Below are positions 1-64,000 of a DNA stretch of 64,000 bases, piece by piece (within the stretch, counting starts at the first letter, position 1; each line of letters begins with the position of its first letter). The position numbers were made by a program, and so were the translations under genes. Origin of the DNA: Thermoplasmata archaeon (GTDB lineage: Archaea > Thermoplasmatota > Thermoplasmata > Lutacidiplasmatales > UBA184). Location of the stretch: NCBI GenBank assembly GCA_022750335.1, contig JAKIVX010000003.1, positions 18,840 through 82,839 of the forward strand, given 5' to 3'. The notes under the pieces were generated by a model. The model was given only the letters and a program-made list of their open reading frames with translations, was not told the origin of the DNA and made no database searches.

Positions 1-120
1 ACCCGCACGCAGGAGCGCGTCGCCCGGACCGACCTCGCCGCCCGTATCCTGCCGGCCCTTCGGCCCCCCCGCCCGGCCCGCACGTAGGGGCAGGCCCCCG
101 TTTCCGCGGCGGGACAACGG

Positions 121-126
121 ATATAT
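121..126 (+). promoter_or_regulatory. Putative archaeal TATA box for the 152..1347 gene pair
   Basis: AT-only hexamer in 'cggATATATcgcg' within GC-rich DNA. Its centre is ~28 nt upstream of ATG 152, a leaderless-type spacing seen at several other genes here. Confidence 0.4.
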
Positions 127-151
127 CGCGCGGCTCGGTGTGTAGTTCTCG

Positions 152-805
152 ATGGCATCCGGCGGAACACCACCCGACGCGCCGGGCCCTGGCACTCCCC
201 TCGCGGCCCGCCGTTCCCGCTGGATCGGCCAACAGTACGCCGACATCACGAAGCTGAGGGAGCACGCCGCGCGCCACGACCGCGCCTCAGCGCGCGCCCA
301 GCAACGCGCCGCCCGCCTCAACACCCGGATCGAGAAGCTGCGCCACCAGGCGACCCTCCTCCGGGAAAAGGGTCAGCGGGTCCTGGCGGAGATCCCCGAG
401 CTCGAGCAGCAGATCAAACAGCACGACCGCGACATCAACGCCTCCACCAACCTCCACAACCCGCCCGGGACCCCCCCCGGCCAGGCGCGACCGGTTGCGT
501 TGACGAGCGATGTAACGAGCCTCCACTATCGGGTCCGCAAGCTCCAGCAGAAGGTCGTCGACAAGCAGCAGAAGTCGCGCCATCTCGAGCTGCGGGCGGC
601 CCAAAAAACGCAGAAGACGGCGGAGTTGAAGGTCAAAGTGGACCGGTACACCGAGGCTGCCCGCCTGGAGGAGCAGGAGGCCAACGCGTACCGGCAGCGG
701 GCCGACCGGCTCCAGGCCGTGAGCGAGAACGACGTGGCCTCCCACCTGACCTCCACCGCGTCCGTGCCGACCAACCCGTCCGAAGAGCCCCCGCGTCTTC
801 CATGA
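152..805 (+). CDS. Hypothetical coiled-coil protein
   Basis: 217-aa ORF rich in heptad-like Q/K/R/E/L runs (LREKGQRVLAEIPELEQQIKQHD; KLQQKVVDKQQKSRHLELRAAQKTQKTAELKVKV). Its stop overlaps the next start (ATGA at 802-805). No family recognised. Confidence 0.6.
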   Translation: MASGGTPPDAPGPGTPLAARRSRWIGQQYADITKLREHAARHDRASARAQQRAARLNTRIEKLRHQATLLREKGQRVLAEIPELEQQIKQHDRDINASTNLHNPPGTPPGQARPVALTSDVTSLHYRVRKLQQKVVDKQQKSRHLELRAAQKTQKTAELKVKVDRYTEAARLEEQEANAYRQRADRLQAVSENDVASHLTSTASVPTNPSEEPPRLP

Positions 806-1347
806 AGCTCATCGTCACCGTGGGGATGCCTGGCTCGGGCAAGGACGAGTTGCTCGAGATCGCCCGGTCGATCGGCCTTGCGACCCTCAAGATGGGCGAC
901 CTCGTCCGGGACGAGACGCGCCGTCGTGGCCTCCAGCTCACCAACGCGAACGTTGGACGGATCGCCTCCGAGGAGCGCGACAAGCACGGCGGAGGCGTCT
1001 GGGCCCAGCGCGCCCTGCCGAAGTTGACCGAGACCCGGATGCTCGTGGACGGTTGCCGCTCGGACACGGAGGTCACGGTGTTCCGGCACAACTTCGGCGA
1101 CCTGTTCGTGCTCGGGATCTTCGCCTCGCCCGAGACGCGCTACGACCGCATGACCACGCGCAGCCGGAACGACGACGGGGGGAGTCTGCAGGATTTCTTC
1201 GACCGGGACCGGCGGGAGATGAAGTGGGGGATCGGCAATGCCTTCGCCCTCGCCGACGGGATGCTCATCAACGAGGGGTCGATCGAGACGTTCCGCAAGG
1301 AGGCCCGCGCGATGCTCGAGAAGGTCCTCGCGAAAGAGGACGATTAG
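802..1347 (+). CDS. P-loop nucleotide kinase-like protein (adenylate/dephospho-CoA kinase-like, archaeal UPF0200-type)
   Basis: N-terminal Walker A 'VGMPGSGKDE'. Size (~180 aa) and layout are typical of small archaeal nucleotide kinases. Translationally coupled to the upstream ORF. Confidence 0.7.
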   Translation: MKLIVTVGMPGSGKDELLEIARSIGLATLKMGDLVRDETRRRGLQLTNANVGRIASEERDKHGGGVWAQRALPKLTETRMLVDGCRSDTEVTVFRHNFGDLFVLGIFASPETRYDRMTTRSRNDDGGSLQDFFDRDRREMKWGIGNAFALADGMLINEGSIETFRKEARAMLEKVLAKEDD

Positions 1348-1997
1348 GTCGCCGAATGGCCCGATTCGGGCGGCGCGGCGAAGAGCGCCTGCACATTGTC
1401 AAATCGTTCCCGGTCGACGACCACGGCGACACGGGCATGGAGTCCGGCCAGCCGTCGGGCAGATCGGACGAGGTAGAGGTCGCGCGCTTCGGCGAACCGC
1501 CGGGAGCCCCGGCCCCGCGCCACGTGGTGGTCCCAGCTCAGGGCGAACTCGTCGGGCGTGTTCGGCGCGGGCGGGTTGCGGGCGACGTTGCGTTCCCGGA
1601 CCGTACGGCGCACCAGCTCGAGATAGCCGATGTTGTCGGCGAATAGCGTGGCGGTCTCGTCCTCGCTCGGGTCGAGACCCTCCGTCGGGACGGCTCGGGC
1701 CCCGGCCCAGCGCAAGATCGCGAGAAACGAGGGGTTGGGAACGGCGACCTCCCCGAACCGGACCAGCCCGCGCACCTCGCTCCGTTCCGCGGAGGTCAGC
1801 GGCACGACCGGGTCGGCGCGGGAGTGGACGAAATACTCGACGAAGCCGCGGAGCTCTTCCGGCGAGATCCCGAGACCCACCGCATCGGCCGCGTGACGCT
1901 CGAGCGCCGCGACCACGGCTGGGGCCTCGCTGACCAGCCCCCGGACCGGCGCGAGCAGGAGGAGGTTCCCCCCGCCCGGAATGCGCGCGGTGATCAC
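1344..1997 (-). CDS. Hypothetical protein, possibly a degenerate TraB-family paralog
   Basis: 217-aa ORF with coding-like composition. 'LLLLAPVRGL...' and the C-terminal 'ARVAVVVDRERFDNVQALF' loosely parallel the TraB protein at 37725..38441, but the conserved GxAH histidine is absent. Confidence 0.5.
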   Translation of the reverse strand: MITARIPGGGNLLLLAPVRGLVSEAPAVVAALERHAADAVGLGISPEELRGFVEYFVHSRADPVVPLTSAERSEVRGLVRFGEVAVPNPSFLAILRWAGARAVPTEGLDPSEDETATLFADNIGYLELVRRTVRERNVARNPPAPNTPDEFALSWDHHVARGRGSRRFAEARDLYLVRSARRLAGLHARVAVVVDRERFDNVQALFAAPPESGHSAT

Positions 1998-3007
1998 GGA
2001 CCTTCGCGCTCCGACAGGTCGTCGAACAGGTCGTCCCGGTCCCGGTGCCGGCGCAACTCGCGCACGTTCAGGATGGGGAGCCCGTCGATCGAGGGTCGGT
2101 GGACGCTCTCCGAGACCACGAACATGGCATGTCCTTCGGCGACGCGGGAGAGCTCATAGAGGATCTCCGCCCGGTGCAGCGCGGTGCGCAGCGTACCGAC
2201 GCCCGTGAGCAGGATCTGCGGGGAGCGCGAGAAGGCGTCGAAGGGGGCGCGCACGGTCACCGTGACCTCGAAGCCGAGACCGTCCAACTGGTCGAGCACT
2301 CCGTCCCGCAATGCATCGCCGGTCCGGGGGCGGGGCCGCTCCGCGGAAGGGTCGCCCCCCGAAACCTTGGAAGGTGGGGGGGTCGTGGAGGGTGCCGGGG
2401 AGTGGGGCGGCGGCGTGGGCACGTTCGTGTCACCGAAGACCGGGATCGGGGAGACGATGGGCTCCCCGAGGAAATTCTCGATCCGCTCGATGACGTCAAC
2501 CTCGGCTCCGGCCCCCTCCTCGTACAGTTGGATCGCCCGTCGGGAAACCCCGGCGACGGAGGCCAGGGTTCCGAGGGACAAGCCCCGGCCCTGCCGGAGC
2601 TCGCGCAGCCGGACTCCCGAGATGCGGGCGAACGTCCCGCCCGGGCTCGCGTAGAGGAAGGGCGGGATCCCTTCTTCCAGGTATTCCCGCAGGCTCTCCT
2701 CGTTCACGATGGGGACGCCGTAGCGGGTGTAGACGACGCCGGGCGCCAGCTCGGCCGCCCCGGAGGCCTGCCCGATGATGAGGACCGTGGCGGGAAACAG
2801 ACGGCCGAGTTCGAGCAGTCGGCTCGCTTCTTCGGACCCGAGCGCGTCGATGTTCTTGAGGACCTTGATGAGGAGGAGCGTCGCATCCCGGCGGGCCGCG
2901 AGGTCGAAGCTGGACGGGCGGACTCCGTGCGTGTCGGCGACGTAGAATCCGGAGCGTCCGAGGAGCTCCCGGATCTGTTCGATCCAACGTTCACGCGTGT
3001 TCGCCAT
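1994..3007 (-). CDS. Archaeal HTH (XRE-type) transcriptional regulator, COG1395-like
   Basis: Central helix-turn-helix 'LRELRQGRGLSLGTLASVAGVSRRAIQLYEEG' flanked by N- and C-terminal domains. A Pro-rich linker (PTPPPHSPAPSTTPPPS) is present. Confidence 0.7.
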   Translation of the reverse strand: MANTRERWIEQIRELLGRSGFYVADTHGVRPSSFDLAARRDATLLLIKVLKNIDALGSEEASRLLELGRLFPATVLIIGQASGAAELAPGVVYTRYGVPIVNEESLREYLEEGIPPFLYASPGGTFARISGVRLRELRQGRGLSLGTLASVAGVSRRAIQLYEEGAGAEVDVIERIENFLGEPIVSPIPVFGDTNVPTPPPHSPAPSTTPPPSKVSGGDPSAERPRPRTGDALRDGVLDQLDGLGFEVTVTVRAPFDAFSRSPQILLTGVGTLRTALHRAEILYELSRVAEGHAMFVVSESVHRPSIDGLPILNVRELRRHRDRDDLFDDLSEREGP

Positions 3008-3128
3008 CGTCGACTCTCCGAATTACGATTACAACTTCTACATAAGTAGATATGGTCGGTGCTCTCGAAGGGTTCGGACGAAGCCCCCGGTCCGGAATCG
3101 TCTTGGTCCCGAAGGAGCTCGGAGCGGC

Positions 3129-3956
3129 ATGGCACGGGCCCTCGCTCCGATCCCCGGCCGGCCCGTCCTTCTGCTCCGCCCGGACTCGGACGGGCCCCCG
3201 ACCCTCGTGCTCGCCGATCTGCACTTGGGTCTAGGCGCGAGCGCGGACCGACCGGCGGGGCCGCCCGAAGCCTCGGCGCCGACCATGGCCCGAGGCCTCG
3301 TCGAGCTCGCGACGGCGGAGGGGGCCTGCCGCGTCGTGATCGCCGGGGACGTGAAGCATCCGATCGTCGGCACCCCGCCCGCCCTGCGGGGGGTCCTCTT
3401 CGACTTTTTCTCCACGCTGCTCCGCGAAGGGATCGCGGTCGAGGTGGTGCTCGGGAATCACGATGTGGGACTGACCCCCCACTTACCGCGCGAGGTCGTG
3501 GTCCACCCGGCCGCCGGAGTGGTCGTCGACGGAGTCGGGATCTTCCACGGGCACTGCTGGCCTTCGAACCGGGTCCTGCGGGCTCCCCGATTGGTCGTGG
3601 GTCACCTCCACCCGGGTTTCCGTCTCGCGCCGAGCCCGGATGACCCCCAGGGGAAGCGGCGGTGCTGGGTGCGCCTCGAACTCCCTCCGGCCCCCCCGCC
3701 CACGCGTCGACGCCGTCGGCACGCGGTCGTGCGCGCCCGGGAACTGGTCGTCCTTCCCGCGTTCAACCCGATCGCCGGGACCGAGGCCCTCAACCGGCAA
3801 CTCCCGGCTCGAGGCCGGTCGTTCCTCTATCAGCGGTTTCTCTCCCGCGGTACCGCGCGGGCCTACCTCTTCGACGGGACCGACCTCGGGGAGCTTACGC
3901 TGCCGCGGCCGACGGCCCGCCGTCGAGCAACTTCCGAAGCGCTGCGGAGTCGGTGA
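3129..3956 (+). CDS. Calcineurin-like metallophosphoesterase (ICC-like, COG1407-type)
   Basis: Motifs 'LADLHLG', 'IAGDVKH', 'LGNHD', 'HGH', 'GHLHP'. Start trimmed to the in-frame ATG at 3129 (MARALAPIPG) because the ORF-track N-terminus runs through the AT-rich divergent promoter region. Confidence 0.75.
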   Translation: MARALAPIPGRPVLLLRPDSDGPPTLVLADLHLGLGASADRPAGPPEASAPTMARGLVELATAEGACRVVIAGDVKHPIVGTPPALRGVLFDFFSTLLREGIAVEVVLGNHDVGLTPHLPREVVVHPAAGVVVDGVGIFHGHCWPSNRVLRAPRLVVGHLHPGFRLAPSPDDPQGKRRCWVRLELPPAPPPTRRRRRHAVVRARELVVLPAFNPIAGTEALNRQLPARGRSFLYQRFLSRGTARAYLFDGTDLGELTLPRPTARRRATSEALRSR

Positions 3957-6018
3957 CCGGCGGGGCACACGACCGTCCGAAGCAGACCAACGCCCGCGTC
4001 GGTCCTCGCCCCGCGTTCGCCGCGACCTCGTCCGGGAGCGAGAACGGGGGCGGCGGGTGGCCCGCGAAGACCCAGGCATTCGGATGCCAGGTTCGTCGCG
4101 CCGTCCGCAGGAGCGCTTCGGCCTCGGCGCCGCTCCCCTCGACGACCACCGTCGCCGGCTCTCCGCCGGCGAGCCCCGCGGCCAGCGCCCCACCGGCCGC
4201 GAAAAGGCCCGAGTGACCGACGCGCTGCGCGATCGAGGGAAGGAGCGCGATCGCCTTGGCCCGCCAGCGGTCATCGTGGGTCAGGCTCGAGAGTCGTAGG
4301 AAGGCGATCGCCGCCGCCGAATTGGCCGACAAGTGCGGACTGTCCTCCAACGGGTAGCTCGGCTCCTTGAGAGCCCCGAGGGACGGGCCATCGTACAGGC
4401 GGGGAGAAAGGTCGCGGAGCAACCCGTCCTCCCCGCGGAATTCCCGGTCGACCAGCCCCAGGAGGGTCGTGGCGGCCTCCACGTAGCGGGGCTCCGCGAG
4501 GACCCCTCCGAGCTCGATCAACCCGCCCGCGAAAGCGACCTGGTCCTCGAGAAGGCCCCAGCCGTGACCGCCATCTCCGTCGAGTCGGTGCGCGACCCCA
4601 TGGTCGGGAGCGTAAGCGTGAGCGAGGAATCGATCGGCCGCCCGCCGAGCGTCGGCGAGCCAGACCCGTTCCCCCAGGGTCGCGCCCGCCTGCGCCACCG
4701 CCGCGATGAACCGCCCGTTGATGTCGGCATAGAGGGAGCGGTCGATGGCGGGAGTCGGGCGTAGGGCGCGGGCGGCACGCAGCTTCGCGAGGACGTGCTC
4801 GAGGGCACGTCCGGGGCCGCCCGGTAGGGTGAGCCCCTCGGCCGCCTCTTCGAGTGAGACCATCCGGAACAGTACGTTCTGCTCGGGGTCGTGCGGCATG
4901 CGACCGTCCGTCCCGACCCCGAAGAATCGGGAGGCGAACCGGAGCTCGTCCCCTTCGAGAGTGGACTTGAGCTCGCTCCGGCTCCAAGTGAAGTAACCGC
5001 CGTCATCGCCGGGCGCGTTGTCCGCGTCCTGGCTCGACCCGAACCCTCCAACGGGGTCCTCAAGGACTTCGCGGATCCAACCGACGGTGCCACGCACGAC
5101 CTCCTCGAATCGGGGTTCGCCGAATCGACGGAACCCGTCGACGTAGGCGGTCAACAAAGCGGCATTGTCGACCCCCATTTTCTCGAAGTGGGGGATGTGC
5201 CATCCTTCGTCCACTGAGTATCGGTGGAACCCACCGCCGACCTGATCGTACATCCCCCCGTCGGCCATTCGTCGGAGCGTCTCCGCCGCCCGTTCGTCGC
5301 TGAGGGCTCGATGGTTCGCGCGTCCGTCCCACAGGAAGAGCGCGACCGCGGTGGGGTGGGGGAATTTCGGGGCCATGCCAAATCCCCCGTTGACGGGGTC
5401 GTAGCTCGAATGGATCTCGGAAAGGACCTGACCTTCGAACGCGTCGAGCCCCTGGACTTCGTGGGTCCGGGCGCTGCGCATCCGCTCGAGCGCTCCTTGG
5501 ATCGCCTTCGAGTTCTCGGCGATCTTTTCCGGCTCTTCGCGCCAGAGCCGCGCGACCTCCTTCAGGACGCGACGAAATCCGGGTCGGCCGTGACCGTCCG
5601 TAGGGGGGAAGTACGTGCCCCCCAGGAACACTTCACCGGCGGGCGTCAGGAACGCCGTGAGCGGCCAGCCGCCTTCCCCGGTGAGCGCCCCCACCTGTCG
5701 CTGGTAGCGACGATCCACTTCGGGGTTCTCGTCCCGGTCGACCTTGACCGCGATGAAATCCTGGGCGAGCAGGCGCGCGACCTCCGGGTCGACGTACGTC
5801 CCCTCGTCCATGACGTGGCACCAGTGGCACCAGGAGGCTCCGATGTCGAGCAGGATCGGGCGGCCGGTCCGTTGGGCGAGCTCGAACGGTTCGGGGCCCC
5901 ACGGATGCCAGTCGATCGGCTGTTCGGCGGCGCTGCGGAGGTACGTCGAGCTGCGTTCCGCCAGTCGACTCGCTCGGCCGGGTTCACGCGGCTCGGCCAT
6001 GACATCCGCCGGTTCCAC
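3895..6018 (-). CDS. Thioredoxin-domain protein, DUF255/YyaL family (N-acylglucosamine 2-epimerase-like C-terminal domain)
   Basis: N-terminal 'WHPWGPEPFELAQRTGRPILLDIGASWCHWCHVMD' is characteristic of the family. 707 aa. Confidence 0.85.
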   Translation of the reverse strand: MEPADVMAEPREPGRASRLAERSSTYLRSAAEQPIDWHPWGPEPFELAQRTGRPILLDIGASWCHWCHVMDEGTYVDPEVARLLAQDFIAVKVDRDENPEVDRRYQRQVGALTGEGGWPLTAFLTPAGEVFLGGTYFPPTDGHGRPGFRRVLKEVARLWREEPEKIAENSKAIQGALERMRSARTHEVQGLDAFEGQVLSEIHSSYDPVNGGFGMAPKFPHPTAVALFLWDGRANHRALSDERAAETLRRMADGGMYDQVGGGFHRYSVDEGWHIPHFEKMGVDNAALLTAYVDGFRRFGEPRFEEVVRGTVGWIREVLEDPVGGFGSSQDADNAPGDDGGYFTWSRSELKSTLEGDELRFASRFFGVGTDGRMPHDPEQNVLFRMVSLEEAAEGLTLPGGPGRALEHVLAKLRAARALRPTPAIDRSLYADINGRFIAAVAQAGATLGERVWLADARRAADRFLAHAYAPDHGVAHRLDGDGGHGWGLLEDQVAFAGGLIELGGVLAEPRYVEAATTLLGLVDREFRGEDGLLRDLSPRLYDGPSLGALKEPSYPLEDSPHLSANSAAAIAFLRLSSLTHDDRWRAKAIALLPSIAQRVGHSGLFAAGGALAAGLAGGEPATVVVEGSGAEAEALLRTARRTWHPNAWVFAGHPPPPFSLPDEVAANAGRGPTRALVCFGRSCAPPVTDSAALRKLLDGGPSAAAA

Positions 6019-6112
6019 GATGCAGATACCGTTGGCGGCCGATGCGCCCGGGCGCTCGAAGGCGATGCGACCGGCTGTAATCCACTGACGGAGGCGTAAC
6101 CGCCCCGGTGCC

Positions 6113-6121
6113 TTTTATAAA
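6113..6121 (+). promoter_or_regulatory. Putative TATA box upstream of psmA
   Basis: 'ccTTTTATAAAgg', a near-consensus archaeal TATA element ~37 nt upstream of ATG 6154. It is the only AT-rich stretch in the 6019-6153 intergenic region. Confidence 0.55.
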
Positions 6122-6153
6122 GGGGTCTCGGGTGGCCGCCCCGGAGTCGTTCC

Positions 6154-6909
6154 ATGGAGATGCAACCCGGCCAGATGGCCTACGACCGGGCGATCACCGT
6201 CTTTTCGCCCGACGGCCGGCTCTTCCAGGTCGAGTACGCCCGCGAAGCCGTGCGACGCGGCGCGACGACGGCGGGGGTCGTCTATTCGGACGGTGTCGTC
6301 CTCATCGCGGACCGGCGGATCCCGAATCCGAAGCTCGCGGAAGCCTCGAGCCTCGAGAAGATCCACCAGATCGACGAGAACATCGCATGCGCGACCGCGG
6401 GTCTGGTCGCGGACGCGCGGGTACTGGTCGACTATGCCCGACTCTCCGCCCAGATCAACCGCATCACCTACTCGGAGCCGATGTCGGTCGAGCTCCTCGT
6501 CCGAAAGATTTGCGATTACAAGCAGCAATACACCCAGTTCGGCGGCGTCCGCCCCTTCGGGACGGCGTTGCTCGTCGGCGGGTATGACGAGTCGGGCATC
6601 CGACTTTTCGAGACCGAACCGTCCGGCTCCCTCACAAGCTTCAAGGCGTCCAGCACCGGCGGCAACAAGGGCCCCGTGATGGAGCTCTTCGAGCAGAAGT
6701 ACAAACCCGGCATGGACCGCGAGGCGGCCATCCTCCTCGCACTCGAGGGCCTTCGGGCCGGTCTCGACGAGGGCGGGAGCCTCGCCCAAGTCGAGGTCGT
6801 CACCTTGGATCAGGGCGAGGGCCTGACCCGCCTTCCCGCCGACGAAGTCCAAAAGCTCGTGGCCCGACTGCCCGCAGCGTCCGGGACGAGTCGGGCGTCC
6901 CGGCCGTGA
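6154..6909 (+). CDS. psmA: Proteasome subunit alpha
   Basis: 'AYDRAITVFSPDGRLFQVEYAREAV' signature. 251 aa. Confidence 0.95.
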   Translation: MEMQPGQMAYDRAITVFSPDGRLFQVEYAREAVRRGATTAGVVYSDGVVLIADRRIPNPKLAEASSLEKIHQIDENIACATAGLVADARVLVDYARLSAQINRITYSEPMSVELLVRKICDYKQQYTQFGGVRPFGTALLVGGYDESGIRLFETEPSGSLTSFKASSTGGNKGPVMELFEQKYKPGMDREAAILLALEGLRAGLDEGGSLAQVEVVTLDQGEGLTRLPADEVQKLVARLPAASGTSRASRP

Positions 6910-7673
6910 GCGGCGGCATCCCGAGGACCCACCATCGCCCTCCGAAGTCCGCGAAGGCTCACGGCGCTTCCACCGGTGCGGTGACGGTCGACACCGCGGT
7001 CATCGCACGGTTGGAGTTGGACGGGTCCCGCTTCGAAGTCCTCGTGGACCCGCAAGCCGCCCAAGCGATCAAGGACGGCAAGGACGTCGACCTCACGGAC
7101 AAGCTCGCGCTCGACCAGGTGTTCAAGGACGCGAAGAAAGGCGACCAGGTCTCGGACGAACACCTCGAGAAGACGTTCCACACGCGGGACCTCGGCACGA
7201 TCGCGAAGCAGATCGTCCTGCGGGGCGAGGTGCAGGTCACCACGGAACAACGTCACCAGCTCCAGGCGCTGAAGGAACGGCAGATCATCCAGACGATCGC
7301 GCGCAACGCGATGAACCCCCAGACCGGGGCTCCCCATCCGGCCGCTCGGATCGAAGCCGCGATGAAGGAAGCGAAGTACCACGTGGACCCGTTCCGATCG
7401 GTCGATGTCCAGGTCCAGGAAGTACTCGAGAAGTTGCGGCCGCTGCTGCCCATCCGGCTCGACGTCGTGAAGGTCCGGGTGCGGCTGCCCGGACAGTTCT
7501 ACCCCCGGGTCATCGGCGAAATGAAGGGGCTGGGGAAGATCCTCGAAGAGCAATGGCTCGCGGACGGAGGCTGGTCCGGAATGATCGAACTCCCCGCCGG
7601 CGTGCAGACGGAATTGTACGAAATGCTGAACGCGCGCACGAAGGGCGCCGCCGAGACCGCGTTAGTTAAATAG
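6906..7673 (+). CDS. SBDS-family ribosome maturation protein
   Basis: 'VIARLELDGSRFEVLVDPQAAQAIKDGK' N-terminal FYSH-type motif. GTG start overlaps the psmA stop (GTGA). An alternative in-frame GTG at 6981 would remove a ~25-aa basic N-terminal extension. Confidence 0.85.
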   Translation: MSGGIPRTHHRPPKSAKAHGASTGAVTVDTAVIARLELDGSRFEVLVDPQAAQAIKDGKDVDLTDKLALDQVFKDAKKGDQVSDEHLEKTFHTRDLGTIAKQIVLRGEVQVTTEQRHQLQALKERQIIQTIARNAMNPQTGAPHPAARIEAAMKEAKYHVDPFRSVDVQVQEVLEKLRPLLPIRLDVVKVRVRLPGQFYPRVIGEMKGLGKILEEQWLADGGWSGMIELPAGVQTELYEMLNARTKGAAETALVK

Positions 7674-7710
7674 CGCCCCCCCGTCGGCGCGCCCCGGTGC
7701 AGCACAACCT

Positions 7711-8571
7711 ATGTCCCATGGTCAGCGAACGGGCCACCCTCGGCGTGGCCGCGAGGATTCGTCCTCGCATCCCTCCGGGGATCGAGTATTAGTTCTCCCC
7801 GGTCAGGAAATCCCAAGCCAGGGCTTGAAGCCCGGGCCGGGAACCTACCGCGTCGGAGGGAAGGTCTACGCCAGCATCTTGGGCCTCTTGGCTCCCAAAC
7901 CCCCTTTTCTCCAGGTGATCCCGCTCTCGGGCCGCTACATCCCGAAGCCGGAGGACGTCGTCATCGGGACCGTGACCGACGCACAGGGAACGTTCTGGCT
8001 CCTCGATATCGGAGCTCCCCGCTGGGCACCGCTGCACATGACGGGCACGCCCTGGGACGTCGAGATCGGTGAGACCGAGAAGTTCCTGCGCGTGCGCGAT
8101 TCGGTGATCGTCCGGGTCGAGAACTTGGACCCCACCGGCCGGATCGGCGTGACGATGCTGGGCGACGGGCTCGGCAAACTCGAAGGCGGAACGATCGTGA
8201 ACGTCTCCCCGGCCCGGATCCCCCGCGTAGTTGGCCGAGGGGGTTCGATGATCGAGACGATCACGCGGCACACCGGAGCCCAGGTCGCGGTCGGGCAGAA
8301 CGGTCGCGTCTGGATCAACGGGACGCCCGACGCCATGCTCCGGGCGAGCGAGGCCCTCCGGCTCATCGAAGAGCAAGGGCAGCGTCGTGGTCTGACCGAG
8401 CGGGTCGAGAGCTACCTGATTTCCACTTCCTCGTCCAACGACCAGGGTCCGGGGGTGGCGCCGCACGAGAGCGCCCATCGCGACGCTCCCGCGCACTCCG
8501 TGCCGCCCGTCGGACCCGCCGACGAGCGCATCGACCCCGACACCGTGGGTCCCGCGACGGACGAGTACTGA
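7711..8571 (+). CDS. rrp4: Exosome complex RNA-binding protein Rrp4 (S1 + KH)
   Basis: 'VLVLPGQEI...[17 protein letters not shown]', then S1-like and KH-like ('[13 protein letters not shown]') segments. Sits at the conserved position between SBDS and rrp41. Confidence 0.85.
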
Positions 8572-8593
8572 GATTCCAAGGAGCAACAAGAAC

Positions 8594-9346
8594 ATGGGAA
8601 GCGTTGGAGCGAAGGACGTCCCGGTCCTCCTGACCCCGGAAGGGCTTCGGATCGACGGGCGACGGTTGGACGAATTGAGACCGCTGCGGATCCAGGCCGG
8701 CCCGCTGCATCAGGCGGACGGTTCGGCGTTCGTGGAGTGGGGCGCGAACAAGGTGATGGCGGCGGTCTACGGCCCGCGAGAGGTCCACCCCCGCCACCTG
8801 CAGCAGAACCACAAGGCCGTCATCCAGTGCAAATACAACATGGCCGCCTTCTCGGTGGACGAACGCAAGCGGCCCGGCCTCGACCGCCGCTCGCAGGAGA
8901 TCTCAAAGGTCATCGCTGAAGCGTTCGAGTCGGTCGTCTTCGCGGAGGAGTTCCCCCGCACGAGCATCGACGTCTACATCGAGGTGCTCCAGGCCAACGC
9001 CGGGACCCGCTGCGCGGGCCTCGTCGCCGCCTCGGTCGCGCTCGCCGACGCCGGCATCCCGATGGTCGACCTGGTTCCGGCCGTCGCGGTCGGGAAGATC
9101 TCGGGGCAGATCGCGCTCGACCTCAAGAAGGAAGAGGACAACTTCGGCGAGGCCGACCTCCCGATGGCGCTCGTGCCGCAGTCCGGTCGACTCGTGCTCC
9201 TCCAGATGGAGGGCCACATGACCCCGGACGAGCTGTCGCGAGCCCTCGACCTCGGGGTCGTCGGTTGCAAGACGATCTACGAAAAGATGAAGCAGGCACT
9301 CCGCGACCGGTACTCGGTCGACCCGATCGCAGCGGGGGCCGCATGA
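8594..9346 (+). CDS. rrp41: Exosome complex exonuclease Rrp41 (RNase PH-like)
   Basis: '[45 protein letters not shown]'. AAGGAG Shine-Dalgarno-like motif 8 nt upstream. Confidence 0.9.
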
Positions 9347-10131
9347 CGCCCGAGGTCACCGCCGAGATCCGGACGTCCCACATCCTCGACCTCGCGGCCG
9401 AGGGAAAGCGCCTCGACGGTCGCGGAGCCGACGAGTACCGTCACGTGGAGGTCGTTCCCGGGTTCGTGACGACCGCCGACGGCTCGGCCCTCGTGCGGAT
9501 CGGCGACACGGCGGTGCTCGCCGGTGTCAAGCTCGAACCGGGCAAGCCGTTCCCCGACACCCCCAACGCCGGCGTCCTGACCACGAACGCGGAACTCATC
9601 CCGCTCTCGTCGCCGGTCTTCGAACCGGGACCTCCCCAGCCCGGGGCCATCGAGGTGTCCCGGGTCGTCGACCGGGCCATCCGGGCCGCTGAGGCGATCG
9701 ACCTCACCCGGCTCTGCGTAACCCCGGGCGAGAAGACGTGGGTCTGCTACGTCGACCTGCACGTCCTCGACCATTCCGGAAACCTCATCGACGCGGCGAT
9801 GCTCGCCGGCGTGTCGGCCCTCGCCCACGCGATCGTCCCCGCGAAGCGGTTCGGGATCGCGGAGAGCGACTACCCGCTCGACCTGCAGCACGTCCCCGTC
9901 GAGTGCACTTTCGTGCGCTTGGGGGACACGCTGGTCATCGACCCGACCTTCGACGAGGAACTCGCGGCCCAGGGCCGGCTGACGATCGCGACGGACGAGA
10001 CCGGCCGGGTCGTCGCGATGCAGAAGGGTCTTGTAGGCGCGTTCTCCCCCGACGACGTGCGCGAGGTCGTGCGCCGGGCCCTGATCCACGGGGACCGACT
10101 GCGGATCGCGGCCCGGGGAGGAAAGCCGTGA
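9343..10131 (+). CDS. rrp42: Exosome complex component Rrp42 (RNase PH-like)
   Basis: '[43 protein letters not shown]'. Start set to the ATG overlapping the rrp41 stop (ATGA at 9343-9346). Confidence 0.9.
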
Positions 10132-10397
10132 GCAAACGAACGAAGAAGGTAGGCTCGACCGGCTGGATGGGACCCCGCTACGGGATCCGGATCCGCCGCC
10201 GCGTCCTCGAGCTCGACCGGGCCCGAGGGCCCGACGCCGCCTGCCCGCGCTGTTCGACGACGACCATCCACCGGGTCGCGAGCGGGGTCTTCGAATGCCG
10301 GCGTTGCGGGGTTCGCTACGCGTCCAACGCCTACGTCTTCGAGGCGCCCCCCCCGATCCAACGGACGACCAAGGACGAGCCGGCGGGCAAGCCTTAA
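10128..10397 (+). CDS. rpl37ae: 50S ribosomal protein L37Ae
   Basis: GTG start overlapping the rrp42 stop. 'KRTKKVGSTGWMGPRYG' plus zinc ribbon CPRC...CRRC. Confidence 0.9.
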   Translation: MSKRTKKVGSTGWMGPRYGIRIRRRVLELDRARGPDAACPRCSTTTIHRVASGVFECRRCGVRYASNAYVFEAPPPIQRTTKDEPAGKP

Positions 10398-10421
10398 GCC
10401 GCCCCACCCGGTGTTTTGACC

Positions 10422-10556
10422 ATGTTCCGCTGCATCCGGTGCCAGGAAGCGCTGCCTTCCGACGCGAACCTGTTCGGCGTCCGCTGCGACAACTGCGGAG
10501 GCAAGATCTTCACGAAGGAACACCCCAACGTGAAGAAGGTCCTCAAGGCCCGCTAG
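10422..10556 (+). CDS. rpoP: DNA-directed RNA polymerase subunit P (Rpo12)
   Basis: 44-aa ORF, too short for the supplied ORF track: MFRCIRCQEALPSDANLFGVRCDNCGGKIFTKEHPNVKKVLKAR. CxxC...CxxC zinc ribbon and C-terminal 'VKKVLKAR' match archaeal RpoP. Canonical position after rpl37ae. Confidence 0.85.
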   Translation: MFRCIRCQEALPSDANLFGVRCDNCGGKIFTKEHPNVKKVLKAR

Positions 10557-10603
10557 CGCGCCGACCGGAAGTCCTCTAATCCCGCGCGCCCGTCCGCGGA
10601 GCC

Positions 10604-11971
10604 GTGAGCGGACCCACCGTTCGGTTCCTGGGTGGCGTCCGCGAGATCGGGGGGAACAAGATCCTCATCGAGGACGGGCCCGACCGCGTCCTGTTCGACT
10701 TCGGGCCCTCGTTCTCCCCGCGGGTCGAGGAGTTCTACCGGGACTACCTCCAGCCCCGCTCGACCTCGAAGGCGAAGGACCTGCTCGAATTCGACCTGCT
10801 GCCGAGGGTCCCGGGACTCTACTCGAAAGAGGCGCTCTCGGATTCCGACCTCGAGTACACCGAGCCGCAGGTCCACGCCCTCTTCGTCAGCCATGCCCAC
10901 GCCGATCACGCGGGCTACCTCGAGCTGGTCGACCCGAGCATCCCCATCCACGTGGGCGAGGGAACCCGAGCGCTCCTCGGCGCGATCGAGACCTCGACCC
11001 GGATGAAGTACGGGACCCATCCGTGGAAGGTCTTCGCGGACCGCGCGCCGATCCGGGTCGGGGGCATCGAGGTGGTCCCGTTCCCGGTCGACCATTCCAT
11101 CCCGTTCGCCTACGGTTTCCTGGTCCGCACGGGAGGCGGGACCCTCGCCTACTCCGGCGACTTCCGTCACCACGGGCCGCGGGCCGCCGACACGCACGCG
11201 TTCTTCGACGCGGTCGCGCACGAAGGCGTGGACGCGCTCCTCATCGAGGGGACGCGCGCCGGGCCGGACCCGAGGCGGAACTTGTCGGAGGAAGGCGTCC
11301 GTCGGGGGGTCGACCGGGTGCTCGCCGACGAACGGGGGCTCGCCTTCGCCTGCACCTACCCCCGGGACCTCGACCGCCTCGCGACCCTCTACGCGGGGGC
11401 CGTCGCCGCCGACCGCGAGCTGGTCGTCTCGGTCCGGACCGCCCACCTCCTCACCCAGATCGCGCCCCGGTTCCCGAGGGGGACGCTGCCCATTCCGGGA
11501 ACGAGCCCCGGCGTCCGGGTCTACGCCCGAAAGAAGTTGACCACCCAGCTCTGGGAACGGCCGTACCTCGACGGAGCCCTGTCGGCGACCGACGTCCGTG
11601 CGGACGGTGCGCGCTTCCTGCTCTCGCTCGAGTTGAGCCATTTCGCGGAACTCATCGACCTGCGCCCCCCCAAGGGCAGTCCGTTCATCCACTCGATGAG
11701 CGAGCCGTTCAGCGAGGACGACGTCGATGCGCACGTCATGCACAACTGGCTGAAGCACTTCGGCCTCACGTTCCACCAGATGCACGCGAGCGGCCACGCC
11801 TCCGGCCCCGAGCTCCTCGAGATCATCCGCGCGACCGGCGCCGCGACGGTCTACCCGATCCACACGATCCATCCGGAGGCCCTCGAAGCCGCGGGTCCGT
11901 CGGTCCGTCTCCCCGAACTCGGTTCGACCTATCCTCTCGCCCACCGTCCGGGCCCCCGGCGCGGCCGCTAG
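10604..11971 (+). CDS. MBL-fold beta-CASP ribonuclease, archaeal RNase J-like
   Basis: 'VREIGGNKILIE', 'SHAHADHAG' (HxHxDH), 'DHS', 'GDFR', C-terminal 'HASGHA' histidine motif. ~455 aa, as for archaeal RNase J. Confidence 0.7.
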   Translation: MSGPTVRFLGGVREIGGNKILIEDGPDRVLFDFGPSFSPRVEEFYRDYLQPRSTSKAKDLLEFDLLPRVPGLYSKEALSDSDLEYTEPQVHALFVSHAHADHAGYLELVDPSIPIHVGEGTRALLGAIETSTRMKYGTHPWKVFADRAPIRVGGIEVVPFPVDHSIPFAYGFLVRTGGGTLAYSGDFRHHGPRAADTHAFFDAVAHEGVDALLIEGTRAGPDPRRNLSEEGVRRGVDRVLADERGLAFACTYPRDLDRLATLYAGAVAADRELVVSVRTAHLLTQIAPRFPRGTLPIPGTSPGVRVYARKKLTTQLWERPYLDGALSATDVRADGARFLLSLELSHFAELIDLRPPKGSPFIHSMSEPFSEDDVDAHVMHNWLKHFGLTFHQMHASGHASGPELLEIIRATGAATVYPIHTIHPEALEAAGPSVRLPELGSTYPLAHRPGPRRGR

Positions 11972-11977
11972 ATTAAC

Positions 11978-12691
11978 GTGCTCACCGACTCTCGGCGTCC
12001 GATGGGTGCGGACCGCCTTCCGACCGGGATCGCCTCGGTCGACCGGCTCCTGGGCGGAGGACTCGAGACCGATTCGGTCACGGAGGTCTACGGGGAGGGA
12101 GGGAGCGGCAAGACCCTCTTCTGTCTCGACGTCGCGCACCGGGTCGCCCAGGAGGGACGATGGGTGTTCTACATCGACACCGAGGGCGTGAGCGTCGACC
12201 GGCTGCGGTCGATCGCGGGCGCGAACCTGGAAAAGCTGCTCAAACGGTTCCTCCTCTCGACGCCGAAAGACCTGGAGGAGCAGACCGACGCCGTCCGGAC
12301 CGCGTGCGCCCTCGCCCGCGAGGGTCGCCGGCCGGTCGGCCTGCTCGTGGTCGACTCGGCGACCGCCTACTATCGACTCTCGCTCTCGGGCCCCGACGAG
12401 GACGACGCGCGCCAGGCGCTCTCGCTCGAGATCTCCGACCTGGTCGTGACGGCGATGCGGGCCCACGTGGCCGTGCTCGTCACGAACCAGGTCTGGCGCA
12501 GCATCCGGGACGGGACCCTCGAGCCCGTCGGGGGCTCGTTCCTCAACCACGCCGCGAAGACGATCCTGTTCTTCGAGCGACTTCCCGGACCGCGACGCCG
12601 GGCGATCCTCAAGAAGCATCGCGACCGGCCGGAGGGGTCGGCCGACTTCCGGATCACGGACCAGGGCCTCGACGGCGGGTCCTCGGCCTGA
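11978..12691 (+). CDS. radB: DNA repair and recombination protein RadB
   Basis: GTG start. 'IASVDRLLGGGLETDSVTEVYGEGGSGKT' (Walker A) and 'LLVVDS' (Walker B). RadA-paralog size (237 aa). Confidence 0.8.
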   Translation: MLTDSRRPMGADRLPTGIASVDRLLGGGLETDSVTEVYGEGGSGKTLFCLDVAHRVAQEGRWVFYIDTEGVSVDRLRSIAGANLEKLLKRFLLSTPKDLEEQTDAVRTACALAREGRRPVGLLVVDSATAYYRLSLSGPDEDDARQALSLEISDLVVTAMRAHVAVLVTNQVWRSIRDGTLEPVGGSFLNHAAKTILFFERLPGPRRRAILKKHRDRPEGSADFRITDQGLDGGSSA

Positions 12692-12692
12692 T

Positions 12693-14831
12693 TCAGCTTT
12701 CCGGCCCTGGCGGCTCCGCGGCCGTCGGCGGGGACTGGCGACGCCGATAGACCATCACGACGCCGCTGATGGCGGCTACGAGCACGATCCCGACTAGGAG
12801 CCAGCCCCACGGGGGCACTCCCGAGGAGGTGGTGGTCGTGTTCGTGACGGGTGGAGTGATGGAGTGAGAAGCGACCGTGACGGTCACGGAGGCGTTCGCT
12901 TCGAGGCCGTAGAGGTCGCGAACCGTGACATGGACGACGTAGGTGTCGGCCGTTGCGTAGAGGTGAGCGGGCGCCGCACCGTATCCTTGGGCCCCGTCCC
13001 CGAAGGTCCATGTCAGGTTGTATGGTGTCGTTCCGCCCGTGACGGTCACGTTGAAGTCGGCCTTGCCCCCCGCGTAGACCGTGCCGGTAACGGTGGGAGT
13101 ACCCGCGGAGAGGGCGGCCGGGGCGACGGGGAGGGAGAGCGTCCCTTGCAAGGTGGCTCCTGCCGCGTCGCGTACCGTCACGTTCACGGCCGCGGTCCCC
13201 GCATTCTCGAATGTGTGGGTCGGCGTGGTTCCGAAGGCGACCCCGCCATCGCCAAACGTCCAGGTCAGATTGTAGGGAGTCTCGCCGTCCGTTACGTTGA
13301 CCGCAAACCCGACCGAGAGTCCGGGCCAAGCCTCGCGGACGGACGCGGTCACGGGACTGATCAGTAGCGGGCTGGCTTGCACCGAGTAGGAAATCTCCCA
13401 GCCGGCCGTGAAGTTCGTGGAGTCCGTGACCCCGACGATCACCTCGAAGGTCCCCAGCGTCGCAAAGGCATGCGCGACGACCAGGTCGGACCCGTACGTC
13501 CCATCTCCGAACGACCAGTTCACCGTGTAGGGAGCGAGGCCTCCGAAGATCGACGTGTTGAATTGGACCGGTGTGCCGACCTCACCGGGCGCGACGCTCG
13601 AGGCGATGGGTGAGATGGAAAGATTCTCGTACCAGGCCCAGCTGTCCCCGAGCGGGGTTGGGAATCCGTACCCTCCGAAGAAGTAGATCGCGTTCAGGTC
13701 CGGGTCGAACACCGCGGCGGGCATGGCGCGCGCCCCCGGGGAAAGCGTCGGTTGGACCTCGATCCAAGTTCCGTTGAAATACCAGGTATCCGCGTCCACC
13801 CCCTGCGACAGGTCGGCGGATGTGTAGAAGCCGCCGAACAGAACGATCGATCCTACGTTCGGATCATACACGAACATCGACCCGTCCCTCGGAGAGGGGG
13901 CCGACGGGAGGGTAAGTTCTGACCAAGCGCCGTGGGAGAACTCCCAGGTGTCGTTGAAATCGGGGTCTCCGTAGTTCGGGAAGCCGCCGAACAGGACCGC
14001 CGCATCCAACCTTGGGTCCCAGGTCAGCATCGCACGAGCGCGGGGCGCGGGGGCCTGAGGGGTGGTCACCTGGGTCCAACCAGCGGCGGTGAAAAGCCAA
14101 GTGTCGTTCAACGACACGGTCCCGGCCCCGTTGTCCCCCCCGAACAGAAGGACGGAGGAATCGGCGACGTCATACGTCATCATGGTGCGGGCCCGACCCG
14201 GAGGCCCACCGGCGTGGGTCACATTGGTCCACGTTCCATTCGAAAACTCGTAGGTCACCGAAAAGCCGGAGACGTCCCCGTAGGCGACCACCACTCCCAG
14301 GGCGGGATCGTAGACCATCCCGGCCACGAACGGCGGATTCGGACCGGAAGTGGTGGTGATGTTCGTCCAGGTGGAATTGGCGAGGGACCACGTCTGCGCG
14401 GGGATGGCCGGACCGTTGGTCCCGCCAGAAAGGAGCACGGACCGCGAGGAGGGGTCGTAGGTGATGCCCGCCAGCCAGCGCGGCGACGGTGGGTTGGAAA
14501 CGTTTAGGCTGGTCCAAGTCGAGTTGTTCCCGAGCGGCGGCGAACCACTGGGAGTGTTCGAGGCCGGTGCCGGCGCGGAGGTGGCCCGGGTTCCGACTGC
14601 CGACCCGCTCGCTCCGGTAGGAAACAGGGAGACCATCACGAGGCCGGCGACAATGACAATCAACCCCATCCCGACCGCTTGCCGTACTGTTCCGCTGCGC
14701 GCCATTCCAGGTCCCCGAGCCCGAACCAAGTCCCGAGGGATAATCACTCCGGATTTTCGGTGCAACGGAGATAAGGCATCGACTGTTGGCGAGCCCATGG
14801 CCGACCCCATCGAGGTCGCCGACGTCTCCAC
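12693..14831 (-). CDS. Surface-anchored Kelch-repeat beta-propeller protein with three PKD domains
   Basis: N-terminal hydrophobic segment, about six Kelch-like blades (…YDPxxxxVLLFGG…), three PKD-type repeats (YTVNWSFGDG, YNLTWTFGDG x2) and a C-terminal TM helix followed by RRRQSPP. Many N-x-S/T sequons. Confidence 0.8.
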   Translation of the reverse strand: METSATSMGSAMGSPTVDALSPLHRKSGVIIPRDLVRARGPGMARSGTVRQAVGMGLIVIVAGLVMVSLFPTGASGSAVGTRATSAPAPASNTPSGSPPLGNNSTWTSLNVSNPPSPRWLAGITYDPSSRSVLLSGGTNGPAIPAQTWSLANSTWTNITTTSGPNPPFVAGMVYDPALGVVVAYGDVSGFSVTYEFSNGTWTNVTHAGGPPGRARTMMTYDVADSSVLLFGGDNGAGTVSLNDTWLFTAAGWTQVTTPQAPAPRARAMLTWDPRLDAAVLFGGFPNYGDPDFNDTWEFSHGAWSELTLPSAPSPRDGSMFVYDPNVGSIVLFGGFYTSADLSQGVDADTWYFNGTWIEVQPTLSPGARAMPAAVFDPDLNAIYFFGGYGFPTPLGDSWAWYENLSISPIASSVAPGEVGTPVQFNTSIFGGLAPYTVNWSFGDGTYGSDLVVAHAFATLGTFEVIVGVTDSTNFTAGWEISYSVQASPLLISPVTASVREAWPGLSVGFAVNVTDGETPYNLTWTFGDGGVAFGTTPTHTFENAGTAAVNVTVRDAAGATLQGTLSLPVAPAALSAGTPTVTGTVYAGGKADFNVTVTGGTTPYNLTWTFGDGAQGYGAAPAHLYATADTYVVHVTVRDLYGLEANASVTVTVASHSITPPVTNTTTTSSGVPPWGWLLVGIVLVAAISGVVMVYRRRQSPPTAAEPPGPES

Positions 14832-15402
14832 ACCGATCGGCGTGTTCCGGATTGTCTATCAAGGTCACCACGTCCGGGTCCTCGACCTGCTCGAAAACGG
14901 GGTGCGCCAGACGGGCGTTCCGCCCGGAGCGGTTCGAAAGAAGCCTCCGTTCCCGGCGGGCTCTCCTCCGCGTCAACTGGCTGAGTACTTCCGCGGGTCG
15001 CGGACGGAATTCGCGCTCGACGTAGACCCCGACACCGCCTCTGCCTTCGACCGGGGGATCTGGAAACTCCTCCGCGAGGTCAATGCCGGCCACACCGTCA
15101 CCTACGGAGAGCTCGCCCGACGGGCCGGGTTCCCCGGTTCGGCCCGTGCGGTCGGTGGCGCGATGGCACGCAACCCGATCCCGATCATCATCCCGTGCCA
15201 CCGGGTCGTCGGCCAGGGCGGCGCGATCACCGGCTTCGGACTGGGCCTGTGGCGCAAGCGATGGCTCCTCGATCATGAGGGCTCCTGGCCGCTCCGGTCC
15301 CGCTCGGCCGAGGGACCGAGCCATCGGGACCAGCGGACGTTGGACGGGTCACGGGCCGGCGGTCGGCGCGCCCCCATAGCTACTACAGCCGGTAGTAACT
15401 GA
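14797..15402 (+). CDS. ogt: Methylated-DNA--protein-cysteine methyltransferase
   Basis: 'TYGELARRAGFPGSARAVGGAMARNPIPIIIPCHRVV' with the active-site PCHR motif. Start trimmed to ATG 14797 (MADPIEV). ~40-aa C-terminal extension beyond the usual '...LLDHEG' end. Confidence 0.85.
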   Translation: MADPIEVADVSTPIGVFRIVYQGHHVRVLDLLENGVRQTGVPPGAVRKKPPFPAGSPPRQLAEYFRGSRTEFALDVDPDTASAFDRGIWKLLREVNAGHTVTYGELARRAGFPGSARAVGGAMARNPIPIIIPCHRVVGQGGAITGFGLGLWRKRWLLDHEGSWPLRSRSAEGPSHRDQRTLDGSRAGGRRAPIATTAGSN

Positions 15403-15465
15403 AACGTTTGAACTTACTACAGCCGTAGTACCTTACCTCGGCAATCCTACTACGGTCGTAGTAGG
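15381..15465. repeat. Array of three TACTAC-N4/5-GTAGTA palindromes spaced ~33 bp apart
   Basis: tactacAGCCGgtagta (15381-15397), tactacAGCCgtagta (15415-15430), cctactacGGTCgtagtagg (15446-15465). Lies in the convergent gap between ogt (stop 15402) and EF-2 (stop 15539). Locally AT-richer than the flanks. Confidence 0.6.
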
Positions 15466-15538
15466 TTATGACTCGTGCTACCCCGGTCCGAAGTAACAGG
15501 GGACACGAATCCTTGGAGGGTGGTCCGGCGAATCGGGC

Positions 15539-17740
15539 TTACCCGGAGTAGTAGGCCGCGTCGTACGGTTCCGGTTTGAGCCCGCGGCGTTGGCGGATCT
15601 CCGCCACGACGTTCTTCTGGAGCTCGGTCGGCACCGGCTCGAACCCCATCGACTCCGTCGACCAGAGGACCTTGCCGGCGGTGGCGCTGCGAATGTCGGA
15701 CGCGAACCCGAACATCTCGGCGACGGGCACCTTGGCGATGATCGTCTGCAAGTCCCCGACGCTCGTCATGTCGAGGATCTCGCCACGACGGCGCTGGAGT
15801 TCGCGGGTCGAAGGGGCCAGGACCTCCTGGGGGACGTTGACGGTGACCTTTTGGAACGGCTCGAGCAGCATGCGGTCTCCCAGGACCATCGCGCCGTAGA
15901 TGCCGCTTCGCGCCGCGGGGATCGTTTGGGCGGGTCCGCGGTGGATCGAATCCTCGTGCAGCTTCGCATCGACGAGCCGGATCTTGAGGCCGTAGACCTT
16001 CTCGTTCGCGAGCGGTCCGCGGTTGACCGCCTCTTTGAAGGCATCCACCACCAGGTCCATCGTCTCGTTGAGGTTCTGGATCCCCTTCGTCACATCGAAC
16101 AGGATGTTCGTGCCGTCAACCGCCACGATTCCACGGCCCTCGTCGCGCGAGACTCCCAGGCTTTCCAGCTTCGTGACGAGCAACTTCGTGTCCTTGAACG
16201 ACTTGCCCTGGGGGATCTCGCCTTCCCGGAGGGCCTCGACGACTCCCTGCGGGAGGGCCTCGACCTCGAAGTAGAACTTGTTGTGCTTGTTGGGGGACTT
16301 GCCCTCGAAGGGGCCCCCGGGGTGGCGGACCAACTCCCGGTAGACGACGATCGGCTTCGACGCCTCGATCTCGACCTTGTAGTCGTTGATGATGCGGTAC
16401 TGCGTGATCTCGAGGTGGAGCTCGCCCATGCCCGAGAGCAGGTGCTCGCCCGTCTCCTGGTTGATCTCGACCCGAAGGCTCGCGTCCTCCTTCGCGATCT
16501 TACGCATCGTCTCGATGAGCTTCGGCAGGTCGGCCATCCGCTTCGGCTCGATCGCGACCGTCACCACCGGCTCGGAGACGTGCCGGATCTCCTCGAAAGG
16601 GGCCATGTCCTGGATGGTCGACATGGTCGTTCCGGCGAACGCGTCCGTGAGGCCGATGACCGCGGCGATGTTGCCGGCCTGGACCTCGTCGACCATGAGG
16701 CGTTCGGGACCCATGAACAGCGACACGTGCTGGACGCGGTTCTTGATCTTGGTTCCGACGATCGAGAGTTCCATCCCCTTCGCGATCTTGCCGGAGAAGA
16801 CGCGGCCTGTCGCGATCTCCCCCGCGCTCGGGTCCATCGTGATGTCCGTGACCATGAACGAGGTGGGGCCCGTCGCATCGGTAGCCGCCATCGCGATGCC
16901 GACCGCGCTCGTGGTGTCGCCCTTCCAGATGTTCGGGATGCGGTACTTTTGCGCTTGGCGGGGGTTGGGGAGATGGCGGATGACCATGTCGAAGATCACG
17001 TCGTTGATCTTCGCCTTTTGCGCTATCTCCTTGGTTCGGCCGGTCGTCACGTACTCGATGATGTCCGGAAACTTCACGCCAGTCTTTTGCATGTAAGGCA
17101 CGCTGATCGCCCAGTTGTCGTAGCCGGAGCCGAAGGCGACCGACCCATCCCTCGGGTCGACGCTCCATTCGTCCACGAACTCGTCGGGCGCCATCTTACG
17201 GATGAGCTCGTTGACCTCCGTGATGATCGCGCCGAACCGCTTCTGGAGGGCGTCGCTCGTCAGCTGGAGTTCCTTGATGGCACGGTCGACCTTGTTGATG
17301 AACAGGATTGGCTTGACCTTCTCCCGGAGCGCCTGGCGGAGCACGGTCTCGGTCTGGGCCATGACCCCCTCGACCGCGCAGACGACGACGACCGCCCCGT
17401 CGACCGCGCGCATGGCCCGGGTGACGTCACCGCCAAAGTCGACGTGGCCCGGCGTGTCGATGAGGTTGATGAGGTAATTCTCGTTGTTGAATTCGTGGAC
17501 GATCGTGACGTCCGCGTTGTTGATCGTGAGGAGGCGCGCCTGTTCCTGTTCGTCAAAATTGAGGTAGAGCTGCTTGCCCGCGAGCTCGTTCGAGATCATC
17601 CCGGCGGCGGCCAGGAGGTTGTCGCTGAGCGTGGTCTTGCCGTGGTGAATGTGGGCGACAATCCCGATGTTCCGGATACGGTCGGTATTCCGCATCATCT
17701 CGGGGATGGCCTTCGCCAACTCGGCCCGAATGTGCGTCAT
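15539..17740 (-). CDS. fusA: Elongation factor 2 (aEF-2)
   Basis: 'IRNIGIVAHIHHGKTTLSDNLL' G1 motif, 'DTPGHVDF', diphthamide-region 'HEDSIHRGPAQ'. 733 aa. Confidence 0.97.
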   Translation of the reverse strand: MTHIRAELAKAIPEMMRNTDRIRNIGIVAHIHHGKTTLSDNLLAAAGMISNELAGKQLYLNFDEQEQARLLTINNADVTIVHEFNNENYLINLIDTPGHVDFGGDVTRAMRAVDGAVVVVCAVEGVMAQTETVLRQALREKVKPILFINKVDRAIKELQLTSDALQKRFGAIITEVNELIRKMAPDEFVDEWSVDPRDGSVAFGSGYDNWAISVPYMQKTGVKFPDIIEYVTTGRTKEIAQKAKINDVIFDMVIRHLPNPRQAQKYRIPNIWKGDTTSAVGIAMAATDATGPTSFMVTDITMDPSAGEIATGRVFSGKIAKGMELSIVGTKIKNRVQHVSLFMGPERLMVDEVQAGNIAAVIGLTDAFAGTTMSTIQDMAPFEEIRHVSEPVVTVAIEPKRMADLPKLIETMRKIAKEDASLRVEINQETGEHLLSGMGELHLEITQYRIINDYKVEIEASKPIVVYRELVRHPGGPFEGKSPNKHNKFYFEVEALPQGVVEALREGEIPQGKSFKDTKLLVTKLESLGVSRDEGRGIVAVDGTNILFDVTKGIQNLNETMDLVVDAFKEAVNRGPLANEKVYGLKIRLVDAKLHEDSIHRGPAQTIPAARSGIYGAMVLGDRMLLEPFQKVTVNVPQEVLAPSTRELQRRRGEILDMTSVGDLQTIIAKVPVAEMFGFASDIRSATAGKVLWSTESMGFEPVPTELQKNVVAEIRQRRGLKPEPYDAAYYSG

Positions 17741-17762
17741 GTCTTGGCTCTCCTACCGGTCC

Positions 17763-18425
17763 CTAGCGTGCCGACTGGGCGACCCGCTCAACCTCTTCCT
17801 TGCGCCCGACCGCGAACGACGATTGGTCGCCCTTGGCGGCGAGACGGATCTCGTCGGCGAGACAGGTGGAAATGTGCTTGGTGGACTTGTGCGAAGCCTG
17901 GATGGCGCCGACCGCGATGTTCCGGATCGCGACGTTGAGCCGGCGGGCGGGGGAGGCGTCCACCGCGCGCGGGACCGAGATGCCGCCGAACTGAAGACGA
18001 GTGACCTCTTCCCGGGGAGCGGCATTCTCGACCGCGTCCACAAGGAGCTGGAGGGGGTTCTGCCCTTCCTTGGCGTATACCTCGTCGAAGGCTTTTCGAA
18101 TCGTGGACAGGGCTTTCGATTTCTTGCCGGTGAACTTGCCGCCTTTCATCAGCATGTTCGCGAGCCGCTCGACGAGGTGCATGCGGCTCTTCATGAACGG
18201 ACGGCCGGCGAGGCGCCCCTCCGTGTGCGGCGCGTACACTGGGTGTAGGTAGAGGTAGGGCATGAGGCCGGGGTCGTGGACCGTGATCCCCTCGAACGAG
18301 TACTTCCCGAAGAGCGGCGGGAGCGGGAACGGCGGGGGCGGAGGGGCCTCGGGGCGGACGATGACGGGGCCCGCGTCTTCGACCGGAGGTTCGGCGCTGA
18401 AACCAGAGTCGCGCGATCCGCTCAT
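17763..18425 (-). CDS. rps7: 30S ribosomal protein S7
   Basis: '[17 protein letters not shown]...[10 protein letters not shown]...[14 protein letters not shown]...RVAQSAR'. Preceded by a ~36-aa Pro-rich N-terminal extension. Start overlaps the S12 stop (ATGA). Confidence 0.93.
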
Positions 18426-18856
18426 CGGGCCGGCTTCTCCTTGCGTCCGCGGACGAGCTCGTCGAGCGAGACGCTGTTGACCTGGATCACCTTGTACCGC
18501 ACGCCGGGAATGTCGCCGTACGACCGCCCCATGCGGCCCCCAATCCCCTCGACGAGGACCTCGTCGTGCTCATCGATGAAGTTGATGGCACCGTCCCCCA
18601 CGGCGAACGCCGTGACCTGACGGCCATTCTTGATCAGTTGAACCTTCACGCACTTGCGGATGGCGGAGTTAGGCTGCTTGGCCTCGACTCCGACCTTTTC
18701 GATGACGATCCCCCGAGCCTGGGGCGCCCCTTCGAGGGGGTCCGATCGCTCCTTCAGGTGCAAGGTGCGCCGCTTGTAGTACCGGTCCGACCAGCGTCGG
18801 CGCTGGCGGAGGGCCGCGAGGCGACCTGCTGTGTTGATACCAGAGGGCGGTGACAT
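18422..18856 (-). CDS. rps12: 30S ribosomal protein S12
   Basis: '[40 protein letters not shown]...[10 protein letters not shown]'. Confidence 0.95.
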
Positions 18857-18889
18857 CTTAGCCGAAGGGGCCGAGCCACTGGGTCCCGC

Positions 18890-18897
18890 TATTTAAG
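18890..18897. promoter_or_regulatory. Putative shared (bidirectional) TATA element between the S12 operon and udg
   Basis: 'cgcTATTTAAGgtc' is the only AT-rich element in the 50-nt divergent gap. It lies ~37 nt from the S12 ATG (18856) and ~29 nt from ATG 18922 on the other strand. Confidence 0.5.
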
Positions 18898-18921
18898 GTC
18901 CGTGCCGTGCTCGACTCGCGC

Positions 18922-19575
18922 ATGCATTCCAAGGGGTTCCGGGGGACCGAATCGGGCCCTGGAACTGCGGCGACTGCGGGGTCTTCGGCCGGCACGTGGG
19001 GCACGGCGTGGGCCGGGCTCGAGCAGGAGATCCGGAGTTGTACCAAGTGCCCGCTCCACGCCACTCGGATGAATGCGGTGATCTATCGCGGGAGTCGGGC
19101 CCCGCGCGTCGTGTTCGTCGGAGAAGCACCGGGAGCGACGGAGGACCGCCTCGGCGTTCCTTTCGTGGGCCGATCCGGGCAGCGCCTCGATGCCGCCCTC
19201 GCGGAGGCGGAGATCCCACCGGACGATGTCGGAATCCTCAATGTGATCAAGTGCCGGCCTCCGAGCAACGTCTTTGACCGGACGGCGGCGGCCACGTGCC
19301 GACCGTATCTCGACCGTCAGCTCGCCCTGCTCGACCCTCCGGTCCTGGTCTCGTTGGGAGCCCACGCGCTCCGACTCCTCGACCCGGAAGCGCCCCGGGT
19401 GCTCCTCGCGGCCGGCCACCCCCGCACTTCGGGCGAGCGGGTCCTGTTCCCGCTGATCCACCCCGCCGCCGCGCTGCGTTCCCGCGCCCTCACCGCTCGC
19501 TGGCGAACGGACTTCTCGGCGCTTGGCCGTTGGCTCGCGCCCGCCGGGAGCGCCCCGGCGCGGGAACCGATTTAA
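18922..19575 (+). CDS. udg: Uracil-DNA glycosylase, family 4
   Basis: 'CTKCPLHATRMNAVIYRGSRAPRVVFVGEAPGATEDRLGVPFVGRSGQRLD' (family-4 Fe-S Cys and GEAPG motifs). ATG 18922 preferred over the track's GTG 18907 because of TATA spacing. Either start is possible. Confidence 0.85.
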   Translation: MHSKGFRGTESGPGTAATAGSSAGTWGTAWAGLEQEIRSCTKCPLHATRMNAVIYRGSRAPRVVFVGEAPGATEDRLGVPFVGRSGQRLDAALAEAEIPPDDVGILNVIKCRPPSNVFDRTAAATCRPYLDRQLALLDPPVLVSLGAHALRLLDPEAPRVLLAAGHPRTSGERVLFPLIHPAAALRSRALTARWRTDFSALGRWLAPAGSAPAREPI

Positions 19576-19576
19576 T
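19570..19576 (+). promoter_or_regulatory. Putative TATA box for polB (leaderless spacing)
   Basis: 'cgATTTAATcc' overlapping the udg stop. Centre is 25 nt upstream of the polB ATG at 19598. Confidence 0.55.
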
Positions 19577-19597
19577 CCATCCCCGGGTCTGTCGGAC

Positions 19598-22057
19598 ATG
19601 CGGACCGTCGAGCTGTTCCTCCTCGATGGTTCCTACCAGAGCGTCGACGACGGGGTCGTCGTGGAACTGTTCGGTCGCACCCGCGAAGGGCAGCCGATGG
19701 TCGCCCGCTACTACGGCTTCCGGCCGTATTTCCTCCTCACCGAGCCCACGGACGAGACCCGAATCCGGCTGAAGGCTGACCCCGAGATCCTCGACCTCAG
19801 TGACACGTCGGTCTGGCTGGGCGGAAAGGAGCGCACCGCGGTCAAGGTCACACTCCACCGGCCCTTCCTCGTTCCGACGTACCGTGATCAGTATCGAAAA
19901 TCGGGAGAGGAGGGCAGCGTCCTTTCTTGCGACATTCCGTTCATCCACCGCTTCCTGTACGACAAACATCTCGGCCTCACCATCGCCTTCGAGGCCGAGG
20001 AAGAGACGGACGCAGTGCGCGCGCACTACACCGTACCGGACGTGGTGCGGATCGTGCACGACGGGGAGCGGGACGTTCGACCGGCTCCCGCCTTCCGCCC
20101 CGACCTGCGGGTGCTGTCGTTCGACATCGAGAATGCGATCCGGGAACGGACGATCTTCACCATCTGCGGGGTCTCGGAGGGCGGCGGTCGGGCGCGGACG
20201 ACGTTCCGGATCTGGAACGAGAACGAACGTCGGATACTCGAGGAATTTTGCCGCATCATCGCAGAGGACGACCCGGACGTGATCACGGGGTACAACATCG
20301 GCGGCTACGATTTTCCGCTCCTGGTCGAACGTGCCCAGGCCACTCGCATGGGCCCGCTAGTGCTGGGGCGGGACCGGACCGCTCCCGACGAGTTCGGGAC
20401 GCGATTGTGGAAGGTCCACGGCCGGGTCGTCGCCGATGCCTGGTGGTCGGCGCGGCGGGAACTTCACCCGAAGCAGGAGACGCTCCAGTACGTCGCGCGG
20501 ACGCTCCTCAACGACTCGAAGCTCGACGTCGACCGACGCAACATCTCCGCCGAGTGGCTGAAGGACCCCGAACGCGTACGAGAGTACTGCGAGCACGACG
20601 CGGATCTCGCCTTGCGGATCATCCAGAAGATACGTACTCTCGAAAAAGCGGCCGACCTCGCGACAATCGCGCACCTGCCGCTGGAGGAAGGGCTCAACGG
20701 CCGAACCTCCCTCTTCATCGATTCCTTGCTGATCCCCCGGGCGGATGCCGAGAAGGTCGGCGTTCCCACGAACCACTATGCGGGCCGCGACAACCCGATC
20801 GAGGGCGGGTACGTCCACGCGATCCGTCCGGGGATCTACCGATGGGTGGTCGTGCTCGACTTCAAATCGATGTACCCGTCCATCATCATCGACCGGAACC
20901 TCTGCTTCACGACCCTCTCACCGGACGGGACGATCGTCGCGCCCTCGGGGGCGAAATTCCTCGCGCCCGAGGTGCGTCGGGGCCTCATCCCCCAGATCCT
21001 GACGGACCTGCTCGCGGACCGCGACCGCTTCCGAAAGGCCGGCCGGGCGGCCACGGAACCGGACCTGGTGACGTACTACGACGGTCTCCAGAACGCGGTC
21101 AAGATCCTGATGAACTCGTTCTACGGAGTCCTCGCCTCCAGCTTCTACCGGTTCACGAACAAGGACATCGGGGCCTCCATCACGGCCTTCGCTCGAGAAG
21201 CGATCACGTCGATCATCCACGACCTCGAGGCCGACGGCGACGAGGTGGTGTACTCGGACACCGACAGCGTCTTCGTGCGCTCGCCGATCGCGACGCTCGA
21301 AGGCGCGCGAGAGTTCGGCGAATCGATTGCCCGGCGGTTCACCCACGAAGGGGTGACGTTCGAATTCCAGTCGGTCTACGAATCGTTCTTTTCCCACGGG
21401 GCGAAGAAACGGTACGTCGGTCGTACCGCCTGGCCGAAGGAGGAACTGATCGTCCGGGGGTATGAAACGCGACGGACCGACGCGTTCGACTACCAGTCCC
21501 AGTCGCTCATGGAGGTGTTCGAGCTCGTCCTGAGCGGGGACACCGACGGGGCGATCCGACGGTCGCGGGAACTCGTCCAGGCGGTGCGCGAACGCCGCGT
21601 GCCGCCGGAACGGCTCGTCATCGCCCGCTCCGTCCGGGCCGAGGCGGAGTACAACGAGTCGACCCGCGACTCGCTTCCGTTCTTGCGCGTGTTCCGGAAG
21701 TTGCGCGAGGAGGGTTACGACGTGATCCCGGGGATGAAGGTCGCCTGGGTCGTCACCGATTCCCGCAAGAGCCCCCAAGAGATCGAGCCGTGGGTCGAGG
21801 GCCGGTCGTTCACCGCCGAGCCGGATTGGGAGTACTACGCCGACCGGGTCGCCCAGACGCTCGCGCGCGTGACGGAGGTCTTCGACTGGGACGCGGCCTC
21901 GCTCCTCCGCGGCAGCCATCAGCAGCGCCTCGGCGGGAGCGCGACCGAGCCGAACGCCCCGCGCGGGCCTGCAGCGGCGATGGACACCCCGCTCGCCGAC
22001 CTCGCGACCCCGGCCCGACGGCGGACGACAAAGAAGAGTCTCGCCGATTTCGAATAG
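19598..22057 (+). CDS. polB: Family B DNA polymerase
   Basis: Exo motif 'LSFDIEN', 'YNIGGYDFP', pol motifs 'SMYPSII', 'KILMNSFYG', 'YSDTDSVFV'. Start trimmed to ATG 19598 (MRTVELFLLDGSY). 819 aa, no intein-sized insertion seen. Confidence 0.95.
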   Translation: MRTVELFLLDGSYQSVDDGVVVELFGRTREGQPMVARYYGFRPYFLLTEPTDETRIRLKADPEILDLSDTSVWLGGKERTAVKVTLHRPFLVPTYRDQYRKSGEEGSVLSCDIPFIHRFLYDKHLGLTIAFEAEEETDAVRAHYTVPDVVRIVHDGERDVRPAPAFRPDLRVLSFDIENAIRERTIFTICGVSEGGGRARTTFRIWNENERRILEEFCRIIAEDDPDVITGYNIGGYDFPLLVERAQATRMGPLVLGRDRTAPDEFGTRLWKVHGRVVADAWWSARRELHPKQETLQYVARTLLNDSKLDVDRRNISAEWLKDPERVREYCEHDADLALRIIQKIRTLEKAADLATIAHLPLEEGLNGRTSLFIDSLLIPRADAEKVGVPTNHYAGRDNPIEGGYVHAIRPGIYRWVVVLDFKSMYPSIIIDRNLCFTTLSPDGTIVAPSGAKFLAPEVRRGLIPQILTDLLADRDRFRKAGRAATEPDLVTYYDGLQNAVKILMNSFYGVLASSFYRFTNKDIGASITAFAREAITSIIHDLEADGDEVVYSDTDSVFVRSPIATLEGAREFGESIARRFTHEGVTFEFQSVYESFFSHGAKKRYVGRTAWPKEELIVRGYETRRTDAFDYQSQSLMEVFELVLSGDTDGAIRRSRELVQAVRERRVPPERLVIARSVRAEAEYNESTRDSLPFLRVFRKLREEGYDVIPGMKVAWVVTDSRKSPQEIEPWVEGRSFTAEPDWEYYADRVAQTLARVTEVFDWDAASLLRGSHQQRLGGSATEPNAPRGPAAAMDTPLADLATPARRRTTKKSLADFE

Positions 22058-22069
22058 GTCGATCCGGTC

Positions 22070-23026
22070 TCAGTTCGTCGAGGCCGGACGGGGAGGGGCC
22101 TCGACGCCGGCTTCGCCCCGGAGGGTGAGCACGGCCCCGCCGATCGCGATCGGTACGCCGAGGGCCGCCACGAGCGGTAGTCCGAGATGGAGCACGGTCG
22201 CGCTCAGCAGCAGCGTGAAGACGGGGATCCCGGTCATGAGCATCGGCGGGATCACCATCCCCACATCCTGGATCGCGCGGAAGTAGAGGAGCGGCGCGAG
22301 GGCGAAGCTGGTCACGCCCACGACGGCGAGGAGGGCGAGGGAAACGGGGGGGATCGTCGCGAGGCCGACGACCCCGCCGGGAAGGAGGAGCGAGAGCGGA
22401 ATCCCGACCACTCCGGCCGCCAACATCGATTGGCTGACCACCGCGAGCGGAGGGGTGCGCTCATTCTCCTTGGCACAGAGCAGAAAGTAGACCGCGACGG
22501 TGATCGGGATCGCGGGGACGACCAGCCAACCGGCCCCGACCACCGCGCTGAGAGTGTGCCCGCCCGCGATAGTGAGACCCCCTCCGAGGAGCGAGAGCAC
22601 GAGCCCCGTCCGGAAGGTCCACGTCCCGAGATGACCGCGGTGGTGGGCCCACACGAAGGCGACGAGGACCGGTGTAAGCACCACATCGCCGATGAGGGAG
22701 AGGAGGGAGGCATCGACCGGCCCGATGAGGTACGTCGCGGCGAGGACCGAGAGTTGCATGCCGACGAGGAATCCCACGCGCACCCAGGCCCCTGGGGTCA
22801 GCCAGAGGTGGGCCCAGGCTCCGCCCTGTCCTTGGCGGATCGCATACGCCGAGTACAACGCTCCCCCCAGCAGGAAGGGATAGACGATAGTGGCCGATGG
22901 GGTCGCGTGGTGCTGTACTGCGAGGACGAACGGATAGTACGTCGCCCACAGAAAGGCCGCCAGTAGCGTGAACGCGGTCGCGCGGTTCCGCACGCCGGAG
23001 TCGGAGGACACGTCGACCGATTGCAT
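22070..23026 (-). CDS. EamA/DMT-family transporter
   Basis: 318 aa with about ten hydrophobic helices arranged as two similar halves. No soluble domain. Confidence 0.75.
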   Translation of the reverse strand: MQSVDVSSDSGVRNRATAFTLLAAFLWATYYPFVLAVQHHATPSATIVYPFLLGGALYSAYAIRQGQGGAWAHLWLTPGAWVRVGFLVGMQLSVLAATYLIGPVDASLLSLIGDVVLTPVLVAFVWAHHRGHLGTWTFRTGLVLSLLGGGLTIAGGHTLSAVVGAGWLVVPAIPITVAVYFLLCAKENERTPPLAVVSQSMLAAGVVGIPLSLLLPGGVVGLATIPPVSLALLAVVGVTSFALAPLLYFRAIQDVGMVIPPMLMTGIPVFTLLLSATVLHLGLPLVAALGVPIAIGGAVLTLRGEAGVEAPPRPASTN

Positions 23027-23071
23027 CGGCGGGATTATCGTTTGGGGCGGATGGATTCCGCGAGGACAGGC

Positions 23072-24082
23072 CTAGGAGTAGCCGGCGTAGCGGAGACCGA
23101 ATTTCGGAACCTCCACCCCGGCGCCGCGCTCCACACGCCCGATCAATCGGGCGTCGCGCACGCCGCCTCGCTCGAGGCGGCGTTCGACCTGGGTGCGTCG
23201 ATCGGCGCGCACCACGATGGCGAAGCCGAGACCCATGTTGAAGGTCTGGAACATCTCCTCCTCGGATACCGGACCGAGCTCCTGGAGCCAACGGAACACG
23301 CCCGGGACGGGGGGCCATCGGTCGAGCACGAACGAGACATCCGGACGGAGTCGCACGAGGTTGCGCACGCCGCCTCCGGAAAGGTGGGCGAGTCCCCGGA
23401 CCCCCGGATCGTCCGCGACGGCGTCGGCCGCGCGCGAGTAGATCCGCGTCGGAGCGAGCAATTCGCGGCCGACCGGGACCCGACCCCCGGGTCGGGCCGC
23501 CGACAGGTCGACCTGGCCCGACCGGAGCAGTCGTCGGATGAGCGTAAACCCGTTCGCGTGCGGTCCGCTCGAAGGAATCCCGAGGATCTGATCGCCCGGA
23601 CGTATCCCCGCTCCGCTCACGGGCTTCCGCCCTCCGGGAAAGAACCCGAGCGCCGTCGCACCGAGGTCGATCCCACGGACCATGTCGGGAACCACCGCGG
23701 TCTCCCCGCCGAGCAGCGCGCACTCCGCCGCACGCAGCCCGCGGCCGAGACCACGTCCGATCGCGCGGAAGACCTCCGGTCGAGGACGGTCGCACAGGAT
23801 CGTATCCACCAGCGCGGCCGGTCGCGCCCCCACCGCGGCCAAGTCGTTGACATTCACGCCCACGATGTCCTCACCGACCTCTTCCCACCGGCCGAGCTGC
23901 TCGGCCAGCAGGACCTTCGTCCCGACGGTGTCGGTGGTGAGGGCGAGGGTCTCGCGCCCGATGCGGACGAGACCGGCAAAGTGGCCGGGCAGGTCGACCG
24001 GACGACCGTGCGTCGTCGGCGGTCGATACCGGGCACCGCGGAGGAGCTCGGCGAGGGCGACGGCGACGGACGAGCGGTCCAC
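23072..24082 (-). CDS. purM: Phosphoribosylformylglycinamidine cyclo-ligase (AIR synthase)
   Basis: 'LALTTDTVGTKVLLAEQLGRWEEVGEDIVGVNVNDLAAVGARP'. 336 aa from the first usable in-frame start (GTG, top coordinate 24082). Conserved N-terminal residues continue upstream without a start codon (see findings). Confidence 0.85.
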   Translation of the reverse strand: MDRSSVAVALAELLRGARYRPPTTHGRPVDLPGHFAGLVRIGRETLALTTDTVGTKVLLAEQLGRWEEVGEDIVGVNVNDLAAVGARPAALVDTILCDRPRPEVFRAIGRGLGRGLRAAECALLGGETAVVPDMVRGIDLGATALGFFPGGRKPVSGAGIRPGDQILGIPSSGPHANGFTLIRRLLRSGQVDLSAARPGGRVPVGRELLAPTRIYSRAADAVADDPGVRGLAHLSGGGVRNLVRLRPDVSFVLDRWPPVPGVFRWLQELGPVSEEEMFQTFNMGLGFAIVVRADRRTQVERRLERGGVRDARLIGRVERGAGVEVPKFGLRYAGYS

Positions 24083-24217
24083 CCCGCTTCGGGCGTAGGT
24101 CCATGCTGGGCGACGCGCCGTACGAGGGCCTCCGACCGCCGGGAGGGACGTGGGCAGAAATACCCTCCTCCCGGCTGGGGCGCGACCTCTAAAGGGCCGG
24201 ACCCCTCGGAGGGGAGG

Positions 24218-25561
24218 ATGGCACCCTCCGTACGCCGGGGCCGGTCGGGGAATCGGGCCCCCGCCGACGAAGCGGCGGCCTGGATCCTGGCCGGACGGGC
24301 GTTCGTACGGGACCGGCTCCAACCGGTCGAGATCGCGATCTCGGAGGACGGACGAATCCTCGCGATCGGGAAAGTACTCTCGGGCGCACCCCGTCACGAC
24401 GTTGGAGAGGGAGTGATCCTTCCCTCCGCGACCGACCTGCACGTGCACTTCCGAGAACCCGGAGGGCCCGCGGATGTGGAAACGATCGCGACGGGGACCG
24501 TCCAGGCGGCCCTCGGAGGGGTCGCGCTCGTCGGAGAGATGCCGAACACCGACCCCCCCGTGGCGGACGTTGATGCACTCGCGGAGAAGGAAGCCCGGGT
24601 GCGGACCCGGGCTGCGGTCGACGTGCTCCTGTACGCCGCGCCGTCGGACCCCCGTGCGCTGGGGAGGCTGGCCGTTCGTGCCGGGGCGTTCAAACTGTAC
24701 CTCAGTCCGACGACCGGCATCGCCACCCCGCCCGACCCGGCCCAACTCGGGCCGCTCCTCGTTCGTCTCGCTTCTCTCGGTCTCCCAGTGGCCGTGCACG
24801 CGGAGGATCCGACCCGCTTCGCGCGGGATTCCGACCCGAAGGATCCCACCGATTGGAACCGGGCCCGCCCCCCCTCGTCCGAGCGGGCCGCGGTCGAGCG
24901 GTTGCTCGAACTAGCCCCTCCCGCTCTCCGCCTCCATATCGCCCACGTGACCGAGGTGGCGTCGGTCGTACGCCTCCGCGAAGCGGGGGTCTCGTTCGAG
25001 GCGACGCCCCAGCACCTCCTCCTTTCCCAACGCTCGGGTACGAGCCCTCGCACCAAGGTCAACCCACCGCTCCGGAGCGAAGCCGACCGGCGAGCCCTCT
25101 GGGAGAGCTTCGTCCGCGGGGAGGTCCCCTGTCTTGCGAGCGACCACGCGCCTCACTCCACGACCTCGAAGGACCGGCCGTTCCCGCTCGCCCCGAGCGG
25201 GATGCCGGGAACCGAGACGATGTTACCGCTCTTCCTCGCCCGGGTTCGAACGGGGGAGCTCGAGCTCCCCCGACTGGTGGCCGCGGCCTGCGACCGGCCG
25301 GCCCGATGGTTCGGCCAACCCCACGGGCGCATCGCGGTCGGTCATCGGGCGCATCTTCTCGTGGTGGATTTCCGGGTCCGCACCCGGCTCGGGGCCCGCC
25401 GCTTGCACGCCCCGTGCGGGTGGACAGCTTTCGAGGGATCGGAGGCGATCTTCCCCCGGGAGCACTACTTCCACGGAGAGAGGATCGTGTCGGACGGGGA
25501 GTTCGTGGGACGCTCGAACGGCACCGTGGTCCGACCCGAATTCGCCCCGCAGCCACGTTGA
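24218..25561 (+). CDS. pyrC: Dihydroorotase (cyclic amidohydrolase)
   Basis: 'SATDLHVHFREPG', 'VAVHAED', 'HIAHVT', 'ASDHAPH' metal-ligand motifs. Only the part of the 846-aa track ORF downstream of ATG 24218 is used; the rest is antisense to purM. Confidence 0.85.
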   Translation: MAPSVRRGRSGNRAPADEAAAWILAGRAFVRDRLQPVEIAISEDGRILAIGKVLSGAPRHDVGEGVILPSATDLHVHFREPGGPADVETIATGTVQAALGGVALVGEMPNTDPPVADVDALAEKEARVRTRAAVDVLLYAAPSDPRALGRLAVRAGAFKLYLSPTTGIATPPDPAQLGPLLVRLASLGLPVAVHAEDPTRFARDSDPKDPTDWNRARPPSSERAAVERLLELAPPALRLHIAHVTEVASVVRLREAGVSFEATPQHLLLSQRSGTSPRTKVNPPLRSEADRRALWESFVRGEVPCLASDHAPHSTTSKDRPFPLAPSGMPGTETMLPLFLARVRTGELELPRLVAAACDRPARWFGQPHGRIAVGHRAHLLVVDFRVRTRLGARRLHAPCGWTAFEGSEAIFPREHYFHGERIVSDGEFVGRSNGTVVRPEFAPQPR

Positions 25562-25583
25562 GAGGTGCGGGACAGGGCAGGCC

Positions 25584-26279
25584 CTACGGCGGGGAGTCGC
25601 CGGGGCCGCGCGAGGTCGTGGGCTCCGATGGGCTCGAGACCCCCGAGGCGGTCGCTTCGGCGGTGCGGCGGGCCTGCAGATAGAGGAGCCCGAGATAGAT
25701 CGCCCCGGCGATGATCACCCCGTACATGATCCAGTCAAGCGGCGCGAAGTATCGCTCGACCACCCTCCAGTGCGACCCGAGAACGATCCCGGCGTAGAGC
25801 AGGGTGAGCGTGAACGGCACGCTCCCGAGCAGAGTGTAGCCGCCGAACCGGGCCGGGGGCATCCGCGCGGTCCCCGCGGGATAACTGATGTACGCCCGGA
25901 TCACCGGTACGCATCGGGCGAGCGCCACCGTCGCCTCCCCGTGCCGGGAAAACCAGCGGTCCATCCGGTCCAGGTGGCGTTGTTGGAGTCGGACCGGACC
26001 GAGGTGGATCCGGGTCACCCAGTGCCGCCCCCAGCGACCGACCGCGTAGGCGATGAACGACCCGGTCAGGGCCCCGGCGAGGGCGACCAGCAGCGTCGGA
26101 AGGAACAGGAAGGTGCCGGTGGCGATCAGGAACCCGGCAAACGGGAGGATGACCTCGCTCGGGAGCGGCGGGATACCAAAGCTCTCGACGGTCATCAGCA
26201 GGAACAGCCCAGTCAGGCCGACCGTCGTCAGAACCGTGATGACGAGACCCACCAGGGTCCCGACGAGCGAAAAGGTCAC
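25584..26279 (-). CDS. DedA-family membrane protein
   Basis: 'ESFGIPPLPSEVILPFAGFLIATG' DedA signature. Multi-TM, 231 aa. Confidence 0.8.
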   Translation of the reverse strand: MTFSLVGTLVGLVITVLTTVGLTGLFLLMTVESFGIPPLPSEVILPFAGFLIATGTFLFLPTLLVALAGALTGSFIAYAVGRWGRHWVTRIHLGPVRLQQRHLDRMDRWFSRHGEATVALARCVPVIRAYISYPAGTARMPPARFGGYTLLGSVPFTLTLLYAGIVLGSHWRVVERYFAPLDWIMYGVIIAGAIYLGLLYLQARRTAEATASGVSSPSEPTTSRGPGDSPP

Positions 26280-26294
26280 GCGCGCGGGCTCCCG

Positions 26295-26570
26295 TCAGGT
26301 GCCCGGGGTCGCTGCCTCGGGAACCACCGGATCGTAACGGAGGCGGAACGGGACCGGGAGCCGGGAGTTGGTTTGGGCCGGAATGCCCTCAAACTCGAGC
26401 GGCGTGGAGCAGCCACCGCACGCCACCGCCGGCCGCAGGCGCCCCAACGTGATCGAGAGCGCGATCCCGACCTCGATCTGGGTGGGCTTTGAAGGGGCTC
26501 CTTCGACAGCGACGCGCAGTTCCGCCAGGAGCCGCTCATCGTCCCGAGAGAGGGCGGGTTCGGACGTCAT
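26295..26570 (-). CDS. Hypothetical small protein
   Basis: 91-aa ORF with protein-like composition (MTSEPALSRDDERLLAELRVAVEG...ACGGCSTPLEFEG). No family recognised. A competing overlapping ORF in another frame looks like low-complexity R/S/P sequence. Confidence 0.4.
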   Translation of the reverse strand: MTSEPALSRDDERLLAELRVAVEGAPSKPTQIEVGIALSITLGRLRPAVACGGCSTPLEFEGIPAQTNSRLPVPFRLRYDPVVPEAATPGT

Positions 26571-26624
26571 CCATCCGAAAAGCGCTTCAGGGACTCTTAA
26601 GCCCAGCCGGGCGAGAAGTAACGC

Positions 26625-27212
26625 CTAGCGGGTGGTATCTTCGGCCGCTTCCGAGGCCGCCGAGCCACCAGACCCGGGCTTGGGGGCCTTCTTCAGTATT
26701 TCACCGCTGATCTTGTCGAGTTCCGCCATGAGGGAGTCGATGTCCGGCTCCTGCGCGGCGGCCCCTGCCACGGCGGCGCCACCGGCGACCGCTGGGGGGG
26801 TCGCGCCGACGTCATCGGGCGTCTCCACGTAGTTGGCCACGGGGGCGGCCACACCGCCGGCTACGGCCCCGGCGACGAAGGGGGCGGCGGAGGGGGGTGA
26901 CGGGGGCGCTGGCCCACTGCCCGAGGCTCCCGAGGGAGGCTCCCCGTCTTCGGCCGGCGGCGAGGTCGGCGGCCGGCGCCGGAACAAGAGAACACCGAGG
27001 ATTGAGGCTAGGATCACGACGACCAGGACGACTCCGACGATCCACCAGGGGAACGGGGTGGAGGAGCCGGCCGGGCACGCGCCGTATTGGCAATTGGACT
27101 GGGCCGCTACGGCTCCAATGGTAGGAGCCAATCCGGCGGCGACGACCGTGCCGAGCATTCCTGCGCCCAAAGCGATGGGCACGAGGCGCCGGCCCCACTG
27201 AGTCTGTACCAT
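26625..27212 (-). CDS. Hypothetical membrane-anchored Pro/Ala-rich protein
   Basis: N-terminal signal-like helix, short Cys-containing segment (CQYGAC), a TM helix (WWIVGVVLVVVILASILGVLLF) and a low-complexity P/A/G tail. Confidence 0.55.
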   Translation of the reverse strand: MVQTQWGRRLVPIALGAGMLGTVVAAGLAPTIGAVAAQSNCQYGACPAGSSTPFPWWIVGVVLVVVILASILGVLLFRRRPPTSPPAEDGEPPSGASGSGPAPPSPPSAAPFVAGAVAGGVAAPVANYVETPDDVGATPPAVAGGAAVAGAAAQEPDIDSLMAELDKISGEILKKAPKPGSGGSAASEAAEDTTR

Positions 27213-27355
27213 TCTAAAGTGCCTGCGGACGGAGCTACGATGTCAACCGCCCTATGTAAACCTGCGCAGGCGAGGGCTTGCCCCATCCAATCGCCCCTCC
27301 CGCCATCGGGAACCCGACCCAGTTGTTTTGAGGCTACGAATCGGTTGCGCGAGCG

Positions 27356-27796
27356 ATGGCGGTCCCCTACCTGGGGGTGTTTGGCGTCCTCCTCGTGGGG
27401 TACATGGCCTACTCCTTCTGGGAGCGGATCGACCCGAGATACCCGATCGCGGCCGGCCTCCTCCTCCTGGTCGCGACCGCCGTGACGGAGGAGTTGGGCG
27501 CCTCCGCCTCCGCCGACGTCCTCGCGGAATACGTCTTCCTCCTCTTGGGAGCGGGTGTGGTCCTCCTGCTCCTCGAACAGCTCCGGGGCCGGCGAAATCG
27601 GCCCGCGACCCCGCTACCTCAGGGGTCCGCGCACCCGGAAGAGCACTCGACCGACCCGTCGCAACAGCGGGATCTCCCTACCCAGGAGCCGCTCGATCAC
27701 CTCGAGCAGCAACCGGTCGCCCTGGTCGACGCTCCGGGTGGCCATGACGACCAGAAGGAACAGGCCGGCGACGGCCAAAGCGAGGATCGGCAATAG
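27356..27796 (+). CDS. Hypothetical small membrane protein
   Basis: About three hydrophobic helices in the first 90 aa. The acidic tail overlaps the convergent flippase gene by 183 nt, so the true 3' extent is uncertain. Confidence 0.4.
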   Translation: MAVPYLGVFGVLLVGYMAYSFWERIDPRYPIAAGLLLLVATAVTEELGASASADVLAEYVFLLLGAGVVLLLLEQLRGRRNRPATPLPQGSAHPEEHSTDPSQQRDLPTQEPLDHLEQQPVALVDAPGGHDDQKEQAGDGQSEDRQ

Positions 27797-29188
27797 GTAC
27801 CACGGTAGGACCGGGTGCAGCCAGGCCACCACCGCGAGGAAGGCTCCGGCGGGGATCCCCGTCAGGGCGAGCGGGAGGAGCGAGTGCCTCCGGAACGGGT
27901 GGATCCCCGAGATCACGGCGAGCTCGAGGAGCGGAAGCCCGGCAGCCGTGAAGGCGGCACTCGACCACGCGACGGCCGAGCCTACGCTCCCGTAGTGGGG
28001 GACCAGCCAGAACGCAAGGCCCACATCCACGAACGCGGCGACCACGGAGTTGTACGCCACGAGCCGGTTCTGACCCAAGGCGACCTGGGTGGCGCTCCCC
28101 GGTCCGAAGAGGGTCGTCGCGAACGCGCCGACGACGGTGATCTGTAGGGGTGCGATGACCGAGGTGTAGTGCGACCCGTAGACGAAGAGGAGCGACTGGC
28201 TCGGGAGGAAGAAGAAAAGCGTGAACAGCGGGAGGGAGAACAGGACCATCCATTTCGTGACAGTCGCGTAGGTCAGCTGGATCGAGTCGCGGTCGCCGTC
28301 TCGGAAAAACCGGGTCGTGACCGGTAGGAAGATGTACCCGACCGCGCCGATACCGACCTGGAGCAGTCGCGCGAGCGTCACGGAGGCGGAGTAAGCCCCG
28401 ACCGAGGTCGGAAAGTACAGCCCCAACACGATCGTGTCGCCGTTGCCCGTGAGGCTCGAGAGGATCGACGCGAGGAACAGAGGGGCGGCGAAGAGGAGGA
28501 GGCGCGGCATGGCTCCGGGCGCATGCGGCCCGGGAGGGAGCCGTCGGGGGAGTCGGAACGCGAGGTAGGCGACCGTGATCAGGAGGACGACCACGCTCGC
28601 CGTCGCGTAGGCGATGAGCGTGTATCGGAACGTGATCCCGCCCGGCTGCGCGAGTCCGACCAGGAGGAGCCCAAGGAAGATCGCGGGCGTGAGGATCTGG
28701 ATGAGGAGGGCGTTCGGGGTGACATCCTCGTATCCCTGGAAGATCGAGGCGATGAGGTTCGCTCCGATCGCCGACGCGACCGCGATGGAGAGGAATTGGA
28801 GGGCGATCCCGATGTCCACCTGCCCCAGTCGGGACCCGATGCTTGGCCCGACGAGGAAGAGCGTGACGGCGAGGACCGCCCCCGCCCCCTCCCCCAGAAG
28901 AAGGGTACCGCGCACCATCGTGCGACGTTCCGAATCGGAGGAGGCGAACGGCAGGCTCCGGGCGATCGCGTTCGGCAGGCCGAGGGTCCCGAACGCAGAG
29001 AGAAACCCCGCGAGGGTGAGCGACCAGGAGAAGGCGCTCCATTCGTCCGGCGAAATGCTCCGGACGACGAGGACCCGGGCCCCGAAGGTGATCGCGACGA
29101 ACAGGAGCGTCGCCACCAACAGGAAGAGGGTCCCGCGGGTGACGGTCGACAACCCCTCCCGCGTCCGATCGCTCGAGGGAGAATCCAC
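27614..29188 (-). CDS. Polysaccharide/oligosaccharide flippase (MOP/Wzx-like)
   Basis: 524 aa with about 12-14 TM helices and the typical Wzx-like organisation. No soluble domain. Confidence 0.75.
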   Translation of the reverse strand: MDSPSSDRTREGLSTVTRGTLFLLVATLLFVAITFGARVLVVRSISPDEWSAFSWSLTLAGFLSAFGTLGLPNAIARSLPFASSDSERRTMVRGTLLLGEGAGAVLAVTLFLVGPSIGSRLGQVDIGIALQFLSIAVASAIGANLIASIFQGYEDVTPNALLIQILTPAIFLGLLLVGLAQPGGITFRYTLIAYATASVVVLLITVAYLAFRLPRRLPPGPHAPGAMPRLLLFAAPLFLASILSSLTGNGDTIVLGLYFPTSVGAYSASVTLARLLQVGIGAVGYIFLPVTTRFFRDGDRDSIQLTYATVTKWMVLFSLPLFTLFFFLPSQSLLFVYGSHYTSVIAPLQITVVGAFATTLFGPGSATQVALGQNRLVAYNSVVAAFVDVGLAFWLVPHYGSVGSAVAWSSAAFTAAGLPLLELAVISGIHPFRRHSLLPLALTGIPAGAFLAVVAWLHPVLPWYLLPILALAVAGLFLLVVMATRSVDQGDRLLLEVIERLLGREIPLLRRVGRVLFRVRGPLR

Positions 29189-29280
29189 GTTCCTCCCCTA
29201 GCCTCCGGGGCCCCGCGGAACGGTAAAAAGGCACCGACCGAGCGGCACGGTTCTTGTAGCAGGAGGGGGCTCGGAGCTCC

Positions 29281-31335
29281 GTGAGCGTCCCGGGTCCCTC
29301 GGGGACTGTACTGGTTCTGGGTTTGCTCGGGCTCGCGGCGGCCTCGACCGTCCTGGGGGAGGGGGTCCGGCTCCTCGCGGTTCGGTGGGTCGGCTCCTGG
29401 AGAGACCTCGAGCTGGTCGAGCGGGGACTGCTCGACTTCTTCCTGGGCGGGGCCGCCCTGTACCTCCTCGCGGCCCTCCCGATCGGAGGGTTCTCCCTTC
29501 CGACCGTCGTCGCGGTCTTCCTCGCGGGCGGGGCCGGAGTGGGGTATGCGCTCCTTCGGGCGGTCGGCTCCCACCGCCGGGTCCTCCGCCCCACGATCGC
29601 ACGCCTGCTCCAGCCCGCGGTGCTCCTCTCGCTCCTCAGTGGCCTCGCCCTACTCGTCTTCGAGGTGGTGGTCGCCGTGCCCGTGGGGACCGGGAACACC
29701 TACGACTCGAGCCTTCTCACATTCTACACCGCCCGCCTTCTCGCGGGCCACCAACTCTCCTTCACCTTCCTTCCGTCCGCCTCCCTCGGGATCCTGTACC
29801 CCCAGGCGACCACCGCCTACCTGGGAACGGCCCAGCTCCTCCTCGGTCTTCCCGGGGCCCGGACGAGCCTCCTCCTGACCCCGCTCTTCTTCGGTCTCGC
29901 TCCGATCGGGGGGTTCGTCCTCGGACGGCGTCTTTTCTCGGGCGACCTCGGCGGTCTCGCCGTAGCCCTGCTGCTCACGCTGACCGCGAGCTGGAGTCGC
30001 GTGCTCGTGGGGGGCAGCAACGACTTCGTGTTCGCCTTCCCCCTCGTGCTTTGGCTCGCCGGACAATCGATCGGGTGGATGCGGACCATCCCGACGCAGG
30101 CCGACGCCCTGGGTTTCGGGTTGGTGCTCGGCTACTCCGCGGCTCTCAACCCGATGGGGGCGGAGTGGCTCGTACCAGCCCTCGTGCTTGCGGCCCTCTT
30201 CGTCGGTCCCCGGTTCGCGGGGTCGGCGCGCCGATGGCTCGCCCGTTGGGGAATGGCCGTGCTGGCCGCCCTCGTTCCCCTCGTTCCGACCTGGTACGTC
30301 GTGGCGCGAGGTCTCGCTTCTCCCGGATTCGTTTCGGGGGCGGGCGCGCGCCCCGGGGTTTCCGAGGGCACGGAATTCTCCCGGTTCGTAGGGTGGGTGG
30401 ACCCCTACCTGTTCCGTCCTTCGGACGTATGGCTCTCCCCGGTCCCATTCCTCCGGGCCGAACTCGCGATCCTCCTCACCATAGGACTCGCCCTCCTGTT
30501 GTTCGTGGGCCGGGCGACCCTCGGCCCTCGTTTCGGGGCGGTCCGGGCGTTCCTGGCGGCGGGCCTCCTCGCGACGTGGGGATTGCTCGTGCTCAGCTGG
30601 GTCGGGTCTACGGGCGGGAACTGGGCGATCCTCGTCAGCCTAGTGAGCTCGTCCGAAGCCTCGATCTGGCTGTTCACTTTCTACACTCTACTCGCGGCCC
30701 TCCCCCTCGTCCTCGTCCTCGAGTGGGCGGTCCGCGCCAATCGACGCCCCGAGGTGGTGCCTCCCGAACCGGCCCGCACCCCGCTCCACCGGGCGGTACG
30801 TCTGCGGGAGACTGCCCTGGCCGTGCTGCCCGTGGTGCTCGCGCTCCTGATCATCCTCCCGGGGGCGGCCCTGACCCCGACGCAACTGCCTCCCGTCCTC
30901 TCGACGCTCTACCACGACTTCGGAAACGTCACCCCGGCCGAATTCGCCCTGCTCGAGTACGCGGGGAGCCACCTGCCGACCGGCGCCCGGGTCCTGGTGG
31001 CGCCGGGGAGCGCGGGGGAGTTCTTGCCCGCCTACGACCCGTCGGCGGTTCTGCTCTACCCGATGCTTCCGGGATGGAACGAGTTCAACGCGTCGTACGC
31101 GCTCGTCGTGAGCGAACTGACGAACGCTACGCTCGAACCGGGGGGGCACGCCGCCCTTCGGATACTGAACGTCCAGTACGTCATCGTGACCCCCGCCAGC
31201 ACCGTGCTCTGGCCGGCGTTTTCTCCGGCCCCGCTTCCGAGCGCCTTCGGCATCCTCATCTACGTGAACGAAGGGAGCTCCCTCTGGGAGATCCCCCAGC
31301 CCGCTCCGTCGGGTCCGCCCGGTCCGGTCTACTAG
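29281..31335 (+). CDS. Large polytopic membrane protein, possible GT-C-type glycosyltransferase or polymerase
   Basis: GTG start. 684 aa with more than 12 TM helices followed by a ~180-aa soluble C-terminal domain. Divergent from the flippase. No WWDYG-type AglB motif seen. Confidence 0.6.
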   Translation: MSVPGPSGTVLVLGLLGLAAASTVLGEGVRLLAVRWVGSWRDLELVERGLLDFFLGGAALYLLAALPIGGFSLPTVVAVFLAGGAGVGYALLRAVGSHRRVLRPTIARLLQPAVLLSLLSGLALLVFEVVVAVPVGTGNTYDSSLLTFYTARLLAGHQLSFTFLPSASLGILYPQATTAYLGTAQLLLGLPGARTSLLLTPLFFGLAPIGGFVLGRRLFSGDLGGLAVALLLTLTASWSRVLVGGSNDFVFAFPLVLWLAGQSIGWMRTIPTQADALGFGLVLGYSAALNPMGAEWLVPALVLAALFVGPRFAGSARRWLARWGMAVLAALVPLVPTWYVVARGLASPGFVSGAGARPGVSEGTEFSRFVGWVDPYLFRPSDVWLSPVPFLRAELAILLTIGLALLLFVGRATLGPRFGAVRAFLAAGLLATWGLLVLSWVGSTGGNWAILVSLVSSSEASIWLFTFYTLLAALPLVLVLEWAVRANRRPEVVPPEPARTPLHRAVRLRETALAVLPVVLALLIILPGAALTPTQLPPVLSTLYHDFGNVTPAEFALLEYAGSHLPTGARVLVAPGSAGEFLPAYDPSAVLLYPMLPGWNEFNASYALVVSELTNATLEPGGHAALRILNVQYVIVTPASTVLWPAFSPAPLPSAFGILIYVNEGSSLWEIPQPAPSGPPGPVY

Positions 31336-32231
31336 ACGAACTCGTCCAGGATCGCGGTCCGGCCTTTGATGCCCGAGGGCTGGAGCGCGAGCGGTCCGGC
31401 CGCCAGCACCTCCTCGAGGTCCTCGTACGTCGGCCGTTCCGTCTTGTAGAACAGGCCGATCGGGATCTTGTCGCCCCACTCGAGGGACCGCTCGAACGCC
31501 GCGACGATGTTCGCGGGGTCGTGTCCCGCGCTCTCGAGCTTGTAGACCCGCTGGCGGAAGAAATCGAAGGTGTTGATCTTGTTGTACGTGACGCAGGGGC
31601 TGAAGACGTCCACGAAGGCGAACCCCTTGTGCTGGATGCCGCCGGCGACCAGGTCGGCCAGTTGCTTCACATCGCCCGAGAAGCCCCGTGCGACGTAGGT
31701 GGCCCCGCTCGCGAGAGCGAGGGCGATGGGGTCGATCGGGTGCTCGATCACCCCGGTCGGGGTCGACTTCGTCTTCTGGCCCATCGTCGAGGTCGGGCTC
31801 GCCTGACCGGTCGTCAGGCCGTAGATCTGGTTGTCCATCGTGACGTACGTCATGTCGACGTTGCGCCGCATCGTGTGGACAAAGTGACCGACCCCGATGC
31901 CGAACCCGTCGCCGTCCCCACCAGTTCCGATGACCGTCAGTCCGTGGTTCGCCCACCGGATCCCCTCGGCGACAGGCAGCGAGCGTCCGTGGATGGCATG
32001 GAAGCCGTAGGACGAGAGAAAGTGCGGTAGGTTGGACGAACAACCGATCCCCGACACGATGACGACATTGTGGACGGGGATCTGGAGGCGCTTCACGGCC
32101 ATCTCGACCGCGGCGACCACGCCGAAGTCCCCACACCCGGGACACCAAGTGGGCTTGGTGTCCGATTTTCCGATGAGGGGCAGCGCGCTCCCCGTCGGGG
32201 TCGGCATCACCCGTGCGCTACTATCCGCCAT
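31332..32231 (-). CDS. korB: 2-oxoacid:ferredoxin oxidoreductase subunit beta
   Basis: 'TWCPGCGDFGV' and TPP-binding 'GTGGDGDGFGIG'. Confidence 0.9.
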   Translation of the reverse strand: MADSSARVMPTPTGSALPLIGKSDTKPTWCPGCGDFGVVAAVEMAVKRLQIPVHNVVIVSGIGCSSNLPHFLSSYGFHAIHGRSLPVAEGIRWANHGLTVIGTGGDGDGFGIGVGHFVHTMRRNVDMTYVTMDNQIYGLTTGQASPTSTMGQKTKSTPTGVIEHPIDPIALALASGATYVARGFSGDVKQLADLVAGGIQHKGFAFVDVFSPCVTYNKINTFDFFRQRVYKLESAGHDPANIVAAFERSLEWGDKIPIGLFYKTERPTYEDLEEVLAAGPLALQPSGIKGRTAILDEFV

Positions 32232-33972
32232 GGTTCATCTCCTCGAGCCCCCGAGCGACGATCTCGTGGGGATAGAAGGGTTCGCCGTCGTACTTGAGCA
32301 GGCGACTCGTGAGGTGCACCCCCGATTCGGCGCGCAGGAGTCGGCCGAACTGGCCAGAATAGTTCGCCTCCACGAGGAGCGTGCGGTGCGCGCGTCCGAA
32401 GGCGAGGGTGACCGCGGAGGGGTCGAGGGGATAGACGGTCGGGAAGTAGAGGAGGTTGGTCGGATGACCTTGGGCCGCGAGCTGGGCCATGGCGTCCCGG
32501 ATCGGGCCGACCGTGGACCCCCACGCGACGAACGTCAGGGGCGCGTCGGCCGGTCCCTCCCACACGAGCGGCTCGGAGTTCGCAAGCAACCCCTTCAACT
32601 TGCCCATCCGCTTGTCCATCATCCGGGTTCGTTCGGCGACCCAGCGGGGGATACCGGACTTTGTATCGGACACCAAATGCCCCTTCTCGTCGTGCTCGTC
32701 CGAGCCCGCGATGAACTGGAGGCCGGCCTGGCCGGGGAGGGCCCGCGGGGAGACCCCGGAGTCCGTGTACCGATAGCGCAGGTACTCGTGGCCGTTCGGT
32801 TGGACCGCGAACAGGCTGGATGGCTCGAGGTCGAGCGGGATCTCGTCCCGGTCGACGGTGAAGTGGCTCTCCGAGAGATGCAGGTCGCTCGCCAGCAAGA
32901 TCGGGGTCTGCCACGCCTCGGCCAGCTCGAACGCGCGGATGGTGGCGTGGTAGGCGTCCTTCGCGTGCGTCGGCGCGAGGATCGCGCGGGGGAACTCTCC
33001 CTGCCCCGCCCCGAGCATGAGGTTGAGGTCGCCTTGCTCGGTCTTGGTCGGGAGTCCGGTCGAGGGACCCGAGCGCTGCGACTCGACGACGACGAGCGGG
33101 GTCTCCGTCATCCCCGCCATCCCGAGCGCCTCGACCATGAGGGAGAAGCCGCCCCCGCTCGTCGCGGTCATCGCCCGGACGCCGCCGAACGACGCGCCGA
33201 TCGCCATGTTGATGGCAGCGATCTCGTCCTCGGCCTGTTTGACGACGATCCCGAAGTCCTGGGCATGGGCGGCCAAGTAATGCAGCACCCCGGACGCCGG
33301 GGTCATCGGGTACTGGGCGAGGAACTTGAGTCCCGCGGCGGCGGCACCCAGCGCGATCGCTTGATTGCCCGTCATGAGGAGCTTCGCGGCCCCCGCCTTC
33401 CGGACGGCGTGGTCGTTCGCGCTCGCGTGGGTCTCGGCGAAGTGGTAGCCGTCGGCCGACGCACCGAGGTTCCAAGTGACGACGTCACCGGCCTTGCGCC
33501 CGAACGAGTCGGTCAGGACCTGGTGCAGGATGTCGAGCGGGATGCCGGATAGGAACGCGGTGGCGCCGATCCCTCCGGCGTTCTGGAGGATCGACTGGCT
33601 CGTGTGCTTCCGGGCGAACTCGAGCGTCGGCACCGGGAGGGCCGTGACCCCGGCCGGAAGTTCGCTGGCAGAGACGGCGAACTTTTCTGGGTCGAAGACC
33701 ACCGTGCCACCGCGGCGGAGACCGGCCGCGTGTACATCGACGGTCTGCCGGTCGAGCGCGTAGAGAATGTCGAGACCGTCACCCTGGGAGTGGGGGCGCC
33801 CGTCGCCGGTGCGTGCCTGGTACCAGACATGCCCGCCGCGGATGACCGACTGGTAGGCGTTGAGGCCGAACACATGGAGACCCATGCGGGAGAAACAACG
33901 GGCGATCGTCTCACCGACCGAGGCGATCCCATCACCGGCCTGACCTCCCGACCGGACTGAAAGTTCATACAT
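32221..33972 (-). CDS. korA: 2-oxoacid:ferredoxin oxidoreductase subunit alpha (fused gamma-alpha type)
   Basis: N-terminal gamma-like 'GGQAGDGI' followed by alpha-domain 'GNQAIALGAAAAG...YPMTPAS'. 583 aa. 11-nt overlap with korB. Confidence 0.9.
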   Translation of the reverse strand: MYELSVRSGGQAGDGIASVGETIARCFSRMGLHVFGLNAYQSVIRGGHVWYQARTGDGRPHSQGDGLDILYALDRQTVDVHAAGLRRGGTVVFDPEKFAVSASELPAGVTALPVPTLEFARKHTSQSILQNAGGIGATAFLSGIPLDILHQVLTDSFGRKAGDVVTWNLGASADGYHFAETHASANDHAVRKAGAAKLLMTGNQAIALGAAAAGLKFLAQYPMTPASGVLHYLAAHAQDFGIVVKQAEDEIAAINMAIGASFGGVRAMTATSGGGFSLMVEALGMAGMTETPLVVVESQRSGPSTGLPTKTEQGDLNLMLGAGQGEFPRAILAPTHAKDAYHATIRAFELAEAWQTPILLASDLHLSESHFTVDRDEIPLDLEPSSLFAVQPNGHEYLRYRYTDSGVSPRALPGQAGLQFIAGSDEHDEKGHLVSDTKSGIPRWVAERTRMMDKRMGKLKGLLANSEPLVWEGPADAPLTFVAWGSTVGPIRDAMAQLAAQGHPTNLLYFPTVYPLDPSAVTLAFGRAHRTLLVEANYSGQFGRLLRAESGVHLTSRLLKYDGEPFYPHEIVARGLEEMNHGG

Positions 33973-33994
33973 CGGCCGTTCGAGGAGCCATCGG

Positions 33995-34001
33995 TATTAA
34001 T
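33995..34001. promoter_or_regulatory. Putative shared TATA element for divergent korAB and moaDE
   Basis: 'cggTATTAATcgg'. Its centre is ~25 nt from both the korA ATG (33972, minus strand) and the moaD ATG (34023, plus strand). Confidence 0.5.
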
Positions 34002-34022
34002 CGGTTGTGCGGTGCGCCCTCG

Positions 34023-34319
34023 ATGACCGAGCCCGGAAGCGCGACGCGACGCGCGACGGCCGCGGCCGGGCACGCCCGGTTGCTGCTGTTCTCCACGGCG
34101 CGAACCGCGGTCGGAAAGGGGGCTCTCGACTGGCCAGTGCCGGCCCAAGGGACTCCGGTCCGCGAGCTTTTGGACGAACTTACCCGCGCGCACCCCGCCC
34201 TCAACGCGATCCTGGCCCACAGCCGCATCTTCCACGACGGAGTTCCCGTGTTCCGCCTGGACGAGCGGGTCCGCGCGGGCGACGAACTGGCGGTCCATCC
34301 GCCGTACGGAGGAGGGTAG
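34023..34319 (+). CDS. moaD: MoaD/ThiS-family ubiquitin-like sulfur carrier
   Basis: ~98 aa ending in '...VHPPYGGG' (C-terminal Gly-Gly). Immediately upstream of moaE. Confidence 0.75.
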   Translation: MTEPGSATRRATAAAGHARLLLFSTARTAVGKGALDWPVPAQGTPVRELLDELTRAHPALNAILAHSRIFHDGVPVFRLDERVRAGDELAVHPPYGGG

Positions 34320-34321
34320 CC

Positions 34322-34762
34322 GTGTCCGTCCGGCTGAGCTCTCGTCCCCTCGTCCCGTCTGCGGCGTACCGGGACCTGGAGGACCCGACGCTGGGGGGTG
34401 TGGTTCTCTTTGCTGGGAGGGTCCGCGCGGACCCGACCGAGGCGGGTACCGTGCGCGCGTTGATCTACGAGACGCACCGGGGACCGGCGCTTCGGGTCAT
34501 GGAGGAGCTCGAGAACGAAGTGAAGCGGCGCTTCGGTGCGGGACGGGCGGTCGTATGGCACCGCGTCGGTCGCGTTCGGGTCGGGGAGATCGCGGTCATC
34601 GTCGGGGCGGCGTGCGGCCACCGCGAGCCGGCGTTCGAGGCGGCGCGGTACCTGATCGAGCAGCTGAAGCGGACGGTGCCGGTCTGGAAAGAGGCGCGAG
34701 CACGACCCGGGCGTCCACCGCCACGACCCCGGCCCCGACGCCGCGCACGATCAACGGGTTGA
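34322..34762 (+). CDS. moaE: Molybdopterin synthase catalytic subunit
   Basis: GTG start 3 nt after the moaD stop. 'GGVVLFAGRVR...VRALIYETH...IAVIVGAACGHREPAFEAARYLIEQLKRTVPVWKE'. The basic P/R tail overlaps the convergent acd gene. Confidence 0.8.
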   Translation: MSVRLSSRPLVPSAAYRDLEDPTLGGVVLFAGRVRADPTEAGTVRALIYETHRGPALRVMEELENEVKRRFGAGRAVVWHRVGRVRVGEIAVIVGAACGHREPAFEAARYLIEQLKRTVPVWKEARARPGRPPPRPRPRRRARSTG

Positions 34763-36815
34763 GGTCAAGCTCGGCGACCTCCGGTAAGGTCACGGCGAGC
34801 TGGGAGACCCGCTCGATCGCCTCCGCCAGCGCGTCGAGGTCGCTGGGCGGTTCTCCGCGGACCCCTTGCAAGAGCGGGAACGCCTTCACTGACTCGATCA
34901 TGTGGCGGGCCGAAAGGGGCCGGACCGGCGCGAGCCGGAACGTCACGTCCCGGAGCACCTCGACATAGATCCCACCGAGGCCGAAGACCACCACGGGCCC
35001 GAACCCCGGATCGCGCTGGAGCCCGATGAGCACCTCCTTCCCGCCGCGGATCTCCGCCTCGACCTCGAACCCCTCGAGCCGGGCCTTCGGAGCGCGGCTA
35101 TGCACGGTCTCGGTCATGGTGCGGACCGCGCCCCGCACGGCGTCCGCATCCTCGAGGTGCAGCACCACTCCACCGACCTCGGTCTTGTGCGAGATGTCCG
35201 GTGAGGTAACCTTGAGAACGACCGGATACCCGACCTCTTCGGCGGCCGCGACCGCCTCCGTCGCATTCCGCGCCCGCCGGGACGCGGCGAACCGGATCCC
35301 GAACGCCTCGAGGAGCTCGCGGGCCGCATACTCGGGAAGGACCGTCGCGCCGGCCCGGTGGGCGCGGGCGATCACGGAGCGGGCCGCTCGAAGGTCGACG
35401 GGAAACTTTCGGACCTCGGTCCGGGGCCGGTTCAGCCAGCTCCGATAGCGCGCGAGGCTTCCCAGTCCTTGGATCGCCTCCTCGGGGAACGTGAAGGATG
35501 GAACTCCGCCGGACTCGAGCTGCCCGACGGCGTCGGCGAGGTCGGTGAGGCCGAACAGGCACGCGGCGACCGCTTTCGGGCTGCGCGCATGGGCCTCGAG
35601 GATCGCCCGGGCGACCGCCTCCCCGGTCAGGGTGCCGGTCGGGGTCGCGATCGCCAGCACGCCGTCCGTTCCCGGCGCGTCGAGCAGGATCCGGAGGGCC
35701 GTGCTGATCTGAGCCGGTTTCGCGTCGGCCGTCATGTCGAGAGGGTTCGCGAGGGCCGCCGAAGGGGAAAGGATGCGGGCGAGCTTCGCCCGCTGGGATT
35801 CCGTGGGCATCGGCAGTTCGAGTCCGTGGCGAACGGCTGCGTCGGCCGCCACGATGCCGGGGCCCCCCGAATTCGTCAGGATGGCGAGCCTCGGACCGTC
35901 CAGGTGCAACCCGGCCGCGAAGACCTTCGCGGTCCGGAACAGCTCGCCGATCGAGTCAACCCGTTGGACTCCCGATTGCTCGAAGAGCGCGTCGAAGAGC
36001 TGGTCGCGCCCGGACTGGGCGAGCGAACCGGTGTGGCTGCGCGCAGCCCGCTCCCCCGCCGGAGTTCGACCGCTCTTGATGACGAGGACCGGTTTCACCT
36101 CGGTGACCTCGCGGGCCGCCTCGAGGAACTTCCGCCCGTTGGCCAGGCTCTCGACGTAGAGCAGGATGACCCGCGTGGCGGGGTCGCGGCCGAGCGACCG
36201 GAGGAGGTCGTTCTCGTCGACCCCGGCCCGGTTCCCGACCGAGACGAACTGGGAGAATCCGATCCGCTCGGCGATCCCGTACTGGAGGATGCCCGCGCAC
36301 AGCGCGCCGCTCTGGGAGACGAACGCGATGTTCCCGCGGGGCGGGAGGCTCTCACTGAACGTCGCGTTGAGGCTGACCGCCGGGTCGGTGTTGAGGAGCC
36401 CAAAGCAGTTCGGGCCGACCAGCGCCATCCGGTACTGTTGGGCCACGCGGACCAGTTCCTCCTCGAGGGCCACGCCGTCGCCTCCGACCTCCCGGAACCC
36501 GGACGAGATCACGATGACCCCGCGCGTGCCGGCGCGGCCGAGTTGACGGACCACGTCCGACACGACCCGCGCCGGCACGATCACGATCCCCAAATCCGGG
36601 GCTTCGGGCAGATGGCCGACGTCGGGGTAACAGTGGACGCCGGAGACACTGGACGAGGAGGGGTTCACGGGGTAGACGACTCCCCGGAATCCGGCCTGGA
36701 GGATGTTGCGGAACAGGCTCATTCCGACCGTGCCCGGCCGGTTCGAGGCACCGACGACGGCGATGGACCGGGGAGTGAACAGTTCCCCCAGCCCTCCGGA
36801 GCGGATCGAGCTCAT
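34596..36815 (-). CDS. acd: ADP-forming acetyl-CoA synthetase (fused alpha-beta, NDP-forming acyl-CoA synthetase family)
   Basis: 'LFTPRSIAVVGASNRPGTVG' CoA-binding, 'GPNCFGLLN', 'FVSQSGAL', C-terminal ATP-grasp 'YPVVLKV...HKTEVGGV'. Start trimmed to ATG 36815 (MSSIRSGG). Confidence 0.9.
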   Translation of the reverse strand: MSSIRSGGLGELFTPRSIAVVGASNRPGTVGMSLFRNILQAGFRGVVYPVNPSSSSVSGVHCYPDVGHLPEAPDLGIVIVPARVVSDVVRQLGRAGTRGVIVISSGFREVGGDGVALEEELVRVAQQYRMALVGPNCFGLLNTDPAVSLNATFSESLPPRGNIAFVSQSGALCAGILQYGIAERIGFSQFVSVGNRAGVDENDLLRSLGRDPATRVILLYVESLANGRKFLEAAREVTEVKPVLVIKSGRTPAGERAARSHTGSLAQSGRDQLFDALFEQSGVQRVDSIGELFRTAKVFAAGLHLDGPRLAILTNSGGPGIVAADAAVRHGLELPMPTESQRAKLARILSPSAALANPLDMTADAKPAQISTALRILLDAPGTDGVLAIATPTGTLTGEAVARAILEAHARSPKAVAACLFGLTDLADAVGQLESGGVPSFTFPEEAIQGLGSLARYRSWLNRPRTEVRKFPVDLRAARSVIARAHRAGATVLPEYAARELLEAFGIRFAASRRARNATEAVAAAEEVGYPVVLKVTSPDISHKTEVGGVVLHLEDADAVRGAVRTMTETVHSRAPKARLEGFEVEAEIRGGKEVLIGLQRDPGFGPVVVFGLGGIYVEVLRDVTFRLAPVRPLSARHMIESVKAFPLLQGVRGEPPSDLDALAEAIERVSQLAVTLPEVAELDLNPLIVRGVGAGVVAVDARVVLAPLSRPAPSASAARSGTAPPRTPARGGRTPPRR

Positions 36816-36852
36816 GCTACCGTTTCCCCGGCGGTGGAGCGCCGGAGCCTCC

Positions 36853-36860
36853 ATAATATA
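36853..36860. promoter_or_regulatory. Putative shared TATA element between acd and the Mrp/NBP35 gene
   Basis: 'ccATAATATAga' in the divergent gap. ~41 nt from the acd ATG (36815) and ~27 nt from ATG 36884. Confidence 0.45.
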
Positions 36861-36883
36861 GACCCCTCGGCGTGGAGCGCCCC

Positions 36884-37753
36884 ATGCCCCCCGCGGAACC
36901 CACACCCGCCGGCCGACCGACCTCCGCCCCGGCCGGACCGATGCGTCGTGGCCCGCCGGGCAGCGTCCTCCAGCGGATGGAGAAGGGACAGATCAAGCAC
37001 GTCGTCGCGGTCGGGAGCGGAAAGGGTGGTGTGGGAAAGTCCACCGCCACGGCGCTGCTCGCGACCGAACTCCGCCGCCGCGGCCTCGCGGTGGGGATCC
37101 TCGACGCCGACATTACTGGTCCTTCCATCCCCAAGTTGCTAGGCCTCACCGGACCGCTCACCGACCGGGGGGAGGGGATCGAGCCCGCGACTTCGCGCAC
37201 GGGAATTCCGACCGTCTCCTCGCAGTACATGGTCGAGGACGAGAAGACGCCCGTCATCTGGCGGGGACCGCTCGTGACGCGCCTCATCACCCAGTTCTTC
37301 GGAGGGGTCCACTGGGGGGCCCTCGATTACCTCCTCATCGACATGCCGCCCGGTACGAGTGACGTCCCGCTCACGGTCTTCCAGACCATCCCGATCGACG
37401 GGATGGTCTTCGTCGTCACCCCGCAGGACCTCGCCGCGCTCATCGTCAAGAAGGCGATGAACATGGCGCGGGAGCTGCACGTGCCCCTCCTCGGGCTCGT
37501 CGAGAACATGTCCTTCCTTCGCTGCCCGGACTGTGGAAAGCGGATCGACCTCTTCGGGGCCAGCCAGGTCGCGCAAATCGCCGAAGAGTACGGGATCCCC
37601 GTCCTCGGCCAGATCCCCGTCGTCCCCTCCATCAGCGGGCTCGGAGATGCGGGTCGGCTCGACGAGCACACCGGCCCCGAGGTCACGTCCCTCGCTGATG
37701 CCTTCGTCCGCTCGATCGACGAGGCTACGAAGGGGTCGACGACGGTCCTCTGA
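36884..37753 (+). CDS. Mrp/NBP35-family iron-sulfur cluster carrier ATPase
   Basis: 'VVAVGSGKGGVGKST' deviant Walker A, 'DMPPGTSD', 'CPDCG' motif. Start uncertain (36872 GTG, 36884 ATG or 36977 ATG). Confidence 0.85.
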   Translation: MPPAEPTPAGRPTSAPAGPMRRGPPGSVLQRMEKGQIKHVVAVGSGKGGVGKSTATALLATELRRRGLAVGILDADITGPSIPKLLGLTGPLTDRGEGIEPATSRTGIPTVSSQYMVEDEKTPVIWRGPLVTRLITQFFGGVHWGALDYLLIDMPPGTSDVPLTVFQTIPIDGMVFVVTPQDLAALIVKKAMNMARELHVPLLGLVENMSFLRCPDCGKRIDLFGASQVAQIAEEYGIPVLGQIPVVPSISGLGDAGRLDEHTGPEVTSLADAFVRSIDEATKGSTTVL

Positions 37754-38441
37754 CTTCGCGAAGTTTCGCGAAAGGGATCGACTCCACCGCGATGCCCTTC
37801 CGGCCCAACGCGGCCGCGAGGCCGGGCAGGTGGGCGTCCCCCACGACCGCCGCGATGCGGCCATACCCCTGAAGGCGGAGGACCACGAGGCGCTCGGCCA
37901 TGTGTTCGTTCCGCTCGTCCAGGAGCACGCGGGCGAGCGTGGGGCTGGCGAGGCGCAACTGTTCCGCATAGACCTCCGGAGACGCCGCGTACCGGTCCAT
38001 CTCGCGGGTGACGAGGCGGGTCGGCAGGAAGAGCGCGACCGCCGCCCCGACCAGCAACTGGACCCGCTCCTTGAACGGCATCGAACGGACGAGGCGCATG
38101 ACGGTGAGCCGGAGGGGGTCGTCGATCAGGAACAGCGGCAACTGTCGTTCGCGAGCCACCAGGGCGGCGACCTTCATCTCGGCACCCGCCTCCCCTCCTC
38201 CGAGCTCGGAGCCGAGGCGACGTTGGACCAGGGCCCAGAGGCGCGGCAGGAGCGGCAGCCCGCTCCGGTCGCGTGGGTGGGACGCGGGGGCGAAGAGCGA
38301 CCCCGCCCGCTCGGGGTCGAGCTCCACCGCGACACCGTCGAGCACGCGATCGCCCAGGATGACGCGCAAGGGGACGGAGAGGTCGATGACGTGCGCCGCC
38401 CCGAGGAGCAGTATAGGGGACTCGGTCGTCCGGGCGTACAT
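37725..38441 (-). CDS. TraB-family protein
   Basis: 'ILLLGAAHVIDLS', 'VAVELDPERA', 'ERNEHMAERL', 'AAVVGDAHLPGL'. Start trimmed to ATG 38441. Confidence 0.75.
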   Translation of the reverse strand: MYARTTESPILLLGAAHVIDLSVPLRVILGDRVLDGVAVELDPERAGSLFAPASHPRDRSGLPLLPRLWALVQRRLGSELGGGEAGAEMKVAALVARERQLPLFLIDDPLRLTVMRLVRSMPFKERVQLLVGAAVALFLPTRLVTREMDRYAASPEVYAEQLRLASPTLARVLLDERNEHMAERLVVLRLQGYGRIAAVVGDAHLPGLAAALGRKGIAVESIPFAKLREVRGPSSTPS

Positions 38442-38529
38442 CGTACGACGGAGCCCACCGGTCGCTATCTGCCTTTCCCGCGAACGGAGTCGGCAACCCC
38501 CAAATAGGGGAGGGAGGTCGGACCGGGCG

Positions 38530-38832
38530 ATGGCGTGGACGATCTTCAGCGTGCCGTCCTCCAAGCGGGCCGAGCTGGATGTCGCCCTCAAGGACGACCT
38601 CGTTTCCCGCCAGAGCCACACCCTCCGGGACGCCGCCGCGATGGGCGGGCCCTCGGACCAGACCTACATCCTCATCGATGGGTCGACCGAAGGGGTCGCG
38701 CGCGCGAACGAGTTGCTCGGGAAGGTCGGAACGTCCCTCCCGCCGGCCGAGGGAGCGATCGTGCACCAGCGGTTCCGGGACGACGAGGACGCGGCGTCGG
38801 CCGGCATGGGACTCTTCTTCACCGAAGAGTAG
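38530..38832 (+). CDS. Hypothetical 100-aa protein
   Basis: C-terminal part of a longer track ORF. From ATG 38530 it reads like a globular protein (MAWTIFSVPSSKRAELDVALKDDLVS...YILIDGSTEGVARANELLGKVG). No family recognised. Confidence 0.5.
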   Translation: MAWTIFSVPSSKRAELDVALKDDLVSRQSHTLRDAAAMGGPSDQTYILIDGSTEGVARANELLGKVGTSLPPAEGAIVHQRFRDDEDAASAGMGLFFTEE

Positions 38833-38836
38833 ACGC

Positions 38837-39628
38837 CTACTCGTTGGACGGCGCGTGCGACGGCTCGAGGTCTTCCCCGCCGCCGAAGACCCGCTGGCAT
38901 CCCTGGTAGAACGCTTCGAGGCCGGTGCCGTCCTTGGAGGAGGTCGTGATGAGCCCGGTCAGCGAGCCCATCGACTCGAGCGCACGGAAGAGCTCCGTGG
39001 ACAGTTGCGTGTCGGGCGTCGCGCTCTCGGCCGTGACCGCCTCGTAGAGCGACCCCGGCTCCTCGGACCAGCGCGTCATGCGTTCGAGTTGCTCGGGGGT
39101 CAGCGCGTCCGCTTTCGTGAGGACGTTGACCATCGGCAGTCGGAATCGGAACTCCACCGTCGCGCACAACATCATCAGCGAGACGAACCCACCCGGAGTG
39201 CGGGCGAGCGCCGGGTCGAACAGGAACGCGATCGCGGACCGGTCGCCGCTCAGTGCGTCGACGATCGCCTTCGAGGCCTCGCGGAAGGCGAACAGCTCGA
39301 TCTGGCCGGGCGTGTCGATGAGCACGTAGTCCGACTTGAGCTCCTGCACGGCCTGCTTCACGTCGAAGATCTTGAGCGCGATCATGTCGGCCGCCGCGAC
39401 CTGGGCGCCGTTGGGTCCGAGGCCGTACTCATCCTGGATGTCGGCGAGCCGCACCCACTCCCGGATGTCGACATCCGGTTCGAAATCCGTCCCCTCGAGC
39501 CCCGGGTCGAGGTTGACGACCGTGGAGTCGTACCCGGCGTTGCGGAGCCACTCGGCGAATGCGCGAACGAATGTGGTCTTCCCGGCGCCGGCCGTTCCGG
39601 TGAAGTAGACCGTGCCCGGTTCCTCCAC
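38837..39628 (-). CDS. GPN-loop GTPase
   Basis: 'VYFTGTAGAGKTTF' P-loop, 'VNLDPG', 'GPNGA' (GPN loop), 'LIDTPGQIELF'. Confidence 0.85.
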   Translation of the reverse strand: MEEPGTVYFTGTAGAGKTTFVRAFAEWLRNAGYDSTVVNLDPGLEGTDFEPDVDIREWVRLADIQDEYGLGPNGAQVAAADMIALKIFDVKQAVQELKSDYVLIDTPGQIELFAFREASKAIVDALSGDRSAIAFLFDPALARTPGGFVSLMMLCATVEFRFRLPMVNVLTKADALTPEQLERMTRWSEEPGSLYEAVTAESATPDTQLSTELFRALESMGSLTGLITTSSKDGTGLEAFYQGCQRVFGGGEDLEPSHAPSNE

Positions 39629-39928
39629 CTACTTCTTCCCCCCGGAAGCTCGTCGACGGGCGAGTTCCCCGGCGAGGGACCGAAGGAAGGTGGCCTTCGT
39701 GGTCGAACCCTTCTTCACGACCTTGACCCGCCCGTCAAAAGCTCCGGCGGTCCGCGGGTACTGTTTTCCGGACTCGAACTCCGCCTTGAAACCGAGGTGG
39801 ACGGCCGCGGCCACGATCTCCTCACCCGTCAGATCGACCAGCGCGAGGTCGGCCGGGATGCGGCGACCATCCTTGCGGGAGTGCTCCCGACCGAGATAGG
39901 CCGGATACACGTAGAAGTGATCGGGCAT
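39629..39928 (-). CDS. srp19: Signal recognition particle protein SRP19
   Basis: 'YVYPAYLGREHSRKDGRRIP' N-terminal SRP19 signature. 99 aa. Confidence 0.9.
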   Translation of the reverse strand: MPDHFYVYPAYLGREHSRKDGRRIPADLALVDLTGEEIVAAAVHLGFKAEFESGKQYPRTAGAFDGRVKVVKKGSTTKATFLRSLAGELARRRASGGKK

Positions 39929-39947
39929 CGTGGGCCCGTCGGCACGC

Positions 39948-40349
39948 TTACGCCGAGCCGGACGCAGCCGCAGGGAGCCGGACGCCGTTCAGGACCCCGT
40001 CCTGACCGGGGCGGGAACGTACGCGGACCAGTCCGAGCTCCGTCTCGAGGATCGCACCCTTCGTGATGATATTCCGCTGGACGTAGTTCGGGTTCGCCGG
40101 GTTTCCCCGAACGGTCACGATCTTGGTGTTCTGGGTCTTCTTGGTCGCCGGGTCGAAGACGTTGATCGTCTCGACCGTGAGGATGCGCATCTTGATGTTC
40201 GCCCCGCGGACGCGGTACCGCTTGACGATGTTACCGCCGAGCGTGGCCGACTGCAGCTCCCGACCGATCTCGAACCGTCGCTTCTTCCGGATGGGACGAA
40301 GACGCCCACCGGTGCGTTTGCGACGAGAGCGGCCCTGCCAGATACCCAT
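39948..40349 (-). CDS. rps8e: 30S ribosomal protein S8e
   Basis: 'MGIWQGRSRRKRTGGRLRPIRKKRRFEIGRE...'. 133 aa. Confidence 0.92.
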   Translation of the reverse strand: MGIWQGRSRRKRTGGRLRPIRKKRRFEIGRELQSATLGGNIVKRYRVRGANIKMRILTVETINVFDPATKKTQNTKIVTVRGNPANPNYVQRNIITKGAILETELGLVRVRSRPGQDGVLNGVRLPAAASGSA

Positions 40350-40406
40350 ACGACCCTGCGGAGGTCGGGCCGACCGGGGTAGCGTATATGACGTTTCTCG
40401 ACGGGG

Positions 40407-41285
40407 TCACGGGCGCCGTTCGTGCGAGTGGTCCTCTCCGAAGAGCCACCGCCGGCCCCCTGGCCATCCCTCGTCGGACTGGGTGAGGATCGTCCGGTAA
40501 TACTGATTGATCGGACCGACGCTGTAGTCGACCGCATCCCTCGGTCCGAGGACGTAGTTCGCGATCGCGGCCCACCGGTACTGGTCCCGCATTTCGGCGG
40601 CGCTTCCACCCGGGCGCGGGTGAGCGTCCAGGAGTTCCGGCCGATTCATGAGTTCCCAGGTCGATGCCGGCAGACCATCTTCCTGCCGGAAGACCACGTT
40701 CGCGCACGGGTCGACCGTGCCCCAGACTCCCCCACGCCACGCTTCGACCACCGAGTGGCCCCCGTAGGCCCGGTCGACATCCTCAAGGATCACGAGCCGG
40801 GCCGGGATGCGGGCGACCTGGAGCAGTGCCGCGGTGACCCGCGCCACGTCGGTGCACCAGTCGGAGCCGCGCGCGATGATCTCCTCCTCCGATCCCCCGA
40901 ATTTCATCTGCTCGAGTGCGACCGAGTCGGCCGGCGCCAACTCGGAAGCAAACCGAACGACTTCCGCGACGCGTCCTTCGACCGTCCCGCTGGCCGGGGA
41001 AAGTCCGCGAACGATGCGTTCGAGCGTCGGTCGCATCCCGGCCGCGTAGGTCACCTCGGTCGGGGTAAAATTCCGGTAGAGGTCGACCGCGGTGATGGGC
41101 CCCACGCGGACCATCTCGTTCCAGATCTCCCGGTCGACAGAGCCGGGAGGATGGGGGTCGTTCTCGAACATCGCCCGGTAGGCGGGCGGCAATTGTCGCG
41201 TGCCGCGATGGTCGAAGTAGGGATCCACGGACCGCGCCCTCCCTCGGGGTGACATGGGGGAGCGTTTCCGCGTTAAAGGAATCAC
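40407..41285 (-). CDS. Transglutaminase-like cysteine protease-fold protein
   Basis: 'GSDWCTDVARVTAALLQVARIPARLV' (catalytic Cys), 'HSVVEAW' (His), 'WGTVDP' (Asp). Confidence 0.75.
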   Translation of the reverse strand: MIPLTRKRSPMSPRGRARSVDPYFDHRGTRQLPPAYRAMFENDPHPPGSVDREIWNEMVRVGPITAVDLYRNFTPTEVTYAAGMRPTLERIVRGLSPASGTVEGRVAEVVRFASELAPADSVALEQMKFGGSEEEIIARGSDWCTDVARVTAALLQVARIPARLVILEDVDRAYGGHSVVEAWRGGVWGTVDPCANVVFRQEDGLPASTWELMNRPELLDAHPRPGGSAAEMRDQYRWAAIANYVLGPRDAVDYSVGPINQYYRTILTQSDEGWPGGRRWLFGEDHSHERRP

Positions 41286-41374
41286 GCCCCCAATCCTACA
41301 TACCGGAGCGGGAGGTGGTCCGGCCGGCCTTAAGCCCCGCCGACCTCTTCCGGCCCCGGAGCCCCGGCCGGTGC

Positions 41375-42031
41375 ATGAGGGTCATCGGAGTGGACGAGGC
41401 CGGCCGCGGGAGCTTCGTTGGTCCGCTGGTGGTGGGTGCGTTCGCGGTCGAGGACACCGCGATCGAAGCGATCCGGGCGTGCGGAGCGCGCGATTCGAAG
41501 TGCCTCTCGTCGGCGGCGCGGGAAGAGGTATACGCCCGTCTCCGGCCCTTGGGGGCCCTCGCGTCGATCGCCCTCAGCCCGCGCGCGGTGGACCGGGCGG
41601 TCGAGGTGGGAGGGCTGAACGATCTCGAAGCCGACACGTTCGGGGACGTGATCCGAAAGTTGGGGGGAGACGAAGCCCGGGTAGACGCGTGCGACACGAA
41701 CGAGGCGCGCTTTGGCCGCCGGGTCGCGCTTCGGGCCGGTGGGGCGATCCGAGTGGTCTCGTGCCACCACGCGGACCGGGACGATCCGGTGGTCGGCGCC
41801 GCCTCGATCGTGGCGAAGGTCCGGCGCGACCGCGCTCTCGCCCGCCTGCGGAACTTGCTCGGGGACGAACTCGGGAGTGGATATCCCTCGGACGCTCGGA
41901 CGATCGAATTCGTCCGGGGCCACCTGGCCCGGGAGGCCGCCGCCCCCACGTGGTTGCGCGCCTCGTGGTCTACGATGACAAGGGTTAAGCAAATCCGTCC
42001 GACTGTCACGCTGGATCGATTCTACCCATGA
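41375..42031 (+). CDS. rnhB: Ribonuclease HII
   Basis: 'MRVIGVDEAGRGSFVGPLVVGAF' with the DEAGRG catalytic motif, then 'SKCLS', 'HHADRDDPVVGAASIVAKV'. Confidence 0.9.
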   Translation: MRVIGVDEAGRGSFVGPLVVGAFAVEDTAIEAIRACGARDSKCLSSAAREEVYARLRPLGALASIALSPRAVDRAVEVGGLNDLEADTFGDVIRKLGGDEARVDACDTNEARFGRRVALRAGGAIRVVSCHHADRDDPVVGAASIVAKVRRDRALARLRNLLGDELGSGYPSDARTIEFVRGHLAREAAAPTWLRASWSTMTRVKQIRPTVTLDRFYP

Positions 42032-42363
42032 CCGTCGAAGAGACGCTCGCCGCCTTGGTCGAGCGATTCAACCGTCACGCGGAGCGGACTCCGGCGATGG
42101 AAGAGGAGTTGCAGGGGATTGAGCGAACGATCGAAGTGCGCCTCAAGGACGGCGGGACGTATGCCGTGGACCTTCGGAAGGGTCGTTTGGCCGACCTACG
42201 TTCGGGCTCGCCTCCGAAATCCGATGTCAAGATCATCACAGATGTCGCGACCTTCCAAGGGCTCGTCGCCAAGGAGATCGGACCGATGAAGGCCCTCGTC
42301 ACCCGACGCCTCGCGATCGAAGGAAGTCTCGAGGACAAGCTCCTCTTCCGGAAACTCCTCTAA
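42028..42363 (+). CDS. SCP2 sterol-carrier-like domain protein
   Basis: 111 aa. 'IEVRLKDGGTYAVDLRKG...VKIITDVATFQGLVAKEIGPMKALVTRRLAIEGSLEDKLLFRKLL' is a typical SCP2 C-terminal pattern. ATGA overlap with rnhB. Confidence 0.75.
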   Translation: MTVEETLAALVERFNRHAERTPAMEEELQGIERTIEVRLKDGGTYAVDLRKGRLADLRSGSPPKSDVKIITDVATFQGLVAKEIGPMKALVTRRLAIEGSLEDKLLFRKLL

Positions 42364-44198
42364 GAGTCCCGCGGGCGCTCGGACCGGCGGTCCGGGTCTG
42401 CGACCGTCGGTGACAGGTGTTGGACGAAGAACTCGGCTGCGCGGCCGTAGGCCGTCACCTGATTTTCCCGGCGCACAAGTCCGTGCCCCTCGTTCTCGAA
42501 CCGAAGGAATTCGACGGGGACCTTCCGTTCGGTGAGGGCCGCGACGATCTGCTCGGCTTCGTAGATCGGCACCCGGGGGTCATTCGCCCCGTGCACGACC
42601 AGGAGCGGGGTCCGGATCTGATCGACGTGGTGGAGGGGCGAAATCGACTCGAGGAACTCCCGGTCGCGCTCCAAGCTTCCATACTCGTCCTCACGGACCT
42701 TGCGGCGCCACGGACCCGTCCGCTCCAGGAACGTCACAAAATTCGCAATGCCGACGATGTCAACGCCGGCGCTCCAGATCTCGGGGTAGGTCGCGAGGGC
42801 CGAGAGGACCATGAACCCGCCGTAGCTTCCGCCGACCACACCCACCCGCCCTCCGGACTTCTCGTCCTCCGAGGTCGGGACGGCCGCTCGTACGAGATCC
42901 CGCAGGTCCCGGACGGAGTTCATGCGGAGGCGGACGTCGTCGAGATGCACGAAGGTCCTCCCGTAGCCGAGGCTTCCCCGGACGTTCGGCACGAGGACGC
43001 GAAACCCTTCCCCGACGAAGAAGTGGATCAACGGAGCGAACGTGGGGCGGGCTTGGCTCTCGGGGCCTCCGTGTACCACGACGAGTGTACCCCGGGGCGG
43101 CTGGGTCGGTACATACTCCCAGTAGTCGATCGATACCCCATCCTCGGCGCCAAAGGAGCCCAGTTCGGGAGAGAAGGCTGCACCGGGTCGGGGAAGTGGG
43201 CTCGCGGTGATCGGCCGGCTCTCCCCGGTAGTCGGGTCCAGCGCGAAGACCTCAGTACCGACCTCGGCCGAGCTCAGGTCGTAGAACAGGTGCGTGCCGT
43301 CCGGGCTCCAGGTCACCGAATCGACGACGCCGGGCTCGGGAAGGGGAAGGTTCGCGAACTCTGCGGACGCGAGGTCGTACACCCAGAGCGCGCTCCATCC
43401 GCGTTCGTTCGTCACTCCGGCGAGACGTCGCCCATCGGGCGACGCCCGAAGTCGCTCGACGTCCCCGGGGAATTCGCGGATCACCTCCGCCGTTCCTCCC
43501 GACAGGGGGTACCGGACCAGTGCGGTGAACTCCCGGTCCGGGTTCGTGGCCGCGTAGACGTCCGACCCGAGGAGGTCGGCACTGAACACTTCGACCTCGC
43601 CCGCATGGGGGTTCAGGTGACGCTCGACCCCGTGATCGAGTACGAACAGGTCCGTGTCGAGGTTCGTGTTGGAGCGTTCGAGGAGGGCGACCTCCTCCCG
43701 CGCGGCGAGGACCGAGACGAGGGCATCCTCCTGACGAACGAGGCGCCCCGGGGCCGCCGCCTCGACGTCGCACTCATAGACGTCGAAGAATCGAACGTCT
43801 CGCTCGTTCGAGGAAAACAGGAACCTTCGGGCATCCCGCCACGCTCCCGGCTGGTGGATCCGGTCCGGTCGGTCGGTGAGCCGGCGGATCCGCTCGCCGT
43901 CCTCCCCGACCAGGGAGAGCTCCCAGAGCTCGTTGCCGCCGCGGTCGGTGGCGACGACGACGCGCGGGTCGTGGTGGGAGGGAAGGACGGCCTCGACGCG
44001 CTCGTCCGTCGACCAGAACGGGTGGAGGTTGCCTCCGGCAGCGTCGACGGTCCACACCTTCGGGACCCCGTCCTGATTCGATAGGACGAAGAGCGTCTTG
44101 CCATCCGCGCGGATCCGTGGATTCCAGGAGCGGGGATAGGCAAGCCAGCGCTCCAAGCGGGACGCCAGCGAACCCGGCATGGACTCCGTAGGTTCCAT
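42360..44198 (-). CDS. S9-family serine peptidase (prolyl oligopeptidase/acylaminoacyl-peptidase-like) with N-terminal beta-propeller
   Basis: 'VGVVGGSYGGFM' nucleophile elbow (GxSxGG), 'VVHGANDPRV', 'FENEGHGL'. Start trimmed to ATG 44198; the upstream 145 codons of the track ORF look non-coding. Confidence 0.85.
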   Translation of the reverse strand: MEPTESMPGSLASRLERWLAYPRSWNPRIRADGKTLFVLSNQDGVPKVWTVDAAGGNLHPFWSTDERVEAVLPSHHDPRVVVATDRGGNELWELSLVGEDGERIRRLTDRPDRIHQPGAWRDARRFLFSSNERDVRFFDVYECDVEAAAPGRLVRQEDALVSVLAAREEVALLERSNTNLDTDLFVLDHGVERHLNPHAGEVEVFSADLLGSDVYAATNPDREFTALVRYPLSGGTAEVIREFPGDVERLRASPDGRRLAGVTNERGWSALWVYDLASAEFANLPLPEPGVVDSVTWSPDGTHLFYDLSSAEVGTEVFALDPTTGESRPITASPLPRPGAAFSPELGSFGAEDGVSIDYWEYVPTQPPRGTLVVVHGGPESQARPTFAPLIHFFVGEGFRVLVPNVRGSLGYGRTFVHLDDVRLRMNSVRDLRDLVRAAVPTSEDEKSGGRVGVVGGSYGGFMVLSALATYPEIWSAGVDIVGIANFVTFLERTGPWRRKVREDEYGSLERDREFLESISPLHHVDQIRTPLLVVHGANDPRVPIYEAEQIVAALTERKVPVEFLRFENEGHGLVRRENQVTAYGRAAEFFVQHLSPTVADPDRRSERPRDS

Positions 44199-44336
44199 CT
44201 CCCGCGCGGGAAGCGCTGGCCTTAATCGTAGTTTCGCTCGGAGCGTTCCGGATCTCGACCCGCCCAACGCTCCCGTCGGACCCCCCCCGCCCGTTCCAAG
44301 GAAACTCTCTTCAGGGGCCGCGCGGAACCGAGTTCG

Positions 44337-44990
44337 ATGCCCCGTCATCGACCCTCGCGCTCGTCTGCCTCGCGTCCCGCGCCGCCGCCGGTGGTGGAAT
44401 GGCCCGGCGAAGTGCCAGGGTTCACTCGCGGCCGAAAGACGGACCGCTACCGACGGGTCGGGCTCGAACTGGACGTGGAGCACGAACGGTACCGGCCGGA
44501 GCCGGTCGCGCTGCTCGCTCCCCTCACGTCCCTCCTCCACGAGCGGGAGGTCGAGGATGCGGAGGACCTGCTCACGATGACCGCCCAAGTGTTCCGCGCG
44601 GTCGCCGCCGTCGGCTTCCGCCAGGTGGATCATTGGGAGGCGCGGCCCGGCGGTTGGCTACCTCTGCCCGAGGCCGCCCACACCCGGCTCGCGGAACCGG
44701 TCGCCCACCTCGTCCGAGCGCTCTCCGACCCGGCGTGGGCGTCGGTGGGCCAGGCCCGGCGGTTTGCGGCCCGCCTCTCCGGGCCGGACCGAGTGCGGTT
44801 GGACATTGTGGTCCGCCGCGTCCATCGGGAACGGGTCCACGCGGTCTCGCTGGACCTCGGGGGAAGGATCACTCGGGGTTCCGTCGAGGACCTGGTCGCG
44901 CGGATCCATCAGCAACTCCCCCTCCTTCGGGCGACCGTGGCCGCGGTCGAATCGCCGATTGCCGCATCCCCCCCGGTCCGGCGCCGGTAA
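44337..44990 (+). CDS. Hypothetical protein
   Basis: 217-aa ORF divergent from the peptidase gene with globular-looking sequence (…LELDVEHERYRPEPVALLAPLTSLLHEREVEDAEDLL…). No family recognised and the start is uncertain. Confidence 0.4.
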   Translation: MPRHRPSRSSASRPAPPPVVEWPGEVPGFTRGRKTDRYRRVGLELDVEHERYRPEPVALLAPLTSLLHEREVEDAEDLLTMTAQVFRAVAAVGFRQVDHWEARPGGWLPLPEAAHTRLAEPVAHLVRALSDPAWASVGQARRFAARLSGPDRVRLDIVVRRVHRERVHAVSLDLGGRITRGSVEDLVARIHQQLPLLRATVAAVESPIAASPPVRRR

Positions 44991-45011
44991 GCGATCGCGG
45001 GCCCGAGCCGT

Positions 45012-45512
45012 TCAGGGCAGGAAGACGCACGCGGCGATGCAGACCCCGTAGTGGTCCATCGGGATCGACAGCTCCTCGGTCCGATAGTGGATGCGGCGGA
45101 GCTCGACCCCGCGGAAGTGCGCGATCTCTTCCATGCGCCACTTGAGGAACTCCTTCAGCGAGCGCTGCGTCCCGTGGACATGCCCTTCGGCGACGTAGCC
45201 GCCCTGTCCGTCCGTCCGGAACCCGTACGCGATCCCGGCGCTCACGACCTCCCCTTCGCCGCCTCCGAAGCGGGCGAGCACGGCGTGGGTGATCGCGCCC
45301 CGGGGCATCTTCGTCCGGTCGACCTGGCGGATCCCGATCGGCAGGACGGACGAGACGCTGACCAGATTCTGGTCACCGATCCCCGCCTGGAGGAGCGCGA
45401 GGTCGAACGCGTTCAATTCGCTCGTTTTGTTGATCCCCTTTCCGCTGGTGACGAAGAATCGGGTCGGGATCGGGACCAAGGTCCCCTCGGTGACAGCTCC
45501 TCGGGCGGGCAC
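45012..45512 (-). CDS. pdaD: Pyruvoyl-dependent arginine decarboxylase
   Basis: 'FFVTSGKGINKTSELNAFDLALLQAGIGDQNLVSVSSVLP', including the self-processing Ser-Ser site. 166 aa. Confidence 0.9.
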   Translation of the reverse strand: MPARGAVTEGTLVPIPTRFFVTSGKGINKTSELNAFDLALLQAGIGDQNLVSVSSVLPIGIRQVDRTKMPRGAITHAVLARFGGGEGEVVSAGIAYGFRTDGQGGYVAEGHVHGTQRSLKEFLKWRMEEIAHFRGVELRRIHYRTEELSIPMDHYGVCIAACVFLP

Positions 45513-45558
45513 GGTCCGGCTGAGGCCGGGCGCTCCTTAAAGTTTGGGCCGAGGGCGG

Positions 45559-46131
45559 CTACACGATGATGGCGTGACGGCGGCGCATCGAGGCCTCGCT
45601 CTCCCCGTGGGCGGCCATAAGCTCGGAGATGAGGCTGTCGGTCAAGAGCAGGCTCGCCCCCTCGAAGATCGTCCCGAGCGGGGCGTAGCGAGCCCGCTCG
45701 GAGTCGTCGGGGAGCTCGATGGCCAGGAGGACCGTCGCGGTGTGAGCGAGCTTCGACGAGGAGCGGGCGGTGAGGACGACGAGCTCGGCCCCTTCCCGGC
45801 GCACGATGTTGGCGACCTGGATGCTGGAGTAGCTTTCGCCCTGTCCCGAGATGATGAAGACGACGTCCCCCTTCTTGACGATGGGCGTGACGCTCTCCCC
45901 GATCACATAGGCCGTGAGACCGGTCTGGACGAGCCGCATCGCAAACGCGCGTCCGATGATCCCGCTCCGGCCGGCCCCGTAGACGAAGATCTGGGGCGCG
46001 TGGCGGAGCACATCCACCGCCTGGCGCACGAGGCTCGGGTCGAGCCGTTCGAGGGCCGCGACCACGCGGTCGGCGATGTAGCGCTGGGCTCGTAGGTAGA
46101 CCGGTGGGTTACCGGTGCGAGGGGCGGGCAT
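45559..46131 (-). CDS. hxlB: 6-phospho-3-hexuloisomerase (SIS domain)
   Basis: 'IFVYGAGRSGIIGRAFAMRLVQTGL', 'VVFIISGQGES', 'APLGTIFEGASLLLTDSLISELM' closely follow the PHI pattern. Confidence 0.8.
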   Translation of the reverse strand: MPAPRTGNPPVYLRAQRYIADRVVAALERLDPSLVRQAVDVLRHAPQIFVYGAGRSGIIGRAFAMRLVQTGLTAYVIGESVTPIVKKGDVVFIISGQGESYSSIQVANIVRREGAELVVLTARSSSKLAHTATVLLAIELPDDSERARYAPLGTIFEGASLLLTDSLISELMAAHGESEASMRRRHAIIV

Positions 46132-47326
46132 GCTTGCGCACCTCCGGCGGTTTCGGACGGCTCCGGTTCTTGGACGGCCGGGACGCGAGGTGCCGCGCCG
46201 CGGGAATCGGCAGGGGCTTGCGGGCCGGAGGCGCCTTGCCGTGGGACGAGCGGGCGGGCGCGATCAACGGGACGACCCGGGGCTTCGGGGGAGGCGCCTT
46301 GGCGGGCGGGGGTGCGTGGAGCTTCGTCCACCGCTTGGTGAGCGCACGCTCGTAGAGGAGCTTCATGTACATCGCGTCGTGCTCGAGGAGCGGGGAGCTC
46401 GAGATGACGCTCACATCGTAGTCGCGTTCGGACAGGAGTTCGGCGAGCGGGTCGAACCGGACCTGGCCGCGTTTGATCGGGGTGAGCCGGAATTCGCCGG
46501 GGCCGTAGAGTTCCACGCCGGAAAAGTGCGCGTAGAGGGGCCCGTCGGTGGCGGCGACGAACTCTTTGATCACCGGAGCGATCGTCTCCGCGTTGTCAAA
46601 GATCGTCCGTTCCCGGGCGGCGAGGTGCGGGACGTTGAAGACCGGGACCGTCCCCTTCACCTTTCGAACGAGCTCGAGTACCTCCTCGCGGGAACCGAAG
46701 ACGTCGGGGTGACCGCTCGGCTCGATCCCGAGACGGACCTGACCCTTCGACAAGGCGCGCAGCCACGCCGCGAGGTCGGTCACGATCTCGGTCAGTTCCT
46801 GGACCGAATCCGCCCGGGGTCCTCCACCGTAGAATCCGAGGTGGGTCACCGCGAGTCGCGCCCCGAGACCGTGCGCGAGCACGCCCGACCACTGGATCTG
46901 GCGGGTCGACTGCTCCCGTGCGTCCGCCGAGCCGAAGAAATCGACGTAGTACGGCGCATGCAGGGTCAGGTCGACGTCGAGCGCCCGCGCGAGCTGCTTG
47001 GTCAGGTCCAAGTCGGTGTGGTCCTTGGCGAGGCTCCAGGTCAGAGTGGTGAGCGTGTCCTTGCGCTTCAGCGGGGTCGTGAACGCGGAGGCGAGGGGAG
47101 GGGTCGTGATCGGGTCGGCGGTGCCCAAGTTCACGACGAGCTGTTGGAGGAGGTCGTTCGGGATCTTCCCCACCTCCTCGTCGAAGACCGTGCGGGTCAG
47201 CGGGTTTACCTTGATGAACTGGACTTCCATGGCCGTGAGGCCGAGATGGTGCACGTCCGCAATTCCATCGCGGAGCGTCCGCCCCTTGCAAGAGAGCGGG
47301 ATCCCCGCGGGTCCGAACCGAATCAA
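46109..47326 (-). CDS. Xylose-isomerase-like TIM-barrel protein (AP-endonuclease-2 fold) with a long basic P/K/R C-terminal tail
   Basis: 'MIRFGPAGIPLSCKGRTLRDGIADVHHLGLTAMEVQF' and 'LTLHAPYY...'. The last ~75 aa are KAPPPKPR/ARKPLPIP-type low complexity. 23-nt overlap with hxlB. Confidence 0.7.
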   Translation of the reverse strand: MIRFGPAGIPLSCKGRTLRDGIADVHHLGLTAMEVQFIKVNPLTRTVFDEEVGKIPNDLLQQLVVNLGTADPITTPPLASAFTTPLKRKDTLTTLTWSLAKDHTDLDLTKQLARALDVDLTLHAPYYVDFFGSADAREQSTRQIQWSGVLAHGLGARLAVTHLGFYGGGPRADSVQELTEIVTDLAAWLRALSKGQVRLGIEPSGHPDVFGSREEVLELVRKVKGTVPVFNVPHLAARERTIFDNAETIAPVIKEFVAATDGPLYAHFSGVELYGPGEFRLTPIKRGQVRFDPLAELLSERDYDVSVISSSPLLEHDAMYMKLLYERALTKRWTKLHAPPPAKAPPPKPRVVPLIAPARSSHGKAPPARKPLPIPAARHLASRPSKNRSRPKPPEVRKHARPSHR

Positions 47327-47383
47327 GAGTAAACAGACCTCGAAACAGGCGGCGACGGCGCGGAAGGGGCGTAAAGAGTGAAA

Positions 47384-48031
47384 CTATATAGCGGGGCTCG
47401 GGCGCGCCTTTGAGACGGACCGGGTGTCGTCCGGGGCCATTCCGTGGAATCCGCGGGCGATGATATACGTCTCGGACGAACCTTCGCGCGACGCCGGCGG
47501 TTTGGTCCGGCGCACCCGGTCGAACGAGCGTTCGACCTCGGCCTGGAGCGGGTCGAGGAGGTCCCCGTCGAACACCTTCGCGACGAACGTCCCCCCCTTT
47601 CGTAAGGCGGCGTGGGCGAGGGTCAGGGCGTCCCGAACGAGTCCCACCGACCGCGCGTGGTCGGTCGCGTACGCGCCGCTGATCGAGGGCGACATGTCCG
47701 AGAGCACGACGTCGAACGTGCCCTCCCCCAACCGGGCGGGTAGACGGGCGTCCCCGACGCGGGCCCGGACGAATTCGACCCCTTCGATCGGTTCCACCAC
47801 GCGGGGGTCGACGGCGACGACCGACCCCTTGCCTCCGACCCGGTCCCGGGCGACGAGGGACCAGCCGCCCGGCGCCGCCCCGAGGTCCAGGACCCGGCCG
47901 CCGCGGTGGAGGATGTGGAATCGTTCGTCCAGATAGGACAGTTTGAAGGCCGCCCGCGACCGCAGTCCCTCCTCCTGGGCGGCCCGGTAGTACGGGTCCT
48001 TCCGCCGATCGGCCGCGAAGCGACGGCTCAT
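47384..48031 (-). CDS. rlmE: 23S rRNA (uridine-2'-O)-methyltransferase RlmE/FtsJ
   Basis: 'RKDPYYRAAQEEGLRSRAAFKLSYLDERF', SAM motif 'VLDLGAAPGGWS', 'DVVLSDMSP', 'FVAKVF'. Start trimmed to ATG 48031. Confidence 0.85.
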   Translation of the reverse strand: MSRRFAADRRKDPYYRAAQEEGLRSRAAFKLSYLDERFHILHRGGRVLDLGAAPGGWSLVARDRVGGKGSVVAVDPRVVEPIEGVEFVRARVGDARLPARLGEGTFDVVLSDMSPSISGAYATDHARSVGLVRDALTLAHAALRKGGTFVAKVFDGDLLDPLQAEVERSFDRVRRTKPPASREGSSETYIIARGFHGMAPDDTRSVSKARPSPAI

Positions 48032-48221
48032 GACCGACCGAGACGAGCCGATTACATAGCGGTGGGGCGGGTCCGGCGCAGGTGGGGCCGTCCGAATTTG
48101 AATCGGAGTCTCTTGCACCCCAAGCAAGAAGGATGGTCCAAGCTACCCCACGGCCCCGAACCGCGCCGGCGGCGCGCCGACCCGACCTAGTTAGATAATG
48201 ATTGCTTGGGCGCCCCGCCCG

Positions 48222-48404
48222 CTAGTGGACATAGAACCACGCGGCGAGCCCAACCCCGACGATGATGGCGGTGTTGAGCAGGGCGAGCCAGAAGAACGCC
48301 CAGAGGTCGGTCGTTCCCTCTTCGGGCGTCATCTCGGCCGGCGGGGAGGAGCCGCCGGGGTACGGCGTGTAGGGCGTCCGGTAACTCGAGGTGGGTCGCG
48401 TCAT
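48222..48404 (-). CDS. Hypothetical small membrane protein
   Basis: 60 aa with a Pro/Thr/Tyr-rich N-terminus and a single C-terminal TM helix (LWAFFWLALLNTAIIVGVGLAAWFYV). Confidence 0.4.
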   Translation of the reverse strand: MTRPTSSYRTPYTPYPGGSSPPAEMTPEEGTTDLWAFFWLALLNTAIIVGVGLAAWFYVH

Positions 48405-48448
48405 GCACTCCGCGCCGGAACGACCCGAACGGGGTTCTTATGGCTTCG

Positions 48449-48457
48449 GTTCGAGCC
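48449..48457. repeat. Left copy of the 9-bp direct repeat GTTCGAGCC flanking the tnpB element (TSD-like)
   Basis: Exact 9-mer repeated at 49935-49943. Each copy is 3 nt outside the inverted 12-mer. Confidence 0.55.
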
Positions 48458-49934
48458 TGCTTTGGGATTTTATTCCCGAAGAAGGAGTTGATGCAGGGCA
48501 CCGCTTCCCCCATCGTTCACGTTCCACCGGGTGCGAAAGGTTCGTGGCACTGTCTCTCCATTCCGATAATGAGGGCCCGCGACGCGCCCTCGTTGTCCCC
48601 CTCGGCCCCCTACGGGCAAAGCGACCCGTCCAGGACCCCATCGAAGGGGAACCCGAAGGCACCGAGCTCAACCCAACCAACCCTGCAGTGCGGGGACTCA
48701 TGGCCGACTTTCGTCTCCTGGTCAATGTGTGCCTGCGCGAGTTCTTGACGAGCGGAGTCACGTCGAGGGCGAAGATATCGCGATTAGCCCGAACTAGAGC
48801 GATCGAGTCGAGGGTGACCGGAACGATCGGGCTGGCCGCGGCGGACATCGCTCGCTCGCTCGCTGCGGGACACCGACGCCGAGTTCGAGAGGGAAGGGTC
48901 CCTCGAGTTCCCTACGTTCGAACTCCTTTCGTCCGAGTTCCCGAGGAGTCCTTTCACTTTGACCTCGAAACCGGGAAGCTCCGGTTGTCCGTGCGTCCTG
49001 GGGAGTGGACTTCTCTGACCCTACCCGTTTCCAACTACCTTCGGTCCGCTCTGAATCGTCCCGATCGTCGGGTCACTCAGGTGCATATTGGGTTGAATCG
49101 AGTCGTGTTCATCTGCGCCCAGACCCCGGCCCGCCCGTACACCCCGACTTCGTTGGTCGCCCTCGACACGAACGAGTCCTCCCTCGACGGTGTGGAGGTG
49201 GAAAGTGATCGTGCGACGTTCGTCCGGATCGCCTTCCCGGAGATTCGGGAGATCCAGTTCCGTCACGTCTGTCGCCGTCAGTATCTCGGGAATAAGAAGG
49301 CGCACGATCGACGGCTCTCACGCCAGCTTCTAGGGCGGGAGGGTGCCCGAGAGCGGAACCGGATCCGCTCCCGACTCCACGACCTAACTCGCTCCTTGGT
49401 CGACCAGCTCGCGAAGCATCGGGCGGTCCTCGCGCTCGAGGACTTGACCGGTCTCCCTCGACCTCGGGGGAGGTCGGTGAAGGGGGGACCGCGTCGGGCC
49501 GGTTCGAGGAGCTTTCGTCGGCGACTCTCCAACTGGCCGCAGGGGGAGCTCCACCGACAGCTCCTCTACAAGGCTGAGGATCGGGGGTCCCGATTGTCTG
49601 GCTCAATCCCTATCGTACGTCCAAAATCTGCCCGAGATGTGGTGAAGTTTCGGAACACCGAAGAAGGGTGGGGACTAGGTTCGACTGCAGGAAGTGTGGG
49701 TGGTCCTTGGACCGCCAACTGAATGCGGGTCTGAACCTGGGCATAGCTGCTCTGCGGAGAACTGCGGAGCTTGGGGGTCTTCGACTTGATCCCGACGCCC
49801 TTTCCAAGGAGTTGGTGATGCCCCTCTTCGGGTTGGTCAACGGCCGACCCGCACGGGCGGAGCGGACGGGAAGGGAACGATTTGACTCGAAGGGACGCCC
49901 GAATGGGTAGGTCTTCGAGTAAAATCCCAAAACC
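48458..49934 (+). mobile_element. 1.48-kb insertion-sequence-like element carrying only a tnpB (OrfB) gene, bounded by imperfect terminal inverted repeats
   Basis: TTTGGGATTTTA (48461-48472) and its exact reverse complement TAAAATCCCAAA (49920-49931). The similarity extends inward (TTC..GAAGA). Flanked by identical 9-mers. Inserted between two co-oriented minus-strand genes. Confidence 0.65.
48700..49910 (+). pseudogene. tnpB: TnpB/OrfB-family RuvC nuclease (IS200/IS605-IS1341 type), interrupted by a -1 frameshift at a G5 run (49583-49587)
   Basis: Frame A (to 49587) contains 'LVALDTNE' and 'VLALEDL'. The frame of ORF 49668..49910, read from 49587, gives 'VPIVWLNPYRTSKICPRCGEVSEHRRRVGTRFDCRKCGWSLDRQLNAGLNLG' (zinc ribbon plus third RuvC Asp). 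The N-terminal start (ATG 48700) is uncertain. Confidence 0.8.
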
Positions 49935-49943
49935 GTTCGAGCC
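49935..49943. repeat. Right copy of the 9-bp direct repeat GTTCGAGCC
   Basis: Identical to 48449-48457. Confidence 0.55.
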
Positions 49944-49947
49944 CCGT

Positions 49948-50655
49948 CTAGGCCGCGAACCACGGGAGACGAGCGGCCGGACCGGTCGGCTTCAGCACGA
50001 GCAGGTGCAGGTTGGCCCCCGGGTCGCCGGGAGCGTACGAATCCCGGAGCGCGAGCTGATAGAGGAGGAACAGGGCGTCCTCGTCCGAGCCGACCCCGAG
50101 CGAGCGCTGCACGTCGATCCCGAACCGGTGCTTCAAGTGGACGAGCATCTCCTCGAAGTCGACCGGGGTCGAGCCGTCGGACGACTGCGCGCGACGGAAG
50201 AGGCCGACCACGACCCCGGTCGCGACCCGGAGGACCTCCTTCGGAGGAACCGACCGGAGGTGGAAGTGGGGCGGCGGGTTGGCTCGTGCCTCGTTCGGCA
50301 CGACGAGGATCGACACCTCGTGGTCGATGGTCGAGCCGGGCGCGCGGGACAGCCGCGCCCACGCCGCCTCTGCCGCGGTGTCGTTCGGCACGACGAAGAT
50401 CGCACGACGGGTTTGGGGGGTCCCCCGGACCACCTCGACCCAGCGGTCGATCCCTGCATCCACCTCGCCGCGGGCTCCCGGGACGTACACGGGGAAGGTT
50501 CGGCGGGGTACGCCGGATTCCTGGACCCAGAAGGACGCCTCGGTGATCGGCTCACGCCGGGTGGGAACCACCCGGGAATACCCCATGCGCTTCAGTACAT
50601 TTTCGGCGTCGCGAGCGTGCTCGCCCGCGGCTCCGACCCGGCCGGAGTCTGACAT
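49948..50655 (-). CDS. Hypothetical protein (no family recognised)
   Basis: 235-aa ORF with globular-looking sequence. The N-terminal part 'AENVLKRMGYSRV...FWVQE...FPVYV' faintly recalls restriction-endonuclease-like folds, but no catalytic motif can be asserted. Confidence 0.55.
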   Translation of the reverse strand: MSDSGRVGAAGEHARDAENVLKRMGYSRVVPTRREPITEASFWVQESGVPRRTFPVYVPGARGEVDAGIDRWVEVVRGTPQTRRAIFVVPNDTAAEAAWARLSRAPGSTIDHEVSILVVPNEARANPPPHFHLRSVPPKEVLRVATGVVVGLFRRAQSSDGSTPVDFEEMLVHLKHRFGIDVQRSLGVGSDEDALFLLYQLALRDSYAPGDPGANLHLLVLKPTGPAARLPWFAA

Positions 50656-50721
50656 CGCACTCTAGAATGACCGCTTCTCGGCTTAAGCTCCACGCCCGAA
50701 CTAACTTGCAGGTGACGCGAC

Positions 50722-51639
50722 CTACGGGCGCGGTCCCACGCCCAGATGGAGGAGCGGGGCGTTCAGGACGAGGGCGACCACGATCCCGAGAAGGTACGGT
50801 CCGGAGTAGATGAACCCCCGGCGGGCCCGGCGGGGGGTCACCTCCGTCCAGAGGGGGGCCGTGAACACGACAAAGAAGGCCCCCAGCGCGAGGATCGCGA
50901 CCGCGACCGGCCAGGCGATGGTGCCGAGCAGGATGACGAGGACGGCGGCCGGAAGGAGGAGCGCGGCCGAGACGACCACGACGCGGGCGGAAAAGGCGAC
51001 GTCGTCCATCCGGGGCAGCATCGGTAGTCCCGCCCGGGCATAATCATCCTTCAGGAGGAGCGCGAGGCTCCAGAAGTGCGGGGGCGTCCACAGGAAGACG
51101 AGCAGGGCGAACGCGAGCACGCCCGGGGTCCAGTGGCCCACGGCGGCCGCGCCTCCCGCGAGGGCGGGAGCGCTCCCCGCGAAGCCCCCGATGACGATGT
51201 TCCAGCTCGACCGTGGTTTCAGCCATGCGGTGTAAACGACCACGTAGGTCAGGGCGCCCGCGAGGATCGAGATCCCGGTGAGCGGGTTGAGCGTGAGCGC
51301 GGCTCCGCCCACGCCGAGTGCGACGAAGAGGAGTCCGACGGCGGCCGCGGTCCGAGGGAGCACCCGGTCCGCCGCAAGCGGCCGGCTCCGGGTCCGCTTC
51401 ATGGCCCGGTCGCGGTCCCGCTCGAGGTAGTGGTTCAACATCCCGGAGCCGGCCGACGCGAGCGCTCCGAACCCGACCACCAGGCCGAGTCGGAGCCAAT
51501 CGATGTTCGACGGGTCGGCGAGGAAGAACCCGCCCACCGCGACAAGACAGATCAACAGCGTGATGCCGGGCTTGGCGAGCGTCCACCAGTCGCGGAGCGG
51601 GGAGCGGGGGGCGGCGGTTGCTTCGGCCGGAGACGACAC
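50722..51639 (-). CDS. ctaB: Protoheme IX farnesyltransferase (heme O synthase)
   Basis: UbiA-family polytopic protein. 'LKPGITLL', 'NHYLERDRDRAMKRTRSRPL' (NxxxDxxxD-type motif), 'YTAWLKPRS'. Confidence 0.9.
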   Translation of the reverse strand: MSSPAEATAAPRSPLRDWWTLAKPGITLLICLVAVGGFFLADPSNIDWLRLGLVVGFGALASAGSGMLNHYLERDRDRAMKRTRSRPLAADRVLPRTAAAVGLLFVALGVGGAALTLNPLTGISILAGALTYVVVYTAWLKPRSSWNIVIGGFAGSAPALAGGAAAVGHWTPGVLAFALLVFLWTPPHFWSLALLLKDDYARAGLPMLPRMDDVAFSARVVVVSAALLLPAAVLVILLGTIAWPVAVAILALGAFFVVFTAPLWTEVTPRRARRGFIYSGPYLLGIVVALVLNAPLLHLGVGPRP

Positions 51640-51675
51640 GGCGGTAGGACCTCGCCGGTGGAGCGCGGGGCTCGC

Positions 51676-52254
51676 TTAGCCTTCCCGGGGGGTCGCTGAG
51701 ACCCGAGAGGGGTCGCTCGGGAACGGGTGGGGCGACCGGGCCGGGTCGGGGTCGGGAGGTGGCGGACTCTCTTCGAGCGCCCGTCGCGCCCAGCTGACCC
51801 AGCGACTTGGCATCTCCCGGAAATTCGCGAGCAGCGCCAAGAGGAGGAGAATCCCGAAGAGGGCGGTCGCGATCCCGAGATGGGCGATGACGAGCGGCGC
51901 CTGGAGCGCGTTCTTGACGACGAGGCCCCCGAGCAGCGCCTCAGACACGACCAGGCCGAGCGAGAGCACCGACAGGCGCAGGAGCGCCGGGCGCCGCCGT
52001 TCGAACGCGCCGGCGAGCACCCCCAGCACGAGGACGCTGGAGGCGAGGAAGAACGCCATCACGCGGTGGCTCCACTCCACGGCCGCCCCTCCCTGGAAAG
52101 CGGGCAGGAAGTTGCCGTTCCCGTAGCAGGAGGGCCAGCTCGGACAGGCGAGGCCGTTGCCGCTCGCCATGACGTTCCCGCCGAGCAGGATGGTGGCATA
52201 GCAGAGGACGACGGCGAAGATGGTGGCGCATCGAAAGAGGTCGTGGCCGCGCAC
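51676..52254 (-). CDS. ctaA: Short (4-TM) heme A synthase CtaA/COX15-like
   Basis: 'GLACPSWPSC' Cys pair and 'EWSHRVMAF' His motif. 192 aa, as in short archaeal CtaA. Directly upstream of ctaB. Confidence 0.75.
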   Translation of the reverse strand: MRGHDLFRCATIFAVVLCYATILLGGNVMASGNGLACPSWPSCYGNGNFLPAFQGGAAVEWSHRVMAFFLASSVLVLGVLAGAFERRRPALLRLSVLSLGLVVSEALLGGLVVKNALQAPLVIAHLGIATALFGILLLLALLANFREMPSRWVSWARRALEESPPPPDPDPARSPHPFPSDPSRVSATPREG

Positions 52255-52264
52255 GGTGACTCCG

Positions 52265-53980
52265 CTACTGTCCTTCGGCGGCCGGAACCGGGGCGATCGT
52301 CGTCGCCGGTACGGCGGTGGGCACGGGCCGCGGGGCGCGCGCCGGCATCGAGTGGGGGAGGGGGGCCGGCCCGGTCATGCGGATCGCGAGCTCTTCCCCC
52401 CAGGGATCGGAGGTCGTCACGCGGTCGCCCGCGAAGTAACTGTAGACCATGTTGAACAGGAAAACGAGTTGGCCTATACCCAGGATGTACGCACCGATCG
52501 TCGAGGCGAGATTGAGGGCCTGGAAGTTCCCCTGCCAGAGGTAGGTGTAGACGCGGCGGGGCATCCCCTCCGCCCCGAGGATGAACATCGGGAAGAGGAG
52601 GACGTTGACCCCGACGTAGGTCAGGAGGAAATGGACCTGCCCGAGGCGTTGGTCGTACCAGCGGCGCGTGATGACGGGGTAGTAGAAGTAGATCCCCGCG
52701 AAGATCGCCATCAGCGTTCCGCCGAGCAGGATGTAGTGGAAGTGCGCGACCACGAAGTACGTCCCGTGGTAGAGGTAGTCGATCGGGACCGACGCGAGGA
52801 AGAGGCCCGACAGGCCGCCGATGACAAACCCGGTGATGAATGCGAGGCAGAACCACATCGGCACCGCCATCCAGATGCGGCCGCCCCAGAGCGTGGCGAT
52901 CCAGTTGAACGTCTTCACCGCGGACGGGACGGCGATCGCCATGGTCGCGAGCATGAAGACGAACCGGATGTTCGTGTCGATCCCGGTCACGAACATGTGG
53001 TGCTCCCAAACGGCGAACGAGAGGACGGCGAAGACGCCGAGCGAGATCGCCATCGCCCCGTATCCGAAGATGTCCTTGCGCGCGAGCTTCGGGATGATCG
53101 TGGAGACGATCCCGAACGCCGGAAGGACCATGATGTAGACTTCCGGGTGCGCGAAGAACCAGAAGATGTTCTGGTAGAGCAGCGCGCCTCCGAGGGGCGT
53201 GCCGTTCGCGGCCGCGAGGATGTGGGTCCCGAAGTTCCGGTCCGAGAGGACGAAGGTCAGGGCGATCGAAAGGGAGGGGAGGGCGAAGATGAGGAGGACC
53301 GAGTTGATGAGGGTCGCCCAGACGAAGAGCGGCATGTTCCAGTAGTGGACGCCGGGGGCGCGATGCTTCAGGATGGTAACGAGGAAATTGACCGCCCCCA
53401 GCATGGAAGAGATCGTGAGGATGTGGAGCCCGAGGATCCAGAGGTCGGGGCCGTACGGGTTGGACGGAAGGCTCTCGAGCGAGAGCGGGACGTAGCCGGT
53501 CCAACCGGCATACGCGTTCGACAGGATCAGAATGACCCCCGCGGGCGGGATCATCCAGAACGCGATCGCGTTGATCCGGGGGAGCGCCATCTCCTTGGCC
53601 CCGATCATCGAGGGGACGAGGAAATTCCCGAACCCGGCCAGCGTCGGGATGACGAACATGAAGATCATCAGCACCCCGTGCATCGTGAACAGGGTCGAGT
53701 AGACGTCCGGCGTGATCCCCAGCGTCGTCTGGGGGTCGTACCCGAGGCCCTGGACGAGCCCGAGGTCGGTGCGGATGATCGTGGCGTAGATCCCGCCGAT
53801 GAAGAAGAACAGGATCCCGACGCCGATGTACATGAGTCCGATGCGGCGGTGGTCGGTCGTGAAGGCCCACTTCTTCAGGACGCGGACCAGCCACGCGCCG
53901 TGGTACGAGAACGCCCAGAGGAGGAACCCGGCGAAGCCGACGATGACCCCGATGACGACGGCCGCGGTGGTGAAATCCAT
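52265..53980 (-). CDS. coxA: Heme-copper (cytochrome) oxidase subunit I, A-type
   Basis: '[17 protein letters not shown]', 'HHMFVTG', 'VVAHFHYIL'. 571 aa, 12 or more TM helices. Confidence 0.95.
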
Positions 53981-53995
53981 CCTCGTTCTCCTCCG

Positions 53996-54391
53996 TCACC
54001 CTGCGATGAGGGCCCCCAACAGGTACGCGATCCCCGCCGCGGCCGCAACCACGATCGCCCACCGGAAGAATCGGGCGATGTTCCGGTCGGTGACGGGTCC
54101 GGGCGGCGTCGGGTGGATGGTCCGGCCGAGCGGCCACACCCGGTACATCCGGTCGACGAGATGGAGGGCCACCGTCGCCATCAGGAACGAGAGCGCGAGC
54201 GCGAGCCCGAACGACTCCTGCGCGCCCGGGCTGGTCAGGGGCCCGACCCACACGACGATGTAGAACACGAGAACCCCGATCCCGAGGATCATGAGCGCGA
54301 TGACCGCGGTGTAGAGGTCGAGGACCCGGTTCCGGAGATGGCGGAACTCCGCGGGCGTGAGCTCGGGCAGGGCCGACCCGGCGCTACTCAA
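53996..54391 (-). CDS. Hypothetical membrane protein within the oxidase operon
   Basis: 131 aa with about four hydrophobic helices. 15 nt upstream of coxA. No family recognised. Confidence 0.5.
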   Translation of the reverse strand: MSSAGSALPELTPAEFRHLRNRVLDLYTAVIALMILGIGVLVFYIVVWVGPLTSPGAQESFGLALALSFLMATVALHLVDRMYRVWPLGRTIHPTPPGPVTDRNIARFFRWAIVVAAAAGIAYLLGALIAG

Positions 54392-54644
54392 AGAGCTCGA
54401 CCCTCCGATCGGTGGCTCCGCGGTACCGGTCGACCCGATACAGGATGCCGGCGATGAACAGGAACGCGAGACCCGCGACGACCGCCCCGACCGGGATCGC
54501 GACGAGGTCCCAGAATTGACCCGCGAGCGCCCCCGTGATCCCGAAGACGATCGCCGCCAGGCCGACCGACCCGAGAACGATGAACCCGCCGAGGATCCAC
54601 CAAAGGACCCCGGTCGTCCATTTCGGTTTCTCGGCGCTACTCAA
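54384..54644 (-). CDS. Hypothetical small membrane protein within the oxidase operon
   Basis: 86 aa with about three TM helices. Overlaps both neighbours by 8 nt, suggesting translational coupling. Confidence 0.5.
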   Translation of the reverse strand: MSSAEKPKWTTGVLWWILGGFIVLGSVGLAAIVFGITGALAGQFWDLVAIPVGAVVAGLAFLFIAGILYRVDRYRGATDRRVELFE

Positions 54645-55989
54645 CGCCCCTCACCTCCGCGGCCGCGGCCGGGCCACCGGCGCGGGACGAAACGCTCCGG
54701 GGATAGTTGCCGGCGAAGGCGGACTTGCGGGCCGCGAGCCGTCGCTGGTAGCTGCGATGGTACCGGTAGTGGAACAGGGCGACGACGACCGCGTTCACGG
54801 CGAAGATCGGACCTAACGTCATCGCGATGGCCGGGTCCGTGATCTGGACACCCGGCGTCTCCCCGCCCCAGACGGTCATCAGGATGAGGAAACCGAGCAT
54901 GCACGTGGCCAGATAGATGAAGAAGGGGCGGTCGCGGGGGTGCGTCCGCTTCGAGCGATCCAGGAACGGCAGGAAGAGGATGTAGACGAGGAGCACGTTC
55001 GTGACGCCGATAGCGATCACCGGAGTGACGCCGGCGAAATCGACGAGCTTGAACACCCAGAGGAAGTACCAGTCGGGCTCGGTCACGACCGCCGCGGCCG
55101 CGGTGTTGCCCACGTACGTCGGCAGGTTCCACGGCCAGAGGGCCGCGATGCCGAACAGGATCCCCACGTACAGGAGTCCCCACTTCATCGTGTAGAGGAG
55201 GACGTGCGGGATGAACGGCACGTGACCCTTCTCCTCCTTCTCCGTGAAGCGTCGACGCTGGAGCGGGTCGGAGGTCGCCGGGGGCGCGATCCCGTGCGAC
55301 TCGAAAAGGGCAAAGTGGGCGTAGAAAAGGCCCGCGAGGGCGATCGGAAGTAAGATGACGTGGGCGTCGAACATCCTCGAAAGCAGCCCCTGGGAAGTCC
55401 CGTCGGCGAGGATGAACGGACCCAGGAGCGGGCCGACCGTCGGGAGGCGGAGGGCGAGGACGACTCCGACATTGGTCGCGTTGTAGGAGATCTGCGTGTA
55501 GGGAAGCAGGTAGCCGGTGAATCCCATCCCCATCGTCACGACCATGAGGAGCGTGCCGACCATCCAGGAGAACTCGCGGGGCGATTTGTACACCCCGACG
55601 TAGTAGCCCCGGAAGAAGTGGACGAACATGAGGAAAATCATCGCGTAGGCCCCGTAGAGGTGACTCGACAGGAGCAACTGTCCCATCGGGACCGAATTCA
55701 CAATGTAGTACGTCGAGCACCACGCGGCGGGAGCGGACGAGAGCGAGCCGACCGCCTGACCGCACGCCGTGAGGGTCGGGTTCGTGCTGGGCTGGTAGTA
55801 GAGCAGCAGCAGGGCTCCCGAGATGATCTGGTAGGACAGGGCCACGGCGACGAAGGAGCCGGTCCAGTAGGACGGCTTGAAGGTGAACTCGGGTTGGGGG
55901 CGCAGGGCCCACTTCTTCATCGCGGTGCGGTCTTCGACGAACCCCCAGACCTTGTTGAGGGACCGATTGTACCACGAGGAGAACGACAC
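54637..55989 (-). CDS. Cytochrome b (bc-complex type)
   Basis: GTG start (top coordinate 55989) preceded by GGAGGT at a 3-nt spacing. 'SYWTGSFVAVALSYQIISGALLLLYYQP', 'SSHLYGAYAMIFLMFVHFFRGYY' (heme His ligands). Upstream codons of the 590-aa track ORF overlap the Rieske gene and are discarded. Confidence 0.85.
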   Translation of the reverse strand: MSFSSWYNRSLNKVWGFVEDRTAMKKWALRPQPEFTFKPSYWTGSFVAVALSYQIISGALLLLYYQPSTNPTLTACGQAVGSLSSAPAAWCSTYYIVNSVPMGQLLLSSHLYGAYAMIFLMFVHFFRGYYVGVYKSPREFSWMVGTLLMVVTMGMGFTGYLLPYTQISYNATNVGVVLALRLPTVGPLLGPFILADGTSQGLLSRMFDAHVILLPIALAGLFYAHFALFESHGIAPPATSDPLQRRRFTEKEEKGHVPFIPHVLLYTMKWGLLYVGILFGIAALWPWNLPTYVGNTAAAAVVTEPDWYFLWVFKLVDFAGVTPVIAIGVTNVLLVYILFLPFLDRSKRTHPRDRPFFIYLATCMLGFLILMTVWGGETPGVQITDPAIAMTLGPIFAVNAVVVALFHYRYHRSYQRRLAARKSAFAGNYPRSVSSRAGGPAAAAEVRGVE

Positions 55990-55997
55990 CCGACCTC

Positions 55998-56840
55998 CTA
56001 ACTGGGAAATTGACAGAGGATGACGGGGGTCTCTTTCACCAGTTGGCTCGTCCCGCCGACGCCGTAGTCGCCCTGCAACGAATTCAGGTGCCCGTTCACC
56101 GGCGGTCCGGTGAGGCTGGTCGCGAAGATGTTCCCGTTCACGTCGGTCACGAGGGTCACCTGCGGGAGCGGAAGCACAGCCGGTCCGGTCAGGTTCGACG
56201 CCGCGTTCGCGGGGTCGTAGGTCGACCCATGGCAGGAGCAGTGGATGTAGAACGGTTGGACCGACGAGTTCGGCGTGTTGAAGGTCTTCCCGGGACACTG
56301 GCCCGGCGGGTAGTACGCGATCGCGGGCGCGGGGCATCCCAGATGCTGGCAGATGGCGCTGAACGCGACGATAGAACCGTGGGTCCCGACCCCCCCCGGA
56401 ACGTTCCACGCCCCCGGGTTCGAGTCGCTCGGAGCCTGTCCGTTTGCCGGGGCGAGGTTGAGGAAGAAGTTCGGCTCGTTGCGCAGCGGATAGTTGAAGA
56501 GGTACAGGCTGTTCGCCGTGACGTCGTACTCCGTCTCGACGGATTTCACCGTCAACGGCTTTCCGTCGACATCCACGAGCTGGGTCTTGGGATAGGAGCT
56601 CAGCCCGATGGTCGGAGGCTGCACGTACTGAATAGAGGCGGCCCCGAGTCCTCCTCCGGCGAGGACGAGCGCTCCGACGCCGGCCAGCTTGAGCACGTTG
56701 CGACGCGTCTCATCGACATCGTCGCCCGCCTCTCGGGCCGCGGCCAATCGTCGGACCTGGCCGATCGGGAAGTCCAGGGCACCGGATCGGGGAGGCAGGT
56801 AGGGACAGTCGGTGGAACATCCGGGTCGCTCGAACATCAC
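55998..56840 (-). CDS. Rieske [2Fe-2S] protein with Tat-type signal
   Basis: 'CQHLGC' and 'CSCHGSTYD' cluster-binding boxes. 'TRRNVLKLAGVGALVLAGGG' twin-arginine signal lies ~45 aa from the annotated ATG, so an internal TTG start is possible. Confidence 0.9.
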   Translation of the reverse strand: MMFERPGCSTDCPYLPPRSGALDFPIGQVRRLAAAREAGDDVDETRRNVLKLAGVGALVLAGGGLGAASIQYVQPPTIGLSSYPKTQLVDVDGKPLTVKSVETEYDVTANSLYLFNYPLRNEPNFFLNLAPANGQAPSDSNPGAWNVPGGVGTHGSIVAFSAICQHLGCPAPAIAYYPPGQCPGKTFNTPNSSVQPFYIHCSCHGSTYDPANAASNLTGPAVLPLPQVTLVTDVNGNIFATSLTGPPVNGHLNSLQGDYGVGGTSQLVKETPVILCQFPS

Positions 56841-57019
56841 AACGTCCTCCCTTCGGTGTCGGGGTGGGCGTCATCGGCCTGGGCTGGGTCCGGAATGGTG
56901 GCGTCCCCCGGCAGCTCGGCCTGGTCGCTCCCGTAGTAGACGGCGTAGGTGATCCCGATCCCCATGAGGATGACCAGGATCTCGGTCAGCGTGACGATCT
57001 GATCCGGGCTCAGGCTCAT
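56837..57019 (-). CDS. Hypothetical single-TM protein between tatA-like and Rieske genes
   Basis: 60 aa from ATG 57019 (ATGA overlap with the upstream gene). TM helix 'IVTLTEILVILMGIGITYAVYY' and an acidic tail. Its stop overlaps the Rieske start. Confidence 0.4.
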   Translation of the reverse strand: MSLSPDQIVTLTEILVILMGIGITYAVYYGSDQAELPGDATIPDPAQADDAHPDTEGRTL

Positions 57020-57393
57020 CGCGGACCCTCCGCCGGATCGGCGACCGAAGGGACGGTCATCGACCACGTCGCGGTCGGATACGACCCGGTCCAGGTGGGA
57101 GGGACAGGAACGGTCGGGCTGGGGGCGATCGGAAGCAGGGGCGCGGAAGTGACGGCCGCGGGGATGCCGCTCATGTGGGTTACAGGCGGGTCGAGGCCCA
57201 AGAGCGCCCCGCGGAGGGTGAGGGCACCGCCCGTCGGGGAGGGCAGGTCAGCCGCCTTCGTGAATTCGGAGAGGAGATCCTGTTTCAGGCGACCGGCGCG
57301 GCCGTACCACCGGCCCATCGTTCGCAGGACCTCCGTATTCCCCTTGCCGAACAGGAGGAACGCGGCCGCCGCGACGACGATCACCCAATCCAC
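57016..57393 (-). CDS. TatA/TatB-like Sec-independent translocase component with Pro-rich tail
   Basis: 'MDWVIVVAAAAFLLFGKGNTEVLRTMGRWYGRAGRLKQDL' is an N-terminal TM plus amphipathic helix with the FG hinge. Confidence 0.65.
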   Translation of the reverse strand: MDWVIVVAAAAFLLFGKGNTEVLRTMGRWYGRAGRLKQDLLSEFTKAADLPSPTGGALTLRGALLGLDPPVTHMSGIPAAVTSAPLLPIAPSPTVPVPPTWTGSYPTATWSMTVPSVADPAEGPR

Positions 57394-57416
57394 GTCCGAG
57401 AAGAGCGCCGTTTACC

Positions 57417-58250
57417 TCACCCCACTCCGGCCGGTGATGGACCGCGGCCGGGCCGGACGGAGGACCGCTCCCAACGACCGGCGAACCACGCGCCGCCGAG
57501 GTACAGCGCGATCATGGGAGTCGCGACCATCAGCATCGTGATGCCGGAGTTGTCGGGCGTGATCACCATCCCGAAGAGGAGCGAACCGATCACCGCGCCC
57601 CGCCAGTGCTTCTTCCACGCGGACGCGCGAACGAGTCCGAGCCGGGTGAGGGTGTAGACGAAGACCGGGAGCTCGAAGACGATCCCGAAGGCGAGGGAGT
57701 AGAGCAATGCGAACGTCACGAAGTCCTGGACCCCGAGGACGGGGGCGAGGCCCATCGCCGCGACGTACCGGAACAGCAGCAGGAAGGTGAACGGGGTGAT
57801 GAGAAAGAGTCCGAGGGAGGTCCCGACCGCGAAGAGGACCGTCGCGGGCAGGCCCACCTGGCGCAGCAACTGCCGTTCGTTCCGGCGCAGCGCCGGCATG
57901 AGGAACGCCCCGATCTCGTGGACGATCCAGGGCATCCCGAGAATGAGCGTCAGCAGCAGTCCGATCTCCATCTGGATCAGGATCGAGTCGCCGACTCCCA
58001 CATTGAGCAGTTCGACCCCGGGCGGGAGCATCCAGGCGACCATCGCCCGGAACACCTGCGCGGTCACGTTGTAGAACGGGCTCGGCCAAGGGTACCCGAA
58101 CGGGATGGAGAGCCCCGCGAAGCGAAGTCGGATCGGAACGATCTCGAAGAGGAGCATCGCTCCGAACAGCGGCCCCAGCACGTACGCGATCCGGAACACA
58201 CGGCGACGGGCCTCGGAGAGGACCCCCAGGATCCGGTCGAGATCGCCCAT
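57417..58250 (-). CDS. tatC: Twin-arginine translocase subunit TatC
   Basis: 277 aa, 6 TM. 'EIGAFLMPALRRNERQLL', 'FTFLLLFRY', 'FELPVFVYTLTRLGLV' follow the TatC pattern. Confidence 0.9.
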   Translation of the reverse strand: MGDLDRILGVLSEARRRVFRIAYVLGPLFGAMLLFEIVPIRLRFAGLSIPFGYPWPSPFYNVTAQVFRAMVAWMLPPGVELLNVGVGDSILIQMEIGLLLTLILGMPWIVHEIGAFLMPALRRNERQLLRQVGLPATVLFAVGTSLGLFLITPFTFLLLFRYVAAMGLAPVLGVQDFVTFALLYSLAFGIVFELPVFVYTLTRLGLVRASAWKKHWRGAVIGSLLFGMVITPDNSGITMLMVATPMIALYLGGAWFAGRWERSSVRPGRGPSPAGVG

Positions 58251-58349
58251 CAGTCACCCGGCCACCCCCGCGGTGCGGGCCGGAAGACCCCGCCCGGTCG
58301 ATGGTGGCGGACTCCCGTCGTCTGGCTCGCGCATGCCTCGCCGACGAGG

Positions 58350-58574
58350 TTAGGGGGCTCGTCCCGCCGGCGCGGGGATTGCGGCCTTCGCCTGCTCCGC
58401 CTGGAGTTCCCGTTCCACCTCGAGGCGGCCCTTCTTGAACTCCCCGACGGAACGACCTAGGCTGTGGGCCAATTGAGGAATCTTGGTGGACCCGTAGAAC
58501 AGGATCCCGGCCACCACGGCAATGATCAACCAGTCATCGATGGAATCGAACACTTTCTCTCCCGCGCGAAGCAC
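58350..58574 (-). CDS. tatA: Twin-arginine translocase subunit TatA/E
   Basis: 'WLIIAVVAGILFYGSTKIPQLAHSLGRSVGEFKKG'. An internal GTG at 58553 is an alternative start. Confidence 0.8.
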   Translation of the reverse strand: MLRAGEKVFDSIDDWLIIAVVAGILFYGSTKIPQLAHSLGRSVGEFKKGRLEVERELQAEQAKAAIPAPAGRAP

Positions 58575-58652
58575 CCGGGGTCGGACGATATGGCGTTCGT
58601 ACGGGGTGACCCAACCTGTATCGGTAGTTCGGACTCGCAGTAGATAAGCGGC

Positions 58653-59696
58653 CTACGCGGCCTCAACGAGGATCGTCTCGTTCCCGGCCGCGACCGCGCG
58701 GTCGATGGCGACCGCCGCCAGAAGGCCGAGGCACGAAGCCCCCCGTTGCAGGAGGTGCGCCGCAGGTCGGGCCCCACCGTGCCCGAGCGCGGGGGTTCGG
58801 CCGACCGAGAGGGCGGGCGTCTCGTCTCCGAGGATCCCGCCGGCGTGGTACACGACGCAGGCGTCATCCAGCGACGGGTGCATGAGCGCCTCGACGACGT
58901 TCTTGAGCTGTTCTTTCAGTTCGGGTACGTAGGCTGACAAGGCCTCGGCCGTGGGGTCGTTGCGACTGGGGACCCCGTCGTTGAGCGAGGCGAGTGCCGC
59001 GCCGAACAACTCCGCGAGCTCTTCGAGCGCGTGGACGACCACACGCCACTCGAGCAGCTGGCGGGGATCGGGACTACCGATCCGCCGGGCGAGCGACCAG
59101 TCGCGGCTGGCGAGGAAGAGCTGTCGGACGAGGAGCGCCAGGACCTTGTTGCCTTCCTCGTTGAGGGTCCCGAGGCGCCGGCTCCGGCCATGCCGCCGCA
59201 GCACTTCTTCCATTTCCTCGAGGAACGCGACCAGGATCATCTTCATCCGGGCCACGAGTTGCGGCAGTCCGTACTTGGACGGGTCGATGAAGTTCTGAAG
59301 GACGATCCGGGTCGGCTCCTGCGCGACGACGGAAACGCCGAGCAGGCCCCGCGCCGCGTCGAGGAGTTCTTCGACCCGATCGGGGGCGAACGGAACGTCG
59401 CTTCGGATCTCGATCGAGTCGTGACCGACGCGGTAGGCGCCGACGATCAGGCGTTGGAGGACCCCGGGCGTGTCGAAGGAGCGGGCCTGCACGAGGAACG
59501 GCGTACCCTCGGGGGTGGAGCCCGGGACCGGCGCGGGCTTGAGGAACAACGTCCCGTCATCGCTCTGGTCGAAGACGATGAGGTCGCCCGGACGCAAGTT
59601 CATCGCTTGGGCCCACGGCTTGGGCAGGGTGACCGCGATCGACGAGTGGCCGGCCTTAAGTACACGCCGCTCCCGATTTGGTGCTGCCCACGCCAC
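58653..59696 (-). CDS. AbrB/SpoVT-domain plus PhoU-domain regulator (archaeal phosphate-uptake-regulator type)
   Basis: GTG start. N-terminal swapped-hairpin 'KAGHSSIAVTLPKPWAQAMNLRPGDLIVFDQ' followed by helical PhoU-like repeats. Confidence 0.8.
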   Translation of the reverse strand: MAWAAPNRERRVLKAGHSSIAVTLPKPWAQAMNLRPGDLIVFDQSDDGTLFLKPAPVPGSTPEGTPFLVQARSFDTPGVLQRLIVGAYRVGHDSIEIRSDVPFAPDRVEELLDAARGLLGVSVVAQEPTRIVLQNFIDPSKYGLPQLVARMKMILVAFLEEMEEVLRRHGRSRRLGTLNEEGNKVLALLVRQLFLASRDWSLARRIGSPDPRQLLEWRVVVHALEELAELFGAALASLNDGVPSRNDPTAEALSAYVPELKEQLKNVVEALMHPSLDDACVVYHAGGILGDETPALSVGRTPALGHGGARPAAHLLQRGASCLGLLAAVAIDRAVAAGNETILVEAA

Positions 59697-59709
59697 AGAA
59701 TTCCCCTAA

Positions 59710-59729
59710 CCTACTACGAGGTTCGTAGG
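59710..59729. promoter_or_regulatory. Palindrome CCTACTACGAGGTTCGTAGG 14-33 nt upstream of the AbrB-PhoU start; candidate operator
   Basis: Stem CTACGA/TCGTAG with a GGT loop. On the gene strand, 'CGTAGTAGGTTA' (59707-59718) is identical to 15457-15468 in the triple-palindrome array. Confidence 0.4.
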
Positions 59730-59771
59730 AAGTAAGGGGGGGAGTTCTTGAACTTTGTGTTTGTGTTTGTA

Positions 59772-60488
59772 TCAATGGGTCGGCGGCAGCGGAGGCCGGG
59801 GCGGGGGAGCTGGCTCCGCAGGAGTCTGGGGTTCCGGGTATCCTAGGCGTTCCGGCGGCATCTCATGGAGGGCGCCGCGGCGGCGACCGACGACGAATCC
59901 GAGCACGATGGCGATCACGGTAAGCGCGACGATCGTTCCCACGATGATGAACACCGCCGCACCTGGCCCGTCGTACGCCGCCGTCACGGTCAGGTTCGCG
60001 GGAAGTCCCTCGCCGAAGGCGATGAAGCCGAACATCCCTTCCGAGAAATGCCCCGTTTCGTTGCAGACAAACTCGTACCAACCCTTTGCTGGCGCGGGGA
60101 AGGAAACGGTCATAGAGCCCGTGTTCGCCGTCACCGAGAACGACGGGTGGTAGGAATTGAAGAACGCCTCGAGTTGGCCGGGAGTGTACGTGGACGGGAT
60201 GACCCACCCCTCGCGCGAGGAGAGCGTGAACGTATGCTGGAGAGAGTCGCCGTTCGTGAACACGATCGTGTCGTTCACGGTGTTGTTGTTGTCCGAGACG
60301 TTCGCGATGAGGGAGGGGTCGAACTTGAACCCGCTCGAGGCACTCACGGCGAACGACGCGCCGACGGCCACCGCCACGCCGGCCCCGTGCGACTTGGCCA
60401 CCGAGGTGCCGACGCCGAACAGGCTGAGGAGGAGGACGACGGCGAGGACGATGGCGAGCGTCCGCCTCCCCGGTCCGTGGTAGTCCAT
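59772..60488 (-). CDS. Membrane-anchored type-1 (blue) copper protein, sulfocyanin/halocyanin-like
   Basis: Signal-like N-terminus, 'LQHTFTL' (His ligand), 'FVCNETGHFSEGMFGF' (Cys-His-Met ligands), C-terminal TM helix. Start trimmed to ATG 60488. Confidence 0.8.
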   Translation of the reverse strand: MDYHGPGRRTLAIVLAVVLLLSLFGVGTSVAKSHGAGVAVAVGASFAVSASSGFKFDPSLIANVSDNNNTVNDTIVFTNGDSLQHTFTLSSREGWVIPSTYTPGQLEAFFNSYHPSFSVTANTGSMTVSFPAPAKGWYEFVCNETGHFSEGMFGFIAFGEGLPANLTVTAAYDGPGAAVFIIVGTIVALTVIAIVLGFVVGRRRGALHEMPPERLGYPEPQTPAEPAPPPRPPLPPTH

Positions 60489-60618
60489 TCCGGTCCCCGA
60501 CGCTCTGTGGAGCCGCGAAGCACGGGAGGGGCTCTTCAAAGCCCCTGCGTATGTACGGCTCGCTGGTCGCGCGGGTCGATCCTGACGTCCGGAATTTGCG
60601 AGTACGTACGCCGCCATT

Positions 60619-60873
60619 ATGAAGCTCCTGCCCCACCGAGGTTCGGGCGAGCCGTCCGGCCGCTCGGCGTCCGCATCGATGGGGATCGGTTCCACGACCT
60701 TCGGCACTCTGGCCCTCTGGGGCGGCGGGCAGACCAACCTTCAGGAGACGAACGCACTCGTCTGGGTCATGCTGGGGATCAGTGTGGCCGGAGCGATCGT
60801 GACGTTTGGCTTCCTCGTCTACTCCGTCTGGAAGTGGAAGGACCGAGAGACGAGCAAGAGGCCGTATGGTTAA
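60619..60873 (+). CDS. Oxidase subunit II N-terminal helix (TM1) piece, either a separate small ORF or the 5' part of a frameshifted coxB
   Basis: 'ETNALVWVMLGISVAGAIVTFGFLVYSVWKWKDRETSKRPYG*' matches CoxII TM1 plus the loop. Its stop (60871-60873) overlaps ATG 60866 of the cupredoxin-containing ORF. Confidence 0.6.
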   Translation: MKLLPHRGSGEPSGRSASASMGIGSTTFGTLALWGGGQTNLQETNALVWVMLGISVAGAIVTFGFLVYSVWKWKDRETSKRPYG

Positions 60874-61327
60874 CAGGCTCGAAGTGGCCTGGACCCTCGC
60901 GGTAGTCGTCCTGCTCGCCGGGGTCGCGGCGTACTCGACTGTGCTGCTCTACCACTTGGACGAATTGCCTGCGAACCCGACTGAGTACGTCACGGTCAAA
61001 GGACACCAATGGCTGTGGGAGTTCTGCTACGCGGTCAACGACACGTGCTTCAACTCCTCTTACGACGCGAGCACGAATACGGTGAGTGGCGGAGCGTTCT
61101 GGGCTCCGCCCGGGGCTCTCGTGGAGATCAACGTAACGTCGGTGGACGTGGTCCACTCGTTCAACATCCCCCAACTGGGAGTCCGGCTCGACGCCATCCC
61201 CGGCCGAGTCAACTCCTTCGCGTTCACGGTCCCTTCGGTGGCGGCTGGGACGGAGTACCTGATCCAGTGCACCGAATTCTGCGGCACGTTCCACGGCACG
61301 ATGCGGTCGTTCCTCGTCATCACGTGA
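60866..61327 (+). CDS. coxB: Heme-copper oxidase subunit II (TM2 plus CuA cupredoxin domain)
   Basis: 'NRLEVAWTLAVVVLL' (TM2), 'VKGHQWLWEF', 'DVVHSFNIPQLGVRLDAIPGR', CuA motif 'CTEFCGTFHGTM'. Confidence 0.9.
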   Translation: MVNRLEVAWTLAVVVLLAGVAAYSTVLLYHLDELPANPTEYVTVKGHQWLWEFCYAVNDTCFNSSYDASTNTVSGGAFWAPPGALVEINVTSVDVVHSFNIPQLGVRLDAIPGRVNSFAFTVPSVAAGTEYLIQCTEFCGTFHGTMRSFLVIT

Positions 61328-61418
61328 CGGACCGGACTAATCGCCTTCGCCTGAGACCGGCGTGCGCGGGGCGATGCCGGTGTTTCCCGGCGAGAGGAAC
61401 GGGCGAAGGACGACCGTC

Positions 61419-62201
61419 ATGACGGGCGCGTGGCCGGTCCTCGAGCGCGGAAGCGGACCGGCGGTCGTCTTTCTTCACGGATACCCGCTCCATCACGGAA
61501 TGTGGCAATCGCAGCTCGAATCGCTGTCGACCGATCACCGGGTCATCCTGCTCGACCTTCCCGGTTTTGGCTTCGCGCAGGAGGGGCCCGTGCCCGATTC
61601 GCTCGCGGGTTTCGCCCATCGCGTGGAGGAAGCGCTCGCCCCACAGGTCTCGGGTCCCGTGGTGATCGTGGGTCATTCGTTCGGCGGCTACGTGGCCCTG
61701 CAGCTCTTTCGGGATCACCCGAAACGCTTCGCCGGCCTGGTGCTGACAGATACGCGTTCGGAAGCGGACTCCCCCGAAGCGCGGGAGAAACGATTGGCGC
61801 TCGTCCGGCGGCTCGAGACTCCGGGGGAGACCCTCGATATCGACGCGACCGTGCGGGGCTTACTCGCGCCGGCCGCGTGGGACGCGGGCGGTCCTTTGGT
61901 CCACCGGGTTCGGGCGATGGTTGGGGAAGCCCCGGTCCCGGCGCTGCGGGGAAGCCTCACCGCGATGGCCGGCCGCCCGGACCTCACTCCTATCCTGTCG
62001 ACGGTGGACGTCCCGACGCTCGTGGTCTGGGGGGAGGAGGATCGATTGATCCCTTCGACCCAGACCCGCTCGATGGTCGACCGAATCCGGGGCGGCGTGG
62101 GTGTGGGCCTATCAGGCGCCGGCCACCTCCCGTCGATGGAGACTCCGGGTCCGTTCGAGAGCGCGCTCCGAACCCTTCTCGCCCGAGTGCCGGCTCCCTG
62201 A
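61419..62201 (+). CDS. Alpha/beta-fold hydrolase
   Basis: 'VVFLHGYPL', nucleophile elbow 'GHSFGG', 'GEEDRLIP', 'GAGHLP'. Start trimmed to ATG 61419. Confidence 0.8.
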   Translation: MTGAWPVLERGSGPAVVFLHGYPLHHGMWQSQLESLSTDHRVILLDLPGFGFAQEGPVPDSLAGFAHRVEEALAPQVSGPVVIVGHSFGGYVALQLFRDHPKRFAGLVLTDTRSEADSPEAREKRLALVRRLETPGETLDIDATVRGLLAPAAWDAGGPLVHRVRAMVGEAPVPALRGSLTAMAGRPDLTPILSTVDVPTLVVWGEEDRLIPSTQTRSMVDRIRGGVGVGLSGAGHLPSMETPGPFESALRTLLARVPAP

Positions 62202-62230
62202 TCGCGCCCGGGTGAACCGAGGGCGACCTC

Positions 62231-63265
62231 TCAGTGGTGTTCGGAGGGGTCCTTCGGCGCGTCCGGGAACCGTCCCATGTAGGCCGAGAGGATTGCCGCG
62301 AAGAGGCCGACCCCCAAGAGGGCCGCGGAACCGACGAGGACCCAACTTTCCACGATCGCCGTGCTCGGCGGTCCCGGCTGCGGAGGGACGGGGACGCCGA
62401 CGTACAGGAATCCCGTCATGCCGGCGGCGAAGTGCCCCGGCACCTCACAGATGTACTGATAGACTCCGGGTCCCGGGACGGTGAAATTGGCCCAGACCGT
62501 GGAGCCGGCGCCCCCGGCCAAGGTCACGCTCGCGAGCGGGGCGTGCTGCTGGAAGTAGCTGGTGAAGTTCGCCGGCGAGAGGGTGACGTTGGACTGGGAG
62601 GCGATCGTGAACGTGTGGCCGAAATTCCCGGTGTTGGTGACGAGGACGTCCAGGTTGAACGGATAGTGGGTGTCGTTGGCGGCGAGCGCGTCCGGGACGA
62701 ACGTGTAGGAGTCGGTGGTGTTCTCGAACGTCTCGAGACCCGGTGCGGTCGAGGTGAGGTTGAGGAAGCCGAACATGCCGGCCTGGAACTGGTATGGGAC
62801 GAGCGACACGAACTCGAAGCTGTCGAAGGCGGTGGACGCGTTGAACGCGACCGTCGCGTTCGCCTGGCCCCCCCCCGGCACGGAGACGTTGGCGAGCGAG
62901 CCGTTCTGGGTGATGTACTGGTCGATTTGGGCGGGCGTCCAGCTCGAGTTCAGGCGAACCCCGGGCTGCCGGAGGAGCGTGAACGAGTGCGCGATCGTCC
63001 CCTGGTTCACCAGGTGGAACGTCGCGCTGTCGCCCGCCGCGGCCGAAAGGAACTGGGGAACGAACCGTGGCGTGTCGGTCATGTTGACGACCAGCGTCGT
63101 CGAGTTGAACGGACGTGCGTAGCCGACGGACGGGGCGTTCGGGAGATGCCCGAACGTGCCGGCGGCGACGGGGAGGCCGACGCTCGCGAGCAGCAGGGCG
63201 GCCACGCACCACGGCGCGGCCCGCCGCAGCGGGCGCGCGCGACGGACGGCGGAGGGTTCGTTCAC
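62231..63265 (-). CDS. Membrane-anchored two-domain cupredoxin protein (degenerate N-terminal domain plus functional type-1 copper C-terminal domain)
   Basis: GTG start overlapping the upstream stop. Domain 2 has 'FGHTFTI' and 'YICEVPGHFAAGMTGF' (His/Cys/His/Met). Domain 1 has 'IAHSFTL' but 'FVSLVPYQFQAGMFGF' (Cys->Ser, His->Tyr). C-terminal TM helix. Confidence 0.8.
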   Translation of the reverse strand: MNEPSAVRRARPLRRAAPWCVAALLLASVGLPVAAGTFGHLPNAPSVGYARPFNSTTLVVNMTDTPRFVPQFLSAAAGDSATFHLVNQGTIAHSFTLLRQPGVRLNSSWTPAQIDQYITQNGSLANVSVPGGGQANATVAFNASTAFDSFEFVSLVPYQFQAGMFGFLNLTSTAPGLETFENTTDSYTFVPDALAANDTHYPFNLDVLVTNTGNFGHTFTIASQSNVTLSPANFTSYFQQHAPLASVTLAGGAGSTVWANFTVPGPGVYQYICEVPGHFAAGMTGFLYVGVPVPPQPGPPSTAIVESWVLVGSAALLGVGLFAAILSAYMGRFPDAPKDPSEHH

Positions 63266-64000
63266 ACGGCTCCCAACGCTCGAGCGACCTGGACCCGCTT
63301 GATATCGGTGTGGTACGAATCGAGCGAGCGGTGGAGGACGAACGCGACCTCTGCCGACATGACGAGCGCCATCGTCCCTCCGAACGAGAGGGCCGCGAGG
63401 TCGGACCCGGGCGCGGCGACGACCGCCACCTGGGAGGCGATCATGAGGGCAAAGGCGACGGCGAGTCCGAACGGGATCCGAAGGTCGGTTGCTCCGAGGC
63501 TCGTCCGTACCGCCAACTGGCGGTAGACGAGGACGAACACCGACGTCATCAAGAGGCCCATCCCGGCGGCGCCCACGAGTGGGACGGCGACCACCCAGGG
63601 GGCGAGGAAGGCCGCCGCCGTGAGGGCGGCGAGCGAGCCGCGCGCGAGCCCGGTGAGCGGAACCCAGAGGAGGAGCGCGACCATGATGGCTCCCATCGAC
63701 CAGTCGAACCAGAGGGAGGAGAGGCCGAGCGCGAGTCCGCCGACGATCGTGGTCGGAGCGTTGCCCCCGCCGACGGCGAACAGGACCCCCATCAGCACCT
63801 CGGAACCCACGGTGGCGAGTGCGATGACGGCGGGCCACACCCAGCTCCGGGCGTCGACCGCGCGGTCCCGGAACACGATGAGACTGACGAACCAGAGGCC
63901 GGCGGGTCCCATCATCATGAAGTTGAACGCGACCAGGACCCAGGTCCACGCGGTCGTACCGTTGGGGTCGATGAAGACCCAGAGGAGCGCCAGAAGGAGG
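63262..64000 (-). CDS. Polytopic membrane protein, 5'-truncated by the window edge
   Basis: The reading frame stays open and hydrophobic from 63918 to the window end (…LLLALLWVFIDPNGTTAWTWVLVAFNFMMMGPAGLWF…), so the track's ATG at 63918 is probably internal. No family recognised. Confidence 0.55.
   Translation of the reverse strand, partial: LLLALLWVFIDPNGTTAWTWVLVAFNFMMMGPAGLWFVSLIVFRDRAVDARSWVWPAVIALATVGSEVLMGVLFAVGGGNAPTTIVGGLALGLSSLWFDWSMGAIMVALLLWVPLTGLARGSLAALTAAAFLAPWVVAVPLVGAAGMGLLMTSVFVLVYRQLAVRTSLGATDLRIPFGLAVAFALMIASQVAVVAAPGSDLAALSFGGTMALVMSAEVAFVLHRSLDSYHTDIKRVQVARALGAV

What the first reader, a model, noticed from the sequence alone, without database searches (positions are those of the whole stretch)
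48449..49943. tnpB-only element bounded by inverted repeats and a perfect 9-bp direct repeat, not IS200/IS605 architecture
Seen in sequence:
- GTTCGAGCC occurs at 48449-48457 and again at 49935-49943.
- Exactly 3 nt inside each copy lie TTTGGGATTTTA (48461-48472) and its perfect reverse complement TAAAATCCCAAA (49920-49931).
- The inverted similarity continues inward (left TTTGGGATTTTATTCCCGAAGA; right, reverse-complemented, TTTGGGATTTTACTC--GAAGA).
- The 1477 bp between the direct repeats encode a single protein with TnpB hallmarks: RuvC-like 'VALDTNE', 'LALEDL', 'DRQLNAGLNLG', and zinc ribbon CPRCG...CRKCG.

Established knowledge: IS200/IS605-type tnpB elements are moved by a Y1 TnpA as single-stranded circles, have subterminal hairpins rather than terminal inverted repeats, and create no target duplication. 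Terminal inverted repeats plus a 9-bp duplication are the footprint of DDE-type cut/copy-and-paste transposition (for example IS4-family elements).

Inference: this is either a tnpB gene riding in a non-autonomous TIR element mobilised in trans by an unlinked DDE transposase, or a tnpB element class with undescribed ends. Either would be an unusual prokaryotic TnpB association.
Basis: partly seen in the sequence, partly recalled or inferred. Interest (0 to 1): 0.7.

Follow-up and report, generated by a model that had tools for sequence, protein, structure and literature searches.

The report
Solo-TnpB transposon targeting archaeal promoters
This is a decayed copy of a small mobile element from a Thermoplasmata archaeon that carries only an RNA-guided nuclease (TnpB) and its guide RNA, yet moves like a classical cut-and-paste transposon (inverted ends, 9-bp target duplication) and, with all its relatives, always lands at the upstream edge of a host gene promoter.

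Summary
Syntenic contigs from relatives whose neighbour protein is 97% identical lack the element and carry exactly one GTTCGAGCC. So window 48458-49934 (1,477 bp) is an insertion with a true 9-bp target-site duplication (TSD) and ~24-nt imperfect terminal inverted repeats (TIRs).

Its only gene is a TnpB. In this copy the gene is broken by a 1-nt deletion and probably a damaged start. The last ~190 nt form a guide-RNA (omegaRNA) scaffold strongly supported by covariation, and it ends in the right TIR.

The architecture holds across the family. Of 29 unique Thermoplasmata solo-TnpB loci, 17 match at 8 or 9 of 9 TSD positions; a separate unbiased scan added five more perfect TSDs. Four TIR subtypes occur. 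In 812 permuted controls, one pair reached 8/9.

No transposase lies inside or next to any copy, so movement by an unlinked DDE-type enzyme is the most likely explanation. This is unproven.

One finding is new. Nearly every insertion sits 15-16 bp from a canonical archaeal TATA box plus BRE (the transcription-factor-B recognition element). This promoter is always on the tnpB-5' side and points away from the element; the right flank shows nothing comparable.

TnpB inside inverted-repeat, DDE-linked transposons has been reported as rare (Altae-Tran 2023). I rate this a new variant of a known kind, with high interest.

The parts
48435..48442 (-). Host TATA box (box A) of the divergent 60-aa gene (48404-48222). 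It pre-exists in the empty site and is not part of the element.
   Evidence: Present in the empty sites L217-L220. The equivalent position is 93-100% A/T across 28 independent insertions and reads TTTAWATA on the minus strand.
48443..48448 (-). BRE-like host promoter segment (minus strand CGAAGC), lying between the TATA box and the duplicated target.
   Evidence: Logos. The same S-S/A-rich pattern precedes the TATA boxes of other genes in this window.
48449..48457 (.). Left copy of the 9-bp target-site duplication, GTTCGAGCC.
   Evidence: It is present as a single copy in the empty sites.
48458..48482 (+). Left terminal inverted repeat, TGCTTTGGGATTTTATTCCCGAAGA.
   Evidence: (I10). It is conserved at the left end of all TTTGGGAT-type relatives.
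48511..48526 (+). Conserved non-coding motif CAyCGTTCAy..TTyCA in the 5' leader. Its function is unknown.
   Evidence: Alignment of 19 left ends.
48569..49910 (+). tnpB pseudogene. The canonical start ATG (48569-71) is out of frame with the conserved N-terminus (GPRRALVVPL). The internal ATG at 48700 is the start of the 403-aa relatives. Stop codon TAG at 49908-10.
   Evidence: Pfam PF07282 E=1.2e-16; NCBIfam guided_TnpB 93.8 bits; Thermoplasmata homologs at 80-38% identity. An AlphaFold2 model of the intact relative P0005 matches Cas12f/TnpB.
49583..49588 (+). Frameshift site: a 1-nt deletion (GGGG-GTCCCG against GGGG[C/T]GTCCCG in relatives). It separates RuvC-I/II from the Zn ribbon and RuvC-III.
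   Evidence: The same truncated 439-aa ORF (P0001) is recorded on 3 contigs, and two independent assemblies fetched here (L007, L009) also call it.
49749..49934 (+). omegaRNA (reRNA) scaffold. It overlaps the 3' end of tnpB and ends at the element terminus.
   Evidence: RNAalifold on 25 right ends: 40 pairs, 17 with compensatory changes. Pair counting: 97.6% of cells paired; 111 compensatory cells against 32.5 in shuffles and at most 18 in slid controls.
49911..49934 (-). Right terminal inverted repeat (reverse complement GGTTTTGGGATTTTACTCGAAGAC). Its UCCC pairs with an upstream GGGA inside the omegaRNA.
   Evidence: helix 8.
49935..49943 (.). Right copy of the 9-bp target-site duplication. 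It is also the first 9 nt of the predicted omegaRNA guide.
49935..49954 (+). Predicted guide segment: read-through of the omegaRNA into the TSD plus right flank. This is inferred, not shown.
   Evidence: Inferred from the position of the scaffold end and the established TnpB/omegaRNA architecture.

Best explanation
Window 48458-49934 is a 1,477-bp non-autonomous insertion sequence of a Thermoplasmata archaeon.

Shown:
- It has ~24-nt imperfect terminal inverted repeats and a genuine 9-bp target-site duplication.
- It carries only a TnpB RNA-guided nuclease gene, decayed in this copy, and a structured omegaRNA. The 3' end of that RNA is the right inverted repeat.
- It belongs to a clade of solo-TnpB elements (1.25-1.5 kb, four TIR subtypes beginning (T/G)GCTTTG or GGTTCTG). 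They all show the same architecture.
- All sit 15-16 bp from the TATA box of a host promoter (TATA, then a 6-7-nt BRE, then the TSD). The promoter is always on the tnpB-5' side and points away from the element.

Inferred:
- Integration uses cuts staggered by 9 bp, that is, DDE-type chemistry.
- The enzyme is most likely a transposase encoded elsewhere that recognises the GGCTTTG-type ends. From memory, these ends and the 9-bp duplication resemble the IS903 group of the IS5 family.
- The integration machinery reads the promoter, or the TBP/TFB complex bound to it. This gives a safe landing site between genes.
- TnpB and the omegaRNA play their usual selfish role. The guide (TSD plus right flank) directs cleavage of an emptied site, so that a still-occupied chromosome copy restores the element by homologous repair.
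For: - Empty sites with one TSD copy occur in syntenic contigs whose neighbour protein is 97% identical.
- TIR and TSD are replicated in many independent insertions; 11 loci at 9/9, 6 at 8/9, 1 at 7/9 out of 29; permuted control 0 at 9/9 and 1 at 8/9 of 812. One search adds five more perfect cases by an unbiased scan.
- The protein is a full-length TnpB/Cas12f fold with invariant D-E-D and CxxC..CxxC residues.
- The omegaRNA shows covariation.
- There is no room for another gene, and no neighbouring gene recurs.
- One-sided TATA/BRE signal: 100% A/T at position -19 and 93% at -20 in 28 junctions, with no signal in 32 right flanks.
- Divergent host ORF starts lie 40-63 nt away in 18 of 28 loci.
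- The same promoter architecture occurs upstream of other genes in the window.
- The literature reports inverted terminal repeats for DDE-associated TnpBs and trans-mobilised solo TnpBs (PMC10691335).
Against: - No partner transposase and no second TIR-bounded unit of any other kind turned up in about 840 kb of related DNA or in the 64-kb window.
- TIR subtype co-varies with TnpB subclade, and the right TIR is part of the omegaRNA. This fits co-evolution with TnpB itself at least as well as with several unseen transposases.
- Strict orientation specificity (no insertion in the opposite orientation among 28 unique left junctions) is unusual for a symmetric TIR transpososome.
- The host sequence just 5' of the TSD is only weakly conserved (T in 64% at the best position). 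A strict TAM (the short motif TnpB needs beside its target) is therefore not evident.
- The closest copies at different sites are only 90-92% identical, so recent mobility is not shown.
- The IS903 resemblance rests on my memory of its inverted repeat, not on a test.
Confidence: 0.6

Rival explanations
1. Autonomous TnpB-only transposon. The RuvC (RNase-H-fold) active site of this TnpB clade, perhaps with the omegaRNA recognising the ends, itself cuts the TIRs and inserts the element with a 9-bp stagger. No other transposase would be needed.
For: - The whole clade (80 loci kept of 168 matches) is solo TnpB with intact TIR and TSD.
- No partner gene and no extra TIR copies were found.
- TIR subtype co-varies with TnpB subclade, and the right TIR is paired inside the omegaRNA.
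- Catalytic residues are invariant.
- Directional insertion at a fixed distance from a DNA motif resembles the way TnpB/Cas12 proteins read a TAM.
Against: - No TnpB or Cas12 is known to catalyse strand transfer.
- The model of P0005 is an ordinary Cas12f/TnpB fold with no extra domain.
- The geometry does not fit known TnpB cuts, which fall 15-21 nt from the TAM. Here the TSD spans +7 to +15 from the TATA, or +1 to +9 from the BRE complement.
- The absence of a partner rests on a small sample of each genome.
Confidence: 0.1
2. The element is moved by another kind of staggered-cut integrase supplied in trans, not by a classical DDE IS transposase. Candidates include a Cas1-like casposase-type enzyme or an undescribed archaeal integrase tethered to TFB/TBP.
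For: - One-sided, orientation-specific targeting next to BRE/TATA suggests a protein that reads promoter polarity.
- Asgard Cas1-TnpB units flanked by repeats are reported (PMC10691335).
Against: - Casposon and Cas1 integrations give duplications of about 14-15 bp or of repeat length (established knowledge), not 9 bp.
- No such gene lies near any copy.
- Short GG-initiated TIRs with a 9-bp TSD are typical of DDE insertion sequences.
Confidence: 0.1
3. Integration is essentially random or only AT-biased. On this view the promoter-edge position and the orientation reflect survival: only such insertions are harmless and expressed.
For: - In the window the element sits in a 54-nt intergenic gap, 4 nt after one gene's stop codon and just upstream of the next gene's BRE. 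This is a position that spares both genes.
Against: - The spacing is fixed to within about 1 nt in about 30 independent sites and four TIR subtypes.
- The signal is strictly one-sided, and no copy has the opposite orientation.
- Neutral intergenic positions at other distances, and dead-end copies in the other orientation, should also survive but are not seen.
Confidence: 0.12
4. This is an ordinary IS200/IS605 (IS1341-type) element moved as single-stranded DNA by a Y1 TnpA. On this view the inverted and direct repeats are incidental.
For: - Source annotations call the relatives 'IS605 OrfB family transposase'.
- A hairpin can form near the right end (I19).
Against: - The empty site shows a true 9-bp duplication.
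- The duplicated sequences differ at every locus.
- The ends are inverted repeats.
- No conserved 4-5-nt target abuts the left end.
- IS200/IS605 elements have neither TIRs nor TSDs (PMC3119063, PMC13565253).
Confidence: 0.02
5. This is a domesticated, immobile TnpB locus that regulates the adjacent promoter, analogous to TnpB-derived regulators.
For: - It always lies next to a promoter.
Against: - Close relatives show presence/absence polymorphism.
- The flanks are different at every locus.
- The window copy is a pseudogene.
- Catalytic residues are conserved rather than inactivated.
Confidence: 0.03

Closest known systems
IS1341-group solo-tnpB elements of the IS200/IS605 family
   Same: A single tnpB gene of about 400-450 aa. 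The omegaRNA overlaps the 3' end of the gene and ends at the right terminus. Such elements are abundant, diverged and low in copy number in archaea.
   Different: Those elements have subterminal hairpins, no TIRs and no TSD, and they insert 3' of a fixed 4-5-nt motif. This element has TIRs and a 9-bp TSD of variable sequence, and a promoter 15-16 bp away.
DDE-transposase-associated TnpB branches (DDE-1 to DDE-6, for example IS630-linked) and solo TnpBs with the same ends (Altae-Tran et al. 2023, PMC10691335)
   Same: TnpB sits inside symmetric inverted terminal repeats, with its 3' end within 250 bp of the transposon end. Trans-mobilisation of solo copies has been proposed for them.
   Different: No member of this clade examined (80 loci) carries or neighbours a DDE gene. 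The TSD is 9 bp; IS630 gives TA and the ISL2/IS1031 groups give 2-3 bp (both from memory). Promoter-edge targeting is not mentioned in the passages of that paper I read. I could not check whether this clade is one of their branches, because no supplement was available.
Fanzor-carrying eukaryotic TIR/TSD DNA transposons (Bao & Jurka 2013, PMC3627910; PMC10530073)
   Same: A TnpB-family nuclease is a passenger in transposons with TIRs and TSDs, and the guide is read across the transposon end into the flank.
   Different: Those elements are eukaryotic or viral, usually encode or are clearly related to a known transposase superfamily, and their proteins are larger.
IS903 group of the IS5 family (recalled from memory, not tested)
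   Same: A 9-bp TSD, and a terminal repeat beginning GGCTTTG (IS903: GGCTTTGTTGAATAAATCG as I recall it).
   Different: IS903 encodes its own DDE transposase and is bacterial. It is not known to target promoters or to carry TnpB.
Mobile insertion cassettes (MICs): IS-type inverted repeats flanking passenger genes with no transposase (own knowledge)
   Same: TIRs plus a TSD around a non-transposase gene, with presumed trans-mobilisation.
   Different: MICs share their ends with an identifiable autonomous IS in the same genome. No such partner is known here, and the passenger is itself a mobile-element nuclease with its guide RNA built into one end.
Transposons that target the transcription machinery (yeast Ty3 at Pol III start sites, Tf1 at Pol II promoters; own knowledge)
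   Same: Integration at a fixed short distance from a promoter element, giving a gene-sparing 'safe haven'.
   Different: Those are eukaryotic LTR retrotransposons tethered by known protein contacts. I found no archaeal or bacterial equivalent in the literature searches.

Membership tests
TnpB (OMEGA RNA-guided nuclease) | C-terminal TNB/zinc-ribbon domain (Pfam PF07282) and the TnpB profile | tested here: met
   PF07282 E=1.2e-16, 61 bits against a cut-off of 26.3. NCBIfam guided_TnpB scores 93.8 bits, just under its cut-off of 100, for the frameshift-joined query. A family profile hits Cas12f/TnpB chains at E=1e-16.
TnpB (OMEGA RNA-guided nuclease) | RuvC D-E-D catalytic triad and a CxxC...CxxC zinc finger | tested here: met
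   D199, E290, D381 and C354/C357/C373/C376 are invariant in 38 relatives. The window encodes VALDTNE, LALEDL, DRQLNAG and CPRCG..CRKCG, but split across two frames.
TnpB (OMEGA RNA-guided nuclease) | WED-REC-RuvC-TNB fold | tested here: met
   AlphaFold2 model of the intact relative P0005: pLDDT 81, pTM 0.67. Foldseek full-length matches to AsCas12f (E=3e-15, TM 0.58-0.61), ISDra2 TnpB 8h1j (E=1e-11) and Fanzor2.
TnpB (OMEGA RNA-guided nuclease) | Structured omegaRNA at the 3' end of the gene, ending at the element terminus | tested here: met
   40 pairs, 17 with compensatory changes. 97.6% of cells paired; 0 of 500 shuffles reach the observed values; slid controls are far lower. No Rfam family matches.
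TnpB (OMEGA RNA-guided nuclease) | RNA-guided, TAM-dependent DNA cleavage | not testable with these tools
   This needs biochemistry. The window copy is frameshifted and probably inactive.
IS200/IS605 transposon (including the IS1341 group) | No terminal inverted repeats; subterminal hairpins instead | tested here: not met
   TIRs of 15-25 nt occur in all subtypes.
IS200/IS605 transposon (including the IS1341 group) | No target-site duplication | tested here: not met
   A 9-bp TSD is proven by the empty site and recurs across loci.
IS200/IS605 transposon (including the IS1341 group) | Insertion immediately 3' of a conserved 4-5-nt target/TAM abutting the left end | tested here: not met
   The 9 nt abutting the left end are the variable TSD. 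The conserved motif (TATA) lies 15-16 nt away.
IS200/IS605 transposon (including the IS1341 group) | Y1 (HUH) TnpA in cis or in trans | tested here: inconclusive
   None lies in cis, and no neighbouring gene recurs. Presence in trans elsewhere in the genomes could not be searched.
IS607 | Serine-recombinase TnpA; no TIR and no TSD | tested here: not met
   TIRs and a TSD are present, and there is no adjacent gene. The protein does score higher on the IS607_TnpB model (53.7 bits) than on IS200_TnpB (28.7 bits), both far below their cut-offs.
DDE-type TIR insertion sequence (for example IS5/IS903, IS4) | Terminal inverted repeats | tested here: met
DDE-type TIR insertion sequence (for example IS5/IS903, IS4) | Fixed-length target-site duplication of variable sequence | tested here: met
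   9 bp in a fixed register.
DDE-type TIR insertion sequence (for example IS5/IS903, IS4) | DDE transposase gene between the repeats | tested here: not met
   Elements of 1.25-1.5 kb are filled by tnpB and the omegaRNA. At best the element is therefore a non-autonomous derivative.
DDE-type TIR insertion sequence (for example IS5/IS903, IS4) | An autonomous partner with the same TIRs in the same genomes | tested here: inconclusive
   None appears in the window or in about 840 kb of related loci.
DDE-associated TnpB branches of Altae-Tran 2023 | A DDE transposase adjacent to tnpB in at least some clade members | tested here: not met
   No recurrent neighbour appears in 80 loci. Membership of one of their named branches is not testable here.

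The most novel reading that the evidence does not exclude
This Thermoplasmata clade may be a self-sufficient TnpB-only transposon. On this reading the RNase-H-fold RuvC nuclease, together with its omegaRNA (whose 3' end is the inverted repeat), performs DDE-like cutting and joining. It would integrate directionally at the upstream edge of TFB/TBP-bound promoters. That would be a new transposition mechanism and the first promoter-tethered transposon in archaea.
Probability: 0.1. Interest if true: 0.95.

Novelty: new variant of a known kind. Interest (0 to 1): 0.72.

Why it matters
TnpB is the ancestor of Cas12 and one of the most abundant prokaryotic genes. Its life cycle is understood only within IS200/IS605 and IS607 elements, which move without scars.

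This finding shows a whole archaeal clade of TnpB/omegaRNA units with classical TIR/TSD ends and no transposase of their own. That bears on two open questions:
- How 'solo' TnpBs move. This has been open since the IS1341 elements were described.
- How TnpB's homing role adapts to transposons that duplicate their target. This is the situation of eukaryotic Fanzors.

The strict, one-sided placement 15-16 bp from the TATA box, at the BRE edge, would be the first case I know of in archaea of a transposon that reads core promoter architecture. It suggests an experimentally tractable tether (TBP/TFB, or bent DNA). It also points to compact, TAM-flexible nucleases with a defined scaffold of about 190 nt.

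Tried and rejected
- **Genome-collection scan for the TIR** (GCTTTGGGATNTTAT). Fourteen specified bases were too few. A whole-genome search for a partner transposase was therefore not possible.
- **Viral-contig scan with the family profile.** No relatives were found.
- **Rfam.** No known RNA family covers the element.
- **Exact-protein look-up of the right neighbour.** All four contigs carry the element or break inside it. Empty sites appeared only through 91-97% identical homologues.
- **TATA box as part of the element, with the direct repeat as an internal segment.** Rejected, because the TATA, BRE and one repeat copy pre-exist in the empty site.
- **TATA or BRE complement as the TnpB TAM, with TnpB making the staggered cut.** The distances do not fit known TnpB cleavage positions. 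The bases next to the TSD are only 50-64% conserved.
- **Longer subterminal inverted repeats.** None is consistent beyond about 25 nt.
- **A recurrent neighbouring gene as a cis partner.** None was found.
- **Recent copies.** The closest copies at different sites are 90-92% identical.
- **Supplementary tables of PMC10691335**, to place the clade. They are not held.
- **Literature searches for TATA- or BRE-targeting insertion sequences.** Nothing relevant turned up.
Full report
**1. The observation**

GTTCGAGCC lies at 48449-57 and 49935-43. TTTGGGATTTTA lies at 48461-72 and its reverse complement at 49920-31, each 3 nt inside a direct repeat. The 12-mer occurs nowhere else in the window, even with 2 mismatches. 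The 9-mer on its own is unremarkable: 4 copies against 1.7 expected.

The 1,477 bp between the repeats hold one TnpB-like reading frame. It has to be joined across a frameshift. Compared with three relatives, the window lacks one base at 49587/8. The conserved start (GTG/ATG-GAy-CCC-CGN-CGN = MDPRR) is also out of frame here. The same truncated ORF (P0001) is recorded on three contigs, and two independent assemblies fetched here also call it. A decayed copy is therefore more likely than a sequencing error.

**2. The protein and the RNA**

- Pfam PF07282 (Cas12f1-like TNB) scores E=1e-16, and NCBIfam guided_TnpB scores 94 bits.
- 185 homologues were found. Those with a source name are Thermoplasmata MAGs; lengths run from about 270 aa (partial) to about 580 aa, typically 400-450.
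- The D-E-D and four-Cys residues are invariant in 38 of them.
- An AlphaFold2 model of the intact relative P0005 (pLDDT 81) superposes over its full length on AsCas12f, ISDra2 TnpB and Fanzor2. It has no additional domain.
- The last ~190 nt of the element form a conserved RNA structure. Of 40 pairs, 17 show compensatory changes. 97.6% of cells are paired, and 0 of 500 shuffles reach the observed values; slid controls collapse.
- This structure overlaps the C-terminal coding region. Its final helix pairs the UCCC of the right inverted repeat.

This is an omegaRNA scaffold whose guide would be read from the flank, starting with the duplicated 9-mer.

**3. The ends are real, and the direct repeat is a target-site duplication**

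Three relatives fetched by exact-protein look-up (L001, L004, L006) have the same termini, TGCTTTGGGAT...ATCCCAAAGCC. Each has its own flanking direct repeat.

A metagenome scan added 80 loci. I compared the 9 nt left of the element with the 9 nt right of it in a fixed register, across 29 unique loci:

| Matches of 9 | Loci |
|---|---|
| 9/9 | 11 |
| 8/9 | 6 |
| 7/9 | 1 |

In 812 permuted pairs, none reached 9/9 and one reached 8/9. An unbiased scan for 9-mer direct repeats flanking any inverted repeat recovered these elements and five more perfect cases. It found no other kind of element.

More distant TnpBs (38-47% identity) carry different TIRs (TGCTTTGAAxC, TGCTTTGCACCTAAAGTC, GGTTCTGTAACA). 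They share the same 9-bp duplication and the same size of 1.25-1.5 kb.

The empty site is the decisive evidence. Homologues of the right-hand neighbour protein at 97, 93 and 91% identity lie in syntenic contigs (COX1-CtaA-UbiA-235aa-60aa-FtsJ) without the element. L217-L220 read ...CCTAGGCGG|GGCTCGAAC|CGAAGCCATAAGAACCCC..., which is right flank, one copy of the 9-mer, then left flank. The element is therefore exactly 48458-49934.

**4. What it is not**

IS200/IS605 elements (including IS1341) and IS607 elements have neither TIRs nor TSDs (PMC3119063, PMC13565253, PMC6188088). Those defining features fail here. The protein is a TnpB, but the transposon is not of those families.

**5. No transposase**

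The elements have no room for a second gene. No neighbouring gene recurs among the loci. No further copies of the TIRs occur in the window or in about 840 kb of related DNA.

TIRs plus a fixed 9-bp duplication of variable sequence are the signature of staggered-cut, DDE-type transposition (established knowledge). So the most economical explanation is mobilisation in trans.

Altae-Tran et al. 2023 report six DDE-associated TnpB branches with inverted terminal repeats. They also report solo TnpBs with the same ends. A 2026 review lists ISL2, IS630 and IS1031 partners. As I recall it, the GGCTTTG terminus with a 9-bp TSD resembles IS903 of the IS5 family. This is a lead, not a test.

The closest copies at different sites are only 90-92% identical. 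Twelve contigs break inside the gene, as expected for a repeated or polymorphic element.

**6. An unexpected target rule**

I aligned 28 unique left junctions on the element start.

- Positions -23 to -16 are a TATA box. A/T is 1.00 at -19 and 0.93 at -20, against a background of about 0.3. The box reads TTTAWATA on the minus strand, which is the canonical archaeal box A.
- Positions -15 to -10 read cRAAGsC on the minus strand, which is BRE-like.
- The TSD occupies -9 to -1.
- The 32 right flanks show no such signal.

In 18 of 28 loci a minus-strand ORF starts 40-63 nt from the element. This matches leaderless or short-leader genes transcribed away from the element. Other genes in the window have the same S-S/A-rich-then-TATA architecture.

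In the window's empty site the TATA and BRE belong to the 60-aa gene. The element landed in a 54-nt gap, 4 nt after the stop codon of the upstream gene. So the promoter is a feature of the target, not part of the element.

The rule holds in all four TIR subtypes. There are two informative exceptions:
- L178 is inserted against the right end of another family member.
- L136 lies beside a tRNA-like 3' end, with no TATA and no TSD.

Spacing fixed to about 1 nt and complete orientation bias argue for directed integration rather than survival bias. How a near-symmetric TIR element reads promoter polarity remains unexplained.

**7. Mechanism proposed**

Shown:
- TIR/TSD insertion.
- A solo TnpB with its omegaRNA.
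- Placement at the promoter edge.
- Presence/absence polymorphism between close relatives.

Inferred:
- A trans-acting DDE-type transposase makes the 9-bp staggered cut at the upstream border of the BRE.
- The omegaRNA reads through the right TIR into the TSD plus flank.
- When a chromosome copy loses the element, TnpB cuts the restored target, and an occupied copy repairs it. This is the homing model for TnpB.

The left junction shares only 9 nt with the guide, and the right junction lacks the promoter-side context. Self-cleavage should therefore be avoided.

I considered and rejected a TnpB-made cut as the source of the duplication, because the distances do not fit known cleavage positions. 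However, an autonomous TnpB transposon is not excluded. The TIRs co-vary with the TnpB subclades, and the right TIR lies inside the omegaRNA.

**8. Verdict**

The element is a new variant of a known but rare kind (TnpB in TIR/TSD transposons). It has two unexplained properties of real interest: no transposase across a whole clade, and one-sided integration at archaeal core promoters.

Noticed in passing
window 48081-48157 (-): ARAGORN calls a tRNA-Pro(GGG), and the sequence looks like a normal archaeal tRNA. Yet Rfam cmscan reported no tRNA hit there, even at E<=10. This tool discrepancy is unexplained.
   Followed up: partly
L178 660-712: One family member (TGCTTTGAAACC type) is inserted directly against the right end of another (…TTTCATCCCAAAGCC|CGCCGGAGA|TGCTTTGAAACC…). 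Its TSD is the first 9 nt of what would be the resident element's guide region, and no host TATA is present.
   Followed up: partly
L136 9700-9760: A family member lies immediately after a tRNA-like 3' end (GGGGGTTCAAATCCCCC). It has no TATA box and no TSD, and its 92%-identical relative L140 has a displaced 7-nt repeat. These may reflect rearrangement or an alternative target.
   Followed up: no
window 48511-48526, and the same position in 18 relatives: A conserved non-coding motif, CAyCGTTCAy..TTyCA, lies about 55-75 nt inside the left end, upstream of the conserved GTG/ATG start. Its function is unknown; it could be a promoter element, part of the leader, or a protein-binding site.
   Followed up: partly
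L141, L143, L152, L153, L155-L158, L160, L161, L165, L172; also L008: Many metagenome contigs end inside the tnpB gene, at roughly residues 295-360 of the query. This is typical of assembly breaks at a repeated or strain-variable element.
   Followed up: no
L131: This contig joins the left junction of the L001 insertion to the right junction of the L004 insertion. It appears to be an assembly chimera between two copies in one genome.
   Followed up: partly
window 50291-50310 and 50381-50400: A 20-nt near-perfect direct repeat, spaced 90 nt apart, lies inside the right-hand neighbour gene (235 aa, no Pfam domain) (D1).
   Followed up: no
window 50722-51639 and syntenic loci L007, L211, L213: The element sits beside a conserved aerobic-respiration cluster (cytochrome b, COX1, CtaA, UbiA/CtaB). 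This marks the host as an aerobic Thermoplasmata lineage.
   Followed up: no
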